A program made the position numbers and the translations under genes. A DNA stretch of 64,000 nt, taken from contig NC_057749.1 in the NCBI RefSeq assembly GCF_004010195.1, positions 13,762,543-13,826,542 on the forward strand, written 5' to 3'. Source of the DNA: Chiloscyllium plagiosum (taxonomy: Eukaryota). This document shows positions 1 through 64,000 of this stretch, one piece after another; positions within the stretch are counted from its first letter, which is position 1; each line of letters opens with the position of its first letter. Under the pieces are notes generated by a model. That model was not told the DNA's origin. It was given only the letters and a program-made list of their open reading frames with translations, and searched no databases.

Positions 1-2244
1 ATACATCCACGTCAGGATAGTTTGAGAGTTGAAGAGGAACTTGTTGCTGTAGTTGTGATAATTCTTTTCTTGCCCCTTGTAATGACAAACTTTCAATGGT
101 AATAAAGTGCTGTCAAAGTGAGGCTGAGAGTCATCCAGATTGAAAGTGAGAAAGTCGACAGTAGAGATGGGGCTGGAATCATGTGGTGGGAGGTCAGTGC
201 TAAACTGGAGGAAGCTGCAACTTATTCAGGACCACACCATGAAACAGAAAGAAAAATATTGAAGATATTTAGAAATAGATGCATGAACATTAAAAAATAT
301 AAAGGAGTTACATAAATATTGAGAAACTGAAAAAAAGAGAATAAAAAGACAGAAAGAGAAGACAGATCAGCAAGACTTAACGCTTTCTAGTCATGGCTAT
401 ACTCACATGAAGAGAGTTTACATTTTTTGCCTAACCACTAGCTTGAAAAAGTGAGCTTGTCAGTATTTAAAACTGCACAGCAAAAACAATTGTTCACACT
501 TACCTTTCTCCCCATGGAAAAACGTTACTTCTCTGCAATATAAAATCTATTATTGTAGTACTAGGTAGGTTGGGTGCATTTTGCTATGCAGTTTTAAATA
601 TTCATGAAAGGTAGCTCAATTTTCCAAAGTTTTGATAGACAAAGGGCTTTGAGAGCATGACAAATGTGGGAGCTTCATCTGCACAGTTTCAAATGGGAGC
701 CTAGTCATAAAATATGACAAACACCAATGACCTCGAAACTTGAGGCAAGGAGACTGTCTTCAAAGAGGAATCTCTGGCATTTCCCTCAGAATTGAAGGAC
801 ACAGAGGGTCAGATATTGCTGAAGAGGGAGTAGAGGGAGGAGTGAGATTGCCTTCAGTGAAACAAAGGAAATTTGGGAGAGAGGTGATAAAGGGAAATAG
901 GGCAAAGGGGAAAGAAAGATAGAGATACTAAGATACTAAGTCTGATGGTAGTCCAGTAAAAGGTCACCTCTCTTCAACAAAGTAGAGGATTTTTGGAGGA
1001 GAATAATTAATAAACAGCTTAAAGTAATGAAACTGGAGCAATCACAATCAGCAGGGGGGGATAGACAGTTAAGACTTGATTAATCAAAATGAAGTTGGCA
1101 CTTCCTCAAACTCATTTTCAAATTTCGGTTGCTGAAAATTCCCAGAGAGGAAACATATCTAAAAGGAGCAAAATCAAAACAAACACAGCTGCCAAACAGC
1201 AAGGTTATAATAATGAGGTTTCTACCACTCCTTCAATCTTTCCAAAAATGCCAACCTACCTATTAGTAGACAGGTAGGCTGCAAGAGTGAGTTGCAAAAC
1301 AATTTTGGATCCCTCCCATTATACCATTCTAACAGCCTACTAAAACGGATTACAGGCTCAACTTCAATAATGCATTTCAACTACAGGCCAGCAAAAATGG
1401 CACCTTTAGCCTGAATTACATAGCCTGAGAATCATATCCAATTATTAGCTAAAGTAACTATTACACAATCCAATTAAAGGGAAAACAGCTGTTAATCTTC
1501 AGTGGGCCACCATATATTAGTGGCTTTGTTGGCCAGACTGGCTTTGTACTGGCTTCCACTTATAGACTGCAATTCTGTCACTGTGAGCTGTTGGGTGGTA
1601 TTTGCACGACTTGCAGAAACAGGGAACATATGGAGAACAATCAGTTCAATGTCCATTAGGACATCTATTAGCATTGAATTTCAGAGTGTACAGCATCTCC
1701 GACACCTATACAATTACTATTTATGGTACCATCCAGTTTAGCATGACAAACTGCATGCAGAGTTATGATAAGGCTTGAAGAAAATACTTTATTCCCACTA
1801 AATTTGGGGTAATTAAAAACAGCTATGCAGCTACCTTGATGCTTTAGTGTAAGTATTTTAGCTAGTTCCTGTAACCTGCTGCAGACAAAGTCGTGCTCAT
1901 CTAGCAGTACTATTGGTGGGGTGAAAAAGGAGGTGAGGTTAATTTTTATTTGCCCCATTTGGACAGATAATTCAAACTTTTGAAAAACGTAGCCAATTAA
2001 AATCTTGTTACATTAAAGACGAGTACCTGTAAAACTCATTATGCAGCTGACAATGTAACTCAAGTGTGCTGGCTTTTTAATACACAGGAAGCAGTCTGAG
2101 AACATTCTCCGAAACTTCTGGCTTAGCCAAAAAAAAGTGTCATTATTCCCATTGGTATCTTGCTTTATATCAATTCGTTGGAATATAATAATAACACACA
2201 AGCTTGTAAAGGAACAGGAGCCAACAAAACTTCATTCTGCCATT

Positions 2245-2665
2245 TTCAAGGAACTACGAACCACCACCCCTAAGTCCATTTGTTCAACAAACTCCCTCGG
2301 GCCCTACATTAACTATGTATGTCCTGCCCTGCTTTGCCTTACCAAAATCTAAATTAAACTCATTCTGTCACTTCTCGGATCACTGGCCCGTCTGATTAAG
2401 ATCATGTTGTTCTTTTACATAACCTTCTTCCCAGTCCACTACACCACCAATTTTGGTGTCATCCACAAGTTTACTAACCATACCTCCTATATTCTCATCC
2501 AAATTGTTGATAGAAATGACATACAACAGTGGACCCAGAACTGACTCTTGCGGCAGGCCTTCGAACTAATAACGCTCTACTACCACCCTCTGTCTTCTAC
2601 CATCAAGCCAATGTATACATCTGGCTGTGTCTCCCTGGATCCCATGTGATCTAACCTTACTATCA
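2245..2665 (-). mobile_element. CR1-type LINE RT fragment
   Basis: Closely resembles the reverse complement of the CR1 copy at 34020-34460 (ccactacaccaccaattttggtgtcatcc..aagtttactaaccatacc = KFADDTKIGGVVD region). Confidence 0.8.
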
Positions 2666-2667
2666 GT

Positions 2668-3620
2668 GAGTTTGAGAAGATTTGTAGCTCAGTTTGAGAT
2701 TTTGGATGTAGGTTTGCTCGCTGAGCTGAAAGGTTCATTTCCAGACGTTTTGTTACCTTACCAGGTAACATCTTCAGTGGACGTCATGCGAAGCAATGCT
2801 GAAAATTCCTGCTTTCTATTTATATGTTTGGATTGGTGATTTCATTTCCTGTGGTGAAGTCACTTCCTGTTCCTNNNNNNNNNNNNNNNNNNNNNNNNNN
2901 NNNNNNNNNNNNNNNNNNNNNNNNNNNNNNNNNNNNNNNNNNNNNNNNNNNNNNNNNNNNNNNNNNNNNNNNNNNNNNNNNNNNNNNNNNNNNNNNNNNN
3001 NNNNNNNNNNNNNNNNNNNNNNNNNNNNNNNNNNNNNNNNNNNNNNNNNNNNNNNNNNNNNNNNNNNNNNNNNNNNNNNNNNNNNNNNNNNNNNNNNNNN
3101 NNNNNNNNNNNNNNNNNNNNNNNNNNNNNNNNNNNNNNNNNNNNNNNNNNNNNNNNNNNNNNNNNNNNNNNNNNNNNNNNNNNNNNNNNNNNNNNNNNNN
3201 NNNNNNNNNNNNNNNNNNNNNNNNNNNNNNNNNNNNNNNNNNNNNNNNNNNNNNNNNNNNNNNNNNNNNNNNNNNNNNNNNNNNNNNNNNNNNNNNNNNN
3301 NNNNNNNNNNNNNNNNNNNNNNNNNNNNNNNNNNNNNNNNNNNNNNNNNNNNNNNNNNNNNNNNNNNNNNNNNNTAGGAATTCTCGTGCATGTCTTTGTT
3401 TGGCTTGTACTAGGATGGCTGTATTGTCCCAGTTGAAGTGGTGCCCTTCCTCATCCATATGTGAGGATACTACTGAGAGAGGGTCATGTCTTTTTGTGGC
3501 TAGTTGGTGCTCGTGTATCCTGGTGATTAGTTTTCTGCCTGTTTGTCCAATGTAGTGTTTGTCACAGTACTTGCACGGTATTTTGTAAATGACGTTAGTT
3601 TTGCTCATTGTCTGTATGAG
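2668..3620 (-). mobile_element. Penelope-like element fragment (GIY-YIG endonuclease plus pLTR), split by a gap
   Basis: Minus ORF SKTNVIYKIPCKYCDKHYIGQTGRKLITRIHEHQLATKRHD is a PLE GIY-YIG domain. The pLTR at 2668-2874 carries a degenerate hammerhead motif. Confidence 0.85.
2875..3374. other. Assembly gap (500 N)
   Basis: Run of N. Confidence 1.
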
Positions 3621-3726
3621 AAAAAGATAGAGCATGCAAGTCTCGGTTAAGAAAAAGATTAACAGTGAGAGAAACATAACAAAGAATGAGAAAGGATATA
3701 ATAAAGACAAGAATGGTGAAGAGGAG

Positions 3727-3904
3727 TGAGTTTTGAGAAGATCTGTAGCTCAGGTTGAGATTCTGGATGTAAGTTTGCTCGCTGAGCTGGAAGGTTCATT
3801 TTCAGACGTTTCGTCACCCTACTAAGTAACATCTTCAACCAGAAGCTCACTGACTGTGCTACCTAATATGGTGACGAAACATCTGAAAATGAACTTTCAT
3901 CCAC
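3727..3904. mobile_element. Short Penelope pLTR fold-back element with 12-bp TSD
   Basis: Same pLTR as 2668-2780, followed by a partial inverted copy. TSD ggtgaagaggag at 3715-3726 and 3905-3916. Confidence 0.8.
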
Positions 3905-5074
3905 GGTGAAGAGGAGATAGAAGGGAGGAAGGGTTGCTAATGCATACTAGAAATTAAGCAGGGTTAATCTAAAACACTCCCATTCCTGGAGTTAACCAGG
4001 AAAAAAAAAATACAGCAAGCTACACCATTTTCTAGACAAAACCTTTAGTGTAGTAGAGAATTATCTACACCTTATGTGGTTCATAAAATATGGGTAGCAT
4101 CTGGACCAGAGGTTTGAACTCAATGAACTGTGTTTCTAATCAGCAACAACCGTTTTCAGAACTTGTTAGCAAATGCATGAAACAAAATGACAACTAATGC
4201 ACTCAATAAAACAAACATTCATTGACTAGAATTTCTTTCTGCTTTGCCCTCCCCCATCTTATCTCCCGCAGCACCTACAAGGCTTAGACATTATCATTTA
4301 GCTTTGTATTGTGTCAACCAGTACCATGATATCCGCTGCATCTGAAAACTGCATCCAAGCAATAAGCAAAAGAATATCTGATCACTTAAGCAATTCAAGA
4401 TAATTTTAATTTATGCACACTTCTATCTATAATAGGCAAAATGAACAATGCAAAAGTTACGCATTCACCATTAGATGAAAACAACAAACATGAATTTGGT
4501 TGTCGGGGATTCAGCTTTCAATATAAGTTAACTTAAATTAAGTTTATAATTTTGCCGGTGTGGTTGTGCACTTACAAACCCTGGGTCAATATAGACACTC
4601 ATATGGGAAAACCACCCATAAAATTGTGATCCCAACTTCCAGCAATTAGCCTTGGTAACCACAGCAAATTCACTGATACTTGCACTAAAACACAATGCAA
4701 TCTAATAAAGGCAAACCTGTTGCAGATAAAGCGGGATTTAGTGTACTCTATACTAAAGAACTTTAAATAAGATGGATTGGTTCGGGGCAAATCTTAACTG
4801 CAATACGCACCGTCTCTTTAATAAAAAGAAACAGTAAGAAGGTGTAATGTGCAATAAATAGTCTGCTATAGAAACTCAAATAATCTATTTATCCTCACCA
4901 ACATGCTGTCCTCTGGCAATACTACCAAAATTAGATTAACTATTCATTCATCATATTCTGTTTGTGCTTTTTGAAAGAGTTCTTGCCCAGATTTTTCTCT
5001 AAAGTCTATCAACTACAAACTTCTAAAACCCATTAAGTTCAATGGATCCACAGCCATATAGGTACATTTAACTT

Positions 5075-5370
5075 TATTCATGGATTGAGTGAGTGTCGTT
5101 GGCTCTGCCAGCATTCATTATCAATCACTAATTGCCCCGGAGATGGTGGTGGAGAACTGCTTTATTGAGCCACTGCAGTCCATGTGATATAGATATGTCC
5201 AGTGTTGATAGTAAAGGAATTCCAGGACCCTGATCTCGCAACATTGAAGGAATGGTGACATAGTTCTAAATCAGGACGGTGTGTCACATGGAAGAAAATT
5301 TTTAGTTGGTGATGCAACCATGCAGTTGCTCCCTAGTCCTTCTGGGTGACAGAGGACACAGGTTGGAGGA
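5075..5370 (-). mobile_element. Old LINE 3' end fragment (CR1-group)
   Basis: Similar to the fragments at 29100-29437 (+), 42810-43080 and 54235-54580 (ttattcatgg...gctggc...cagcatt...taattgccc). Confidence 0.55.
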
Positions 5371-6359
5371 TCCTTGATAACTTTCTGCACTTACTGTCAT
5401 GCAGCAATGTTGCTTTTATTAGTTGTTAAAAGCAAGCAGCCCCATATACCAATATGTACACATTTAAAATAAAACTAAAACAGATAAACGCATGCCAGAC
5501 CTGTTCTTTCACTGCTTTTATGATGGAAACCACGTATTTCTAGTCACAAAAATAACCAGAATTACAGATTCAACTGGGTACAGTTTTGGTGTGATATTGG
5601 CAATTTGATGACAGAACTGAAAACCACCTGCACAACTGGATTACAATCACAATGAATGTCAAAGGGTATTAAGAAGTTAGCAAGCTCAGTTGCTTTTCGG
5701 AAGTGCTGGAGTAAGGGAAGATGCCAATAAAGACTTGTTTCTGGGAAGTTCAGATAGTTCAGAGTTGTCTCTAAAATTCCCATTAGTTAATTATGATGGC
5801 TGTAGGAAGGAGGGGAATGGCAACTTTGCCCAAAGTTTACTGCTACAGGAGTTAGTCTGATAACTGAAATATTTCAAGCATGTACAAGACCGCCAACTGT
5901 AGAAATCAGCTCAGGCTGGTTAGGAAATTCAAATAAACTTACTTATCCACAGATTACAGACTGACCCTCTTACCTATGATTGGTCAGTTTTTAAGGGAGG
6001 ACACAATAAAAGGAAGAAAAGGAGACTTGTAAAACCAGATAACAACTACAAAGCCTATAAATTTCATTATTGGACAAAGCCACATCATTACATAGTAGTG
6101 TCTTCATTGCTAACACGTTCCATAATTATTATATTATTCCTTTTACAAAAGAAAACACCTTTATCAAAGAAAATTTGTATTTACACTATGATTTCATAGT
6201 TAATGAATCTTAAAACCACTAATTTGCATACACCAAGGCTCTACAAATTGGACACGATGATGGGAAGCTAATCCAAATTTTGGTGATGCTGGCTCAGGGA
6301 TAAATATCGAACAGTTCATGAGGAAACCCCCAAAATCAGACATTGAATTTATTCTATTG

Positions 6360-6740
6360 GCAGCACTCAGTCAGGAGAATGTAATTTCAAATGCCATTTC
6401 GATATTTGAATAAGTAGTTTAGGCTAATAGTCAAATTCAGTATTGAGAGAGTGCAACATTGTTGGGAATTGACACCAACTTAATATTTTGTTGAAGCAAT
6501 GTCATTTTGTCTGTCCCAAAGAAAGTAAAAAATTCCATTCCATTAGATGAAGAGGGCAAAAAAGTCTCCTAACATCTTGGCCATCATTACCTCTTAACTA
6601 ACATCACCAAAAACAAATAAGCTACTTATTGTTGTTCTACACACAATTGGTTGCTTTCTTTCCCTACGTAATAGCAATTACACTTCAAGAAGTTTTTTTT
6701 TTGAGATGTTTTGAATATCCTGAACTGTATAAATGCAACT
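6360..6740 (+). mobile_element. Degenerate Deu-domain (SacSINE/AmnSINE-like) SINE
   Basis: taggcta..ttcagtattgagagagtgcaacattgttggga...gaagagggc...ctcttaactaacatcaccaaaaac resembles the copy at 49630-49920. Confidence 0.45.
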
Positions 6741-9719
6741 TTTTTCTTTTTCACTGGTCAAAAGGATCTTTAATGTTCATTTCAACAGGATGATGGTACA
6801 ATGATTCGACATTTCATTGAAATGGCTATTGCTTTGAACAATGTTATTCAGGTACTTCCATAGTTTCTATGTTTGTCTTATATTAGAGATGATTATACGT
6901 TAATTGCATAAACTTGTTTCCCTTTGATTTTCATTTCTAGTCAGTTTGCTTGTTCTTTAATAACTACTTCTATTGATCAGATTAAAATACAGAAAAGAAA
7001 CATTTTGGAGCAACTGCAATCAAACAAGACTCAAAGCAACCATTAAGGAAGAACTTGTCACAACATGGAGTAGTTGAGGTGAACAGCATAGGTGCTTTTA
7101 AACAGGAGGGCAGATAACCACAAGGTGGAAAGGAATATATAGGAATTGGGATCTTGAACAGGGTAGCACCTGAAATTTTGGGGCCATAAAGCTCCCAAAA
7201 AACTCCCTCCATTCTCAGCTCGTTTCTCTCTTGCACCCTGCTTTCACAGCTCCTCTCATTCCCATCCCCAGTCTGATAGTTCTCATCATGGTATCATGCA
7301 ACTCTCAAGTCTTGAAATGAGGTTACAGTGAGAGAAAGATTGGGAAGTGTAGTATTAGATATACCATTTATAACTGCACTAACTCTCTGTCAACCCGTAA
7401 GCCACTCACTACTATGCACCATCTTAGGTAACTCAGAGAAGTGCTCCTTCCCAAAGGGAAAACTCCTACACACTCCCTCTTTTATCAAGTGTCATAAGCT
7501 TAAGAACTGCAATTTTGTAGCATCAATGATGTAACATTTATCCTTGGATTGGAAGGGCAGGCAGCCAACAATGCAGTGTGTAGCCCTGCAGCAAATCTTT
7601 CCATTTGAGTGCGGTCATCCAACTTTTGTGCAAGGCAAATGGAGGTTTGTTACAACTGTTGACTTTTGGTTGTGAGACTTCCTGTTCTCACAAAGTTTAC
7701 TATCAGTGTTGTATTAAGAAATTTAAAATCTGACAAAATTACTCTACATGCAAAACTTACAAAACAACTAGATATGTCCCTTGCAAACTCAGTTGAAAGT
7801 CAACATTTTAATGCCTTGAATTTAACACTCGTCAATCTCTCTTAAGAGACCATTAATAAATTATGTGTTAGCTCATTGAAAATTAGAGTGCAGCACAACC
7901 TTAATTCATTAGTAAGACATCAAGCATCTCAACTCAATGTGTATAGGTCTGCCTTCACACAAGTCAATAAATTAAGCTTTCTCTCGAGAGAATATGCACA
8001 GCAGCAGGTACGGTTCAGCGATACCAAATTTTGATGTGCATGAAACTTGAACAGTTTTAAAAAGAAATGTTGGATGATGTTCTACGAATAATGCATTCCA
8101 GGTGCCAAAAAGAAGAAGGCAGGTCAGTTACCAAAGCATGAAAATCACGGACTGTGCTAAACGCAAAGAAAATGTGGCAGCTTTCAATTCGAAGAGGATA
8201 CCATCACAAAAAGTCATGTGTTCAAATTGGATCAGAAGAACAGGCTCATGTTATCAAAACTGTGATTACTGTCAATGAGCCCCAGCAGTTCTCGCTAGCC
8301 TGGATAACACCAGATATATGTCCACTGAACTTCCTGTTGAAGGAAGGTAGGAACTATATAGATCTTTAATGAATTAGGTAATCAATCAGGAGTAAGCAAA
8401 AACTTCAAAGAAAGTGGAAAGCAGGAATGACAATTCTCAAAGGATGAACAAAATTATCCAAACCCTAAAAGCCAAACTACTACCTGCTTCGTCAGTACTT
8501 GTAAGTGCAGGCTGCGGCACCGAGGCATAAAAGATCCACAATTCAATCCTAGACATTTGCTGTTAGCTCAGCTTAACCAACATTACAACACAGGTGGCTG
8601 GCACAAAGGTTACAAGAATTGGATTAAGGCCTTAAATGATTAAAAGAGGCATGTCCTGCTAAATAAGACACACAATTTGTGCTGGTAGTGCTTAAATGTG
8701 AATTTTGAATTACAGTTGACAGTTAGCAATTCACCTGCTGATGGTCACTGCATACTTTCACATTATGGAATGGTTGAGATAGCAAAAGGATATTTCCGCC
8801 CCTCAAGCATACCACACCTTCAGTTGCAATCCATTATGGGGGAGATAAGTCAAAGTTTAACTTGATTGATGAGCAATTTTAGCTTTTGAAGCATCCTCAG
8901 ATCCTTTCAAACTACTGCCTTTGCAGAGTCATAAGAGTCAATTTAGCTGTACCAATCACAGATCATCCAGGTCAAAAGAGAAGGTTTTGCAGGAGAAAGA
9001 AGATTGTTGTTTGAGCACTTAGGGAGTTGAAAAAGAACTCAAGGGAATATTCTGTATTGGTAATTTATTCACTTTACATTCCTGCACAGCACAAATGAGT
9101 TTAAATACAAACATTTTACATTTTCTACTAATCATAGGGTGAAATATTGGGGCAACGTAGTCCACTTGATATCATTTGTTTTGTTAAACACTACTTTACA
9201 AACAAATAAAGATTTAAGAAGGTTTAAAAGAACATAATGAAGGGTCGTCAATTTGAAACATTAACTCAGTTTCTCTATATAGATGCCTGACTTGCTGTGT
9301 GTTTTCAATATTTTTTGTCTTTATTTCAGATTTCCAGCAACTGCAATGTTTTGCTTTTGGATAAATTTCTCCTTGTCTCACACACCTGAACCTCAGTGAT
9401 AACAAATGAAACATTCATTTGTATGATCCAATTTAACAGCAGCAAGGTAATTTTGTTCTAAATGTTGAGTCATTTAGGGCAGATGAAAAGAACGTGTGAC
9501 AACTTTGAAAATGAATCTCTCAGATTTAGTTTAACATTGCTAGGTACTTTTAAACAAGGTAAAGCAATCCAGTTGACATCCATGCCAACAATAATATTGT
9601 TGCTGCTCTTCATACTCTATTGATCTAAAGGCAGATATTCCATTCTAAATGAAACATACACTTCAACGTCTAATGGCAACAAAATAGAAAATAATTGATT
9701 CTCTCAACATTATGTTGAG

Positions 9720-10258
9720 GCTGCACAGGATTTTGTGGTGAAGCCTCTTCTGGAGTACTGTGTCCAGTTTGGTTTCCCTGTTATAGGAAGGATATTATTA
9801 AGCTAGGGAGGGTTCAGAAGAGATTTACACCAGGATGTTGCCAGGAATGGAGGGTTTGAATTATAAGAGGAGACTGGGATTTTTTCTTTGGAGCAAATGA
9901 GATTGACAGGTGACCTTATAGAGGTTTATAAAATAATGAAGAATATAGACAAGGTGAATGGCAGGTGTCTTTTCCCTACGGCGGGGCATTTCAAGACTAG
10001 TGGTCATATTTTAAGGTGAGAGGAGAAAGGTTTGAAAAAGACATGCAGAGCAATTGTTTTTTTACACAAGAGTAGTTTGTGTTTGGAATGAAGTTCCAGA
10101 GCAAGTGAGGACGTGGGTACAGTTACAATGTTTAAAAGACATTTAGATAAGTATATGAATAAATGTTTGAAGGAATATGGGCCAAGTGCATGCAGGTGAG
10201 ATTACCTTAGTTTGGGATTTTGGTCAGCATGGATTGATAGTTTCTGTGCTGTATGACT
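9720..10258 (+). mobile_element. CR1 LINE 3' fragment
   Basis: LEYCVQF...RVQKRFT...GDLIEVYKIM-like coding remnants and a ttctgtgctgtatgact tail. Confidence 0.85.
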
Positions 10259-11399
10259 AGATAAAAAGTCTTGGAATAAATCAATAACTTACTGTGAAGC
10301 AAAACATTTCCTGAACCTTTACCAATTCTTCTGTGTCCTTCTGCATGCTCCTCTAAAAACTGTCTCTGGCTAGTACACAACTGTATCGTTGTTGGCAGCT
10401 TGCTGGTACTTCAAGTGCAAAGCTAGGTGTTTTGTGCAACCCATGTCAATGCATCTTTGCAAGCAATTCAATAACAGAATTGTTGCGCTTAAATCAGTTC
10501 TCACTTAATGAACGTATGTGATACTTTGTTGCAATAGTCATTGCATAACATTCTAGGAGATGTAAATATATTTTTTCACCTCCATGAGACTGAGCTGTTG
10601 AGGTGTTTTGTGAAAACAACATGCCTCTTTTAATATGCATATACAAGTTGAACGTGAGTATAGCATGGCAGAATCCAGGCACATAACTCAATTATTAAAC
10701 AATAAGGTTTCATACTGGCATGTGAATAGCTATTACTAATTGTAAATGTTAGGCACTATTCTGCACGCAAAATCAAATCAAATTGTTACACTTACAGCAA
10801 AACAACAATCTGGATTTCAGCAGCAATTCTTAACAGACAGACAAAAAATACCAAAAATTATAAAATATTTCAACTGTGTTATTAGTAGTGAACTGGAATG
10901 TTTCCTTATCCTCAAATAAAATGACAGTGCAGCCTAACCATTAAAAGGCCAATTAAAGGCACTAAAAAAACCCTCCTTCTATCAATTAGATCTCTGCAGA
11001 TAGTTTTACAAGTGCATCCACAATGACTACTTTGTTCAATGTTTCTTGAGTGAGGCCACTCCCAACTTATTGAACGGCGATACAATTAAGAAAAATACTA
11101 CTCCCACAAAGGCATCTCAGAAACCCACAGGGACGGTATGTAGGACATAGCTTGTTAACTGTCTCACAACTGAGTCCATTACTGCAGCATATAATAAATT
11201 TTAAATGTAGTCACTGACCATGTACACTTCAATGTTTTTCCTCCACTGTTCAATTTCTAAGAGCCATTTGGTGAAGGAGTCATCAATTTTTGCTATATTT
11301 TAATTTATTTACAAAGTAAAACATTACAAGTGGATAGCTTCTAACTCTACTCGCCATCCTAGTGTCAATATATGCTTTTTTGATATTTTTTAATAAATG

Positions 11400-11650
11400 C
11401 GTTGAGACATGCTATGACACATTTACTGGGTAAGTCGAACTTGAACCCAGAACATCTGGACAAAGGCAAGGTCACTAACACTGCACTACAAGACCCTTCA
11501 TATATGTGCTTTATATGCCCTCTTTATATAGATATTTTCTCATCAGTCTGTTTAGAGATACTAATATACACCTCTGGAGTTGATGGGACCTGAACCTGGA
11601 TTTCCTGGCTCAGAGTTAGGGATACTACCACTATGCCACAAGAGCCCCAC
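11400..11650 (-). repeat. Tandem pair of tRNA-derived SINE heads
   Basis: Two related ~90-bp units (11405-11497, 11553-11648). Minus strand gggctcttgtggcatagtggtag...ccaggttcaggtccc has A/B-box-like motifs. Confidence 0.55.
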
Positions 11651-12631
11651 ATTCTCTTCATATGAGCTCAAGTAATGAATACACTCCACATGTTCATTCT
11701 CAACTTTAAATTATATAATTAACACCCACTCCTTTATATTCCAAGTTCCCATTTTTCAAGAAAATCCTTCAACATTCATTCTCCTAAGGGTATTGGCTTG
11801 TGCTAAAGTTCACTAGTGGTTGGGTTTTCCCAGGGTAGTGAGAAGGGATTATTAAAAGAAAGTAAAGGTAAGATTTTTAGAAGAGAGATTAGTGTATATT
11901 ACAGCGTGTTCAGGAATCATTTAAGAAGGAATGTCTCCAAAGTGAGGTGGTAACAGGAAACTATGGGACGCAGAGAACAAATACATTTGGCGCTTAAAAT
12001 TGGAATTCTGAAATATGACCACACACAACATTAAAAGTACTTACTCAGCTTGCTAGCGGAACAAAAATCAACATGGACCATTACAAAACGTTACTAGTGT
12101 TGCTATTTCTTCAAATCACTTTTTTAAATGAAAGGGGATTCAAGTACAGTCAATCCCAATTCCATTAATTATACTGCTTTCACCCAGCTGAATACACTGA
12201 ATAATAATCAAGATTTTTGAAGACAAAATTTTTTTAAGATATTGTTTTTTAAAAAAAATTAGAACTGTTCAAAACATTCATCAGTGTTAACTTATCGTGA
12301 CCTTAGACACTGCTCTAACTACAAAAGATAGAAAGACTTGTACTCAGATTGTGTTTTCACAACGTCATGATGTCCCAAAATGTTTTACAACTAGTGAAGT
12401 ATTTATAACATGTCAGCACTGTTGGAACATACAAGAAGAGATGCAGCAGCAACAGACTTCTCCTTCATCAGATAAACATGCACTCCCAGCTTACTAAATA
12501 AAAACCAAGCACTATCTAATACACTGTTGATAAATCACATTACAATTAATTTCATGTGAAAGCTCATTTTTTTTCAAGTAAAATATCAGGCTTGGCAGTA
12601 GATCCTATAATCAAGGTAGATACTTTATGAA

Positions 12632-12814
12632 ATCGAGAGTGTGGTGCTGGAAAAGCACAGGTCAGGCAGCATCTGAGGAGCAGGAGAATAGACATTTTGG
12701 GCATAAGCCCAAAATGAAGACTCTGCTACTCCTCAGATGCTGCTTGACCTGCTGTGTTTTTCCAGCACCACACACTCAACTCTGATCTCCAGCATCACAG
12801 TCCTCACTTTGTCC
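12632..12814. mobile_element. Penelope-derived fold-back element (family A)
   Basis: Inverted arms gtggtgctggaaaa...ttttccagcaccac. TSD tagatacttt(t)atgaa at 12617-12631 and 12815-12830. Confidence 0.8.
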
Positions 12815-12998
12815 TAGATACTTTTATGAAGTCAACTTAAGGGCAAAATTCGAACAACACCAGGTTATAGTCCAACAGGTTTATTTAAAATTGCAAGCTT
12901 TCAGAGCTCAGCTTCTTCCTCAATCATGGTATGATACAGAAGTGTTAGACATAGTATTTATAAGCAAAACGTTAACACTTTAAAACTAGCTGTCCTTG

Positions 12999-13782
12999 CA
13001 AGGTTTGTAGCTCAGGTTGAGGTTTAGGGTGTAGGTTTGCTCGCTGAGCTGTAGGTTTGATATCCAGACATTTCATTACCTGGCTAGGTAACATCATCAG
13101 TGGCGACCTCCAAGTGAAGCAAAGTTGTTGTCTCCTGCTTTCTATTTATATGTTTGTCCTGGATGGGGTTCCTGGGCTGGTGTTCGTGTATCCTGGTGGC
13201 TAACTTTCTTCCTGTTTGTCCTACGTAGTGTTTGTGGAATTACATGGAAATTTGTAGATGACATTGGTTTTGTCCGTGGGTTGTACTGGGTCTTTTAAGT
13301 TTGTTCATTTTTGTTTGAGAGTGTTGGTGGGTTTGTGTGCTACTAGGATTCCGAGGGGTCTTTGTAGTCTGGCTGTCAATTCTGAAACTTCTTTGCTGTA
13401 TGGTAAGGTGGTTAGGGTTTCTGGCTGTGTTTGGTCTGGATGTTGTGGTTTGTTCTTGAGGAATCTGCAGACTGTATTTTTTGAGTGTCCGTTCTTCTTG
13501 AATACGTTGTATAGGTGGTTCTCCTCTGTTTTCCGAAGTTCCGAAGCAAAGCACTCCAACCGTAACGCCATAAATAAACACATAGATCTAGATACCATCT
13601 ATCAACCCCTCAGTAAACGAACAGGAAATTACATCCCTAGGAGCGCCATTCAGGACAAACATATAAATAGAAAGCAGGAGACAAAGCTTCGCTTCACATG
13701 GAGGTCGCCACTGATGATGTTACCTAGCCAGGTAATGAAACGTCTGGATAGCAAACCTACAGCTCAGCGAGCAAACTTACAC
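12999..13782. mobile_element. Penelope-like element with inverted pLTRs and internal ORF remnant
   Basis: ~160-bp near-perfect inverted arms. Internal minus remnant EENHLYNVFKKNG...TLPY.KEVSELTARLQRPLGILVAHKPTNTLKQ. 14-bp TSD actagctgtccttg at 12985-12998 and 13783-13796. Confidence 0.9.
13707..13748 (+). ncRNA. Minimal type I hammerhead ribozyme motif in PLE pLTR
   Basis: cca CTGATGA T GTTACCT agcc AGGTAAT GAAA CGTC tgg: intact CUGAUGA/GAAA core, stem II, GUC cleavage triplet and stem I cca/tgg. Confidence 0.75.
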
Positions 13783-13802
13783 ACTAGCTGTCCTTGTTAG
13801 GA

Positions 13803-14670
13803 GGTAGACTGATTACCCGTGTTTGCGTCGCCAAATACCAGAGTAATGCCATTTACAAGTTCGCTGATGACACCACCACGGTCGGTCGAAACAGACTATA
13901 GACGGGAGGTGGAAGACCTGGAAAAATGGTGCACTGAGAACGACCTAGCACTCAATGCCGACAAAACCAAGGAACTCATTATTGACTTTCAGCGGGATGT
14001 TACTCATGCCCCCCTACACATTAGTAGCAGAGAGGTGGAATGAATGGAGAGTGTCAAGTTCGTGGGAGTGGTCAGCCACAACAAGCTTTCTTGGACTCTT
14101 CCTGTGGTTACAAAGATCCAACGTCTCTTCTTCTACAGGCAGCTGAGAAATTTGGCATGACGGCAAATATCCTTGCCAACTTATATCAGTGCGTCATCGA
14201 GAGCATTCTGTCTGGATGTATCACTACCTGGTATGGCAACTCTACCATTCAAGATCGGAGATGGTTACAGAGAGAGGTGAACTTGGCCCGGACAATCACA
14301 AACACCAACCTCCCATCTACAGAATCCATTTACCAGGCCCGTTTTCAACGAAAGACCGCCAGCATTCTCAAAGATCCATCCCACCTTGGCAAAGCTTTTC
14401 TACAACCTCCACCATCAGGAAGAAAGTACAGAAGCCTGAACACCTGCACCAGCTGGTTTTGAAACAGTTTCTACCCTACTGTTGTTAGAATACTGAATGG
14501 ACTCAAAAACTCTTAACGTTCGCCTGTACCTGTGTTTTTGTTTTTGCTGCTGTTTACCTATTATTTACTTATCTATGCTATTTAACTCTGTGATCTACCT
14601 GTATTGCTTGCAAGACAAAGCTTTTCACTGTGGCTCGGTACTTGTGACAATAAATTCAATTCAATTCAAC
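13803..14670 (+). mobile_element. Rex1/Babar-type LINE 3' fragment
   Basis: YKFADDTT RT motif, ALNADKTKELIIDF and LYQCVIESILSGCITTWYGN. Ends in aataaa followed by a (ttcaa)n tail. Confidence 0.85.
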
Positions 14671-15192
14671 AGACTAATTAAAATGCAAAATCCAGATTCC
14701 TTTCAAGTCTTTTTGTCCCTCAATAATTAAAGGTTTTATCAATGTACAAGAAGTGACATCTCAGATTAGACAATACGCTTTAGGTGTGAGGTCCCTACGA
14801 GAGAGCGAGAGAGAGAGAGTGTGTGTGTGTTCACATGTGCATACATGTGGCAGGAGCAAATAAGGAAAGAAAACTGGGCAGAAACAAATGTCTTTTGCAT
14901 GATCTAAGAAATAATCATGCCCAAAATATTAAAATATTAATCAGGTATTTGATATTATAAATAAGAACTAATGAACGAAGATTTGGAACAAGATATATAT
15001 AAAACTGCTTACAGTTCCCAAGTTCACCTTCTTCCTCTCTAAAACCCACTATAAGCTTTAATTGAATTAGTTATATATTCGCCAGTTAACTATTTAAAAA
15101 AAAAATCAATATTTGAGTGCAAAAACTGGTTTGGTTATGAGACCTTTGCTGATACTGAGGTTCCCAGGTATTACTGGGTTCATTAGTAGATT

Positions 15193-15611
15193 GTTAAAAA
15201 TCACACAACAGCAGGTTATAGTCCAACAGGTTTAATTGGAAGCACTAGCTTTCGGAGCGCTGCTCCTTCATCAGGTTTCTGTGGAGTACACAATTGTAAG
15301 ATATAGAATTTATAGCAAAAGTTGACAGTGTGATGTAATTGAAATTATACATTGAAAAATACCTTGATTGTAACACATGAGAGACTTAATAAACAATCAA
15401 TGTATTTTTCAATGTATAATTTCAGTTCCAGCACACTGTCAACTCTTGCTATAAATTCTGTATCTTACAATTGTGTACTCCCACAGCCACCTGATGAAGG
15501 AGCAGCGCTCCGAAAGCTAGTGCTTCCAATTAAACCTGTTGGACTATAACCTGCTGTTGTGTGATTTTTAACTTTGTACACCCTAGTCCAACACCGGCAT
15601 CTCCAAATCAT
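15193..15611. mobile_element. Penelope-derived fold-back element (family B), ~180-bp inverted arms
   Basis: gttaaaaatcacacaac...gttgtgtgatttttaac palindrome with a 3' tail. Duplicated flank cattagtagattgt at 15181 and 15609. Confidence 0.85.
15485..15525 (+). ncRNA. Minimal hammerhead ribozyme motif (family B)
   Basis: cac CTGATGA A GGAGC agc GCTCC GAAA GCTA gtg: core, stem II and stem I cac/gtg. A mirror copy lies on the minus strand at 15241-15276. Confidence 0.7.
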
Positions 15612-16576
15612 TAGTAGATTGTGTGTGCAAATCCCACTATGAAGCCTGTTATAATGGGGAGCAAAATACATTGATCAAAATTGCATTTAGCTGCTGGTGA
15701 AGATGAACTATTCTTCAGTGCTAAAAATCTTTCCTATATTCCCTCCATCATGTTAGGAAGTAATTTGTTGCAGTTTCCGTTGCATTTTACAAAAACAAAA
15801 TAATTGCCTGAATGTAAAGTGGCTGGAGGTATAAAATATCTTGCTGTGTCTTGGCTTAATTCCCAAACTCTGACATAGTAATACCTAGAATTCTTCCGAG
15901 TCTGCTAGTAATGGTAAAAAGATATTATAAATTACAATACAGCCATTTTACAATTATACTGTATGTTTGGTAATTGATCAACAGGCCATTTAACCCAATG
16001 GGTCTATGCTGGCATTTTACAGCGGTTCAAAAAAGGAGCTCAACACCACCTTCCCAAGGGCAACTAGGTTGAGCAATAAATACTGGCTCAGCCAGCCACA
16101 CCCATATCCGCACAGTGATTAAAAGAATCTATAAGGCTTCCTTAATTTTATAGATTGGAATGCAGTATTCCAGTCTATCTATTGTGACATCTAGCGGTGG
16201 GACAATGTCATGACAACTGTTCACAGTGTAAGTCAGTGAAATACTTACAGGTAGCAAAAACATGAATTCATATTCATAGAAATAGAGATTAGAGCACGAC
16301 TGGTTTTACTTGATATGTAAATTTAGGGAAGTATTTATGAACTCTAAATAATTTAAAACTAATAGTGAATAAGTTCTTCCAATGTTTGTGGATTTCTCCT
16401 TGTCAACCTTCATGTGTTATTTTCTCTTCTGTTCCTATATTACTCAGCATTATAACTATGCAACAAAAGCAACAACATATAAGCATGAATCTGTTTTTCT
16501 AAAGAAACTGTCAGCCTGCTTATTTGTAAAATTAATTAATTCTAATTATATAGTTTCCCTCACCCTATTAAATAGT

Positions 16577-16932
16577 TAAAAATCACCAACACCAGGTTTA
16601 TTTGGAAGGACTAGCTTTTCCGCCTCAGAACACTTCAACCCTAGGGCATCAATGTGGACTTCAACAGTTTCCTCATTTCCCCTTCCCCCACCTCACCACT
16701 CACCTATTGTACTCTATGCTACTTTCTCTCCACCCCCACTCTCCTCTCATTTATCTCTCCACCCTTCAGGCACTCAGCCTGTATTCCTGATGAAGGGCTT
16801 TTGCCCGAAACGTCGATTTTACTGCTCCTCCGATGCTGCCTGAACTGCCTGCTCTTCCAGCACCACTAATCCAGAATTTGTGATTTTTAACTTTGTCCAC
16901 TGCAGTCCAACACCAGCTCTTCCGCATCATGG
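16577..16932. mobile_element. Family B fold-back element enclosing a family A Penelope 3' end
   Basis: Family B ends flank a GIY-YIG C-terminal remnant plus pLTR containing CTGATGAAGGGCTTTTGCCCGAAACGTC (16787-16814). TSD ctattaaatagt at 16565-16576 and 16933-16944. Confidence 0.8.
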
Positions 16933-18544
16933 CTATTAAATAGTGTTAAGATTTTCCACATTCACGCGCCAAAGCATTTGTTATTAATATAACACATTAA
17001 AGGCCCAGGTATACATTTCTTTACTCATCACACATAAAACCAGTGAACATTGTTGAAGCAGCAATTCAATCTGGAACTCAACTACTGTTCATAAAACGAT
17101 CGTGGTATTCTGTGGTGCTTTAGGATGCCATTGCAACAGAATGCCTTGTAAACTTTACTTCCATTTTAACACGAGCCACACACCTTTGAAACTTTGCTCT
17201 GGCAATTTAACTGTGGAGCAGTAAAGATGTACAGAATACCAAAATTCCCAAGAATACAGGATGGAAGTAGAAGTGAGGGCAAGAGTAATTCAAAGTAAAA
17301 GAATCTACAACTACACAGTTAGTCTAAAACCTTCTGGAAACAGTAAAGAAAATCTGACCAAGATTTTACACTTTAAAGGTTGGCCTGTTTTTGCCTTTGT
17401 GTATCCTCTGAGATTCTTCACTTTTTCATTTTAGCTCCAATCAAGTTGCATTGTTCAGTTCCCCCTTCAAACTCGTGCACCCATAATATCTGACAATTAC
17501 TCAGTACCTAAGTGAATTCTCACCCTGAAAGCTCATTCTTTTATTACATTCTTTTGTTCATTGTTCCCCCTAAATATTTAACTTTAGATACATGGATTAA
17601 AAATGAACATTTTATATCTGCCTTAAAAGCTGTAAATTATTCAAAATGTTTTTTATGAAATAGGTTATAGTGCTAATTTTCCTTTGTGAGGCTATTGTGT
17701 ATATTGAGTTTTCTTTGATATTTTTAAAGCATATTCTATTCTTACACCATCCCCTGCTGTGAAACCACTTGCAAACTATTTTATTGGACTCTTTCTTAAA
17801 TGCATACTGAGGAGTTTGCATTGAGGTGCAATTACTTTAAAATGGTTTTTTTCAAAGCTACCAATATTAGATATCTCTAGGTACTTTGTGACAGCAATGT
17901 CAATGGACCATCTTTTTTCTAAGACAAGATAATTTTATAAAACACTTACTGAAACTGCATCTTCAACTGACAGTCGTATTAGCAAGATATTGTTGGCAAC
18001 TTTTAAAATATGCACAACATTGCTCACCAACATTTTAGGAGGTATAACAGAAAAATGAAAGTCAAAAGTCACTGGAATCTTCTAGAAGAGTCTTGTAACA
18101 AAGAAAGGAAACTGCTGATATCAATCAAATCTTGCTGACATAGAAAGCGAGGTGAGGAGCGATTGGAAATCAACTTGGCTACAGTGCCAGAGATATTCTA
18201 AGTGGTCACTATGGGAACATCTTACAAAGGTCAATGCAGTTGCATGGTAGTGTCATTACTTCTCAGCATTTCTTGAAGTAGTAACATGCTGTGATAAAGG
18301 GGAACCAGTGGGTGTACAGTACTTAGATTTTCAGAAGACGTTTCATAAGGTATCACATTAAAGGTTATTATGGAAAATAATAGCTCATGGTGTAGGGGTA
18401 ACATCTTGTCGCGGATAGAAGATTATTTAGCTAACGGAAAGAGAGAGTAGGCATAAATGGGTCACTTTCTGGTTAGCAAGATTTAATGAATGGTGTGCCA
18501 CAGTGATCTGTGCTTGACCTCAACATTTAACAATTATATCAATC

Positions 18545-20000
18545 TCAGGTCAGAGAGGTGACCATGGGTACCCACATGTTCCCCCAGTTATGTCTATCTC
18601 TTTGTGGGGTACATGGAACGTTCCTTGTGCCAGTCCTATTTGGGCCCCTACCCCCAAGTCTTTCTCCGGTATACTGATGTTATTATCGATTCTGCTTCCC
18701 TGTCTCCAGCCTGGAAAAGTTTATTGATTTTGCTTCCAATTTCCACCCCATTCTACCTTCACCTAGTCCAGCTCTGACTCCTCCTTCCCCGACATCTCTG
18801 TTTTCATTTCTGGGGATAGGCTGGCCATCAATATCCACTACAATCGATTACATTGACTACACATCTTCACACCCTGTTTCCTGTAAAGACAGTATTCCAT
18901 TCTCCCTGTTCCTCTGTCTCCACGGCATCTATTCTGATGACGCTAACTTCAGCAAGGGGGCCTCCAAAATGTCGATCTTCTTTCTCAACTGAGGATTCCC
19001 CAGGACTGTACTTGCCAGGGCCCTCAGCCGGGTCTGACCCATCTCCTGCACCTCAGCCCTCACCCCCTCTTGTCCCTCCTACAATTGCAATAGGGTCCAC
19101 TTTGCATTCACGTACCATCCCACAAGCATCCACATCTAGAGGATCATTAGCCACATTTCCACCAGCTCCAGCAGGATGCCACCACCAGACACATATTCCC
19201 CTCCCTTCCGTGTCAGCCATCCACATGGACATTCCCTCAGGGACTCTCTGGTCCACTCCTCCTTCATTCACTTGCTTCTCCCCACTACCCCACGGCAGAC
19301 TCCCCAGCAATGACAGAAGGTGTGAAGCGGTGCTTTACCTGCACTTCACTCGATCTAGTTTACTGCATTCGCTGCTTACAATATGGTCTCCTCTACATTG
19401 GGGTAACAATGAGTAGGTTGGGTGACCATTTCACAGAATGTCTATGTTCTATCCACAAAAATGATCCTGAGCTTCCAGTTGCATGTCACTTCAACACACC
19501 ACCTTGTTCCCTGGCTAATATCTGTGTCTCAGGCTTGATGCCGTGTTCCAGAGAAGTTCAGCGCAAACTGGAAGAACAGCACCTTATTTTCCGCCCTGGA
19601 ACACAAGTCTTCTGACTCAATATTGAGTTCAACAATTTTAGGGCTTGAGGCACCTTCGCCCATGTCTTTACCTCAACCCCACCCACCAGTCCTTGTTATC
19701 ACATGGTCTGCATTTACACACATCCCATTGTTAGCCACTATTTGTCCGTATTATTAACTATTCATTCTCCTAGGCTGATCATTATCCACTCCCTTGTCTG
19801 TCCAGTTGCTCTTCTCTCTCTTTGGGTTCTTTCTCCATCTATCATTTACTCCCTACCTGTTCCTCTGACCCTACCTTCTGCATTAAAAAAAAATCAATAT
19901 TTTCCTAGCTACCATCAGTTGAGGAAGAATCACTGGACCCAAAAATGTTAAATCTGATTTCACGCCATAGATACTACCAGCAATTTCTGTTTTTGTTTTC
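18545..20000 (+). mobile_element. Penelope-like element (RT remnant, GIY-YIG, pLTR)
   Basis: MGT..PSY..LFVGYME and FLRYTD RT remnants. FTCTSLDLVYCIRCLQYGLLYIGVT...PVACHFN...RKLEEQHLIFR is GIY-YIG. Confidence 0.85.
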
Positions 20001-20689
20001 AAATTAATTTAAATGACTTGGATGAGGTTCCTAAAGTATGGTTATCAGAGTTGCTGGTGACACTAAGTTAGATAGGAAACTAAGTTGTGAATTTTGGCTT
20101 CTTGTGGAGACAGGAAGATATAAAGGTCTCGATACAGATAAAGTTTTGAAGAAGTCATACCAAACTCAAAACATTACATTTGTTTCTCTCTCTGTAGATG
20201 TTGCTAGATCTGGTGAGATTCTCCACCATTCTCTTTTGTGTAAGAGATAAAGATGGATTCAGTGAACAGGCAAAGATGTGGCAAATGCGATATAGTATGG
20301 GAAAATGTGATATTGTGCATTTTGACTGGAAGAATAAAAAGCATCTTATCAAAAGAGAGAGTCAGATTGCAGAGCTCTGGAATGCAAAGCAATATGGGTA
20401 TCCTTGTGCGTGCATTGCAAAAGGTTGGTGTGCACTGGCATCAAATAATTAGGAAAGCGACTGTTTTCGTTTAATCATAATAGGAACCGAATACAAAAGC
20501 CAAATGTTTGCTTCAGCTACACAATGCATTGATGACATCACATCTGGATTACAGTGTATAGTATCAAACTCTTTATTTAAAAAATATGCAAATACGTTGG
20601 ATGCAGTTCAGAGAAGGTTTACTAGACTTATGCCTGGAATGGGTGGGTTGTCTTGAGGAAAGGTTGGACAGGCTAGGTATCCCCTGGAT

Positions 20690-20855
20690 AGAAGTGGGTA
20701 CTGCAGATGCTGGAGATTAGAGTCAAGATCAGAGTGGTGCTGGAAAAGCACAGCAGGTCAGGCAGCATCGAGGTGTAGGAAAATTGACGTTTTGGGTCAA
20801 AGCCCGAATGATTTCTGATGAAGTGCTTTTGCCTGAAACATCGATTTTCCTCCTA
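20690..20855. mobile_element. Family A fold-back element
   Basis: ctgcagatgctggagat...gtggtgctggaaaagcacagcaggtcaggcagcatc followed by a partial inverted arm. Flanking duplication tatcccctg. Confidence 0.7.
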
Positions 20856-20949
20856 CTTATATCCCCTGAAGCTCAGAATTGCAAGAGGTGACTTGATAGA
20901 AACATACAATCCTGAAGGGGTCTTTACAGGGTACATGTGGAAAGGATGT

Positions 20950-21480
20950 AATTTGATTTGATTTCATTTATGGTCGTCATGTGTACCTAAGTGAAAAGCT
21001 TTGTGAGCAGGACAGATCACAGTAAGCAAGTTACATACAGATCATAGAGAGAAAATGAGGGCTGCAGATGCTGGAGATCAGAGCTGAAAATGTGTTGCTG
21101 GAAAAGCACAGCAGGTCAGGCAGCATCCAAGGAACAGGAAAATCGACGTTTCAAGCCATTCCTGAAGAAGGGCTTATGCCCGAAACGTCGATTCTCCTGT
21201 TCCTTGGATGCTGCCTGACCTGCTGCGCTTTTCCAGCAACACATTTTCAGCTACATACAGATCATAGGGTGATTAGACAGAGTGAGGCATACAGGTTACA
21301 TTGCACAGCAGGTACATGAAGCAAGTTCAACGTTAACAAGATCAACATTATTTGAAGTTACAGAGTCCATTTGTCAATCTAATAATAGTAGAGTGAATGT
21401 TCTTGAACCGGTTAGTGCATGTGTTCAAGCTTCTGTACCTTCTAGTTGTAGAAGAAGTTGTAGGAAAGCTTTACATAGAT
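20950..21480 (-). mobile_element. Rex1/Babar LINE 3' end
   Basis: (atttg)n tail and gtgaaaagctttg...gttcttgaaccggttagtgcatgtgttcaagcttctgtacc resemble the reverse complement of 14420-14670 and 35590-35850. Confidence 0.7.
21048..21251. mobile_element. Young family A fold-back element with hammerhead
   Basis: Near-perfect inverted arms. CTGAAGAAGGGCTTATGCCCGAAACGTC at ~21162-21189. 16-bp TSD tacatacagatcatag at 21032-21047 and 21252-21267. Confidence 0.9.
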
Positions 21481-22402
21481 TTGTCTTGTAGAAGAGTCTA
21501 GGGGTCACATTAAAAATAATGGGCTGTCTACCTAAGACAGTTGAGGACAATTTCTTTTCTCATAGAGGGTCATGAATCTTTGGAACTCTCTTCTCAAAAG
21601 GTGATTTTTGAATTTTTTTTAAGGTAGAGGTAGATAGATTCCTGTGAGCAAGAGAATTGAAAGGTTATCAGGTAGGCAGGACTGTGGAGTAATCAGATGA
21701 GCCATGAGACTACTGAATGACACAGCAAGCTCAAGAGGCCTGGTAACCTATTTCTGCTCCTAATTAAATGTTCAATAATGCCACGGTGGAAGAAGGGGAG
21801 GTGAAAAGGAGACATCAAGTGAGATACTGGGCACCTCCCCATCCGAGGGCAAAGGAAAATTGAGCCCAACCTAGCATTTTTATGAAGTTGAATATCCAGA
21901 ATAAGAGTCAAAGACAAAATCTATTCCAATTAAGTAACTTTTTTTTAATGGACTGCAATTAGTTATTGTTACATTTTTTTTCAGTAATTTAACACTCATG
22001 AAAAGTTTAATTATGAAGAATATGCAAACAAGTGAAATATTTTTCAATTCCTTACTTTTAACAAATTTCTTTGCTCATTTTCTTATTAAGGCATTCATTT
22101 CTTTGATTCTAATTTCCTTACACTTATCGTCAGAACATTCCACTGCCTTACTTTTCCCTACCTTAATAATCCTTTCAATCACATGTCCCTGCACAGCAAC
22201 TTTTGTTCCTCCAACACTAGCCTGCTACTTGTTCTTCATTTCACAACAAGCTGCTTCCTTGATCATTCAGCCTCTGGGAATTCTCAGCATTGCCCCTGCT
22301 TTCCTTCAGAGTCTTGTCTTTCACTGTGCTTTCAGTCCCAGCAAACCTTCCTTTCTCCTTCTTCCTCAATACTTGCACTTTGCACATTGCCTATACTGTG
22401 CA

Positions 22403-22482
22403 GTACTGTGCGAAACGTCGATTCTCCTGTTCCCTGGATGCTGCCTGACCTGCTGCGCTTTTCCAGCAACACATTTTCAGCT
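22403..22482 (+). mobile_element. Truncated family A arm
   Basis: Nearly identical to 21181-21251. TSD cctatactgtgca at 22390-22402 and 22483-22495. Confidence 0.85.
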
Positions 22483-23979
22483 CCTATACTGTGCATTAAC
22501 CTATCTTCTCTGTGCATGATTAATTCTCCAAAATTTGGTTCTGTAGTTCACTTTTCTAAAGTAGTCTTTTTTTATGCTCAGCTCAAATGCCCATTCTCAC
22601 TCACTGAACCCATACATCGAGTATCAGGTGGAACGATAGAAAGGCAATAGTTTCCACCCCCCAGTCCGAAACAGTGAGGCCAATTGTGACACCCCAATTT
22701 CTGTTGCACTGAGGTATTCAAATTGTTTAATCATGATCAAGACTATAATTAAGTTACTTTAATCAATGCAATCAACCTTACATTTGCAAGACATTTTGGC
22801 AATCTTCACTAAAGAAACAGCAATTGACATCACTAGTTTGACACAATAGAATAGCATTTAACAATGTTCACCACACGTATGGATATCTTTTTTCAATGGC
22901 AAATAAAGAGTAAGTGCTAAATGGGCAGAAGAACAAAAATGTAAAGGACTTAGATGTGACAAAAACATGGTTGAAAAGAAAGTCTCTCACAAGGTTTTTA
23001 AAAGGCAGGGAGGGAGGTGGAGGCAATGAGCAAAAGTTCCAGAAGGCACTTGCAGACAACTAAAGGACAGCCATTGCTAGTTGAATGAAGGACAAATAAT
23101 AAATAAACCAGTTTTTGAAGAGCAGGGAGATGCATATATAAGGCGTCACAGAAAGAGATCGTGAGGCAAATTAACTGTAGGATTTGAGGTGATCTGGAGG
23201 TCAGATAACAAGTGAAATAGGTGCTAAGCATTAGGGTGACAGGGATGAGAAGGCAGCTGCAGGCTTTAGTACAGGCTGTCGTACTGAAGATGTCTTATGG
23301 AGATGGGGAAGCAATTCACTGATGGAAAATCCTAAGATCTGACCATTCCTGAATAAAATTTGATCTTTTCATTAGTAATTCTGTTGATTGACTATTCATT
23401 TTTGAGACCATTTACATCCTTGCTTTGCACGAACTTGTAGTCTGTGCTCCCTCAGGCCAATATCCTGAAACCTGTGAGTCATTAGTAAATGTACATCTGT
23501 GCATCATGCCCTCATGCAATTTGACATACTTGATGGATATCAGCTTCTCAAAGACTCCTCCTCCTCCATGTCCAGATATTTTTCACCCTCCCCAGGGAAA
23601 TTCAATTAAGAGTGTCTGTTCCCACCCATCAGTCAATGATTGACACGATCAGGATTCTATCCACAACTCATTGTCATGTGAGATGTGTCTGGGTCTGCAA
23701 GTTAGCAAGGGAATTGCAGCTTGCTGGTTTGAAGATGCTAATTTTTCTTATTCATAAAACAGAAACTGAACCGACCCTTTCTGCCTAGATGGATTAAAAC
23801 TTAGAGGCTACTGAAAGCATTGCCAATGGCAGGTTAGTTTAGGGTCAAAATAGATTAAAGGGTCAAACTATATCCAATTATACAATACTAATATCGCATT
23901 TATTAAAACTGTTTCAGCTTACATCAAAGCTAGCTGTGCAATTTAGTTTGAACATGAAGGTATCTGAATTGTGAAATGA

Positions 23980-24192
23980 AAGTAAAAGATGTCATTGTCC
24001 CAGAGGATCATAGTCAGTTCTCATTAAAGTTAGTCAACTGGTGATGAGTTTAATCTGAGAGTTACCACACCTCACAGAAAGGGCAAAGTTGAGAAAGCAG
24101 AGTTTTCATGGTGACATTAGTATTGGAAGTGAACCTGTGCTTTTAGACCTCACTTGCAACACAAACAAGTCTTCCGGCCAACTGAGCTATCT
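23980..24192 (-). mobile_element. tRNA-derived SINE (related to 59095-59297)
   Basis: Minus 5' end atagctcagttggccggaagac...gggttcact; shares the aggttaaac.caccagt core with 59220. Confidence 0.55.
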
Positions 24193-24294
24193 GAGGTATA
24201 AAGCGATCCTCAAAATGGATTATCTAGCAGCTCCTTTAACTGAACACTGAGAAGAGCAAAACTTGTTTCTTTGAGTCCAGCGACAAACATGACT

Positions 24295-24595
24295 AGGGAA
24301 GGCGACAGTTTAGTGGTATTATTGCAGTTCTGAGGAGCCAGGTTCAATTCCTGCCATGATAGAGTGAGATTTGAATTCAATTTTTAAAAATTGGAATTAA
24401 GACTAATGATGATCATGAATCTATTGTCAATTGCCATTAAAAATGCATCTGATTCACTAATGTCCTTCAGGAAAGGAATCCACCATCTGGCCTATGTGAC
24501 TGAAGACCCACAGCAATGTGGTTGACTCTTAACCCCCCCCTCTGTGCAATAAATGCTCAAGCCAGCAATGCCCTCATCCCTGTGAATGAATAAAA
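24295..24595 (+). mobile_element. tRNA-head SINE with LINE-derived tail
   Basis: ggcgacagtttagtggtatt...ccaggttcaattcc head and aataaatgct..ccagcaatgccc.catccc.tgaatgaataaaa tail. Related minus copy at 39210-39575. Confidence 0.6.
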
Positions 24596-26649
24596 CAAAC
24601 TCCTTTACCACAAACTCCCCATCTATACACTTGGGATGTTCTTTAATCTTAAGCTCAGATTCAAACCTTGTCAATCAACTATTTATTTCTGCCCTTGTAA
24701 CATTTCTTGCCTCTGCCACTTCATTTATTGAAACCTCTTTCACTGCTGTTGTCATCTCTGCACTCGGTTAGAATTAGGTTAATACAGTTATTGCACTGCC
24801 CTCCTTACTAACCTCCAATTCCTGACTATAAACAAACTTCAGCTGTCCATTTTCGAGGCACCCATGTCCTCTCATACATTATGCAATGCCTAACAATCAA
24901 ACACTTCACCTTTATTAACCTGCAATGACTCCATTTCACCTGAAGTATTACATTCAAACCTCTCACCCTTACATTCCTCCAAGCGAAGTATAATTTGTTC
25001 CAGCCTTCAATATTCTCCAGGATCCTTTGATCCCATTCTGACCTTTTGTACACACCCTTGTTCTTTGCTTCTCAATGAAGCAGAGCGTTCAGCTTCTTAA
25101 TCCCACTCCCTTCTTTAAAGCTTCTACCTCTACACTTCTCATTCCTCTTCCAAAAATGAAAAAAAATGTACTATTCAAGCAGGCTTTTAGTTATCCCTCT
25201 AGCTTTCTCACTGTTTCAGCATCTGTTATCTCGAATGGAATGTTTTTACCATGTTGCTGTTGCTTTGTCTTCACACAAGCTGCCATATATTATCACATAA
25301 CGAGAAATTTTTGAAACAGTTTTAACCACTTGCCATTTAATCTTCTCCTTTATTCTTGTGGCAGCACGTGCCAGGATTTTGTTGCATTTAGCAATATGTG
25401 AGTCCGCAAAACTGAGCCTAATTCTGCCTTCATTTGAAATTCTTGCACTTTCAGCAGATTCCTGGATATTAATCAGGGGCACAGCGTACCCGATTTTCTT
25501 CAACTGATTGTTGGCAAGACTCAAACTTAAATTTCGCTTTAAATATTAATGGGGCAGACATTAGAACATCAGCAGCTTTTAAACACGTGCAGCCAGGTTA
25601 AAGAATATCACTCTTCCTTGTCAAGATCTGGCAGTGTAATATCTATTTGGCTTTTGGCAGATACTAGCCTCAAATTAGTACCTACAGTATAACAATATCC
25701 TCAGCGTAACCTGAACAAATGGCCACCTGCAACATTATTGGTTTGTTAGGACATTATTGATGGGTATACATATTTAAAAAAGGATGGATTGCCAAGTTGC
25801 CCTACTGCTGAAAGTTGCTTCTGCACGTATGCTGTGCTTTGGAGTATTTCTTGCCGGAGATTAAGAAAGAAACTCAAAATCAAAAGATATTATAAAAATC
25901 TCACTCTTCTATCTCTCAAAACACATAGAAGCTGCTAATTCTATTTACACAGAGGGAGAGTCAGGAGACACAATTAAAAAGCTACATTGAGTTTTCACTA
26001 AAATTTGACTCATCATACTATTAACAAAAAACGTACATTCAGCCAATAACAAACACAATGAGGAGATTTCCTAGAAATATTTGCAAGCTTATCAGATGCA
26101 TTTTGGAATTCACCTTCAGGCACCTGATTTGTTCGCACATGTTGAGTATTATGTCATACATATAAATATCACCAGCAGCACAAATCTATCTTCACATTAT
26201 CAATCATTTCTGAAGAAAATCTTAGTTAAAGCCCATTGGATGTTTCAACATCCCCAGCCCACACATAATAAAATAACAAAGAGTATACGGATTCCGTACT
26301 CATCCCATAACAGTTGTGATTTTCATAACATGACGAAGAGTGCCTGAGATGAGAAGAGTGGAATCATTAACAATAACTAATATTTTGTCAAGTCATAATT
26401 TCAATTAGAACTGTGCTTGAGGTCCACAATTTGAAATGTTGTTACATGCTATACTGTGAACCTGAACATGTGACTTCCCAGCGAGCAAGCTCCTGATTTC
26501 AAACATGTTACTTTAGGCAACTACCAGACTCACTTTAACCCTTGTGCGTAAAATGAAATTAAAAAGAGCTGGTTTATTTTGTACAATCAGTAATTATCAA
26601 ATACTTTTCGATCACTCCAATAGCCATTCAAACAAAAAACGATATTACA

Positions 26650-27125
26650 GTTATAGAGATGTGACCCTTCAGTCCAACTCATCCATGTCAACCAGATACC
26701 CCGACCCAATCTAGTCCCACCTGCCAGCACCTGGCCCATATCCCTCTAAACCCTTCCTATTCATATACCCATCCAGATGCCTTTTAAATGCTGTAATTGT
26801 ACCAGCCTCCATCACTTCCTCTGGCAGCCCATTCCATACATGCACCACACTCGCGTGAAAAGGTTGCCCTTCAGGTCTCTTTTACATCTTTCCCCTCTCA
26901 CCCTAAGCCTATGCTCTCTAGTTTTGGACTCCCCCAGCCTAGGGAAAAGACTTTGTCTATTTACTGTATCCGTGCCTCTCAAGATTTTATAAACCTCCAT
27001 AAGGTCACCCCTCAGCCTCCGACACTCCAGGGAAAACAGCTCTACCCTATTCAAACCTCTCCCTATAGCTCAAATCCTCCAACCTTGGCAACATCCTTGT
27101 AAATCTTTTCAGAACTCGTTCAAGT
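26650..27125 (-). mobile_element. CR1 LINE 3' fragment
   Basis: LFSLECRRLRGDLMEVYKILRG.D.VNRQSLFP. Confidence 0.9.
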
Positions 27126-27882
27126 TATAAAAAGTCCTACAACCATTACATGTCCAAATTGTTTTAGAAATCGCTTAAAAGGTCAATATATGAAAAGGAA
27201 AGACAATCATTTCACTTTATTTTGACCTGGAGCTGGAAATTTGTAAGTACCTGTCAATTTTGAAAAGTGCAAGTATCTATTTGCAACAATGAGATCCTGC
27301 AATTGTAAATGGAACAGTCATGTTAATTACAGATCCGTGTTTGCAGCATATTGTATGCATTGCAGTCACACACTTGCTTCTATAAAATAAGCCATTGTAT
27401 TATTACCACAAGCAATTCTGCCTAACAAAAAGAAATTGAAGATGGCAATTTTGCTCCTTTATTAAGAGAAAGGCAGACATTCAATTTCTGCCTTTAAAGT
27501 CTAATTATATTCTGGTGAAGTTCAGTTCCTTAGCTTCTGCCTTCCAGCCAAAGCAGAAAAAAGAGATGAGGATCGAGATGATGAAGGGCAGGGGGAGAAC
27601 AATGATGACAACAAGAAAGATAGGAACACCTGGCATTTATTTCAAAATCTTTAAATAAAAATGTGCCAAAATGCTTTACTCAGTATTTTTCTGAAACAGG
27701 ACTTGGTACTGCTCAGAAATCACAGACTCCCCTTCAGCTTCATTCAAATTTTCAATATCTCCGTGGACAAAAAGATCAAAATTGGTGAATAATCTTTCAG
27801 CCTCAATAATTGTAATCGTACGGAGTTGACTCCAAACTTTGTATTTGATAAATCACTAAAGAAATTTAATGAACTGCAGTAC

Positions 27883-28009
27883 CTGTTTCTCCAGAATGCG
27901 ACTGATTTCTCCCAGAGTCCTGTCAAGCGAAGATACCTTGTTATTTGCCCAAGGTCCGCTATCCTGTCCTTGCAGCTGTTTCAGGAGATCTTTCACTAAT
28001 CTCTGAAGT
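27883..28009 (-). CDS. SCAPER: SCAPER internal coding exon (127 nt, phase 2-0)
   Basis: Minus strand ttttatctttgaatgtAG|A CTT CAG AGA...GAG AAA CAG|GTACTG translates to LQRLVKDLLKQLQGQDSGPWANNKVSSLDRTLGEISRILEKQ, matching recalled human LQRLAKDLLKQVQVQDSGSWANNKVSALDRTLGEITRILEKE. It joins the 66-nt exon in frame (AA+A = Lys). Confidence 0.95.
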
Positions 28010-28579
28010 CTACATTCAAAGATAAAATGTCAACTAAATTACTTCCACTGTTGGTTATTGACAGGAAATATTAAAATGGACATAAATAAAGAGATATATA
28101 CCCATTTGAATTGCTCTTATGACTAGGGCGCAAAACCATTAACCATCCTGAGCTGCCCTAAGAAATTATTGTGGGTCATTCTAGCAAAAATTCTTTCTTG
28201 GACAGTTGAGTGGTGTGCTAGGCACTTCAGACAGAGAGTTCAAAGTAAATCATGAAACATGGGATTAGAATTACATTTAGGACCAATCAGGTGAGGAAGA
28301 CAGAATTACTTGATGGAAAGATTGCAGTGGAGCAGTTGGGTTTCAGATAACAATGCCCTTGCTTGCAAGTTTAAGTTTATTTTCTGAACACTAGTTCACA
28401 AATAATCAGATTTATTGAATTCTGGAATGATGAGGTTTAAGTGCAATCCTTGGTTTGCTAATTCTATGTCACTATGACATCAACACACCCAAAAAATCCA
28501 AGTTGGTAAAGTATACTCTCCAATTCATATGAACATGGCTGTTTGGGCCCTCAAGCCTGCACTGCTGTTTCAGAACTGC

Positions 28580-28690
28580 TCTTCAGTTCTGAAGAAGAGA
28601 CACAATAGCCTCCAAGTGTTAACTGTTTTTCTCTCTCCACAGATGCACCAGACCTGACGAGTTTCTCCAGTATTTTCTGTGTTTACCTCT
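28580..28690 (+). mobile_element. Penelope-derived pLTR remnant (family D)
   Basis: ttctgaagaag...gttaactgtttttctctctccacagatgc.ccagacctg..gagtttctccag. Related pieces at 9230-9355, 19915-20000, 20140-20240 and 42410-42490. Confidence 0.6.
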
Positions 28691-30517
28691 AGTTCTGGAC
28701 TCATCCACAAGAGGAAACATTCTTTCCGTGTTACATTGTCAAGACTTTACAGGATCTTACACACTTCAATCAAGAGACCCTTCACAGTTTTAAACTCCAA
28801 TGGAAAGAAGCACAGCTTGTCCAACCTATCTTCATAGGAAAACCTGTTCTTTCCAGGTATCAATCTTTTACACTCACCCAACCTATTCATATCTCTCTTA
28901 GACTCCTTTTTTTTTCCCAATATACAAGCCAATCTATTTCCTCATCAATGTAATTGATGTAAATTGTAAAAATAAGTTGAGACCCCTGTAAAACTCCATT
29001 CATTATATCTTGCCAGTCAGCCAAGGACCCATTTATGCATAATTTCATCTACCATCTTCAATATTCATTCCTCTCATCAAAATCACACAGTGGCAGGGGT
29101 GAAAATCTACAAAGTAGCCTGTCGCATCTCACAATTGCTCCATAGACAGGACCTTCCAAATGTATCTATCACTTTGAAGGTCAAGGTTAATAGATGCATG
29201 GTAATCCCATAACTTGCAAGTTCTCCTCCACACCATAAGCCATCATGATCCTTCACAGTTATTGGGTCGATATCCTGGAAATCCTTGCCTAACAGTACTG
29301 TGGAGGTACCTAAGTTTCAAGGACTGCAACAGTTCAAGAAGGCAGCACACCTTCATTTTCTTCAATGTAAACAGAGACGGGCAATATATGCTAGCCCAGC
29401 CAAAAAGTGCACATATCCTGGCATGAATAAAAAAAATTCTTGTTTTTCACCTTCAAAGACCTAGCGTTAGGTTTTCTCAAAAGCCACTCAGAATCATCGA
29501 CTACCTCAAGGTATATTCACATCTAGTAGTTCAATTTCTTGGGTTTAAACTCCTGAACCCAGCTACTGACACTATTAGTTTAACTAAGTTGGTACAATCC
29601 CCAAGTTTCTCCAAGTTACAATATTTCTCAGGTGCAGAAAGGACATGCTTCGTGTGGACTTCCTTCACCTCACTCACAGCTACACTGAACTATTCATGAA
29701 ATCAGCATTTTCTTCCAAGCCCCGACTGATTAGGGAAGCTTCTCGGGATATTTTTGAGCCCTAACTCCAACTCTTTGTTGCACCTACTGGTTCCCAGACA
29801 TCTATGAGCCCCCACTGGCCAGAGCCTGCACCAATGGTACATTTTTGGGATGAACCTCTTCTGTCTGCTTTACTCCATTTAATTTAACAATGGTTCAAAG
29901 TTTGCAACCTCCTGCTGCAACTATCTCTGTTCAGTGACGCTTCAATTATTTTGTGAGATGTATTGAAAACCTTTAAATGTTTGATCCTTGGCAGAATTGA
30001 ATGTAACAACATTGGACCAGCCTGGGACAACACACACAACAAAAAAAAATGGGTTTAATCATATATTCATACATTACAGTTTGTGGGTCTTTCTGTGTAT
30101 AAATTGGATGATTGTTTGCCCATATAATAACTGTTGTTCTACTTCTACAAAATTTACAGTGTTTGATGTGCTTTCAGCTAGTTTTCAAGTGTGTGCTAAA
30201 GCCAGTTGGGCACAGTTTTTACACAGGGAAATTGTTAGTTTCAAAATATCTCACCACTCAAAATTCTGAAACAAGGCTTTCACGATCACCACCATTCATA
30301 AATGTTGAATTGAAAGGCCCAAGCTAGACAGATAACTGGGCACTTACCAGACTGCCTTGTTGCAAGAAACTTAAGACTTTTGTTTGCATTCCACAAACTT
30401 GATCACCTGTCTCCCTTTTAATTGCAGAGGGAACCAGGGGATGAAAAGAAAGCTTTATCACTTCAGAAAATTCAATTTCAATTCTACAAATTGCAGATGG
30501 CTCACCTTAAAGTTCTA

Positions 30518-30854
30518 CCGTAGCGCCTCGACATACAAACGACCCCGTTCACGAACAAATCGGTTTACGTAAAATTTTGCTTCAACGTACGTACGAAATT
30601 CAAGGTATGAACAAAGGTACGAACGCAAAAAGCCCGTGTGTGACTTCATTGTTCTGCTTTGCTACGCGCTTGTTGAACGCAAAAGCCCTCAGGCCCCGCG
30701 TGATCTCATTCAGTTCGTCTTTGGCGCGTGCGCTGTGAACAGCGTTCGTTCCTACATCCAAGCATTCTTACGCTATCCAAACAATGGGAAAAATTGATTC
30801 AGTTCGCGAACCGGGTCCCAGAACGGATTAAGTTCGTAAGTCGAGGCGCTACTG
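30518..30854. mobile_element. Tc1-mariner (Tigger/pogo-like) MITE
   Basis: TIRs ccgtagcgcctcgacatacaaac / gttcgtaagtcgaggcgctactg (consensus CAGTAGCGCCTCGACTTACGAAC). Left flank TA. No ORF; CpG-rich. Confidence 0.8.
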
Positions 30855-31225
30855 GATTTTGTATAATCAAAATAATGGCAAAATAGTCTATTGGCATTAA
30901 GATAGCAACATTGATGTTGTAGCGGATACAATGTGATCAATTAACACGCAAGTTACACAATAATTAAAACCCTCAATTTATAATCTGAGTTGAATTATGA
31001 TATCACCTGAAAGAGTTACATATTAACTTTTGAGAGAGCATATTTTCAATTGAAGCAATGAACAGAAAGATCTCTTTGTACTCTTGTGCAAATGATAATA
31101 ATTATGATCTTCCCCCTCGGGCTTTCATGTAACTTCTTTTATTTAAATAGACAGCTAACACTATGCCTGCAACAGGAAAAAGAATATCAGATGCACCAGG
31201 ATTAAAAACACAGTGGTTCTTTTTT

Positions 31226-31935
31226 ATAGAGTCACAGAGTTATACAGCATAGAAACAGACCCTTCAGTTCTACTCGACTGTCCTGACCGGACATTCCAAT
31301 CTGCCCTAGTCCCATTTGCAAGCATTTGGCCCTTCTAAACCCTTCTTATTCATGTACCCATCCAGATGCCCACCTCCATAAACTCCTCTGACAACCCATT
31401 CCATACAGGCACCACCCTCTACCTGAGTTGCCCCTCAGGTCCCTTTTAAATATTTCCCCTCTCATCTTGAACCTAGTTAAAAATCACAACATCAGGTTAT
31501 AGTCCAATAGGTTTATTTGAAAGCACTAGCTTTCAGAGCACTCCTCCTTCATCATGTAGCTGAAGCTGATGAAAGAGCAGCGATCCGAAAGCCAGTGCTT
31601 CCAAATAAATATTTTGGACTATAACCTGGTGTTGTGTGATTTTTAACTTTGCCCACCCCAGTCCAACAGTGGCTCCTCCACACCTTAAACCTACACCCTC
31701 TAGTTTTGGACTCCCCTATCCTGTGAAAAAGACCTTGGCCATTCACTCTATCCACGTCCTTCATGATTTTATAAACCTCTATACAGTCCCCTTCAGCCTT
31801 TGACATTCCAGGGATAAAAAGCCGCAGCCTACTACTGAGCCTCTCCCTATAGCTCAAACCTTCCAATCCCAGTAACATCCTTGTGATTTTTTTCTGAACC
31901 CTTTCGAATTTAACAATATCTTTCCTACAGCAGAT
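31226..31935 (-). mobile_element. CR1 3' fragment with nested family B fold-back element (31476-31680)
   Basis: RKDIVKFERVQKKITRMLLGLEGLSYRERL. The insert has inverted gttaaaaatcacaac arms and a CTGATGAAAGAGCAGCGATCCGAAAGC motif. Confidence 0.85.
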
Positions 31936-32089
31936 AGTTTCTTTCACAGATGTCTCAGACTATTCTTAGAACAACAGATTTTTATTCTACAGCTTGCCCA
32001 AACCAGCATAACATATATTGCTATTGAAATTGCAGGTTTTGATTTAGAATGAACTCATAATCTACCACCTGCTGAAGAATCAAACCAAT

Positions 32090-33100
32090 ACTGAGATTTA
32101 AAGATCAACAGTGCTTAAGGTGCTGGAAGCAATAGCAAAGACTGAGCACTTAAGTAATCAAAGAGAGCGAGTATGAATTGGTGAAGGGGTGGTCATGTCC
32201 CACTAGTTGAATATTTTTGAGGAGGTCACTAACATAATAAGTATGAGATTCTATTGGTGTAGGAGACTACAGATGTAGTCTATGTGGATTTCGAAAGGTG
32301 ATTTCATAAGGCTTAGATAAACAAGAGCTATCAGCAAAGACAAGAGGAGACATAATGGGGTATAATCTTAAAGTTTTGGAAGTAGGGGATAGAGAGTAGG
32401 TCAAAGAGCTCAGATAACAAGTATGCCTCAGGTTTTCACCACATAAGCCTAATGATTTCAATAACGGAATAGCGTGCTTTAACTGCAGATGTGCAGATGA
32501 CAGTAATTTGGGAGGAATGAGTCATGTGGATTCACAGGTGGAAGTTACAAAAGGACATAGATTCAGCAAGCAGGTAAAACTATACTAAATGGAGTTAAAT
32601 GGATGGAGGTGAAAGATACATATTTTGGATCTGAGAAACACAAATTAGAATATTTTCTCAGTTTTGGGAGACTAGGAGCTGTGAAGAAGCAAAGGAATTT
32701 CGGTGTCCATGTACACCAATGACTAAACATTGGTGCAAAATTACAAAACGTAAGCAGAATGTCAAATGGAATCTTGTCATTTCCTTCAAGGGGTTTGAAA
32801 TTCGAAAGTCAGGAAGTGTTTTACTTGCATAAAGTTTTGTTCAGTCCCCATATGAATTTCTACAAACAATTTTGCATAACAACATTCAGGATACATATTT
32901 TGGAGATGTACTGCATAAGTTCACCAGATTCAAACCATGGTTTAGTGGGTTAAATTACGAAGTACAGATTATGATAAATATAGAAATTTGCCTTGTATTC
33001 CCATGTGCTGAGAAGGCTGATGAATGATCCAACCGTTGTATTTCAAATGATTAATGGATTCAAAAGAGAAACCATTTTGGAGTCAAATATAAGGAACAAC
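32090..33100 (+). mobile_element. Highly decayed CR1 LINE
   Basis: Remnants: gatgtagtctatgtggattttcgaaagg, gcagatgacagtaatttgggagg, gaagcaaaggaatttcggtgtccatgtacac. Confidence 0.6.
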
Positions 33101-34019
33101 AATTACTTCACTTCAGAAGTTGTCCGGTGATCACATAAGGGGACATATGAAAAGCTGGTTGAATTAGCCAATGGGTCAGTGACCTGTGAATTATTAGGAA
33201 TCTTGCTGCACCACTGGCTAGCTGGCACACACATTCACATAGCTGGTAGGAATGCTTCGACTTCCATAGCTGAGTGTGCCAGAAAGGAAGCTGTAGTGGA
33301 GAATGAGAATGAGAATGTGCTTGAAGCATTTATAAGACTGTGAGACGAAAGAAGACTGATTTATCCATTTCAATTTCAAGCCCCGAGGGTTGCTTGTGAT
33401 CTCTGATTAACTATCTGCTGCATGTGGTGGCAAACTAAAAGAATGAAAAAAGACATTCAGACCTCCACCACACCCACCTAAAAAAAGTGAAGTTTATTCG
33501 TTTTCTGTTGAACACAGATACAAAAGAATCATTGTAAGCAGAAAAGTATCTGTGCATTTGAAATCACTTTCAATGAATTTTTTTTAAAAGGATTCTGTTC
33601 ATTGCACTTGGGGCTGAACATATGAACACTTCATAAATTTTTGGATTCCCACTAATGCCAATGGTGCAAATCTTATGTTCACACAGTGTGCCACAAATGG
33701 TAAAACAAGGTCTTACCCTAATGATTCCTGATCTCATGGAAAGCAACGGAAAGGTAGATATGTCAGTTCAGCATATGAATTAGACTTCTAGTAAAGACAC
33801 TGAAGGCATACAGTTTCAAACATTTATAAATGCAGCCAGATGCTCTTAATCTGGATTCTTTTTCAATGCATTTCCAAGTTGGGATGAAATCCTTCCTCAT
33901 CTGTACTTTCCCCATGATCATGCCGCTCTGAATTACTGCCAATATTGTTTCTTTTGGCATTGACAAAGCCCTGGGAAGACCGAAAATTGGTTCATGGCAA
34001 AAACTAAAGAACTGATCGT

Positions 34020-35143
34020 TGACTGATTAGCAAGGTTAGATCTCACTGAATACAGGGAGAACTAGCCACTTGGATACAGAACTAGCTCAAAGTAGAAGAC
34101 AGAGAGTGATGGTGGAGGGTTGTTTGTCAGACTGGAGGCCTGTGATCAGTGGAGTGCCACAAGGATCGGTGCTGGGTCCTCTATTTTTTGTTATTTACAT
34201 AAATGATTTGGATGCGAGCATAAGAGGTACAGCTAGTAAGTTTGCAAAAATGGGAGGTGTAGTGGACAGCGAAGAGTTACTTCAGATTACAACAGGATCT
34301 TGATTAGATGGGCCAATGGGCTGAGAAGTGGCAGATGGAGTTTAATTCAGATAAATGCAAGATGCTGCATTTTGGGAAAGCAAATCTTAGCAGGACTTAT
34401 ACACTTAATGGTAAGGTCCTAGGGAGTGTTGCTGAACAAAGAGACCCTGGAGTGCAGGTTCATAGCTCTTTGAAAGTGGAGTCGTAGGTAGATAGGATAG
34501 TGAAGGAGGCATTTGCAATGCTTTCCTTTATTAGTCAGAGTATTGAGTACAAGAGCTGGGAGGTCATGTTGCGGCTGTACAGGACATTGGTTAGGCCACC
34601 GTTGGAATATTGCATGCAATTCTGGTCTCCTTCCTATCGAAAAGATGTTGTGAAACTTGAAAAGGTTCAGAAAAGATTTAAAGATGTTGCCAGGGTTGAA
34701 GGATTTGAGCTATAGAGAGAAGCTGAACAGGCTGGGGCTGTTTTCCCTGGAGCGTTGGAGGTTGAGGGGTGACCTTATAGTGGTTTACACAATTATGAGG
34801 GGCATGGATAGGGTAAATAGGCAAAGTCTTTTCCCTGGGGTCAAGGAGTCCAGAACTAGAGGGCATAGGTTTGGGGTGAGAAGGGAAAGATATAAAAGAG
34901 ACCTACGGGGCAACATTTTCACAGAGAGGGTGGTATGTGTGTGGAATGAGCTGCCAGAGGAAGTGGTGGAGACTGGGTACAATTGCAACATTTAAAAGGC
35001 AGTTGGATGGGTATATGAATGGGAAGGGTTTGGAGGGATAGGGACCAGGTGCTGGCAGGTGTGACTAGGTTGGGTTGGGATATCTGGTCGGCATGGAGGA
35101 GTTGGACTGAAGGGTTTGTTTCCATGCTGTACATCTCTATGAC
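34020..35143 (+). mobile_element. CR1 (HER1-like) LINE 3' ~1.1 kb
   Basis: [51 protein letters not shown]; catctctatgact tail. Confidence 0.95.
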
Positions 35144-35144
35144 T

Positions 35145-35850
35145 TCAGAAAGAAAGGAGAACACACCCCCGTCTACATCAATGGAGCTGAGGTTGACAGG
35201 TTGGACAGCATCAAGTTCCTAAGGGTGATGATAACCGACAACCTATCCTGGACTTCCCACGTAGACGTGACGGTCAAGAAGGCACAACAATACCTCTTCT
35301 TCCTCAGGTGGCTCAGAACATTTAGCATGTTCATAAGGACCCTCATCAACTCTTATAGATGCACTACTGAAAGCATACTGTCCAAGTGTATAACAGCCTG
35401 ATATGGCAACTGCTCTGCCCAGGACTGTAAGGAACTACAGAAGGTTATGTGCACAGCCCAGACCATCACAGAGGCCAACCTCCCATCCATGGACTCCAGA
35501 TAATGCTTCGTTGCTGCAGAAAGGCTGTCAACATAATCAAAGATCCATTGTACCCCGTAAATGGTTTCCTTTTACCTCTTCCATCAGGCAACAGATACAC
35601 AAGCTTGAACTCATCCACCAGCAGGTTCAAAAACAGCTTCTTCCCTGCCATTATTTGACTAATGAATGGACTCTCTAACTTCAAATATTGCTGATCTAGC
35701 CTAGCGCACGCTCTGTGCGATGTAATCTGTATGCCTCCAAGTTTTTTTCATCTGTATGATATTGCTTACTATGATCTGCCTGTAATGCTCACAAACAAAG
35801 TTTTTCACTGCACTTAGCTACACGTGACAATAAATCAGAATCAATCAATC
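35145..35850 (+). mobile_element. Rex1/Babar LINE 3' fragment
   Basis: SIKFLRVMITDNLSWTSHVDVTVKKAQQYLFFLRWL; TSRFKNSFFP; aataaa(tcaa)n tail. Confidence 0.85.
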
Positions 35851-36115
35851 CCTACCTGCAAACCCACTTTCAAGGAACTATGCATCTGTACCCCTTGGTC
35901 TCTGTTCTGCAATGCTCCGCATGGCCCTACCATTAACTGGTTTGCCTTACCAAAATGCAACACCTCACTTTCATCTAAATTAAACTCCGTCTGCCACTCC
36001 TCTCCCCTTTGTCCCATCTGATCAAGATCCCACTGCACACAGAGATAACTGTCTTCAGTGTCCACTACACCACCTATTTTGGTGTTATCTGCAAACTTAC
36101 TAATCATATCTTCGA
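35850..36115 (-). mobile_element. CR1 RT fragment
   Basis: ISKFADNTKIGGVVD...WQTEFNLDESEVLHFGK. Confidence 0.9.
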
Positions 36116-37388
36116 TATCCAATTGGAGCTCCATTCGCTGGAGCAATCAAACGATGTTACGAAACATCTGCAGTTGTGCTTGCTAACACTCCTGAACATG
36201 CACACTAGCAGCGAAATCAGTCAGCAGGCATGCAGTGTATTGATAATATATTTATGATCTTTCTGATGTTAATTAAACCAGCTCACACTACTAGACTTCC
36301 AACCAAGTTCCTCTTGAAAAGCATATAGAACTCATTGGCAGGAATTACGTTTTTTTCAGCAAAGATGCAAGATTAATCATAATTTTTAAGAGGTCTTTTT
36401 TGAGTTAAAGAAAACAGAAGTCAAGTTTTCTCTTAAAATCATAATTTTGCATACACTCCTTTTCTCCTCAGCTCAACAAAGACACTTACTCATGCACGTT
36501 TTGGCTGCACAGGTGCTCCCTCAAATGGCTCTGTGAGGCAACAATGAATATTCCTAATTGGCATGGGCCGCCTCTCAGCTGAATGCAATATCATCCTCAG
36601 CTAAGGACTGCCAAGCAGTTTTAAAGCAGGGATAACTTAATATTAGTCAGAAGCAGGGGGGCCAAACTGATTTAAGTCATCCTTTCCCAGTAAGAAAATG
36701 TTAACAACCCAGCAGAAATCAACTTCATTTTATTTGGGCTTTAGATCAACTTGAGACTCTTGCTTTCTTTGGCTTATATCTACAGTCGGTAACACCATAC
36801 ACTTTTAAGAAATGTTTCTTAGCAATAAATGCCAAACTAATTAACACTATTGCTTTGTTCTATTTCAGCTGTGTACAGAGCACTTAAGTGTGGGAGAAAC
36901 AGAAGCACAAGTTATTTTCTATAATCTTCAACACTTTGAAAAATTCTTTGTAATAAGGACATAAGGCAGATATCCATCAACCAAATAGCAGATATCAATG
37001 TCAATCCTTGACTTTTTTTTAATTGTAATTTAATTTGTGTCTTTTTATGCTCTCCTTTCCTTTGTTGTTTCAACTCTTCCCAATTATTTGTACAGCCCAT
37101 TAAATCCACTGCAACATTTCGGATTGTTCAATTTATGATCTTCACCTCTTCATACTTTTGTTTTTAGAACTGTAACAAAGGTACTTACCGATCTTTCTTC
37201 TGAGGAAACGTTTTTTTCTTTGAAGATAGATTTATGATGTATTTCCAGCATTATCTGTTTTTATTACAGCTCCTAACTCCCGAAGGCAGAAAATTTTAGC
37301 ATTAAACAATGGCTGCTTTTAAATGTACGGTCTGGATATGATGCAATCGCTACTCACAATTGTTAATATCTGTTTATAAAGTACTTAC

Positions 37389-37454
37389 TTAGCTTTGAAG
37401 GGCGAATCTGGAATCTGAGCTTTGGCTTCCAGTGAGCTTTCATACTCTTTGCCC
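37389..37454 (-). CDS. SCAPER: SCAPER internal coding exon (66 nt, phase 2-2)
   Basis: Minus strand reads cattatgtacAG|G GGC AAA GAG TAT GAA AGC TCA CTG GAA GCC AAA GCT CAG ATT CCA GAT TCG CCC TTC AAA GCT AA|GTAAGT. This translates to (R)GKEYESSLEAKAQIPDSPFKA(K), matching the recalled human SCAPER segment RAKEYESLMETKNSGSDSPYKAK. Confidence 0.93.
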
Positions 37455-37928
37455 CTGTACATAATGAACACAAGACATTCATTAAAACCTTAATTGTTGT
37501 TTATTATACTAATCAAAAGTGACCAGGATAAATCTGCATGGTTTTCAAAAATAAAGAGATTGTTTCTTCTGGTCATGTCTCTCCCTTCCTTCAAGGCCTG
37601 TTTCTGACTGCACTGTCAGTATAAACACCTACTGGGGCTCCCCATCACTTGTGAAATGCTCAACGATGCCCTTTCTTCAAAAGCACAAAAAATGCCAGTT
37701 GTTTCAGGATTATGTCACTCTTTCTATTACATGGTAAAAATATTCAGATCAATTTCACAGCATGTACCATTTCATGGTATTTCATAAATGGCCCCTGCAA
37801 GACCAACAAAACATCCAGCTACAAACCAACCTTTCCGAGCTAATCCTATTGACTTTTGATCATTTTAATGCTGTTTATAAATGTACATGCACCCCAATTA
37901 TAATCGGTCCATAATTGGCAGATGTTCC

Positions 37929-38622
37929 TGTTGTGCAAGTGTAGAAGTGTACTGTACCTTTGAGAGAGTAAAGGAATTGGCAAGCACACCAAGTGCTGAA
38001 CAATTTATGATGTAACATTTGATTCAGAACAGATAGTACTGGCTGAGTTGCTATGAGACAAAAACAATTTGAATTTGGCCAATCAGTTTAAATTACACCC
38101 CAAAAAAAATCAAAGTCCAATCAAGTTTGAATTTAGTATATTGTCAATCTTAAAAGCCAGTGGTTTTTTTTGGAATGAGTGGGTATAAAACTGGGGGAAA
38201 TTGAACAGTTGGGAGGAGAACTGCTAAGCTACCAGCATGTAAAGACTGTCTGAAAAATAGCTCTCTTAAAAGGTACTGTTATTGATCAGTAACCTGTGAA
38301 GCAGAATCCCCAAGAAGGAAAGACGACAGGAATACATTGAAAACTGCAAGCTGCTTGGTTTTGAGATAAGAAGTTTTGTTTTGTAAATATAATCGGGAGT
38401 TTTATCAGACTAGTATTATAGAAGGGAAGGTAAAAGATGGATTAGAGAGGAGCTGTAAATAGTTGTTAGTTAATTATTCTGTTATATTTCAGAACTAAAG
38501 TTGTTAATTTGTACTTCAAATAGTTCTTGGCCTCTCAAATTTTCAGAGATAATTATATGTAACAAATCTTATCCGTGTTGCTGGTTTACAGTAAGCAGGA
38601 GATTTTACCCAGTGTCGTAACA
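37929..38622 (+). mobile_element. Solo LTR (694 bp)
   Basis: TG...CA termini (tgttgtg...cgtaaca), perfect 4-bp TSD ttcc at 37925-37928 and 38623-38626, two CCAAT boxes and gggTATAAAA at ~38181. Confidence 0.8.
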
Positions 38623-39209
38623 TTCCTTCAGTTACCTAGTCTCCAATTTCTGGAATTCCTTGGAATATGCCTTTTAACTTCTCTGCCTTGTTTTCTTCTT
38701 AAAATCTACCTCTTTGACCAAGCTTTCAATAATCTCCTTATGTGACTTGATGCCGTATGGTGTTGTATAATTCTCCTGTGAAGTGCCTTGGAACATTTCT
38801 TTATATTAAAGGTGTCATAATTTGTTGGATATTCAGATAGCATATTGTCTAATGACAACAGGGATATGGTCAAAGTGTAACAGTGAAATGTAATTCAAAC
38901 ATTCAAGCAGGGTTTGCAATGAGTACTATGCAGAACCAATAACATATCACAGAAGTAGATTTCTTCCTCCTTAGTTGTGTCCAATGATCAGCAACATTCT
39001 CAACCCTATTTTCAGTTTATTCCAGCAGTGCAAAATATTCCAGCCACTAAATTCTAGGAGTAAAGTTATGGTTTACAGCAGACAAACTGGTAAAGTATTT
39101 GATGCAGTATTTGGACCAACCCCTCGAAATTGCTAAAATGCTCCATATAACTATGGTATCATACAATACCATCAAAGCTGCCATTTTATTCGGGCTAGCT
39201 AATGTTACC

Positions 39210-39575
39210 TTTTTTTCCTTCCTTTACTCTTTAACAGGATTAGGGCATCATTGGCTAGGCAGCATTTATTACCCATCCCTAATTGCCCAGAGGGCAGTTG
39301 AGAGTCAACCACTTTGTCGTGGGTCTGGAATCACATGTAGCCAACCAGGTAAGGAGGCAGTTTCCTTCCTTAAAGGGCGCTAGTGAACCAGATGGGTTTT
39401 CTGACAATTGGCAATGGATTTTTCCAACAGTAATCATTAGATTCTTAATTCCAGATATTTATTGAATTCAAATTCCACCTTTTTTCATTCTCGGATTCGA
39501 ATCCGGGTCCCTGGAACATTACCTGGGTCTCTGGATTAACAGTCCAGTGATAATACCACTAGGCCATTGCCTCCC
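39210..39575 (-). mobile_element. tRNA-head SINE
   Basis: Minus 5' end ggaggcaatggcctagtggtattatcactggactgttaatccagagaccc...ggattcgaatcc; same family as 24295-24595. Confidence 0.7.
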
Positions 39576-40744
39576 CTTTTGAAACTTTTACTACAGCAAT
39601 TAGTTATAGAACTGGATGTAGATGTTTACCAATGCAGTAGCTTTCTAACTGTGAAGTATATTGCCTCACATATTTTGCAATAAGTAAATAATCTATATAA
39701 GATGCACACATGTAAGAACGTAGGAATAAGGAATATTTCCAGGTGCAAATAAAGATATTTCTAATATCTAATTTTTTTTTAAACTGGAAACGTGTTACAG
39801 CCACATGCTTTAAAACTGCCTATTTCCATCTTTGTAATATTGCCCATCTTGGGCCTGCATCAGCTTATCTGCTGCTCAAACTCTCTCCTGTGTCTTTATT
39901 AGTCTGACTTTGTCTCGACCAACTATTCCAATGCACCCTTAGCTGGTATCTCAAAATCCATCTTCTCCACACTTCTAGCCAACTAACATACTCCTCCAAG
40001 AACCAAGTATTATTCACCCACTACTCTCCCTCCACATTCATGGACTTATTCTGGTTCCTGGTTGAGCAATGCCTCAATTCAAAAATTCTCAACCTTGTTT
40101 TCAAATTAATCTATGAATTCATTTTTCCTGACTCTTCATAACCTCCTCCAGTTCACAATTTTCCAACTTCGGTGCTCTTCCAATTCTGTCCTCGAGCATC
40201 CCCAAATCCTCTAGCCTAAAGCTGTCAAAGCCCTCAACTCTGCAAGTGCCTTCCTAACCATCTCCAGCTTTCTTCCTTAAGACACTTCTCGAAACTTACC
40301 TCTTTGACCATACTTACTATACTAATTCGGTCAGGTTGGCGACAAATTTTGCTGAAGAGCTCCTATGAATCAGTTGGTGCATTTCGCTGTATTACTTCAA
40401 AGGCCTTGTGTAAATACAAGTTACTGTTACAAATGTAGGTGTAAAACGATTTTTAAAAAAATATTAAAACCCTTGGTGATGGGCACATGTACATTGTGCA
40501 AGACAGCATAGAGAGTAGCAAAGGATGACTTAAATCAAATAAAAATTGAAGACATCAGTTTTCGCATTAAAACCCTATGACTGTAGGGCATGCGATGATT
40601 GAAGAAAGTGATTTATTGAATGCTTACTATAATCATTGCCTTGGTTAAAAACATTAAAGTGTGATTTGACGTCTTGGTTATGAGAAGTAATTCATAAGAC
40701 ATGACAGGCCAAATTAAAAACTATCATTTTCTGAGCTTGTCTTT

Positions 40745-42300
40745 TGTCTTTTTTTTATTTTTTTAAAGAATTTTATTAAACAGTACAAGTTACATCCAAA
40801 CAGTTAACAATGAACAGCAGTTTACAAAAAAAACCCAGCAATTTACAGAGGAAAGGGGCAGCAAAGCCAGACCCCCAAACCCCACCGTACAACCAGTTCA
40901 CAGGGAAAAGAGGACAAACCTCAAATCCCACCTGATCAGATCAAAAAGGAAACAGTCCGAGAAACCAAACAATAAAAGAGTGCATATAACACATATTCCC
41001 CTGGCAACCCAGCAAACCACCCTCTCCTCTCCCCTTCCGGCTACTCAAAGGCAGCCCGCCCCAATGCCCCTTCCAGCTCTTGGTCTGCCGTGACACACCT
41101 TCCAGCCACCTCCAGGACCATCCGCCTTGGTACCTTCCTGGAGTGACAGCACTGAGGACAGCACTATGCCCTCCAGTTCTCAGTCTGCCCCTACAAACCA
41201 TCTGACTCTCGCCCACCTGGATATGCCATCCAGCCTGTGGACTGCCCTGACAGACGTCCGAGCTGTGTCTCAACCAACTCGTTCCCCTTTCCTGAGATGA
41301 AGGTGCACAGGGCAGCCCACAGGCCTTCTGGATCCTGGCCTGCCCCTACGCACATTCTGGCTCTTGGCTGCTCCAACTTCTGGCCACCTCTAGGACAGCC
41401 CATCCCGATTACCCCTTCTCGGGACGCAGCGCTCAGAATGGCACACTCACCTTCTGGCTTTCGGGGTGATTGGCGTCAGGATGCCCTACCCACCTTCCGA
41501 CTCTTGGGACAGCCTACCCACCTTCTGGTTCTCAGGACGGCCTATCCAACCTCAGGCTCTTGGGACAGCTTTTTGGGATGACCTATGAGTCTCCCAGCTC
41601 ACAGTGAGGCCTGCCAGACCAAGGAACACACAAGACAGTGTGGGTGATAAACCCAACAAGCAACATGACAGAGTTAATTATCAACAAACAGAATCACTTC
41701 TGGTACACAGAATCCATTACCAAAACAGTTTTCTTCAGAATGCAGAGTCCATTCCCAAGAACAGAGTCCACTCTAGTGTGCAAAGTGCATTGTTAGGAAT
41801 AGAGTCCACTCCAGTATGCAGAATCCATTGCCAGAAAATGAGTCCACAACACAACCAAAAGCAGAGTCCACAACCAAAAGCAGAGTCCACAACCAAAAGC
41901 AGAGTCCACTCCAGTGTGCAGAGTCCACTCCTGAAGGCAGCAAATGCATACCCCACAGCGCACACACAGGCATTCGGTCTCCATAGAGGCCTGGTTCATC
42001 CACAGAGAACCAGACCCACTTACAGGAATATAGTTCATTGTAAAAGGTGCAGCTAACTCACAGGGATGGTCCACTCCAACAGGCAGGGTCCAATCCAGGA
42101 TGCAGCAAATGCTCACCTCCCAGCACACGCACAGATGTTCAGTCTTTACTGAGGTATATTCCACCCACAGAGGAACTGTTCATCTGGAAAAGTGCATTAT
42201 CTGATAGGGGACTCAGTCCAACACCAAAAAAGTGAAGACACATGGGAAAAAACAAAGAAAACCAGAACAAAAGGGCTAAGACCTGCCACAAAATCAACAT
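40745..42300 (-). mobile_element. Unclassified polyA-tailed retroelement segment with internal tandem repeats
   Basis: Minus strand ends in AATAAA plus an A-rich tail at 40745-40780. Abrupt shift to C-rich composition on +. Internal ~28-bp and ~19-bp repeat arrays. Confidence 0.45.
41690..41932. repeat. Degenerate ~19-bp minisatellite (core cagagtccac)
   Basis: gcagagtccacaaccaaaa occurs twice exactly from 41861, plus about 8 degenerate units. Confidence 0.8.
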
Positions 42301-43104
42301 AATCCTTGAGATTTGGTATTCTAGTAATTCTATCCTGATCAGTACAAAAAGCTTCAAACAGCATTTCCCGTTTCAAAAAAGTAAATTGATTTTGAAAGGA
42401 CGTCAGCCCCCTGAAATGTTATCTGAACTTTCCCCACAAATGCTGACGAAATGTGATGAGTATTTCCAGACAATCCTGTTTAGATCAGACACTTTGTGGG
42501 AGTGTTATCGGACAAAATAAAATCACCACGGGCCAGATAAGGCAATACGAAACAAGATGACCCAAAGCTTTATTGAAGGGATAGGTTTTAAGGAGCAGCA
42601 AAAGGCAGTTTCAGAGCTTAGGGCCTCGACAGCTGAAAGGACTGTCTTCAATGGTGAAATAAATAGGTAGCACAGCCACAATAAGAGACAGGCTGCATGA
42701 GCTGTCCATCTCCCAGCAGCTGAGTCAGTTCACCCAGCAGTTCATTTCTCCTCTCCTGCCTTCCTCTACGGAGGTCATGTGGCATGTAAAAACCCATAAT
42801 CTGTTTTCCCCTCACATGGTTCAGGTATCTGGACATCATTTACTGCCTGTCCCTAATAGCCCTGGAGAATGGGGTACATGGAGTATACATTGCATGGGTA
42901 TACACACTGCTGTTGGAGATGGAGTTACAAGATCTGTATCTCACCACAATAAAAGAACACTGATACATTTCCACGTCTGCTGCCCTTGGCCTTCTGGATG
43001 GTGAGGCCATGGGTTTGGAAGTGTTACTGATGGAGTATGGGTGATTTATTGCAACGTGGTCAACCTTGTGATTGAAGGAAGGTCATTAATGTACCAATGA
43101 AGAT

Positions 43105-44330
43105 CATAGAGTCATAGAGATGTACAGCATGGAAACAGACCCTTCAGTCCAACTCGTCCACGCCGACCAGATATCCGAACCTAATTTGGTACCATTTGCC
43201 AGCCCTTGACCCATATCTCTCTAAACCCTTCCTATTCATATACCCATCCAGATGCCTTTTAAATGTTGCAATTGTACCAGCCTCTACCACTTCCTCTGGC
43301 AGCTCATTCCATACATGCACCACCCTCTGTGTGAAAATGTTGACTCTTAGGTCCCTTTTATATGTTTTCCCTCTCACCCTAAACATATGCCCTTTAGCTC
43401 TGGACTCCCTCACCACAGGGAAAAGACATTGTCTATTTACCCTAACCATGCCCCTCATGATTTTGTAAACCTTTATGAGGTCACTCCTCACACTCAGACA
43501 CTGCAGGGAAAACTGCCAAAGCCTATTCAGCTTCTCCTTATAGCTCAAACCCTCCAATCCTGGTATCATCCTCAAAATCTTTTCTGAACCCTTTCAAGTT
43601 TCACAACATCTTTCCGATAGAAAGGAGACCAGCATTGCATGCAATATTCCAAAAGTGACCGAACCAACATCCTGTACAACTGCAACATGACCTCCCAACT
43701 CCTTTACTCAATGCTCTGACCAATAAAGGAAAGCATACTAAACGCCTTCTTCACTATCCTATCCACCTGTGACTCTACTTTCAGGGAGCTATGAAGCTGC
43801 ACTCCAAGGTCTCTTTGTTCAGCAACACTCCCTTGGACCTTGCCATTAAGTGTATAGGCCCTGCTAAGATTTGCTTTTCCAAAATGCAGCACCTCACATT
43901 TATTTAAATTAAATTCTATCTGCCACTCCTCAACGCATTGGCCCATCTGATTAAGATCCCATTATAATCTGAGGTAACCTTCTTTGCTGTCCACTACACC
44001 TCCAATTTTGGTGTCATCTGCAAACTTACTAACCATACCTCCTACGTTCACGTCCAAATTATATAAATGATAAAAAGAGTGGACCCAGCCCACTGATCCT
44101 TGTGGCCCTCCACTGGCCCCAAGTCTCTAGTCTGAAAAGCAACCCTCTACCACCAAACTCTGTTTTCTCCTTTCAAGTCTGTTCTATAGCCAAATGTCTA
44201 GTCCACCCTGTATTCCATAAGATCTAAACTTGCTAACCAATCTCCCATGGGCAACCTTGTTGAACGCCATAGTTAATCCATATAGATCATGTCCACCACT
44301 CTGCCCTCATCAATCCTTCTGTTACCTCTT
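43105..44330 (-). mobile_element. CR1 LINE 3' ~1.2 kb
   Basis: RMIPGLEGLSYKEKLNRL...DLIKVYKIMRG. Same subfamily as 34020-35143, in opposite orientation. Confidence 0.95.
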
Positions 44331-44365
44331 CCTCCAGTGATAGTAATTTTCTTGAGTTCCTTTCT

Positions 44366-44863
44366 GGATGTAGGTTTGCCCCCAGACACCTCGCCACCAC
44401 ACTAGGCAACATCATCAGCGAGCCTCCAGATGAAGCACTGGCGGCATGGCCAGCCCCCTATTTGTATGTCTGGGCCTCCCTGGGCCGGTGATGTCACTTC
44501 CTCTGGTGATGTCATTTCTTGTTCTTCTCCCGGGGGGTGGCAAATGGGATCCAAGCCAACGCCTCCACCGATAGAGTTCCAGCCAGAATGCTTAGAAGCA
44601 TGGCATTCCAACCGGAACTCCACCAACAAAGACACCGACCCGCATCTCATCCACCACCCCCAGAGAAAAAAGAACAGGAAAGGACGTCACCAACCCAAGC
44701 ACACAAACAGAAAGTAGGCCATGCCACCAACGCTTCATTTGGAGGCACACCAACGACGCCACCCAGCACAGCGACGAAATGTCCGAAAACTAACTCTCCA
44801 GCTCAGTGAGCAAACCTAAATCCAGAACCTCAACCTGAGCTACAAATCTTCTCAAAACTCGCC
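44366..44863. mobile_element. Penelope fold-back element with T>C hypermutation
   Basis: Same pLTR family as 2668-2874 and 3727-3840. Hairpin centre gaatgc-ttagaagcatg-gcattc at ~44586-44608. TSD gagttcctttct at 44354-44365 and 44864-44875. Confidence 0.85.
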
Positions 44864-45204
44864 GAGTTCCTTTCTCCCTACTTTTCCTGACCTATATCTT
44901 ACTAGTAGACACTATGGCAGGCTTCACTAACATACGAGCCATCAGGCCATTGTACAAGATACAGTCAAACGTGACTGCAAGGTTAAGGGTTTATACGATT
45001 TTCCAATTCACAATTTCTCTCCCATGATTGTTGCTAATGGATTCCTCTCCGGTTTACTGCCCCTTCACCTTAGCTAGCCCAACTCTCAAACCCTCATAAC
45101 TGTCTTAACTAAGTTGCAGATACTAGTCACTTTTCACTCCTCAAACTGAAAGTAGAATTTAATCATATTATGGTCACTACTTCCCTGGGAAGAGTTCACT
45201 GATT

Positions 45205-45335
45205 CATCAGCGCTGCTGGGGGGGTGGGGGAAACACTGACGTCATGTCATCCCCCACGTGTCTTTGATCACGTGATCAGAGCCCCGCCCCTCCTGGTCTT
45301 GCGCCTTAACATGGCGGCAGTGAATCCGTGGCTTG
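45205..45335 (+). promoter_or_regulatory. Promoter-like motif cluster in a CpG-rich patch
   Basis: TGACGTCA 45237-45244, CACGTG 45255-45260, TGATCACGTGATCA 45265-45278, GCCCCGCCCC 45281-45290, AACATGGCGGC 45308-45318. Confidence 0.55.
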
Positions 45336-45340
45336 GTACT

Positions 45341-45492
45341 TTAGATTAGATTCCCTACAGTGTGGAAACAGGCCCTTCAGCCCAACAAGTCCATACCGAC
45401 CCTCTGAAGAGTAACCCACCCCCCCTCTGACTAATGCACCTAACTACTATGGACAATTTAGCATGGCCAATTCACCTGACCTGCACATCTTT
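45341..45492 (-). mobile_element. HE1/V-SINE 3' fragment
   Basis: ttagattagattccctacagtgtggaaacaggccc...gcatggccaattcacct matches 55976-56140. Confidence 0.85.
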
Positions 45493-46210
45493 TCTACTGC
45501 ACTGCTCATTCGGTTAAAAAACAGTTCAACAGACTGAAGTGAAACTGTGTCTTCAAGTCGTACTTATATTTAAAATTAAAATAACTGGAGTGCGACCAAT
45601 TCCATTGCCTTGCACCAATTCCCTCTTTTACCTCAGTAGGGGAGAGTTTTCCATGCGCTCACGTTTTTTTTGTGCGGGTGTCGGATATTCCGGTTTGGGG
45701 GTGGGGAACCCACCGATGCCGGCTCCGGTGTTGACCGCAACAGCGGGGATTACGTTTGAGAGAAAACATCTTTTTGTCTATTAATAAAAACAATTCAGTT
45801 TAAAACAAAACGCTGTTTGCAATCCTAAACCAGAATGAAATCAAATTCAAAAAGAATCCTTGATTTACCTTCCTTGCCTACGGACACCCATAAGCTCTCT
45901 CGAAGGCAGTGATTCACACTGGGGTAAAATTCATTTTTATAAAACATTGCCCAATAGTCAAATTGCCAATTTTGAAAAATGAACCCAGACAGTGTGCTAC
46001 TAGACTGGTCAACAATGGAAGGGCCTTACAACCCCATCTGATCTGATACCTGCATATGCACTTTCCAGAAAACGTCACAACTGGAAGCAAGAAACTGACT
46101 TCTTGCAATCCAACATCGCACCAGGACACTGCATATGCTGTGTTAAAATTTTTTGATGTTATGAACGTGGTAAATAATGTGGTAATACTCAGATAATCTG
46201 TTTTAATAGT

Positions 46211-46789
46211 TTTTGTGGTTCTGTTCGCCGAGCTGGGAATTTGTGTTGCAGACGTTTTGTCCCCTGTCTAGGTGACATCCTCAGTGCTTGGGAGCCTCTT
46301 GTGAAGCGCTTCTGTGATCTTTCCTCCGCCATTTGTAGTGGTTTGAATCTGCCACTGAATCATTTCCGAACTGACAGCCAGACTACTGCAACCACTAGGA
46401 CTCAAACAGCACACAAACCAACAGCCACTCTCAGACAACAACTCACCAGAACGAAGGACCCGATACCCAGCATGAGCAAAACCAATGTAGTGTACAAAAT
46501 CCCATGCAAGGACTGCACAAAACACTACATAGGACAAACAGGAAGACAGCTAACGATCTGCATCCATGAACACCAACTAGCCACGAAACGACACGACCAG
46601 CTATCCTTAGCAGTCAAAACCACTACAAATGGCGAAGGAAAGATCACAGAAGCGCTTCACAGGAGGCTCCCAAGCACTGAGAATGTCACCTAGTCAGGGG
46701 ACGAAACGTCTGCAGCACAAATTCCCAGCTCGGCGAACAGAACCACAACAACGAGCACCCGAGCTAAAAATCTTCTCACAAACTCTGAA
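46211..46789. mobile_element. Penelope element with inverted pLTRs and internal GIY-YIG remnant
   Basis: Plus-strand SKTNVVYKIPCKDCTKHYIGQTGRQL..IHEHQLATKRHD; ~135-bp inverted arms; imperfect TSD ctgtttta..agt. Confidence 0.9.
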
Positions 46790-47089
46790 CTGTTTTAGCA
46801 GTGTTGCTGACCATAGATTAACTTGCCTAGATTAACTCCTTTAAAGCAGTGCCATAGAATCTTCTACATTCAGCTGAAGATCAGGTAGACCCTCAGTTTA
46901 ACATTTCTTCCAACATGTCTGATAGTTCAGTACTTGCCCAGTACCGCACTTAATGTTAGACTTAGTTTTTACACAGTCCACTAACATACTCCTACCAGAA
47001 TCAAGTGGTTCAGAGATGAAAATGTTACCAACCTGTCATCAGCAATCACTCGCTAACAATATTGATCAACCACCCAGGAAATTCCATGT

Positions 47090-48190
47090 CAGTGCTCATG
47101 AGTTCTGGGAGTCCTTGCGTGACTAATGAGCCCAATCCTGGAGCCACATCTCCAACTACACATTGATAGGTGCTTCTGGAAGGTGGAAATGATCTTTGGC
47201 CTTGAGATCATTGGCAATCCTTTAAGGCCATATGAGACAGAAACAGGAATAAGCTGTTTGGCTCCTTGAGATAGCAACCATGCATAATCCAAGTTTAGGA
47301 GTCAAACAGAGGGAAGGATGACTGCCTAATATACAAAGATATTGGTATCATCATAGATGTCACGGTCATTTAAGACCCTTAATTTTTGGCATTTGAAGGT
47401 GGATCTTGCAGATCGGATGCAATGTGGAATCTCTTCATTGATATCAGCCTTAGATGTCAGATAGCTTTCCAGGTGGGGGAAACGTTCCACTTTTGGGAGG
47501 ATTTCTCTGTTGATCTTAATGGAGGGATGGACCAAAACATGACCTGGGATAGGTTGTTAAATGATTCGAGTCTTGAAGTTGAGGCAAAGCCAATTCCTTA
47601 GTATGCTTCCATGAAGGCACTAAACTTAGCTTCTCTTACAAAACAGCAGAAATGACACTATCATCCATTTACAGTCAATTCTGACATGCTGTTCCCCTGC
47701 GAGTTCGCATAGTAAGAAAATTGTGCAATAGTCACACTATGTAAACTAATGAAGCTGGAATTGCATTATAGCCAATACAGGTAAGGAAAGTTCGTATTCA
47801 ACAAACAAACTGTCTAAATTCTTCAATCACATTAAACTCACATTGAAGAAACACGTGTTATACAGAACCGACTGTACTAAAGTCCCACGGCCAATGGTGG
47901 TGTCATTTTCCTCTTGGATTTCAATTGGCTGAAATTGAAAACTTTCCATCCATCTTGTAAACGATGCCCACAACACTGGGAAGCATGTTCTTGAGAAGAT
48001 GAAGGATGGTGGCAATGAAGATGGAGAAAAGAGTTGGGGTAGTGACAGATTCCTGCGTGACCCCTGTCTTGACTGCAAAGGTTTCAATCATATTACAGTC
48101 AGTGAGGACCAAGCCACAGCTGACAAAGGTCAAAATGTAACAATCAGGTCCGAGAGCACATGTTTTTGAGGGCAAGCTAGGCATATTTAT
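47090..48190 (-). mobile_element. RTE-type LINE fragments
   Basis: ETFAVKTGVTQESVTTPTLFSIFIA and IKINREILPKVERFPHLESYL..KADINEEI...IRSARSTF are RTE RT-like. Confidence 0.75.
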
Positions 48191-49629
48191 TGTGACTGCT
48201 CAGAAAACAATTACGGTAAAGGTCTGAGGATTAATTTAAACATTATGCCTGGACTGAAACCCTACTTGCTGTCCTTTGATTTTTTTCAGACTGATCTTCC
48301 AAGGCAAATCGTTCCAAATCCCCCAAGTGCAGGAATTCCCACAGAGTTTTGAAAATAATCTTTGCAGTGGGCAAGAGTTTAGTTGTTCCAAAGCTTCTTT
48401 TAAATTCTCTACATAGTTTTACTTTAAGTCGGTGAGGGAGTAGTATGGGTGAGGTAAATGGGTAGGAGTGGTGCTTTGAGGTGATAGCGTGACAGCTGGG
48501 TAGGATGCATTAATAGGTCAGCAGGGTAGTCATGACTAGTCAGGGGAATTGATGGGCATGGGGTCAGAGTTGAATGGTGACATTGGGTTGGAGAAGGCAT
48601 TCGTCAGGTTGCAGAAGGTAATGGTAGGGTCGGGGGAAGTGGGAAAACTCAGTCTTAAGTGGGGATGGTGGGACAGTTGTATATTTAGCCAGTAGTTGCA
48701 CATGATTTTAAACTGTCTAACATTTCTTCGGGAATTCTCTAGGTAAGTAGGTCACAACTATCTATAATTGCTGACACTTGGAATCAAATTACTTTTGGAA
48801 GGTTCTGGAGAACAGGGGAATTGCCCATTTGAAGTTCAACAGAGCCAGTGAGTCAGGATCTTTGCAGGGACTTGCCATACATCTTTTGGATTTATATGTA
48901 GCTTTTGACAATCTGAAGACTCAAAGATTTGGGCCTGTTCTTTTAAGGAATAGTGCAGACTGGAATTACATGAAGAACCTGATAAAGAAAAAACGTTGGG
49001 GAGGATTGTGATACAAAAGACACTCTAAACTGATTCAAAAAGGCAACAATATCCAAGTAGATAATGACTCACATTCAGGCATTTCCAAAATATAATTTTG
49101 CACAAATATAACCGAAAGGTAATTAAACAAATAAATACTTGCCTCAGGCACTTCTTCTGATGCCAAGAAATGTTTTTTATTCCCCGTACCCCAGCTGCAG
49201 TCCATGCATATTGGTGGCTGGACAGCATTAATTGTCCATTCCTAGCTGCTCTTGTCGGTAAGCTACCTTCATGAACCACTGTAGTCCCTGAACTGACAAC
49301 TAACTTTCTATAAGAAAGGAATATTGTACTGCCAAACAAGTGGAATGATTCTTTTTCATTTTTCCTATTAAAAGTACAGCTAGATATCCATTACTTTTAA
49401 ATCCGCACATCTTAGATCACACAAATGTTATTCTTCTAAGGAAAATGAAGCATTGTTCATAGATATTTACCATATTAAATAAAATATACTCATTTCACTG
49501 TACATGTATTATGATGTGGAATTTGTCACCAATATGTTTCTGTAAAACTGTTTTGTGGTCTGGATTCTCATTTTAATGATCATTGCTTCAAAACAATAGG
49601 TATCATTATCAAATAAAATCCATTAGGTA

Positions 49630-49990
49630 GCCTGTATATCCAAGACAGAAAGTATAGGCTCATGCCCCTTCAGCACCTAATCTAGACTGATACTTTGGCA
49701 TTATACTGAGGAGATGCTGCACTGCCTTGCTGTGCCATTCTTCGATAAGACTTTAAGCCAAAGCTTGGTTAGGTAGATCATAGAATGTCCCAAGGCACTT
49801 TTTGACGAAGAGTAAGCAACATATGGTCAATTTTTATGGCAAATATTCTTTCCTCAACCATCAGCAAAATCAGATTAATTTGTTATTCATTGTATCGCTG
49901 TCTATACAAAGGGAATAATACCACCACATAACAGCTATGCAATTCAAACTCATTCACTGCATTTGAAATGAGTTTGTATACTCCTGGGAG
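49630..49990 (+). mobile_element. Deu-domain SINE (SacSINE/AmnSINE-like)
   Basis: tctagactgatact..gcattatactgaggagatgctgcactg...gtgccattcttcgataagactttaagcc...cccaaggcactttttgacgaagag resembles the recalled Deu core. Confidence 0.55.
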
Positions 49991-52260
49991 ATGTGATGTC
50001 CTAAAGTGAATGCAAGCTTTTTTTTTACACAGCATTCGACAAGAACACAGTGAAACAAATAAATCTGTCTCTGACAAGTTAGTACGGCTCTATAAGAATT
50101 CTAATTATTTGGAGTTTGGCAGTCATATAAAAAGACTCAACAGTCTCTTAAAAAGTGTTTTCAAGTCACTCACAAAGTGCTTTATCAATAATGGCTAGTT
50201 GGTAACTGCTTCCAAATAATGGTGTTCCAAATAATTATCCATTTAAATTCTAAAGTTATACAGAATCTGAATAACTTGCAAACATATGAATTGGAGGCTT
50301 CAGTAAATAGTATTCTTTACAAGATATGTCAATATTGCTGGAAACAAAACTGTTCAACCGTTTCCCTAATTGGCTGAGAGAGACAGCTTTCAGAAATGTG
50401 AGGCACCACAGCTCTGATTTGCCTAGTTTGGCTCCAGCATGCCTAGGTCAACAGGTGAAAGCTATTACCTAAAATCAACCTTTTCAAGGTCTTGTGCTGG
50501 AGGTTCCCAACAGTACTAAGTGTAATTTGGTACCAACTCTCTCAGATCACTAAAGCAGAAGAAAGACCATGCAGATCCACTGTGCAGTTATTTAGACAAA
50601 GGGGACATCCTACAGAAAGTTAACAAGGAATTGGGACTCTGCCTCACAGCGGTCATTACATTCCAGAATTTTCTCCTCTGAAAAATCAGTGAAGGAGCAC
50701 ATTTGAAAGAAAAAAATTCAGTGATGCTGAAGAATTTACAGATTTGAAAAATTTGCAAAAGCTCAAGAAAATGTGTGTGAACCAAACTTGCCTTAAAATG
50801 CTTTAAAATAGTAGGGTTGACACAAAAATGCTCAAGGAGAGAAACATAAATTTTCTTCCCCAATTGTATTAACACTAGAGTAAATTGCTGCTAATAGTAG
50901 GAGGCAAAAACTAGTCAGAATAAAGCAGTGCACAGTGACAAATGAGGGTGATCTGAGGGTTAGTACAGCTCAGGCACAATGCTGAAATTTTCTAACAATG
51001 TGCAATTGTATGACATCTTCAAAGCAGAAAAGTAATTTCACAAAAGCAAATTGAAATGATTTGCCAAATGTGCAATGCCACAATGGTTTTCCACAAATTT
51101 GATGGTTACTGACACATTGTAATGCCTAAGCCAAGTAGCAAATTAATCTTACACGTCAGTCTTTTTCATATTGCAAAATCTTCTAACCAATTGTAGAATG
51201 TTCCCGGGACCAGAGTTTCCATCACAGTTGGTTTCTCCAGTCATGAAAACTACAGCACGACTGTCACCTCTGAGAACTTGTGTCGATTTAGGTTTGATCT
51301 CCGGCTCTCGTGTTAAAATAAAGAGAGCACCTCTAATTTTTGGATTGATTATATACAGGTGATAAAATTGAGCCATATCCAATGATTACAATATGATTAG
51401 GTAAACATAATCCCCCACTTAGCTAACATCACAAAGAAAACAGAAATGGTCTTAGGTATGGCATGCATCTAAAATTAATAACTTATATTCAATGTGCTTT
51501 TCCAATAACTATTTGTTGCTATTTTAATACTTTTAGTTCTAATCAACTAATTTTGAGACAGTAAAAATCCAGATTGCTTATAAATCTGGAGGATGTAATA
51601 ATAATTAAAAAGTCATTTTTGTAATAAGAATGATTTTCATTGGCACAGCACGCTGACACACAAAAATCATTCAAATTCAGATGCAACAAAGTTTCCCAGA
51701 TCTTGCATGAAGCACATGGAAGTGGAAGATAGTTACAAAGTTAAGTTTTCTAGAAGATTCATCACTGAAGGTTTTCAAGAAATCTGTGAACTAAGGAATT
51801 TAATTACAAGCCTTCAGCGAGGAAATGGAATTTGTTTCTTATCCTCAAATTTAACCCATTAAATTCTCAAAAACTACTATGCATTTTAACTTGCTCCTCC
51901 ACCTCTCCCTTTGTTTCCCCAATTTTCTTTTCTTTTGTCTCAGAAAGGTTTACTTTGCAACAGAAAGGTTTAAAATTAGAATTGGATTAATCATAGAAAT
52001 TGTTCACATCATTCTGATTAGAAGAGCTGAAGGAGTCAGTCAGCTGGACAGCCCAAAGGAGCAGAATTAAGGTTTGTCAAAATGTTAACTGAGACCTTAG
52101 GTATTCATGTTACTCAGCTGTTTGTATGAATTCAGTTTGTACTGTTGGGTTCAGTTACTACACCATGCAGTTAACCTAGTATCCTCTGTTCTTGCTGAAA
52201 GACAGGCAGTGTCATAAAATTAACCAGGAGCTTTTATGATAGTTTCATTTGTTAAGACAG

Positions 52261-52395
52261 GGTAAAAACAAGGACTGCAGATGCTGGAATCCAGAGTCTA
52301 GATTAGAGTGGTACTGGAGAAGCACAGCAGGTCAGGCAGCATCTGAGGAGCAGGAAAATCGACATTTCGGGCAAAAGCCCTTCATCAGGAAACTA
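52261..52395 (-). mobile_element. Single-arm family A pLTR with hammerhead
   Basis: Minus strand ttc CTGATGA A GGGC tttt GCCC GAAA TGTC gattt. 14-bp TSD atttgttaagacag at 52247-52260 and 52396-52409. Confidence 0.85.
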
Positions 52396-53278
52396 ATTTG
52401 TTAAGACAGTCGAGTCTTGAATGCTGCGTATTATCAAAATACAATGCCACAGCTCATTCAGATGCAAGAATAACTCGTCCCACTTTGAGTCTCAATGCTG
52501 CAAGGCTGCAGAAAGCAAATCTCAGCGCAATAGTTTTTAAAAGGCATTCTCTTAAATAAGAAGAAAAGGTAAACTAAAAGCACTTTTGGATACCATCCTA
52601 CCAGGAGGAACAAAATTGTAGGCAGTTATTCAGCACATGTGTTTCCTGATCTTAAATCAGGATTGCTCTTTTGGCAGCAGATGTTCTGCACATCGTGAAT
52701 ATTGGGGGGGGGGGGGATTCATGGAGGGAGGGAGAAACTGGTAGTATTGATGTCAAGATACACTAAGAGGAACAGATTTATGGAACTGACTACCAGTTAG
52801 TTCTTTTAAAGCAGTGCTCCATAAATATCGCTTTGGGGAAAAAGGATTGAAGATTATAATGTGACCAGAAATGACTCAATGCTTAGAACACAAGAGCTCA
52901 TGCACTAAGACTACATGAAATTTACACTTGTAAGCACAATCTAGATAATTCAACTAATATTCTATCTAATATTCTAACAATTTGGCCTCTTTAGAATGTT
53001 ATTGACTGAAGAGGTTTTCTTGTGTTTTGTTAACTCATTCCTGACAGATCAAATGTAAGTTAAGAGGAATAATCGGCCAAATTGTACAAGTTAACACAAA
53101 GGGAACCAGTTTTTCTAGCCTGTTCTCTTTCCATATTTTCCTTTGCTTTAATTTGTTCCTGCTGTAATACATACTCAGTGAAAGTTCAAGGATTGGCATT
53201 CTAAAAAACTCTGGGAGCAGAACAAGAGAGTGCTGAATGGTCTGGAATAGTGCATTTTGGGTGACACTTTAAATCAAA

Positions 53279-53434
53279 ATGTGGATGTGCTGGTGTTGGA
53301 CTTTGGTGGACAAAGTCAGAAATCACACGACGCCAGGTTACAGTCCAATAGTTTATTTGAAATCACAAGCTTTCGGGTGCTGCTTCTTCATCAGGTGAAG
53401 ACACTGTTGGACTATAACCCAGTGTCATGTTCTG
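53279..53434. mobile_element. Family B fold-back element
   Basis: Family B pLTR plus a short inverted arm. TSD actttaaatcaaa at 53266-53278 and 53435-53447. Confidence 0.8.
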
Positions 53435-55975
53435 ACTTTAAATCAAAGCCTATTTAGGTGAATGTTAAAGATTCCTTGGCCACCTGTTCCAAAACAACAT
53501 TACTAAACAGTGAGTAACTCAGCAATTCAGATTGCCAAAACCGACAGGTTCCCTGTCTGATTTTGGACTGCCTTGGCCAGGTTGGAGTACGGTGGGAACA
53601 GGGTTGACTGGTCCTTTGTTCCCCCCTGTTGTCAGGGCAGTTTTTATGAAGAAGGTAGGGATTTGGTTCAGAAGGGGCAGAACATGCACTAAAAAACTGG
53701 AAGGACAGAGCAGCCATGTTGAAAATAAAACTAAGCATATGAAGCAATGCTTCCTCTCTGTTTTGGATAAGAATTTGCCTAACAATACCCTCATCCAGTG
53801 TGTGCAGCCGCATCCATTTATGTGTAGACCTTCAGTGCGCAAGCACCAGTGTTCACTCTGTGTTGAAGTTCTACCTGTCTCCAGTGCTACTAGGGAAAGG
53901 TCTTGTCACATTGCTGTAGCTGGACCATACCGTACCACTTTTGAAGAAGTTTAAATAGAAAAATAGCTTTGACCACAAATCCAACAAAGAATGGTCAGCA
54001 TATAATATTCTCAAGGCCCTGCTGGAAAAGGAGGACAAGTTCTGACACATGATTCCCCAAAAAGGTTGTCAAAGTCATTTGGCAGAATGTCGCATCATTA
54101 AAAGTTACAAACAAGCACCAAGATATAGTTTGACTGCGGGGTAGTGAAAAAAGCCTTTCCTGTCAGATTTCTACATGCCCTTGAAGTGATTTTTGTTTGA
54201 AAGAGGCTGCTGTCCACTGCCTTGTGAGAATTTTTCTTTTTAATTTGTTCATGGAATGTGGGTGTTGCTGGCTGGCCCAGCACTTATCATCCATCCCAAG
54301 TTGCCCTAAAGTGTTATTGTTAGCTGCACTCATCCAGGCAACTGACATGTGCATTATAGATGATGGACAATCATTGGGAAATCAGAAGGTTGGTTATTCA
54401 TTGTAGAATTCCTAGCCTTGAATGTGCTCTTCTATTATTTATATGGCTAACCCAGTTCAGTTTCTGGAAAATGTCAACCCCAGGATGTCGATTGTGGGGC
54501 ATTCTACTGGGAATGCCATTGAATGTCAAAGAGTGATGGTCAGTTTTTTACTAGAGAAGATGGTTATTGCTTGGCAAAAATGTACTTTTGCAAAGAAGAT
54601 GCAATGGCTTTTGTCGAGGTTTATCCCGAGCAGCTTCATAATACGGGCTCTGTGGGCTGTTTCCAGGGACGCACACAAACAGAAATATCAAGAGCAGTCT
54701 TGGTTGTTGAGCCCTGTGAATAAGGTTAATACATTTCCATCGGTATGTATTTGCCAAATAACTGTTGGCCAGGAAGATTAGCTAGATTGTGCACCATACT
54801 GTTCCCATCAAGCTGCCCACACTTAGAATTGTAGAATAATACATCACTACACCAGGCCTGTTTACATTAAGAACACAAGTCCATTACAAACAAAAGCCTT
54901 GAGCTTCCTATACAAATCTTCATGATTAGACCTAATGTATGAGGTGTTTCCTTTCTAACAGGATGTACATCTTAAAGTGAAGGTTCAAATATGTCACACA
55001 CTCCATTTCCATTGATTTCTCCACTTTCCCAAACAGAATAACAGTTCTATGGGCACAAGCAGCTTTTTGATACATTATCCACATGTCCATTCATTATGTC
55101 TTAATCTCTGCAGCAAACTATTCAATGGGAAGAAAAATACCACTAACCACTTACACATACACTTCAAGGAATCCAGATTATCATCTGGTGATTGCAACTG
55201 GAAGTTTAAAATCACAATGATCTGGCACAGGAATCCCGAAATCACGACACTGAGATGATGAGAGCCTTTCAGCCCATTCTAAAACTAAAATAAGTCAATG
55301 CGTCACAAGCCAGGAACATATCTGCTTTGGCTAGCAATTCTCATGGTAATTCCTTTGTGCACTAGTCCATTGGAGTCCTAGATTGCAGATATCAATCAAT
55401 CAGTACATTTGTAATGGCACTGATGTCAGGATTTTGATTTTTCTCGTGGAAATAGAGCAAAAAATTAACAATTGAAGAAAATATCACACTATCAAGGAAT
55501 TTAGCCAATACAGCAAGGCTCGTAAAACATTATTTGCACTAAAACTTATAGCATTCCCTACAAAATTCATTGCTTGCACAGCAAGTTTCCTGTAAGAACT
55601 AGTTTCTTTTTTCTAATCATATACTTCTTTAGAGTCATTGAAATGTTGAAGACCTAAGGGTGCAGCTTAGTTCATGTCTGCATGTACAGTAGAGTTGGAA
55701 ATTACAGACTGATTAAAGTAGCAGTACAAGTTTCTTGGGATTCAGGTCACATGATTTTTCTGTACAGCCCATGCTAATCCAACGTGTATAGAACTTCACA
55801 ACATTTTTCTTCCAAAACTGTCACAGATGAGAAAAAGCTATCTGACTCACCTATTGGAGGTCACCAACATGCAGTGTAGTATTTTTCTTAAATGATGCCC
55901 AAGAGAGAAAGACAGTAAAAAGGCACCCATTAAAAACCTTACCATAGTTGTCAAAGTTTGCATACCCAAACTATT

Positions 55976-56290
55976 TTAGATTAGTTCCCTACAGTGTGGA
56001 AACAGGCACTACGGCCCAACAAGTCCACAGCGCCTCTCTGAAGAGAAACCCACCCATACCCATTCCCCTACCCTATATTTACCCCTGCTTAATGCACCTA
56101 ACACTGTGGGCAATTTAGCATGGCCAATTCACCTAATCTGCACCATCTCTGGATTGTGGGAGGAAACTGGAGCACCCAGAGGAAACCCACGCAGACACGG
56201 GGAGAATGTGCAAACTCCACACAGACAGGCGGGAATCGAACCCAGGTCTCTGGTGCGGTGAAGCAGCAGTGCTAACCACTGAGCCACCGT
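55976..56290 (-). mobile_element. Full-length HE1/V-SINE
   Basis: Minus 5' end acggtggctcagtggttagcactgctgc...ctgggttcgattccc (A/B boxes), central V-SINE-like body and CR1-like tail. Confidence 0.85.
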
Positions 56291-56759
56291 TCTTAATACC
56301 TTTCTATAAAAAGTGCTTTACAGCAGCTTCTAACATTTGTTGTGGGGAAGATGTTAAGCTAGCTGTCCACAGTTTCCAGCTTTCTGTCACTATTTTTCAT
56401 TTGCAATCGTAGGGAATGTTGGAAAATTAAAACAATATATTGAGAACCTCAGCAACCACTTCTTTCACAACTCTATGATGTAGTTGATATCAAAATTCCA
56501 AAGTGAAACATTCAGAACATCCTATAATGCCTCTTTCGACTGCCATGAGTGTGCAACACTTTCGCCAGGGAGTGGCAGGTATTCTGACTATATGACCAGC
56601 AGAACACAATTGTGGTTGTCTCAATATGATGCGGAAACCAGATACACCAATTCAGGTGAGCGCCCAGATCTGGTAATTCAGCCTGTCATCTAATTTTCAG
56701 AAGTTTACCACTAAAGCCAATATAAAAGTCACTTTTCCTGATAGCATTTGTGGTTACAA

Positions 56760-57933
56760 GAGGGTGGTACCAGAGGACTAGAGAGTGGCGAATGTTGTGC
56801 CCCTGTTCAAAAAAGGGAATAGGGATAACCCCGGGAATTACAGGCCAGTTAGTCTTACTTCGGTGGTAGGCAAAGTAATGGAAAGGGTACTGAGGGATAG
56901 GATTTATGAGTATCTGGAAAGACACTGCTCGATTANNNNNNNNNNNNNNNNNNNNNNNNNNNNNNNNNNNNNNNNNNNNNNNNNNNNNNNNNNNNNNNNN
57001 NNNNNNNNNNNNNNNNNNNNNNNNNNNNNNNNNNNNNNNNNNNNNNNNNNNNNNNNNNNNNNNNNNNNNNNNNNNNNNNNNNNNNNNNNNNNNNNNNNNN
57101 NNNNNNNNNNNNNNNNNNNNNNNNNNNNNNNNNNNNNNNNNNNNNNNNNNNNNNNNNNNNNNNNNNNNNNNNNNNNNNNNNNNNNNNNNNNNNNNNNNNN
57201 NNNNNNNNNNNNNNNNNNNNNNNNNNNNNNNNNNNNNNNNNNNNNNNNNNNNNNNNNNNNNNNNNNNNNNNNNNNNNNNNNNNNNNNNNNNNNNNNNNNN
57301 NNNNNNNNNNNNNNNNNGGTGGTTAGAGCTTGTAAGAAGGCCTATGGTGTATTAGCGTCCATTAGCAGAGGGATTGAATTCGAGAGTCGTGAAGTGATGT
57401 TGCAGCTGTACAGCACTTTGGTTAGGCCACAGTTGGCGTACTGTGTGCAGTTCTGGTCGCCTCACTTTAGGAAAGATGTGGAAGCTTTGGAGAGGGTGCA
57501 GAGAAGATTTTCCAGGATGTTGCCTGGGATGGAGAATAGGTCGTACGAGGATAGGTTGAGCGTGCCAGGCCTTTTCTCATTGGAACGGAGAAAGATGAGG
57601 GGTGACTTGATAGAGGTGTATAAGATGATCAGGGGAATAGATAGAGTAGACAATCAGAAACTTTTTCCCCGGGTACAACAGAGTGTTACAAGGGGACATA
57701 AATTTAAGGTGAAGGGTGGAAGGTATAGGGGAGATGTCAGGGGTAGGTTCTTTACCCAGAGAGTGGTGGGAGCATGGAATGCGCTGGTTGTGGGAGTGGC
57801 AGAGTCAGAATCATTGGCGACCTTTAAGCGGCAATTGGATAGGTACATGGATGGGTGCTTAAGCTAGGACAAATGTTCGGCACAACATCGTGGGCCGAAG
57901 GGCCTGGTCTGTGCTGTATCGTTCTATGTTCTA
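56760..57933 (+). mobile_element. Young CR1 LINE ORF2 fragment spanning a gap
   Basis: Stop-free ANVVPLFKKGNRDNPGNYRPVSLTSVVGK...LYSTLVRPQLAYCVQFWSP...; (gttctat)n tail; CpGs retained. Confidence 0.95.
56936..57317. other. Assembly gap
   Basis: Run of N. Confidence 1.
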
Positions 57934-59094
57934 AGATCTTCAACAGTCACCTCAACCAGTGGGACAGGACAGCTCCTATGACAATAAAGCATTCTCAAAG
58001 CCACTTACTGTTCTAGTCTCTTTCTCCTATGTTCATATCACACTGGAAAATAACACACAATGCTTTCTAGAACACAGCACAGCTCAATTTAACATGCAAA
58101 TTTACTAATATACAAGTTTTCTCTGTTCCAAGGTTTGTCATTAATAAAATGCTAATACCATGGTAACCCCATTACAGCAGTGATTAGGATTTTCAGCATC
58201 AAGCCCTGGAGAAAATGTGACTATATTAACTAACTCAGGTGAATTTAATACAGTATCAGAGGGATAACAACCCACTCGTGCTTTTCCCCTGCTGTTTTTG
58301 ACGCAATCTGAACGCTATGATTGAATCATTACCCTGTAATTCATTGAAAATATCCTCAACGTATCACTCACACTTTACAGTATTGATTGGTGAGAAACGG
58401 GGGCAAACCGAGCATTACAGTGAAAAACATGGCAGTATGTCACAAAGCTAATGACCAGTGTCAGGTTTAACAGCTCTTTTTAATAAGCCGACAGAAGGAT
58501 CACGCCCTTCATGTGACCCTACGAGACCATGACCCTGTCACCAGACTGAGTTTAACTGCAGGCTGGGACACATCACATCATCAAGTGCATATAGTTCATC
58601 TCATTAATTCAGAGTAAAGACACATAAGAACATGAAGTCCATGGCACAACTCCATGGTCAAGATTTCAAGAAATAGCATACGATTATCCTTTCAGGGTTT
58701 ACAGGGAATAGTAATCAGGTGATGGTGACTTTGTGGGAGGGCTGAGGGGCATTGGAAACTGGAAGAGAAGGGGAAATGCAAAAGCATATAATTATGGGAC
58801 GTTCACGCTGACAAATATCCCGTGGCAACAGTTATCCTATGCCACGCTTTGAATTTGTCCTATTTATCACGTGCATTGCATCATAATCTGAACATAAATA
58901 ATTGCACAGATGCAAGAGTGTGCATACAGAGCTGCACAAAAGTTGCGTTTTGGTCACAAACTTTGATGTTAGAGAAAGGTCTGTAACAGACACTACTTTC
59001 AGTGTTCTCCCTATGACAGGTTCAGCTACTGCATATAAGCTACATACTATTTTGGATTCCTGTGTTGGGCATTCTGTTCTTACGTCAGTTAACT

Positions 59095-59297
59095 AGACAG
59101 CTGGTATACAATGCAGAATGTTGTTAACAGAATGGATTCAATTCCCCACACCAGCTGAAGTTCGCACAACGGACCCTCCTTCTCAACCTCTTCCTCCGCC
59201 TCAGGCATGATGACCCTCAGGTTAAACTACCACCAGTCATCTCTATTTAATGAGAGTGCAGACTATGGTCAGGAGAAATATAGTGGCTTTACCTTTA
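59095..59297 (+). mobile_element. tRNA-derived SINE
   Basis: ggattcaattcc...ccttctcaacctc...cctcaggttaaactaccaccagtcatctct...gactatgg; same family as 23980-24192. Confidence 0.55.
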
Positions 59298-62200
59298 TTG
59301 CTTACCAAAGTCCCTCTTAACCAGCCTCTGCGTGTACACCTTTATCTGGTTTTCAACATTACAGAACACTATAGGATTAATACTCGTGAGTAGTAGCAGT
59401 CCTTAGGATAAAATATTTAATACCATTTCTGTAGATATTTTAGATCCTGCAGCATTATTTGAAGAATCAATGTTCTCCTAAAATCCTGAGACTTTCCTTT
59501 GCACGAGTTAACCGCTTACTTTTACCTAATAACAATGCTGGCACTTCCAAGTTACTCTCACATGGGAAGTGTTTTGGGATATTTCTGAGAGATGCGAGAA
59601 TATGCAATAAAAGACATCTGTCTTTCCTTTCTGTCAGCATTCAAAACTATTGGGCACGGAGGGGGGTATTATTTTCCAACATTACTTCCTTAAAGATCTT
59701 CTGGTCTGTCTATTACATGTCTGGTACCATAATATTGCAAAAGTAAAAACAATGGTTAAAGCTAATGGAATATTCTGAATTGTTCTTTCCACAGAAATTA
59801 CTTATAAAAATCCTGCCTAGAACCATCCCATATGTCTTCTTCAGATGCCCTATTTCAATAATATTCTTTTAAACTTGTCAATAGTAAGTAATTTGCCATA
59901 ATCATAAAATGACCAGCTGCTCCTTCATGCCCATTGCCTGGTTAATTTGTTGCTCCACCTGTCACAGGGACACTACCTGTGCTTAGATTACCTATGGGAT
60001 ATTTCTAGAATTGAAATTAGTGCAGTTTCATTCCTTTTCACCACCCAAGAAAGCAAATACTTTAAGAAATTGATATCTGCAGTGTTATTGGAAGAGCCCT
60101 ATTAAACAGATCCAATAGATCTGCAGTTGATTTAAAAAGTGGCGTTACATCCCAAGCTCTCTCTTAATACCTTTAATTGTATAAATAGCTGGATGACAGA
60201 TGTCAGAAGCAAATGTACTGAGTGTTGTGGTTGGGTTAGTGTGGTCTGGGTGTAAACTACAGCAAAAAACAACTCATTGGAGTACACACAGGATATCCAC
60301 CATGTTTTCTTGCAATTTATAAAAACTCCACTATTAAACTGCTGCATGTAGATCAAAGTTGATCTCTGGATTCATTTAGAAGTAAAATGTGAAGAGTAAA
60401 GTGAAGATACAGACAAGATATTAAGCCACATTATCAAAGTGGGATAACTTATTAAAAGGATGAAACTGAATTTTTTCCAGTCTTTAAGATTGGTTTGTAA
60501 AGCTAATCATAGTTTATGGTGCCATATGCTAGATTTTTCTGATTGAATTCTATTTATGCTAACCTACTTTAATGGTTTGATTAAATACAAAATAGAACAA
60601 TAGTACATTTCCAGTATTAGAATATAAATGATTGCAGTTCAAACAATTCTCTTTCAGCAGTCGGGCTACCACGACATTAGCAATGGGAGAAAATCATGCA
60701 ATTGCTTTTCATATTTTCATTTTAACCAGATTATATTCACACACAAAGTTTGCCAGAAATCACTTCATAGTCAACCTACACAGATTATGCCAGAGATCCG
60801 AGGGAATCTATCAGCTGGTTTCTCTGTTCTATATAAAAAAAAACACTGTTGTAATCCTAGCTACATCAAATTAAATAAGTTAAAGGCAGAGACTTCTATC
60901 ACAAGAGTGTTCTGTTCTTATGGAGGAAATGCCTGGTTTCCAATTGGTGACTGTTTAGAGTATGTGCTTAAGCAGGAGCTCAACATGCAAGGAACTGCAA
61001 CCACAAGCCTGGCTTCCATCACACTGTTACAACATGATATTTCCTGGGACAGTGACACTTGACAAAACATTACTAAGTTAACAACGCGCTCTGGAACAAT
61101 ATTTTTACTTTATTCTTGTTAACACAAGTCATCATGATGGATTATTAATTCAGTGAAGTATTAAGAACCAAAATATACTTTTTAGCACAGAAATTGTATA
61201 CCCACACATGATGGGCTTCTCCCAATTTTCTTTCCTGTTCTTTTCGCTCGACACATAGGCTTCATCAGTTTATATCCAAGATCAGATATTGTAGTCTCAC
61301 GCACTGACAGTTTTATAAAGATAGGGGTTAAACTTGGTGCAATTGCTAGACAATATATTACTCTTCAAACAGCTCTGGCTAAATGGTTTCTGGTTATAAA
61401 TATTAGCGGTCAGTGAGATCACAAAGCTGCCAAGGAGAGCTGATAACATTCAATTCATCATGACTTGTCCCTTCATTTATGCCCCCTCCCCAACAAAATA
61501 ATAATATGACAGAATACCCACTGAGTTTCTTGGCTATCCTATTAAAAGCAGAGGTCTCAGTCTGCCAGCAAGGCAGCATCTGGGTCTGCTTGCAAGTAAG
61601 ATAACTCCCCCAATAGCACAAATTGAATACAAAATAAACTATATAACATGTTTTTAACAATTGCTTTATAGGCAGTTAATAATCACATTGTGCGTACTAA
61701 CATTCTGACAGGTCCTTTATTTGTTGTACCTGAAATATGATGGGTGATCTTAGGTGGTGAGAAGTTCCAAGTTGAAACTACTCTATTAAGGGAAATGTTT
61801 GAAATACAATTTCAAGATTATACAAACAAATTGAGCCAGCTGCTGTAACCCATTTCTTGACATTGATTATAGACCAATAATGGGAGCATTAACATGAAAT
61901 GAGATGTCCTGAGTGCTCCCTGCACTTTTCTATAGGCAAGTTTATGACACTACATTCAAGTTACATTTTTTACCATAATAAATGCATTGTATAGAACATG
62001 AGACAGTCAACAGTTATTAGTTAAAAAGGTAGTTCAATGTTTAATGGATTCCTGCAGTCTTGCCCCAGGTCCAGTACAAACACAACACCATTCCTGTTAC
62101 TTCTAATGCGCTGCTTCATGCAGTTGCCTTTTATAATATTTCAGAAAATTAGTTTTGATATGTTCTACATGGTTTGAGAGGAACAGTTCAAAGAGCAACC

Positions 62201-62634
62201 TTATTTCTGAACCAGCCCCAGACACTGTCATCCTAGCCGACCACCACGTCTCATGTGATAGTCACAAGCAGATAAAGGAGCCATCAACATTTACGGTAAT
62301 TAGAAGTTCCCTTTTTCCCAAAGACTGAGAGGGAGAATTTTTCTAAAAATATATTTTGAGATTCACTTGTCAAATCCAGGCATAATTATACTCAGAGTGA
62401 CAATGCTGTTCACTTTTGTCCAGGAACAGTACGATACTTCCACTCAAGTCACTTTAGTTGGTTTAGTATTCAACAGTAGTGAATCATAAACTTTCTTTAT
62501 TGTCCCCTCCCCGCCACCCCTGAGACAAGTAACTTAGTAGTTCTTTTTTCATAAGTATTAAAGACAGGCTTATACTAAATACTGACAAAAAAAAATATTT
62601 TAGGGTGAGCAATATATAAAAACAGTATCGCAGA

Positions 62635-62960
62635 TAATCATCGAACCCTTACAGCGTGAAAGTAGGCCATTCAGCCCATTGAGTCCATACCACCCCCATG
62701 AAAAGCATCACACCTGATCCACCCCCCCTTACCGTATCCCTGCACTTCCCATGGTTAATCTACTTAGTTTGCATATCCCTGGATATTATCAGCAATTTGG
62801 AATGGCCAATCCACCTAACCTGCACATCTTTGGACTGTGGGAGGAAACCAGACATGGTGAGAATGTGCAAACTCCATACAGACTGCTGCTGGAAGCTGTA
62901 ATTGAATATGGGCCCCAGGTGCTGTAAGGCAGCAATGCTAACCACCGAGCCACCATGTTG
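62635..62960 (-). mobile_element. HE1/V-SINE
   Basis: Homologous to 55976-56290 (ttggactgtgggaggaaacc...gtgcaaactcca.acagac...gctaaccaccgagccacc). Confidence 0.8.
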
Positions 62961-63684
62961 CCTCTCCTGGACGCATTCAGGAGTATTGACATTCTGTGGA
63001 ACACCACTCTCATATACAGGTGTGAATCTACACAGTGACGTAGCAGGTAATTCAATTTGCTAGGCCACTGCAGCAATGCTTGATCCTAATCTCACTTAAC
63101 ATCCACAAATATATCCCATTCACTGGGGCTCACTGGACAAGAATCCTGGCTGATCAGTAGATCCGTGTGCCCAAATATGTGCATGTCAAAAATCAGTCTG
63201 TAACCTTTCCTGCCGCTGTGCAGACCTTTGAGGTCCAAACAGGGCAACTCCTTCACAACTCAAAGTCAATGCATCAGCATTTTAATTGGTGTGTGCAAAA
63301 TCTTGAACAGCTGCATGACTACACAGCCAGAGGGAACATTGCTATCAATCACGTGAAGACTCATACAGATATCCATAACCCTTACCAGTCATCATTCCCG
63401 AATTGAGGACCAGATGAAAAACAGAATGACTAGCTACTTCTTCCTAGCCAAGGGTTGATAATTTGAAAGGATTTATTCCAAAATTCACAAAGGGTCTTCA
63501 GCTTCATTTTCAAATTTGTGATTTCATTGGAAGCTTCATAGTGTGTTATAAATTTAAAGATCCAAAAGATGTCTACACTCTCCTCACCAATAGCAATAGT
63601 GCTTCAAGAGGTCGGTCATGGCCCACATCAACTTTGATCTCCCAGCCTGCTTCAATCCTCTACAATTTGCTTACTGATGTAACA

Positions 63685-64000
63685 GGTCCATAGCATCTGC
63701 CATTTCCCTAGCCCTGCACTCATTCCTGGAACATCTGGACAACTAGGTCATCCATGTCAGACTCCTGCTCATCGACTACAGTTCTGCCTTCAACACCATT
63801 ATCCTCTCCAGACCGATCTCAAAACTCTGACACCTAGGTCTCAGCTGCACCTTCTGCAACTCGATCCTCAGCTTTCTGACTTACAGCCTGCAATCAGTGA
63901 AGTCAGATAATTGCATGATAACTCAACAATGGAGTCCCCCAAGGATGCATTCTCCCAGAACTCCCTGTAGGCCCACGACTGCCTTGCTAAATTCTGAATG
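63685..64000 (+). mobile_element. Rex1/Babar RT fragment
   Basis: LEHLDN...VRLLLIDYSSAFNTII...GVPQGCIL. Confidence 0.8.

What the first reader, a model, noticed from the sequence alone, without database searches (positions are those of the whole stretch)
44366..44863. Fossil of an ADAR-hyper-edited hairpin RNA: Penelope fold-back with one-directional T>C change in both arms
Seen: aligning the left arm (reverse complement of 44381-44427) to the right arm (44741-44787) gives 21 mismatches in 47 nt by my count. Of these, 20 are T/C or G/A and always in the same direction: C.A mismatches on the plus strand but G.U wobbles on the minus strand. Against unmutated relatives in the window (3727-3840, 2668-2874) the derived base is C on + in both arms (tgatgatgttacctag>caacgacgccacccag; gacgtttcgtcacc>gacacctcgccacc). 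The unpaired tail (44820-44862) matches the relatives almost perfectly. Sister hairpins (12999-13782, 46211-46789) show no such bias, and the TSD is intact. Established: ADARs convert A to I processively in long dsRNA, and RT reads I as G. Inference: a minus-strand transcript containing both arms was hyper-edited and then copied into germline DNA. This could be by remobilisation of the whole hairpin, or by RNA-templated conversion from SCAPER pre-mRNA, which is also the minus strand. The editing destroyed the hammerhead cores of both arms.
Basis: partly seen in the sequence, partly recalled or inferred. Interest (0 to 1): 0.85.

Follow-up and report, generated by a model that had tools for sequence, protein, structure and literature searches.

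The report
ADAR-type hypermutated Penelope fold-back fossil
A hairpin-shaped retrotransposon copy carries about forty one-directional T-to-C changes on one DNA strand, confined to its two pairing arms; this is the footprint expected if an RNA-editing enzyme rewrote its hairpin RNA and the edited RNA was then copied into inherited DNA.

Summary
Window 44366-44863 is a Penelope-like (PLE) fold-back with ~230-nt arms, an 11-nt loop, a 40-nt tail and an intact 12-nt TSD. The arms differ at 69 of 203 aligned columns. Of these, 53 are G.U-on-minus transitions against 7 of the opposite kind (p~8e-10). Polarised with relatives, the + strand has T>C 40, A>G 2, G>A 9, C>T 3. About 44 of 99 stem T's were converted, against at most 2 of 22 T's in tail plus TSDs. 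The 5' neighbour order on the minus strand is U>A>C>G (trend p=0.0075). Two sister hairpins, a perfect fold-back of the same architecture and the flanks show no bias. Contigs from three coded organisms carry the edited sequence, so it is real and old. ADAR-type hyper-editing of a minus-polarity hairpin RNA fixed in DNA is the best explanation (~0.6). How it reached DNA is open. Canonical PLE insertion copies + sense RNA, so plain remobilisation fits poorly and an in-situ write-back stays possible. The host gene and its strand (SCAPER, minus) were not verified. No whole genome was available, so the genome-wide consensus and paralogue tests were not done.

The parts
44354..44365 (.). left copy of the 12-nt target-site duplication GAGTTCCTTTCT
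   Evidence: family D8: 100% identical to 44864-44875. None of its 6 T's is changed.
44366..44597 (-). left arm: inverted (antisense on +) pLTR copy without tail. Its outer end lies at the same pLTR position as the tail-less arms of the sister hairpins.
   Evidence: It carries 24 polarised T>C changes on +. It lacks about 21 nt near 44380 relative to the right arm. A contig of organism C has 21 extra letters somewhere within 44293-44441; where they lie was not shown (record 28).
44412..44418 (-). intact CUGAUGA hammerhead box of the left arm (read on the minus strand)
   Evidence: sequence; alignment
44385..44393 (-). degraded 3' hammerhead box of the left arm (CGAGGUGUC where relatives have CGAAACGUC)
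44592..44602 (.). 11-nt loop and junction between the arms
   Evidence: pair I4 (arms 44574-44591 and 44603-44620, 11 nt apart); structure
44598..44823 (+). right arm: sense pLTR copy
   Evidence: It carries 16 polarised T>C changes on +.
44750..44756 (+). degraded CUGAUGA box of the right arm (CCAACGA)
   Evidence: At 44752, organisms B and C still have G.
44775..44783 (+). 3' hammerhead box of the right arm (CGAAAUGUC), largely kept
44824..44863 (+). unpaired 40-nt PLE tail; at most 2 of its 10 T's changed
   Evidence: A tail at one end is a known PLE feature (PMC8557442, PMC11167929).
44864..44875 (.). right copy of the target-site duplication

Best explanation
A Penelope-like element inserted here as a near-perfect fold-back, the usual product of PLE integration. 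It consisted of a tail-less inverted pLTR arm, a small loop, a sense pLTR arm, a tail and a 12-nt TSD. An RNA of minus polarity spanning both arms folded into a stem of about 230 bp. An ADAR-type adenosine deaminase converted roughly 45% of the stem adenosines to inosine, with no editing in the unpaired tail or flanks. That edited sequence was then copied into germline DNA by a reverse-transcription step, giving T>C on the + strand in both arms at unshared positions. This happened before three sampled organisms diverged. Afterwards, CpGs created by the edits decayed and small indels arose. Shown: the structure, the spectrum, the one-strand topology, the extent of the bias, its age and its reality. 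Inferred: the enzyme, the RNA intermediate and the RNA-to-DNA step. The route is open. My split is about half in-situ write-back at this locus, about a third retrotransposition of an edited hairpin transcript from a parent locus, and the rest unknown.
For: (1) Spectrum. On the + strand the polarised changes are T>C 40, A>G 2, G>A 9, C>T 3 and 6 transversions. The binomial p for 40 against 2 is 4e-10.
(2) Polarity is independent of my alignment choices. Each arm keeps the hammerhead box that the other has lost. Family-wide contigs carry T at 44442, 44623, 44635 and 44772.
(3) One-strand logic. Both arms show the same + strand letter change at different positions, so the mismatches are G.U on the minus strand. 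That strand has 59 G.U among 215 pairs; its MFE is -288.6 kcal/mol (z -17.2) against -174.7 (z -8.7) for the + strand.
(4) Extent. 44 of 99 stem T's were converted against 2 of 22 in tail plus TSDs (p=0.0015). Among the 13 listed left-flank differences to the repeat-family majority, 1 is T>C.
(5) Neighbour preference. The edited fraction by 5' neighbour on the minus strand is U 0.69, A 0.46, C 0.44, G 0.28. A trend test in that predefined order gives one-sided p=0.0075. Depletion of G upstream is the published ADAR mark (PMC2873906, passages read).
(6) Controls. Sister hairpins are unbiased. Of 10 inverted duplex segments found in purine/pyrimidine space across the window, only the two segments of this element are strongly biased, at 33:3:2 and 18:1:0.
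(7) Burst, not drift. The other mismatch classes total 13-16 of ~200 columns, like the sister hairpins (7-12%), while the one biased class alone adds 26%.
(8) Secondary CpG decay. 4 of 9 G>A changes follow a C. At 44752 and 44585, organisms B and/or C keep the G.
(9) Precedent. A>G hyper-edited avian retroviruses are reported (RAV-1 and avian leucosis virus, cited in PMC8586724, passage read); that the edits were recovered in proviral DNA is recalled from the original papers, not read.
Against: No RNA evidence for this locus exists. No RNA holder was listed, and the one presumed RNA run gave only paralogue-like contigs over the arms.
G depletion upstream is modest: 7 of 44 edited sites (16%) have a 5' G, against 6-8% in published ADAR sets. 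The comparison of G with the other neighbours alone gives p=0.066.
There is no 3' G enrichment.
The tail alone does not differ significantly from the stem (2 of 10 against 44 of 99, p=0.19).
In the inner third of the arms the polarisation rests on a single relative.
The edited strand is opposite to the canonical + sense PLE template, so an ordinary retrotransposition cycle does not explain the RNA-to-DNA step. No accepted natural mechanism for an in-situ step is established.
The host transcription strand is unverified.
Confidence: 0.6

Rival explanations
1. In-situ DNA editing in an R-loop. Transcription in + polarity leaves the minus DNA strand in an RNA:DNA hybrid. The displaced + strand folds back on itself, which stabilises the hybrid over the palindrome. 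An ADAR then deaminates dA in the DNA strand, and replication fixes A>G on the minus strand. No RT step is needed.
For: The affected strand and letter fit. Restriction to the palindrome could follow from R-loop stabilisation. ADAR editing of the DNA strand of hybrids in vitro is cited in PMC11817618 (passages read).
Against: From my own knowledge, DNA-strand editing by native ADARs is inefficient, while here 44 of 99 sites changed. This model needs + polarity transcription. The only hint on transcription strand is a window-wide excess of A over T and C over G on +, which weakly favours minus as the sense strand. The tail and TSD would lie in the same hybrid, yet they are spared.
Confidence: 0.1
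2. Error-prone DNA resynthesis of the minus strand across an unstable palindrome. A polymerase that inserts G opposite T (Pol iota or Pol eta type) would give A>G on the new strand in both arms.
For: The one-strand, both-arm pattern at unshared sites fits a single resynthesis tract. Perfect palindromes are fragile, and the DNA-level hairpin energy per nucleotide is now less than half that of the perfect fold-back at 15194-15608. The higher rates with U or A as 5' neighbour are also compatible with a WA-type preference.
Against: From my own knowledge, such polymerases are distributive, and a tract of about 450 nt at 44% error is unprecedented. Transversions would also be expected, but only 6-9 are seen. 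The limits of the change coincide with the stem and not with an arbitrary repair tract.
Confidence: 0.1
3. Gradual, strand-asymmetric substitution. Possible drivers are transcription-coupled A>G bias on the coding strand, stepwise hard-wiring of edited sites, or selection that tolerates only changes keeping a functional minus-strand RNA hairpin.
For: The minus-strand RNA still folds as an almost continuous stem. Elevated A>G substitution at edited sites is discussed in PMC7186786 (abstract only). The skew is compatible with minus being the sense strand.
Against: The biased class adds 26% divergence on top of a background of about 6-8%, which matches the sister hairpins. Constraint would lower change, not raise it. 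C>U on the minus strand would also keep pairing and is normally the commoner mutation, yet it is four times rarer here and is partly CpG decay. Flanks, tail and three other fold-backs in the same window lack the bias. None of the six orthologue differences listed is a lineage-specific edit outside a CpG (table truncated).
Confidence: 0.1
4. Not a derived state at all: either an assembly or sequencing artefact, or a C-rich subfamily whose arms were copied from different master copies.
For: Only four related elements were available for comparison, and no genome-wide consensus could be built.
Against: Contigs from three coded organisms reproduce the sequence. Each arm keeps the conserved hammerhead box that the other has lost, so the common ancestor of the arms had both. 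Family-wide contigs carry T where this copy has C. The published twin-strand PLE insertion mechanism copies both arms from sense RNA (PMC11167929). That would give opposite + strand letters in the two arms, not the same letter.
Confidence: 0.03

Closest known systems
ADAR hyper-editing of long inverted-repeat dsRNA (Alu pairs in human; palindromic clusters in Xenopus). PMC4365171: abstract only. PMC2873906: passages read.
   Same: Clusters of A>G on one RNA strand, both arms of an intramolecular stem affected, G depleted upstream, and editing confined to the paired region.
   Different: Those cases are RNA-DNA differences. Here the changes are in the genome itself and are shared by three organisms.
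A>G hypermutated avian retroviruses (RAV-1, avian leucosis virus), as cited in PMC8586724 (passage read). The original papers were not held.
   Same: Edited dsRNA regions of a retroelement RNA are reverse-transcribed, so that the edits end up in DNA. That the edits were recovered in proviral DNA is recalled; the passage read reports only the hyper-editing.
   Different: Those are exogenous viruses in culture and the edits are in the genomic sense RNA. Here it is a germline non-LTR-type element, and the edited strand is opposite to the element's canonical template.
APOBEC G>A hypermutated endogenous retroelements (DNA-editing fossils). PMC2873906: passages read.
   Same: A one-directional cluster of transitions in a retroelement copy, kept as a genomic fossil of a deaminase.
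   Different: The letter change (A>G rather than C>T or G>A), the substrate (dsRNA stem rather than single-stranded cDNA) and the enzyme family all differ. The APOBEC-type spectrum was tested here and not met.
Penelope-like element fold-back insertions: inverted 5'-truncated copy plus a 30-40-nt tail. PMC8557442: passages read. PMC11167929: main text read.
   Same: The architecture matches: a tail at one end only, the tail-less arm ending at the second RT start position, a TSD, and a min-hammerhead in the pLTR. An unedited example of the same build lies at 15194-15608.
   Different: No published PLE copy with one-strand A>G hypermutation turned up in my literature searches.
Deaminase-driven reverse-transcription (RNA-templated write-back) hypothesis. 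PMC11817618: passages read.
   Same: It proposes exactly the in-situ route: ADAR-edited pre-mRNA copied back into the transcribed locus, giving A>G on the coding strand.
   Different: It is a contested hypothesis built on somatic mutation spectra. This would be a single germline locus with an internal control (stem against tail) and orthologues.

Membership tests
Penelope-like element (PLE) insertion | pseudo-LTR carrying a minimal hammerhead core (CUGAUGA ... GAAA) with a long helix II | tested here: met
   Relatives have intact cores. The pattern CTGANGA..GAAAYGTC gives 5 matches against 0.02 expected, and CTGANGA..CGAAA gives 9 against 0.15. In this copy each arm keeps one box. Rfam finds no hammerhead even in intact copies. 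That is expected for min-HHRs, which lack helix III (PMC4209133).
Penelope-like element (PLE) insertion | 30-40-nt tail at one end only, and an adjacent inverted 5'-truncated copy | tested here: met
   The 40-nt tail at 44824-44863 is present only on the right arm. The left arm ends at the same pLTR position as the tail-less arms of hairpins A and D. This matches PMC8557442 and PMC11167929.
Penelope-like element (PLE) insertion | target-site duplication | tested here: met
   12 of 12 nt identical
Penelope-like element (PLE) insertion | family encodes RT plus GIY-YIG endonuclease | tested here: inconclusive
   This copy has no ORF. The ORF end of the more distant sister D (46421-46693) hits 13 proteins. 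Three of them carry RVT_1 (PF00078), seven carry PF26215, and one (P0013) carries GIY-YIG (PF01541). Pfam did not score the D fragment itself at E<=0.01.
ADAR hyper-editing cluster | only A>G, on one strand | tested here: met
   A>G on the minus strand 40, against 2 on the plus strand
ADAR hyper-editing cluster | confined to a long double-stranded RNA region | tested here: met
   Stem 44 of 99 against tail plus TSDs 2 of 22, p=0.0015. Against the tail alone p=0.19. The minus-strand RNA forms a near-continuous stem.
ADAR hyper-editing cluster | G depleted at the 5' neighbour | tested here: inconclusive
   The order U 0.69 > A 0.46 > C 0.44 > G 0.28 has trend p=0.0075. G against the rest gives only p=0.066, and 16% of edited sites still have a 5' G.
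ADAR hyper-editing cluster | G enriched at the 3' neighbour | tested here: not met
   Edited fractions by 3' neighbour are C 0.52, G 0.47, U 0.42, A 0.39; chi-square p=0.82. From my own knowledge this preference is weak under saturating editing.
ADAR hyper-editing cluster | inosine or A>G seen in RNA relative to DNA | not testable with these tools
   No RNA holder was listed. The contigs of the presumed RNA run over the arms look like paralogues.
APOBEC-type hypermutated retroelement | cluster of G>A or C>T on one strand | tested here: not met
   G>A 9 and C>T 3 against T>C 40. 4 of the 9 G>A lie in a CpG context.

The most novel reading that the evidence does not exclude
The fold-back inserted unedited, as its canonical ends and TSD suggest. 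It was later rewritten in place. A minus-polarity transcript through the palindrome, possibly host pre-mRNA, was hyper-edited by ADAR and then served as template for repair of the fragile palindrome. This fixed about 45 edits in germline DNA in one event and at the same time destroyed the DNA palindrome. It would be a natural vertebrate germline case of RNA-templated DNA write-back.
Probability: 0.3. Interest if true: 0.9.

Novelty: new variant of a known kind. Interest (0 to 1): 0.7.

Why it matters
Deaminase fossils in genomes are well known for APOBEC, which acts on DNA. A germline fossil of ADAR editing needs an RNA-to-DNA step, so each such locus reports on reverse information flow.

This locus has unusual internal controls: stem against tail and TSD, two arms, sister hairpins, and orthologues. 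Its topology is also informative, because the edited strand is opposite to the element's normal template.

If more such loci exist, a simple genome-wide test can decide between two routes. The test asks whether the edited strand follows the host-gene sense strand or the element's orientation. The first outcome points to in-situ RNA-templated write-back, the second to retrotransposition of edited hairpin transcripts. Whether write-back occurs at all is a contested, long-standing question.

The locus also shows how hyper-editing can defuse a perfect DNA palindrome while leaving a G.U-rich RNA hairpin.

Tried and rejected
Tool and data limits:
- No whole genome is held. The family consensus, paralogues sharing the edits and the parent copy could therefore not be sought.
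- Earlier findings of this scan returned nothing.
- Rfam found no hammerhead at the gathering score, at E<=1 over the window, or at E<=10 on an intact copy.

Host gene:
- Pfam scans of 242 stop-free ORFs (241 minus-strand ORFs of at least 45 aa plus one + strand ORF of sister D) gave no SCAPER or other host-gene hit.
- A crude splice-site and ORF filter gave nothing convincing.
- A look at 44990-45260 showed no evident exon.
- The + strand ORFs were not scanned.

Expression:
- No RNA holder was listed.
- Run X15 is only guessed to be RNA. It gave an exact contig at 45046-45193 and paralogue-like contigs over the arms. Nothing can be said about expression of this copy.
- Table 3 is truncated (184 rows not shown), so orthologue differences are only partly known.

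Papers not held: Knisbacher & Levanon 2015 and Hajjar & Linial 1995. What I say of them is recalled, or taken from papers that cite them.

Models considered and rejected:
- Twin-strand TPRT copying ADAR-edited sense RNA. It predicts sense A>G in both arms, that is opposite + strand letters. Only the left arm fits.
- ADAR editing of cDNA in TPRT hybrids. Only the right arm fits.
- Snap-back cDNA with G-opposite-U/T misincorporation. It predicts shared changes in both arms, but only about 3 shared T>C are seen.
- GC-biased conversion between arms, which has no strand asymmetry.
- APOBEC, which gives the wrong letters.

My count of decayed edit-made CpGs was confounded by edits in the partner arm and is not used.

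Full report
WHAT IS THERE. Window 44366-44863 (498 nt) is flanked by a perfect 12-nt direct repeat, GAGTTCCTTTCT (44354-44365 and 44864-44875). It folds back on itself around 44592-44602 (pair I4). Aligned with related sequences in the window, the right half (44598-44823) is a sense copy and the left half (44366-44597) an inverted copy of the same repeat. The related sequences are rc 2660-2874 ('B'), rc 3720-3845 ('C'), hairpin 'A' at 12990-13795 and the more distant hairpin 'D' at 46205-46795. The right half continues into a 40-nt tail (44824-44863) that the left half lacks.

The relatives carry the hammerhead core boxes. The pattern CTGANGA..GAAAYGTC gives 5 matches against 0.02 expected, and CTGANGA..CGAAA gives 9 against 0.15. 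The ORF end of sister D hits shark proteins that carry RVT_1 and PF26215, and one that carries GIY-YIG. An inverted 5'-truncated copy, a 30-40-nt tail at one end and a minimal hammerhead in the pseudo-LTR are the published marks of Penelope-like elements (PMC8557442 passages; PMC4209133 passages). Rfam finds no hammerhead even in intact copies, which fits min-HHRs lacking helix III. A second fold-back of another PLE family at 15194-15608 has the same build: a 13-nt TSD, a tail-less arm, a small loop, a second arm and a tail of about 36 nt. Its arms are almost perfect. This architecture is therefore a normal insertion product.

THE OBSERVATION. Over the whole arms, 203 columns align and 134 match. 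The 69 mismatches are (T,C) 24, (G,A) 29, (A,G) 4, (C,T) 3 and 9 transversions. That is 53 mismatches that are G.U on the minus strand against 7 that are G.U on the plus strand (p=7.7e-10). Sister hairpins give 3:8:10 (A) and 4:3:3 (D). I also scanned the window for all inverted repeats up to 2.5 kb apart in purine/pyrimidine space. It returned 10 segments, and only the two belonging to this element are strongly biased, at 33:3:2 and 18:1:0.

DIRECTION OF CHANGE. For each arm-arm mismatch I asked which arm agrees with the relatives. On the + strand this gives T>C 40 (24 left, 16 right), A>G 2, G>A 9, C>T 3 and 6 transversions; 9 mismatches could not be polarised. Two independent supports exist. 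First, each arm keeps the conserved hammerhead box that the other has lost. The left arm keeps CUGAUGA but has GAGGU for GAAAC, and the right arm has CCAACGA but keeps GAAAU. Second, in public contigs laid at 80% likeness, the great majority of family members have T at 44442, 44623, 44635 and 44772 and G at 44752. One caveat applies: in the inner third of the arms only one relative was available.

About 44 of 99 + strand T's in the paired region are now C, and 0 of 99 A's are now G by the same rule. 4 of the 9 G>A changes follow a C. At 44752 and 44585, organisms B and/or C still have G. Part of the G>A class is therefore decay of CpGs that the T>C changes had created.

WHERE IT STOPS. At most 2 of the 10 tail T's changed, and the two TSD copies have 12 T's unchanged. 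Stem against tail plus TSDs gives p=0.0015; against the tail alone p=0.19. Among the 13 listed differences between the left-flank repeat and its family majority, only 1 is T>C (truncated table). The 21 nt of the right arm that now lack a partner (44787-44807) also carry T>C, at 2-3 of 4-5 T's. A contig of organism C that bridges the left junction has 21 extra letters (record 28). This is consistent with the left-arm deletion being later and lineage-specific.

REALITY AND AGE. A contig of organism A covers 44489-44826 with 1 difference. A contig of organism B covers 44403-44615 with 5 differences and 1 gap. Contigs of organism C cover 44293-44441 (bridging the left junction), 44412-44699 (17 differences), 44692-44849 (19 differences, 13 gaps) and 44839-45297. 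An unedited copy would differ at 23 or more sites in 44412-44699 from edits alone, so most edits are shared. Flank divergence between A and C is about 3.5% (5 of 149 and 16 of 459). All of these are contigs, not raw reads, and the difference table is truncated.

WHAT KIND OF PROCESS. Three facts constrain the mechanism.
- Only adenine on one strand is affected, at about 44% of sites, while other mutation classes sit at background. Background is 13-16 of ~200 columns, like the sister hairpins.
- Both arms are affected on the same strand at different positions, so the target was a single strand carrying both arms after the fold-back existed.
- The effect tracks the paired region.

The minus-polarity RNA still folds into an almost continuous stem: -288.6 kcal/mol, z -17.2, with 59 G.U among 215 pairs. 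The plus RNA gives -174.7 kcal/mol and z -8.7. The edited fraction by 5' neighbour on the minus strand is U 0.69, A 0.46, C 0.44, G 0.28. The trend in that order has p=0.0075, while G against the rest gives p=0.066. Depletion of G upstream is the ADAR mark (PMC2873906). No 3' preference is seen. Together this fits promiscuous ADAR editing of a long perfect duplex better than anything else I could name.

HOW DID IT REACH DNA? The published in-vitro work on an Anolis PLE shows three things. Both target strands are cleaved and extended. RT starts at two adjacent internal sites of the + sense RNA. The tail is the stretch between those sites (PMC11167929, main text). That explains the architecture here: each arm is a first-strand cDNA of sense RNA, one started at the tail-including site and the other at the tail-less site. 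It also means that editing before insertion should give sense A>G in both arms, that is opposite + strand letters. Only the left arm fits that prediction. Editing of cDNA in hybrids would fit only the right arm. A snap-back cDNA with misincorporation would make the changes shared, and only about 3 shared T>C exist.

Two routes remain. One is retrotransposition of a minus-polarity hairpin transcript from a parent locus. Its 3' start could use the tail-less RT site, but its 5' end would have to coincide with the canonical tail end. The other is rewriting in place after a normal insertion. In-place rewriting could run through RNA-templated repair of the fragile palindrome. A contested hypothesis of this kind exists (PMC11817618). 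It could also run through ADAR acting on the DNA strand of an R-loop, which needs + polarity transcription, or through an error-prone polymerase. I could not decide between these routes. No genome is held, and the host gene and its strand could not be verified. The only hint is a window-wide excess of A over T and C over G on the + strand.

COMPARISON AND NOVELTY. ADAR hyper-editing of inverted repeats is commonplace at the RNA level (PMC4365171 abstract; PMC2873906). A>G hyper-edited avian retroviruses are reported (RAV-1 and avian leucosis virus, cited in PMC8586724, passage read); that such edits can pass through reverse transcription into proviral DNA is recalled from the original papers, not read. 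APOBEC fossils in endogenous elements are known (PMC2873906). My searches found no report of a germline ADAR-type fossil in a Penelope-like element, nor of one whose edited strand opposes the element's template. The review by Knisbacher & Levanon (2015) may bear on this but was not held. I rate this a new variant of a known kind, of high interest mainly because the locus makes the route question testable.

VERDICT. The ADAR-type reading is the best explanation (about 0.6). The route is unresolved, and the SCAPER/minus-strand claim is untested.

Noticed in passing
window 15181-15621: A nearly perfect fold-back of another hammerhead-bearing PLE family. The arm segments 15193-15276/15489-15572 match 84 of 84. 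It has a small loop, a tail of about 36 nt on the right, and a 13-nt TSD cattagtagattg at both ends. It has the same architecture as the finding but is unedited, so it is probably young.
   Followed up: partly
window 13864, 15250, 15491, 16787, 21162, 31566, 52365, 53371, 61242: Nine minimal hammerhead-like cores (CTGANGA..CGAAA) against 0.15 expected by chance. Several hammerhead-bearing repeat families populate this window.
   Followed up: partly
window 21080-21252 and 22411-22484: A short hairpin repeat with a hammerhead-like core. Its arm mismatches are 4:0:0 and 5:0:0 (G.U-on-minus : G.U-on-plus : transversions). This could be a weak bias in the same direction or chance; the counts are too small to tell.
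   Followed up: no
window 43700-44320: The left flank is a very high-copy repeat. Its minus-strand ORFs resemble LINE reverse-transcriptase fragments (FADD-type motif, by eye). Contig depth there is 100- to 1000-fold above the unique flank. Pfam did not score the fragments.
   Followed up: partly
window 2875-3374: A 500-N gap cuts PLE copy B directly after its pLTR. This agrees with the published remark that inverted and tandem PLE structures break assemblies.
   Followed up: no
window 44904-45057: At several right-flank positions (for example 44904 and 44988), all listed contigs of organisms A, B and C carry a letter different from the window. This could be individual variation, paralogous contigs or local assembly error.
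   Followed up: no
window 31518-31603 (minus strand): A weak Rfam mir-1597-like hairpin hit (E 0.26, far below the gathering score) overlaps a hammerhead-like core at 31566-31590. It is probably just another copy of the hairpin repeat.
   Followed up: no
window 34288-34355 / 35970-36037: An inverted repeat 1.6 kb apart with arm mismatches 7:2:4, a mild excess in the same direction as the finding.
   Followed up: no

Follow-up and report, generated by a model that had tools for sequence, protein, structure and literature searches.

A fold-back element in the genome of the shark Chiloscyllium plagiosum raises the question of how the two arms of one hairpin could both have changed in a single direction, on a single strand, at about half of the available sites. 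The element lies in a 64,000-nt stretch of contig NC_057749.1 (C40 below; positions 13,762,543 to 13,826,542), which we call the window; coordinates without a prefix are those of the window. A first-pass annotation of this DNA had proposed that a minus-strand transcript containing both arms was hyper-edited by an ADAR and then copied into germline DNA, either by remobilisation of the whole hairpin or by conversion of the locus from its own transcript. We compared the element with its family, with further copies of the same insertion and with independently assembled DNA, and weighed this proposal against processes acting on RNA and on DNA.

A fold-back element in an intron of SCAPER

The 498-bp fold-back occupies 44366-44863 (C40:13806908-13807405) and is bounded by a 12-bp direct repeat, GAGTTCCTTTCT, which is perfect on both sides, as the annotated intact TSD implied. 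The features of the locus are listed below.

27883-28020, minus strand: SCAPER exon for amino acids 926-971 of protein P0019 (C40:13790425-13790562, E 1.2e-16)
37364-37459, minus strand: SCAPER exon for amino acids 906-938 of P0019 (C40:13799906-13800001, weak match, E 6e-4)
43104-44331, minus strand: CR1-like LINE fragment forming the left flank, with its 3' end at 43104 and 5'-truncated at 44331
43550-45766: stretch shared with at least 14 unplaced contigs, which carry an unedited fold-back inside a larger repeat
44354-44365: left copy of the TSD, GAGTTCCTTTCT; the pair is 100% identical, and C11 has one copy at its empty site
44366-44591, minus strand: left arm, the inverted, 5'-truncated 3' end of a Penelope-like element without its last ~43 nt; T>C (plus strand) at 33 of 87 ancestral T sites
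44487-44522: 18-nt tandem duplication, in the left arm only; an unpaired bulge or sliding register in the hairpin
44592-44602: 11-nt loop at the centre of the palindrome
44603-44819, plus strand: paired part of the right arm, a sense copy of the element's 3' end; T>C at 25 of 42 ancestral T sites
44820-44863, plus strand: unpaired 3' tail of ~43 nt, nearly unaltered (1 of 10 T sites, that one being the last base)
44864-44875: right copy of the TSD, GAGTTCCTTTCT

Two deletions are confined to the C40 copy, one of 21 nt between 44381 and 44382 in the left arm and one of 10 nt after 44696 in the right arm. The junction of the LINE with the next 34 nt is common to the C40 copy, its paralogue on C11 and the unplaced copies. 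To the right of the element, 45341-45492 is a ~150-nt, very abundant young repeat with many copies 94-96% identical, and 45433-45488 are missing from the paralogous copies.

When the shark SCAPER protein P0019 was mapped, each of its 28 exon matches fell on the minus strand of C40, from 13938170 down to 13642800, in agreement with the strand that the first-pass annotation had given for this gene. The element is intronic, between the exons for amino acids 861-908 and 906-938. The latter, at 37364-37459, is the next exon downstream in the direction of transcription, and its neighbours at C40:13834755-898 and 13790425-562 match strongly. The whole window falls inside SCAPER.

Relatives of the element carry a reverse-transcriptase ORF upstream of the 3' end that forms the arms. 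The ORF of one relative (L015) matches eight longer database proteins, for five of which PF00078 is on record; RVT_1 was confirmed in P0125 (34.1 bits) and fell under the cut-off in P0122. Pfam returned no GIY-YIG match in five family ORFs, including the GIY-YIG-like stretch. A YKIPC...YIGQ...EH motif, which we take to be GIY-YIG, is visible by eye in the family ORF. The putative Penelope-like identity rests on the architecture, the reverse transcriptase and this by-eye motif. The architecture comprises an inverted 5'-truncated copy beside the main copy and a tail of 30-40 bp at one end, and insertions of Penelope-like elements have been described in the same terms, the two copies forming inverted repeats (Craig et al. 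2021, PMC8557442). Compared with the insertions described there, the fold-back is ordinary in its architecture and unusual only in the later one-strand change (PMC8557442). The database relatives of the ORF (P0121-P0128) also carry the recent Pfam families PF26215 and PF28514; one of them, P0124, is annotated as a kinase isoform and probably represents a gene model into which a transposon fragment was incorporated.

The editing had also been said to have destroyed the hammerhead cores of both arms. Searches with Rfam over the whole window and seven related loci, at gathering and E-value thresholds, found no hammerhead in the element or in any related copy, and the CTGATGA...GAAAC motif is kept in 2 of 27 relatives. 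The statement holds at the level of the motif only, and we regard it as weak.

T>C changes on one strand of both arms

When the 47-nt comparison behind the original proposal (reverse complement of 44381-44427 against 44741-44787) was repeated, the same 21 mismatches were recovered, namely ten T/C, ten G/A and one T/A, and all of the T/C and G/A mismatches share one direction. Over the whole arms, 23 T/C and 27 G/A mismatches stand against 3 C/T and 3 A/G, with five transversions and 118 matches (binomial p 1e-9 for 50 versus 6 by direction). For polarity, 27 independent copies of the family were fetched from the same genome and aligned. Against these copies the right arm shows 22 T>C changes, with its paired part altered at 21 of 37 T sites and its tail at 1 of 12, and the left arm, read as its reverse complement, shows A>G at 34 of 75 A sites. 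Each of the 27 relatives, scored in the same way against the others, had 0-8 T>C and 1-7 A>G. This polarity places the entire excess in T>C when the plus strand is read, equivalent to A>G on the minus strand, and it does so for both arms. The claim that the derived base is C on the plus strand in both arms was thus upheld by the 27 family copies, and equally by ten copies of the same insertion.

With the majority state of the unplaced copies as the reference, T>C on the plus strand affects 58 of the 129 ancestral T sites of both arms and A>G only 4 of the 113 A sites (Fisher p 7e-15), which leaves the spectrum clearly unbalanced. The level of T>C is ~45% overall, 38% in the left arm and 60% in the right. 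The arms contain seven G>A and six C>T changes, no excess on either strand, which disfavours APOBEC and general damage to single strands. On the same ground we rejected spontaneous or APOBEC deamination as a candidate; biased gene conversion was rejected because it is strand-symmetric. Changes other than T>C are about as frequent in the hairpin as in its flanks.

Two sister hairpins in the window, noted earlier as free of the bias, have 10 mismatches (12999-13782) and 6 mismatches (46211-46789), balanced in both cases. Likewise, 27 control inverted-repeat pairs, taken from the fetched loci and the window, were balanced, the largest asymmetry being 20 versus 6. The pair with this asymmetry (L026) was considered as a second edited case and rejected, as it has no T>C or A>G excess against its family.

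Since A>G falls on the minus strand and SCAPER is encoded on the minus strand, the changed strand is the sense strand of SCAPER pre-mRNA. It matches the transcript of its own locus, as would be expected of an in-place conversion.

The changes are limited to the paired parts of the hairpin

In 40-nt bins, 44-100% of the T sites are changed in every arm bin except 44486-44525. This bin, which holds the bulge, has changes at 2 of 20 T sites versus 56 of 102 in the other arm bins (p 1.8e-4). The tail bins are spared as well, with 1 of 12 T sites changed versus the same 56 of 102 (p 4e-3), and the right arm has its final T>C within the element at 44796. Sparing of the unpaired tail had been reported for 44820-44862, and over 44820-44863 one of ten T sites is changed. 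Both arms are also unaltered in the outermost 14-25 bp of the stem. A direct comparison of paired and unpaired sites in the present-day fold gave only p 0.07.

In the flanks, scored against the unplaced-copy majority, T>C is found at 3 of 44 T sites in 116 nt on the left and 3 of 34 in 117 nt on the right (6 of 78 for both). With C11 as the outgroup, T>C changes present only in C40 occur at 7 of 186 and 2 of 101 T sites of the flanks, and A>G changes at 3 of 164 and 0 of 70 A sites. Spread of the bias into tail and flanks had been named as evidence that would count against editing, and it is absent (tail 1 of 10, flanks 9 of 287 T sites). As a separate observation, the flanks 43550-44365 and 44864-45182 lean slightly towards the change seen in the hairpin (T>C 9/287 versus A>G 3/234, small numbers), which is what the non-template strand of a transcribed gene would be expected to show.

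RNA folding gave predictions that differ between the strands. Minus-strand RNA of an unedited paralogue is predicted to form a ~230-bp stem (-315 kcal/mol, z -28), in which the 18-nt duplication is an unpaired bulge; the long near-perfect duplex expected of an ADAR substrate is therefore present in this predicted fold. In the present minus strand the predicted stem is kept through G.U pairs (-288.6, z -17), and in the present plus strand it is largely lost (-174.7, z -8.7).

The same insertion exists unedited elsewhere in the genome

The closest genomic matches of the element are copies of the same insertion, not other insertions, with the same TSD, truncation points and flanks. On small unplaced contigs these copies have T where the C40 copy has C, in all ten that could be aligned, and their flanks diverge from C40 by ~8-11%. 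Beyond 45766 the unplaced contigs run into a short-period repeat rich in G+C and CpG (loci L054-L062 and L032-L041). At place 44337, paralogue-type bases have ~20 times the read depth of C40-type bases.

An older paralogue on C11 comprises the LINE fragment, the following 34 nt, one GAGTTCCTTTCT and the right flank with no fold-back, and thus represents the empty site. The low-copy left flank 42500-43103 has its sole other full copy beside the C11 locus, in inverted orientation. Because of this copy and the empty site, C40 and C11 share an old duplicated block, and the C40 locus is the resident one. The paralogous region on C11 (L063, C11:81727000-81736000, and C11:81724426-81725053) corresponds to ~41010-45182 of the window, and contains an inversion that breaks at the LINE 3' end (43103/43104). 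When the LINE part was polarised with eight unrelated LINE copies, 12 derived sites were shared by C40 and the unplaced copies, 3 by C40 and C11, and 1 by the unplaced copies and C11, giving the topology ((C40, unplaced), C11) with terminal branches of 28, 29 and 28 changes. The 12 sites are scattered over 43679-44203.

The unedited copies with identical TSD and flanks, together with the empty site on C11, show that the change arose in place after the insertion and involved no new retrotransposition. A retrotransposed edited copy would have its own insertion site and its own TSD, distinct from its source; the C40 copy has neither. Remobilisation of the whole hairpin is contradicted by these findings. 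Conversion in place from a minus-strand transcript is left standing as the route, with the step from RNA to DNA a matter of inference. No paralogue sharing the same edits was found, the best non-self sequence being 78-82% identical among 88 matches (40 of 4852 candidates scored). A subfamily in which the C-rich state is ancestral can likewise be set aside, with identity of at most 82% elsewhere and T in the ten paralogous copies of the same insertion. These sequences give the order of events as insertion of the LINE, duplication to C11, insertion of the fold-back in the C40 lineage, copying of 2.2 kb into a repeat that was later amplified, and finally ~50 extra T>C in the C40 copy only.

Because the C11 homology stops exactly at the 3' end of the LINE, we also considered the hairpin as a passenger of a LINE-driven retrocopy (5' transduction by the minus-strand CR1-like LINE 43104-44331). 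This candidate was rejected: 42500-43103 is paralogous to C11 too, and the shared derived sites are evenly spread. A search for a TSD around the composite of LINE and hairpin returned only chance matches of 8-10 nt.

The unedited palindrome is itself unstable. Central deletions occurred independently in L040, L039, L059 and L038, that is, in four of the six paralogous copies whose sequence extends across the centre (aligned to 44550-44720), and the loop is flipped in L003. These deletions and the flipped loop are indirect evidence that the palindrome is fragile. Runs of N fall exactly on the fold-back in L058, L060, L062 and L055.

The changed bases are real and predate lineage splits

DNA contigs of two studies under the same organism label (X1 records 5, 7 and 8; X2 records 21 and 22) match the edited sequence with 0-1 differences, which answers the call of the first-pass annotation for confirmation in raw data. 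X1 record 5 links a C40-type left flank to the edited arm with 0 differences. Under a second organism label, 44489-44615 is present with no substitution and a C40-type right junction with one. A contig under a third label (C; run X12 record 14) spans 44412-44699, where it shows 17 differences but retains at least 34 of the ~36 T>C sites. As the edited bases occur under all three labels, the change predates the split of the lineages that carry them.

The label C contig has the ancestral base at five ordinary changes found only in C40. It also has T at 44450, and three adjacent extra T>C at 44461-44463. The extra cluster may reflect a second event on the same strand, or a short back-conversion in the C40 lineage.

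A possible route from edited RNA to resident DNA

Change on one strand, in both arms, at about half of the sites, in the paired parts only and with no rise in C>T or G>A amounts to an ADAR-like pattern on a long perfect RNA duplex. In 1994, Polson and Bass reportedly found a ceiling of ~50% editing in long perfect dsRNA, which the ~45% level observed here fits. Such a pattern is what ADAR yields on a long RNA duplex (Zaranek et al. 2010, PMC2873906). Because the locus is resident, the edited information has to have gone back to that very position. We consider it moderately probable that ADAR-type hyper-editing of the intronic hairpin RNA was returned to germline DNA at the same locus, by cDNA conversion or RNA-templated break repair.

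The steps would be as follows. A Penelope-like element would have entered the SCAPER intron as a fold-back with two inverted arms of ~230 bp, an 11-nt loop and a 43-nt 3' tail. Its minus-strand pre-mRNA, or another minus-strand transcript, would have folded into a near-perfect ~230-bp RNA hairpin, and an ADAR-type deaminase would have turned about half of the adenosines into inosine wherever the two arms are paired. This RNA would then have been copied into DNA with inosine read as G, and the resident sequence replaced at the same locus, through recombination with the cDNA or, if the fragile palindrome had broken, through repair with the RNA as template. This would have taken place in the germline before the lineages under the three organism labels split. 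Exons of an A_deamin domain occur at six loci, evidence for the presence of such enzymes in the genome and no more; the window is rich in reverse transcriptases; and a palindrome with so short a spacer is a plausible break site. A further version, in which the fragile short-spacer palindrome was repaired from its own ADAR-edited pre-mRNA, possibly repeatedly, leaving inosine marks in the germline and disarming the palindrome without deletion, is possible but doubtful.

The sequence context of the changes favours ADAR weakly. On the edited strand, the fraction of changed sites falls in the order U (13/18), A (17/33), C (12/30) and G (9/26) for the 5' neighbour. A 5' G precedes 9 of 51 edited and 17 of 56 unedited sites (p 0.18), and the 3' neighbour is flat, with no enrichment of G. 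A 5' W precedes 30 of 51 edited versus 21 of 56 unedited sites (p 0.03), a preference that fits errors of polymerase eta equally well. Two findings count the other way. Both other hairpins of the same intron would also be present in the pre-mRNA and are unaffected, which speaks against ADAR, and the extra T>C at 44461-44463 and the missing change at 44450 under label C speak against a single event. Moreover, the evidence comes from a single locus, and we know of no established precedent in the vertebrate germline for RNA information returning to the same locus. The proposal of a hyper-edited minus-strand transcript copied into DNA thus came through the checks applied to it, with an unbalanced spectrum, T as the ancestral base, a spared tail and bases present in independent contigs; ADAR as the agent, RNA as the substrate and the return route to DNA are what we infer from them.

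Some of the same evidence would suit a strand-specific mutational process acting on the DNA of the palindrome, either error-prone refilling of one strand (polymerase eta type, A>G at WA) after repeated breaks or gaps provoked by the hairpin or transcription-associated damage to the non-template strand. The changed strand is indeed the non-template strand of SCAPER; the 5' W preference and the mild flank bias point the same way, the palindrome is unstable in its paralogous copies, and the extra T>C under label C would fit recurrence. However, to alter 45% of the sites such a process would need many rounds, always on the same strand, and the far commoner deamination of C shows no excess on that strand. 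The unpaired tail and bulge, which would be most exposed as single-stranded DNA, are spared, and neither the sister hairpins nor the 27 control inverted repeats show anything alike. We judge a DNA-level process of this kind unlikely. An assembly or sequencing artefact, or a C-rich subfamily, has a negligible chance of being the explanation: the edited sequence occurs in contigs of two studies and under two other organism labels, X1 record 5 joins the C40-type flank to the edited arm without a difference, none of the 88 matches belongs to a C-rich subfamily, and the 27 family copies have T.

Other readings keep the editing and change the way in which it reached the DNA. The edited RNA might have been retrotransposed elsewhere and the resident locus then altered by ectopic DNA-DNA conversion, the donor being lost or unassembled, or a cDNA from the minus-strand transcript of an unplaced copy might have converted the empty C40 site. 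Taken jointly, we hold these two variants to be quite improbable. The donor route uses established steps only, retrotransposition of edited RNA and ectopic conversion, and a donor could be missing from an assembly of 101,977 contigs with many N runs on fold-backs. Yet the search described above found no edited copy (best non-self 78-82%), and an antisense transcript of both arms would still be needed. The derived sites shared by C40 and the unplaced copies span the whole 780-nt LINE flank and are not clustered near the fold-back; because they are spread in this way, the fold-back did not arrive by a short conversion tract. Reverse transcription would be dispensable altogether if an ADAR had deaminated dA directly in an R-loop, with the minus DNA strand as its target and plus-strand RNA as the pairing partner of that strand. 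Zheng et al. in 2017 reportedly found that ADARs deaminate dA in DNA:RNA hybrids in vitro, and the in-place change would be accounted for. The efficiency of ADARs on such hybrids is reportedly low, however, with A-C mismatches favoured; the plus-strand RNA would have to be antisense to SCAPER; and both the sparing of tail and bulge and the change of the same strand in both arms would be left unexplained. Direct editing of the DNA is accordingly very improbable in our view.

If editing of the hairpin RNA and its return to the locus is the correct reading, clusters of A>G on one strand of genomic hairpins would be a signature of RNA-templated change that can be searched for genome-wide, and the event could be dated across sharks. 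It would also suggest that dangerous palindromes are neutralised by means other than deletion. Should repair from the locus's own pre-mRNA in particular be true, ADAR marks would be a natural barcode of RNA-to-DNA flow in vertebrate germlines. It has long been debated whether, in animal germlines, RNA information flows back to the chromosomal locus that it came from, and work in yeast, with reporters and on tumour genomes has supplied the evidence to date. The present locus is a natural experiment with its own controls, namely the same insertion unedited, an empty site, spared unpaired parts and a known transcribed strand.

Relation to known systems

The change is related to two known phenomena, the hyper-editing of inverted repeats by ADAR and the fossils that edited retroelements have left in genomes. 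Hyper-editing by ADAR has been described for inverted-repeat transposons in introns, such as pairs of Alu elements (Porath et al. 2014, PMC4365171; Zaranek et al. 2010, PMC2873906), and palindromic regions were noted as editing hot spots in the latter work (PMC2873906). The shark locus resembles these cases in that two inverted transposon copies in a pre-mRNA would form intramolecular dsRNA, with dense A>G on one strand within the duplex. In the cases described there, by contrast, the change is in the RNA only and the genome keeps A, whereas the shark locus has G in the genome under several organism labels. The depletion of upstream G is also fainter here, 9/51 versus 17/56, against 7.85% versus 30.3% in the hyper-editing reported there.

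Knisbacher and Levanon, in Ann N Y Acad Sci 2015, are said to have described ADAR-type clusters in retroelements. Clusters of G>A left by APOBEC are likewise known as genomic fossils of edited retroelements (Knisbacher and Levanon 2015/2016, PMC4866542). The shark locus shares with such fossils a single mismatch type, with direction and strand defined against relatives, which is read as fixed by reverse transcription. The fossils described there are new insertions at new sites, whereas the edited shark copy shares its TSD and flanks with unedited copies.

In yeast, RNA-templated repair and cDNA conversion were reportedly the subject of work by Derr and Strathern and by Keskin et al. RNA-templated repair of breaks has been shown experimentally in human cells, where the scar is the loss of a whole intron (Jalan et al. 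2025, PMC12065846), and related work on cDNA-mediated conversion and RNA-templated repair has been published (Jeon et al. 2024, PMC11390984). As in these systems, a transcript would at the shark locus be written back into the chromosome at its own place. The evidence in the work cited comes from reporters, yeast and tumour genomes; the proposed shark scar, inosine read as G, would be of a different kind, in the germline and on an evolutionary scale.

The same chain of steps appears in the contested hypothesis of deaminase-driven reverse-transcriptase mutagenesis of Steele, Lindley and co-workers (PMC5704389, PMC11817618, PMC12941027), in which an ADAR-edited pre-mRNA hairpin is reverse transcribed and replaces homologous DNA. 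That hypothesis concerns somatic hypermutation and cancer signatures and draws on statistical strand biases, whereas the shark locus has an internal control in the same insertion unedited. What is new here is that the edited and unedited states of one insertion coexist in a genome, and this coexistence points to transfer from RNA to DNA at a resident locus.
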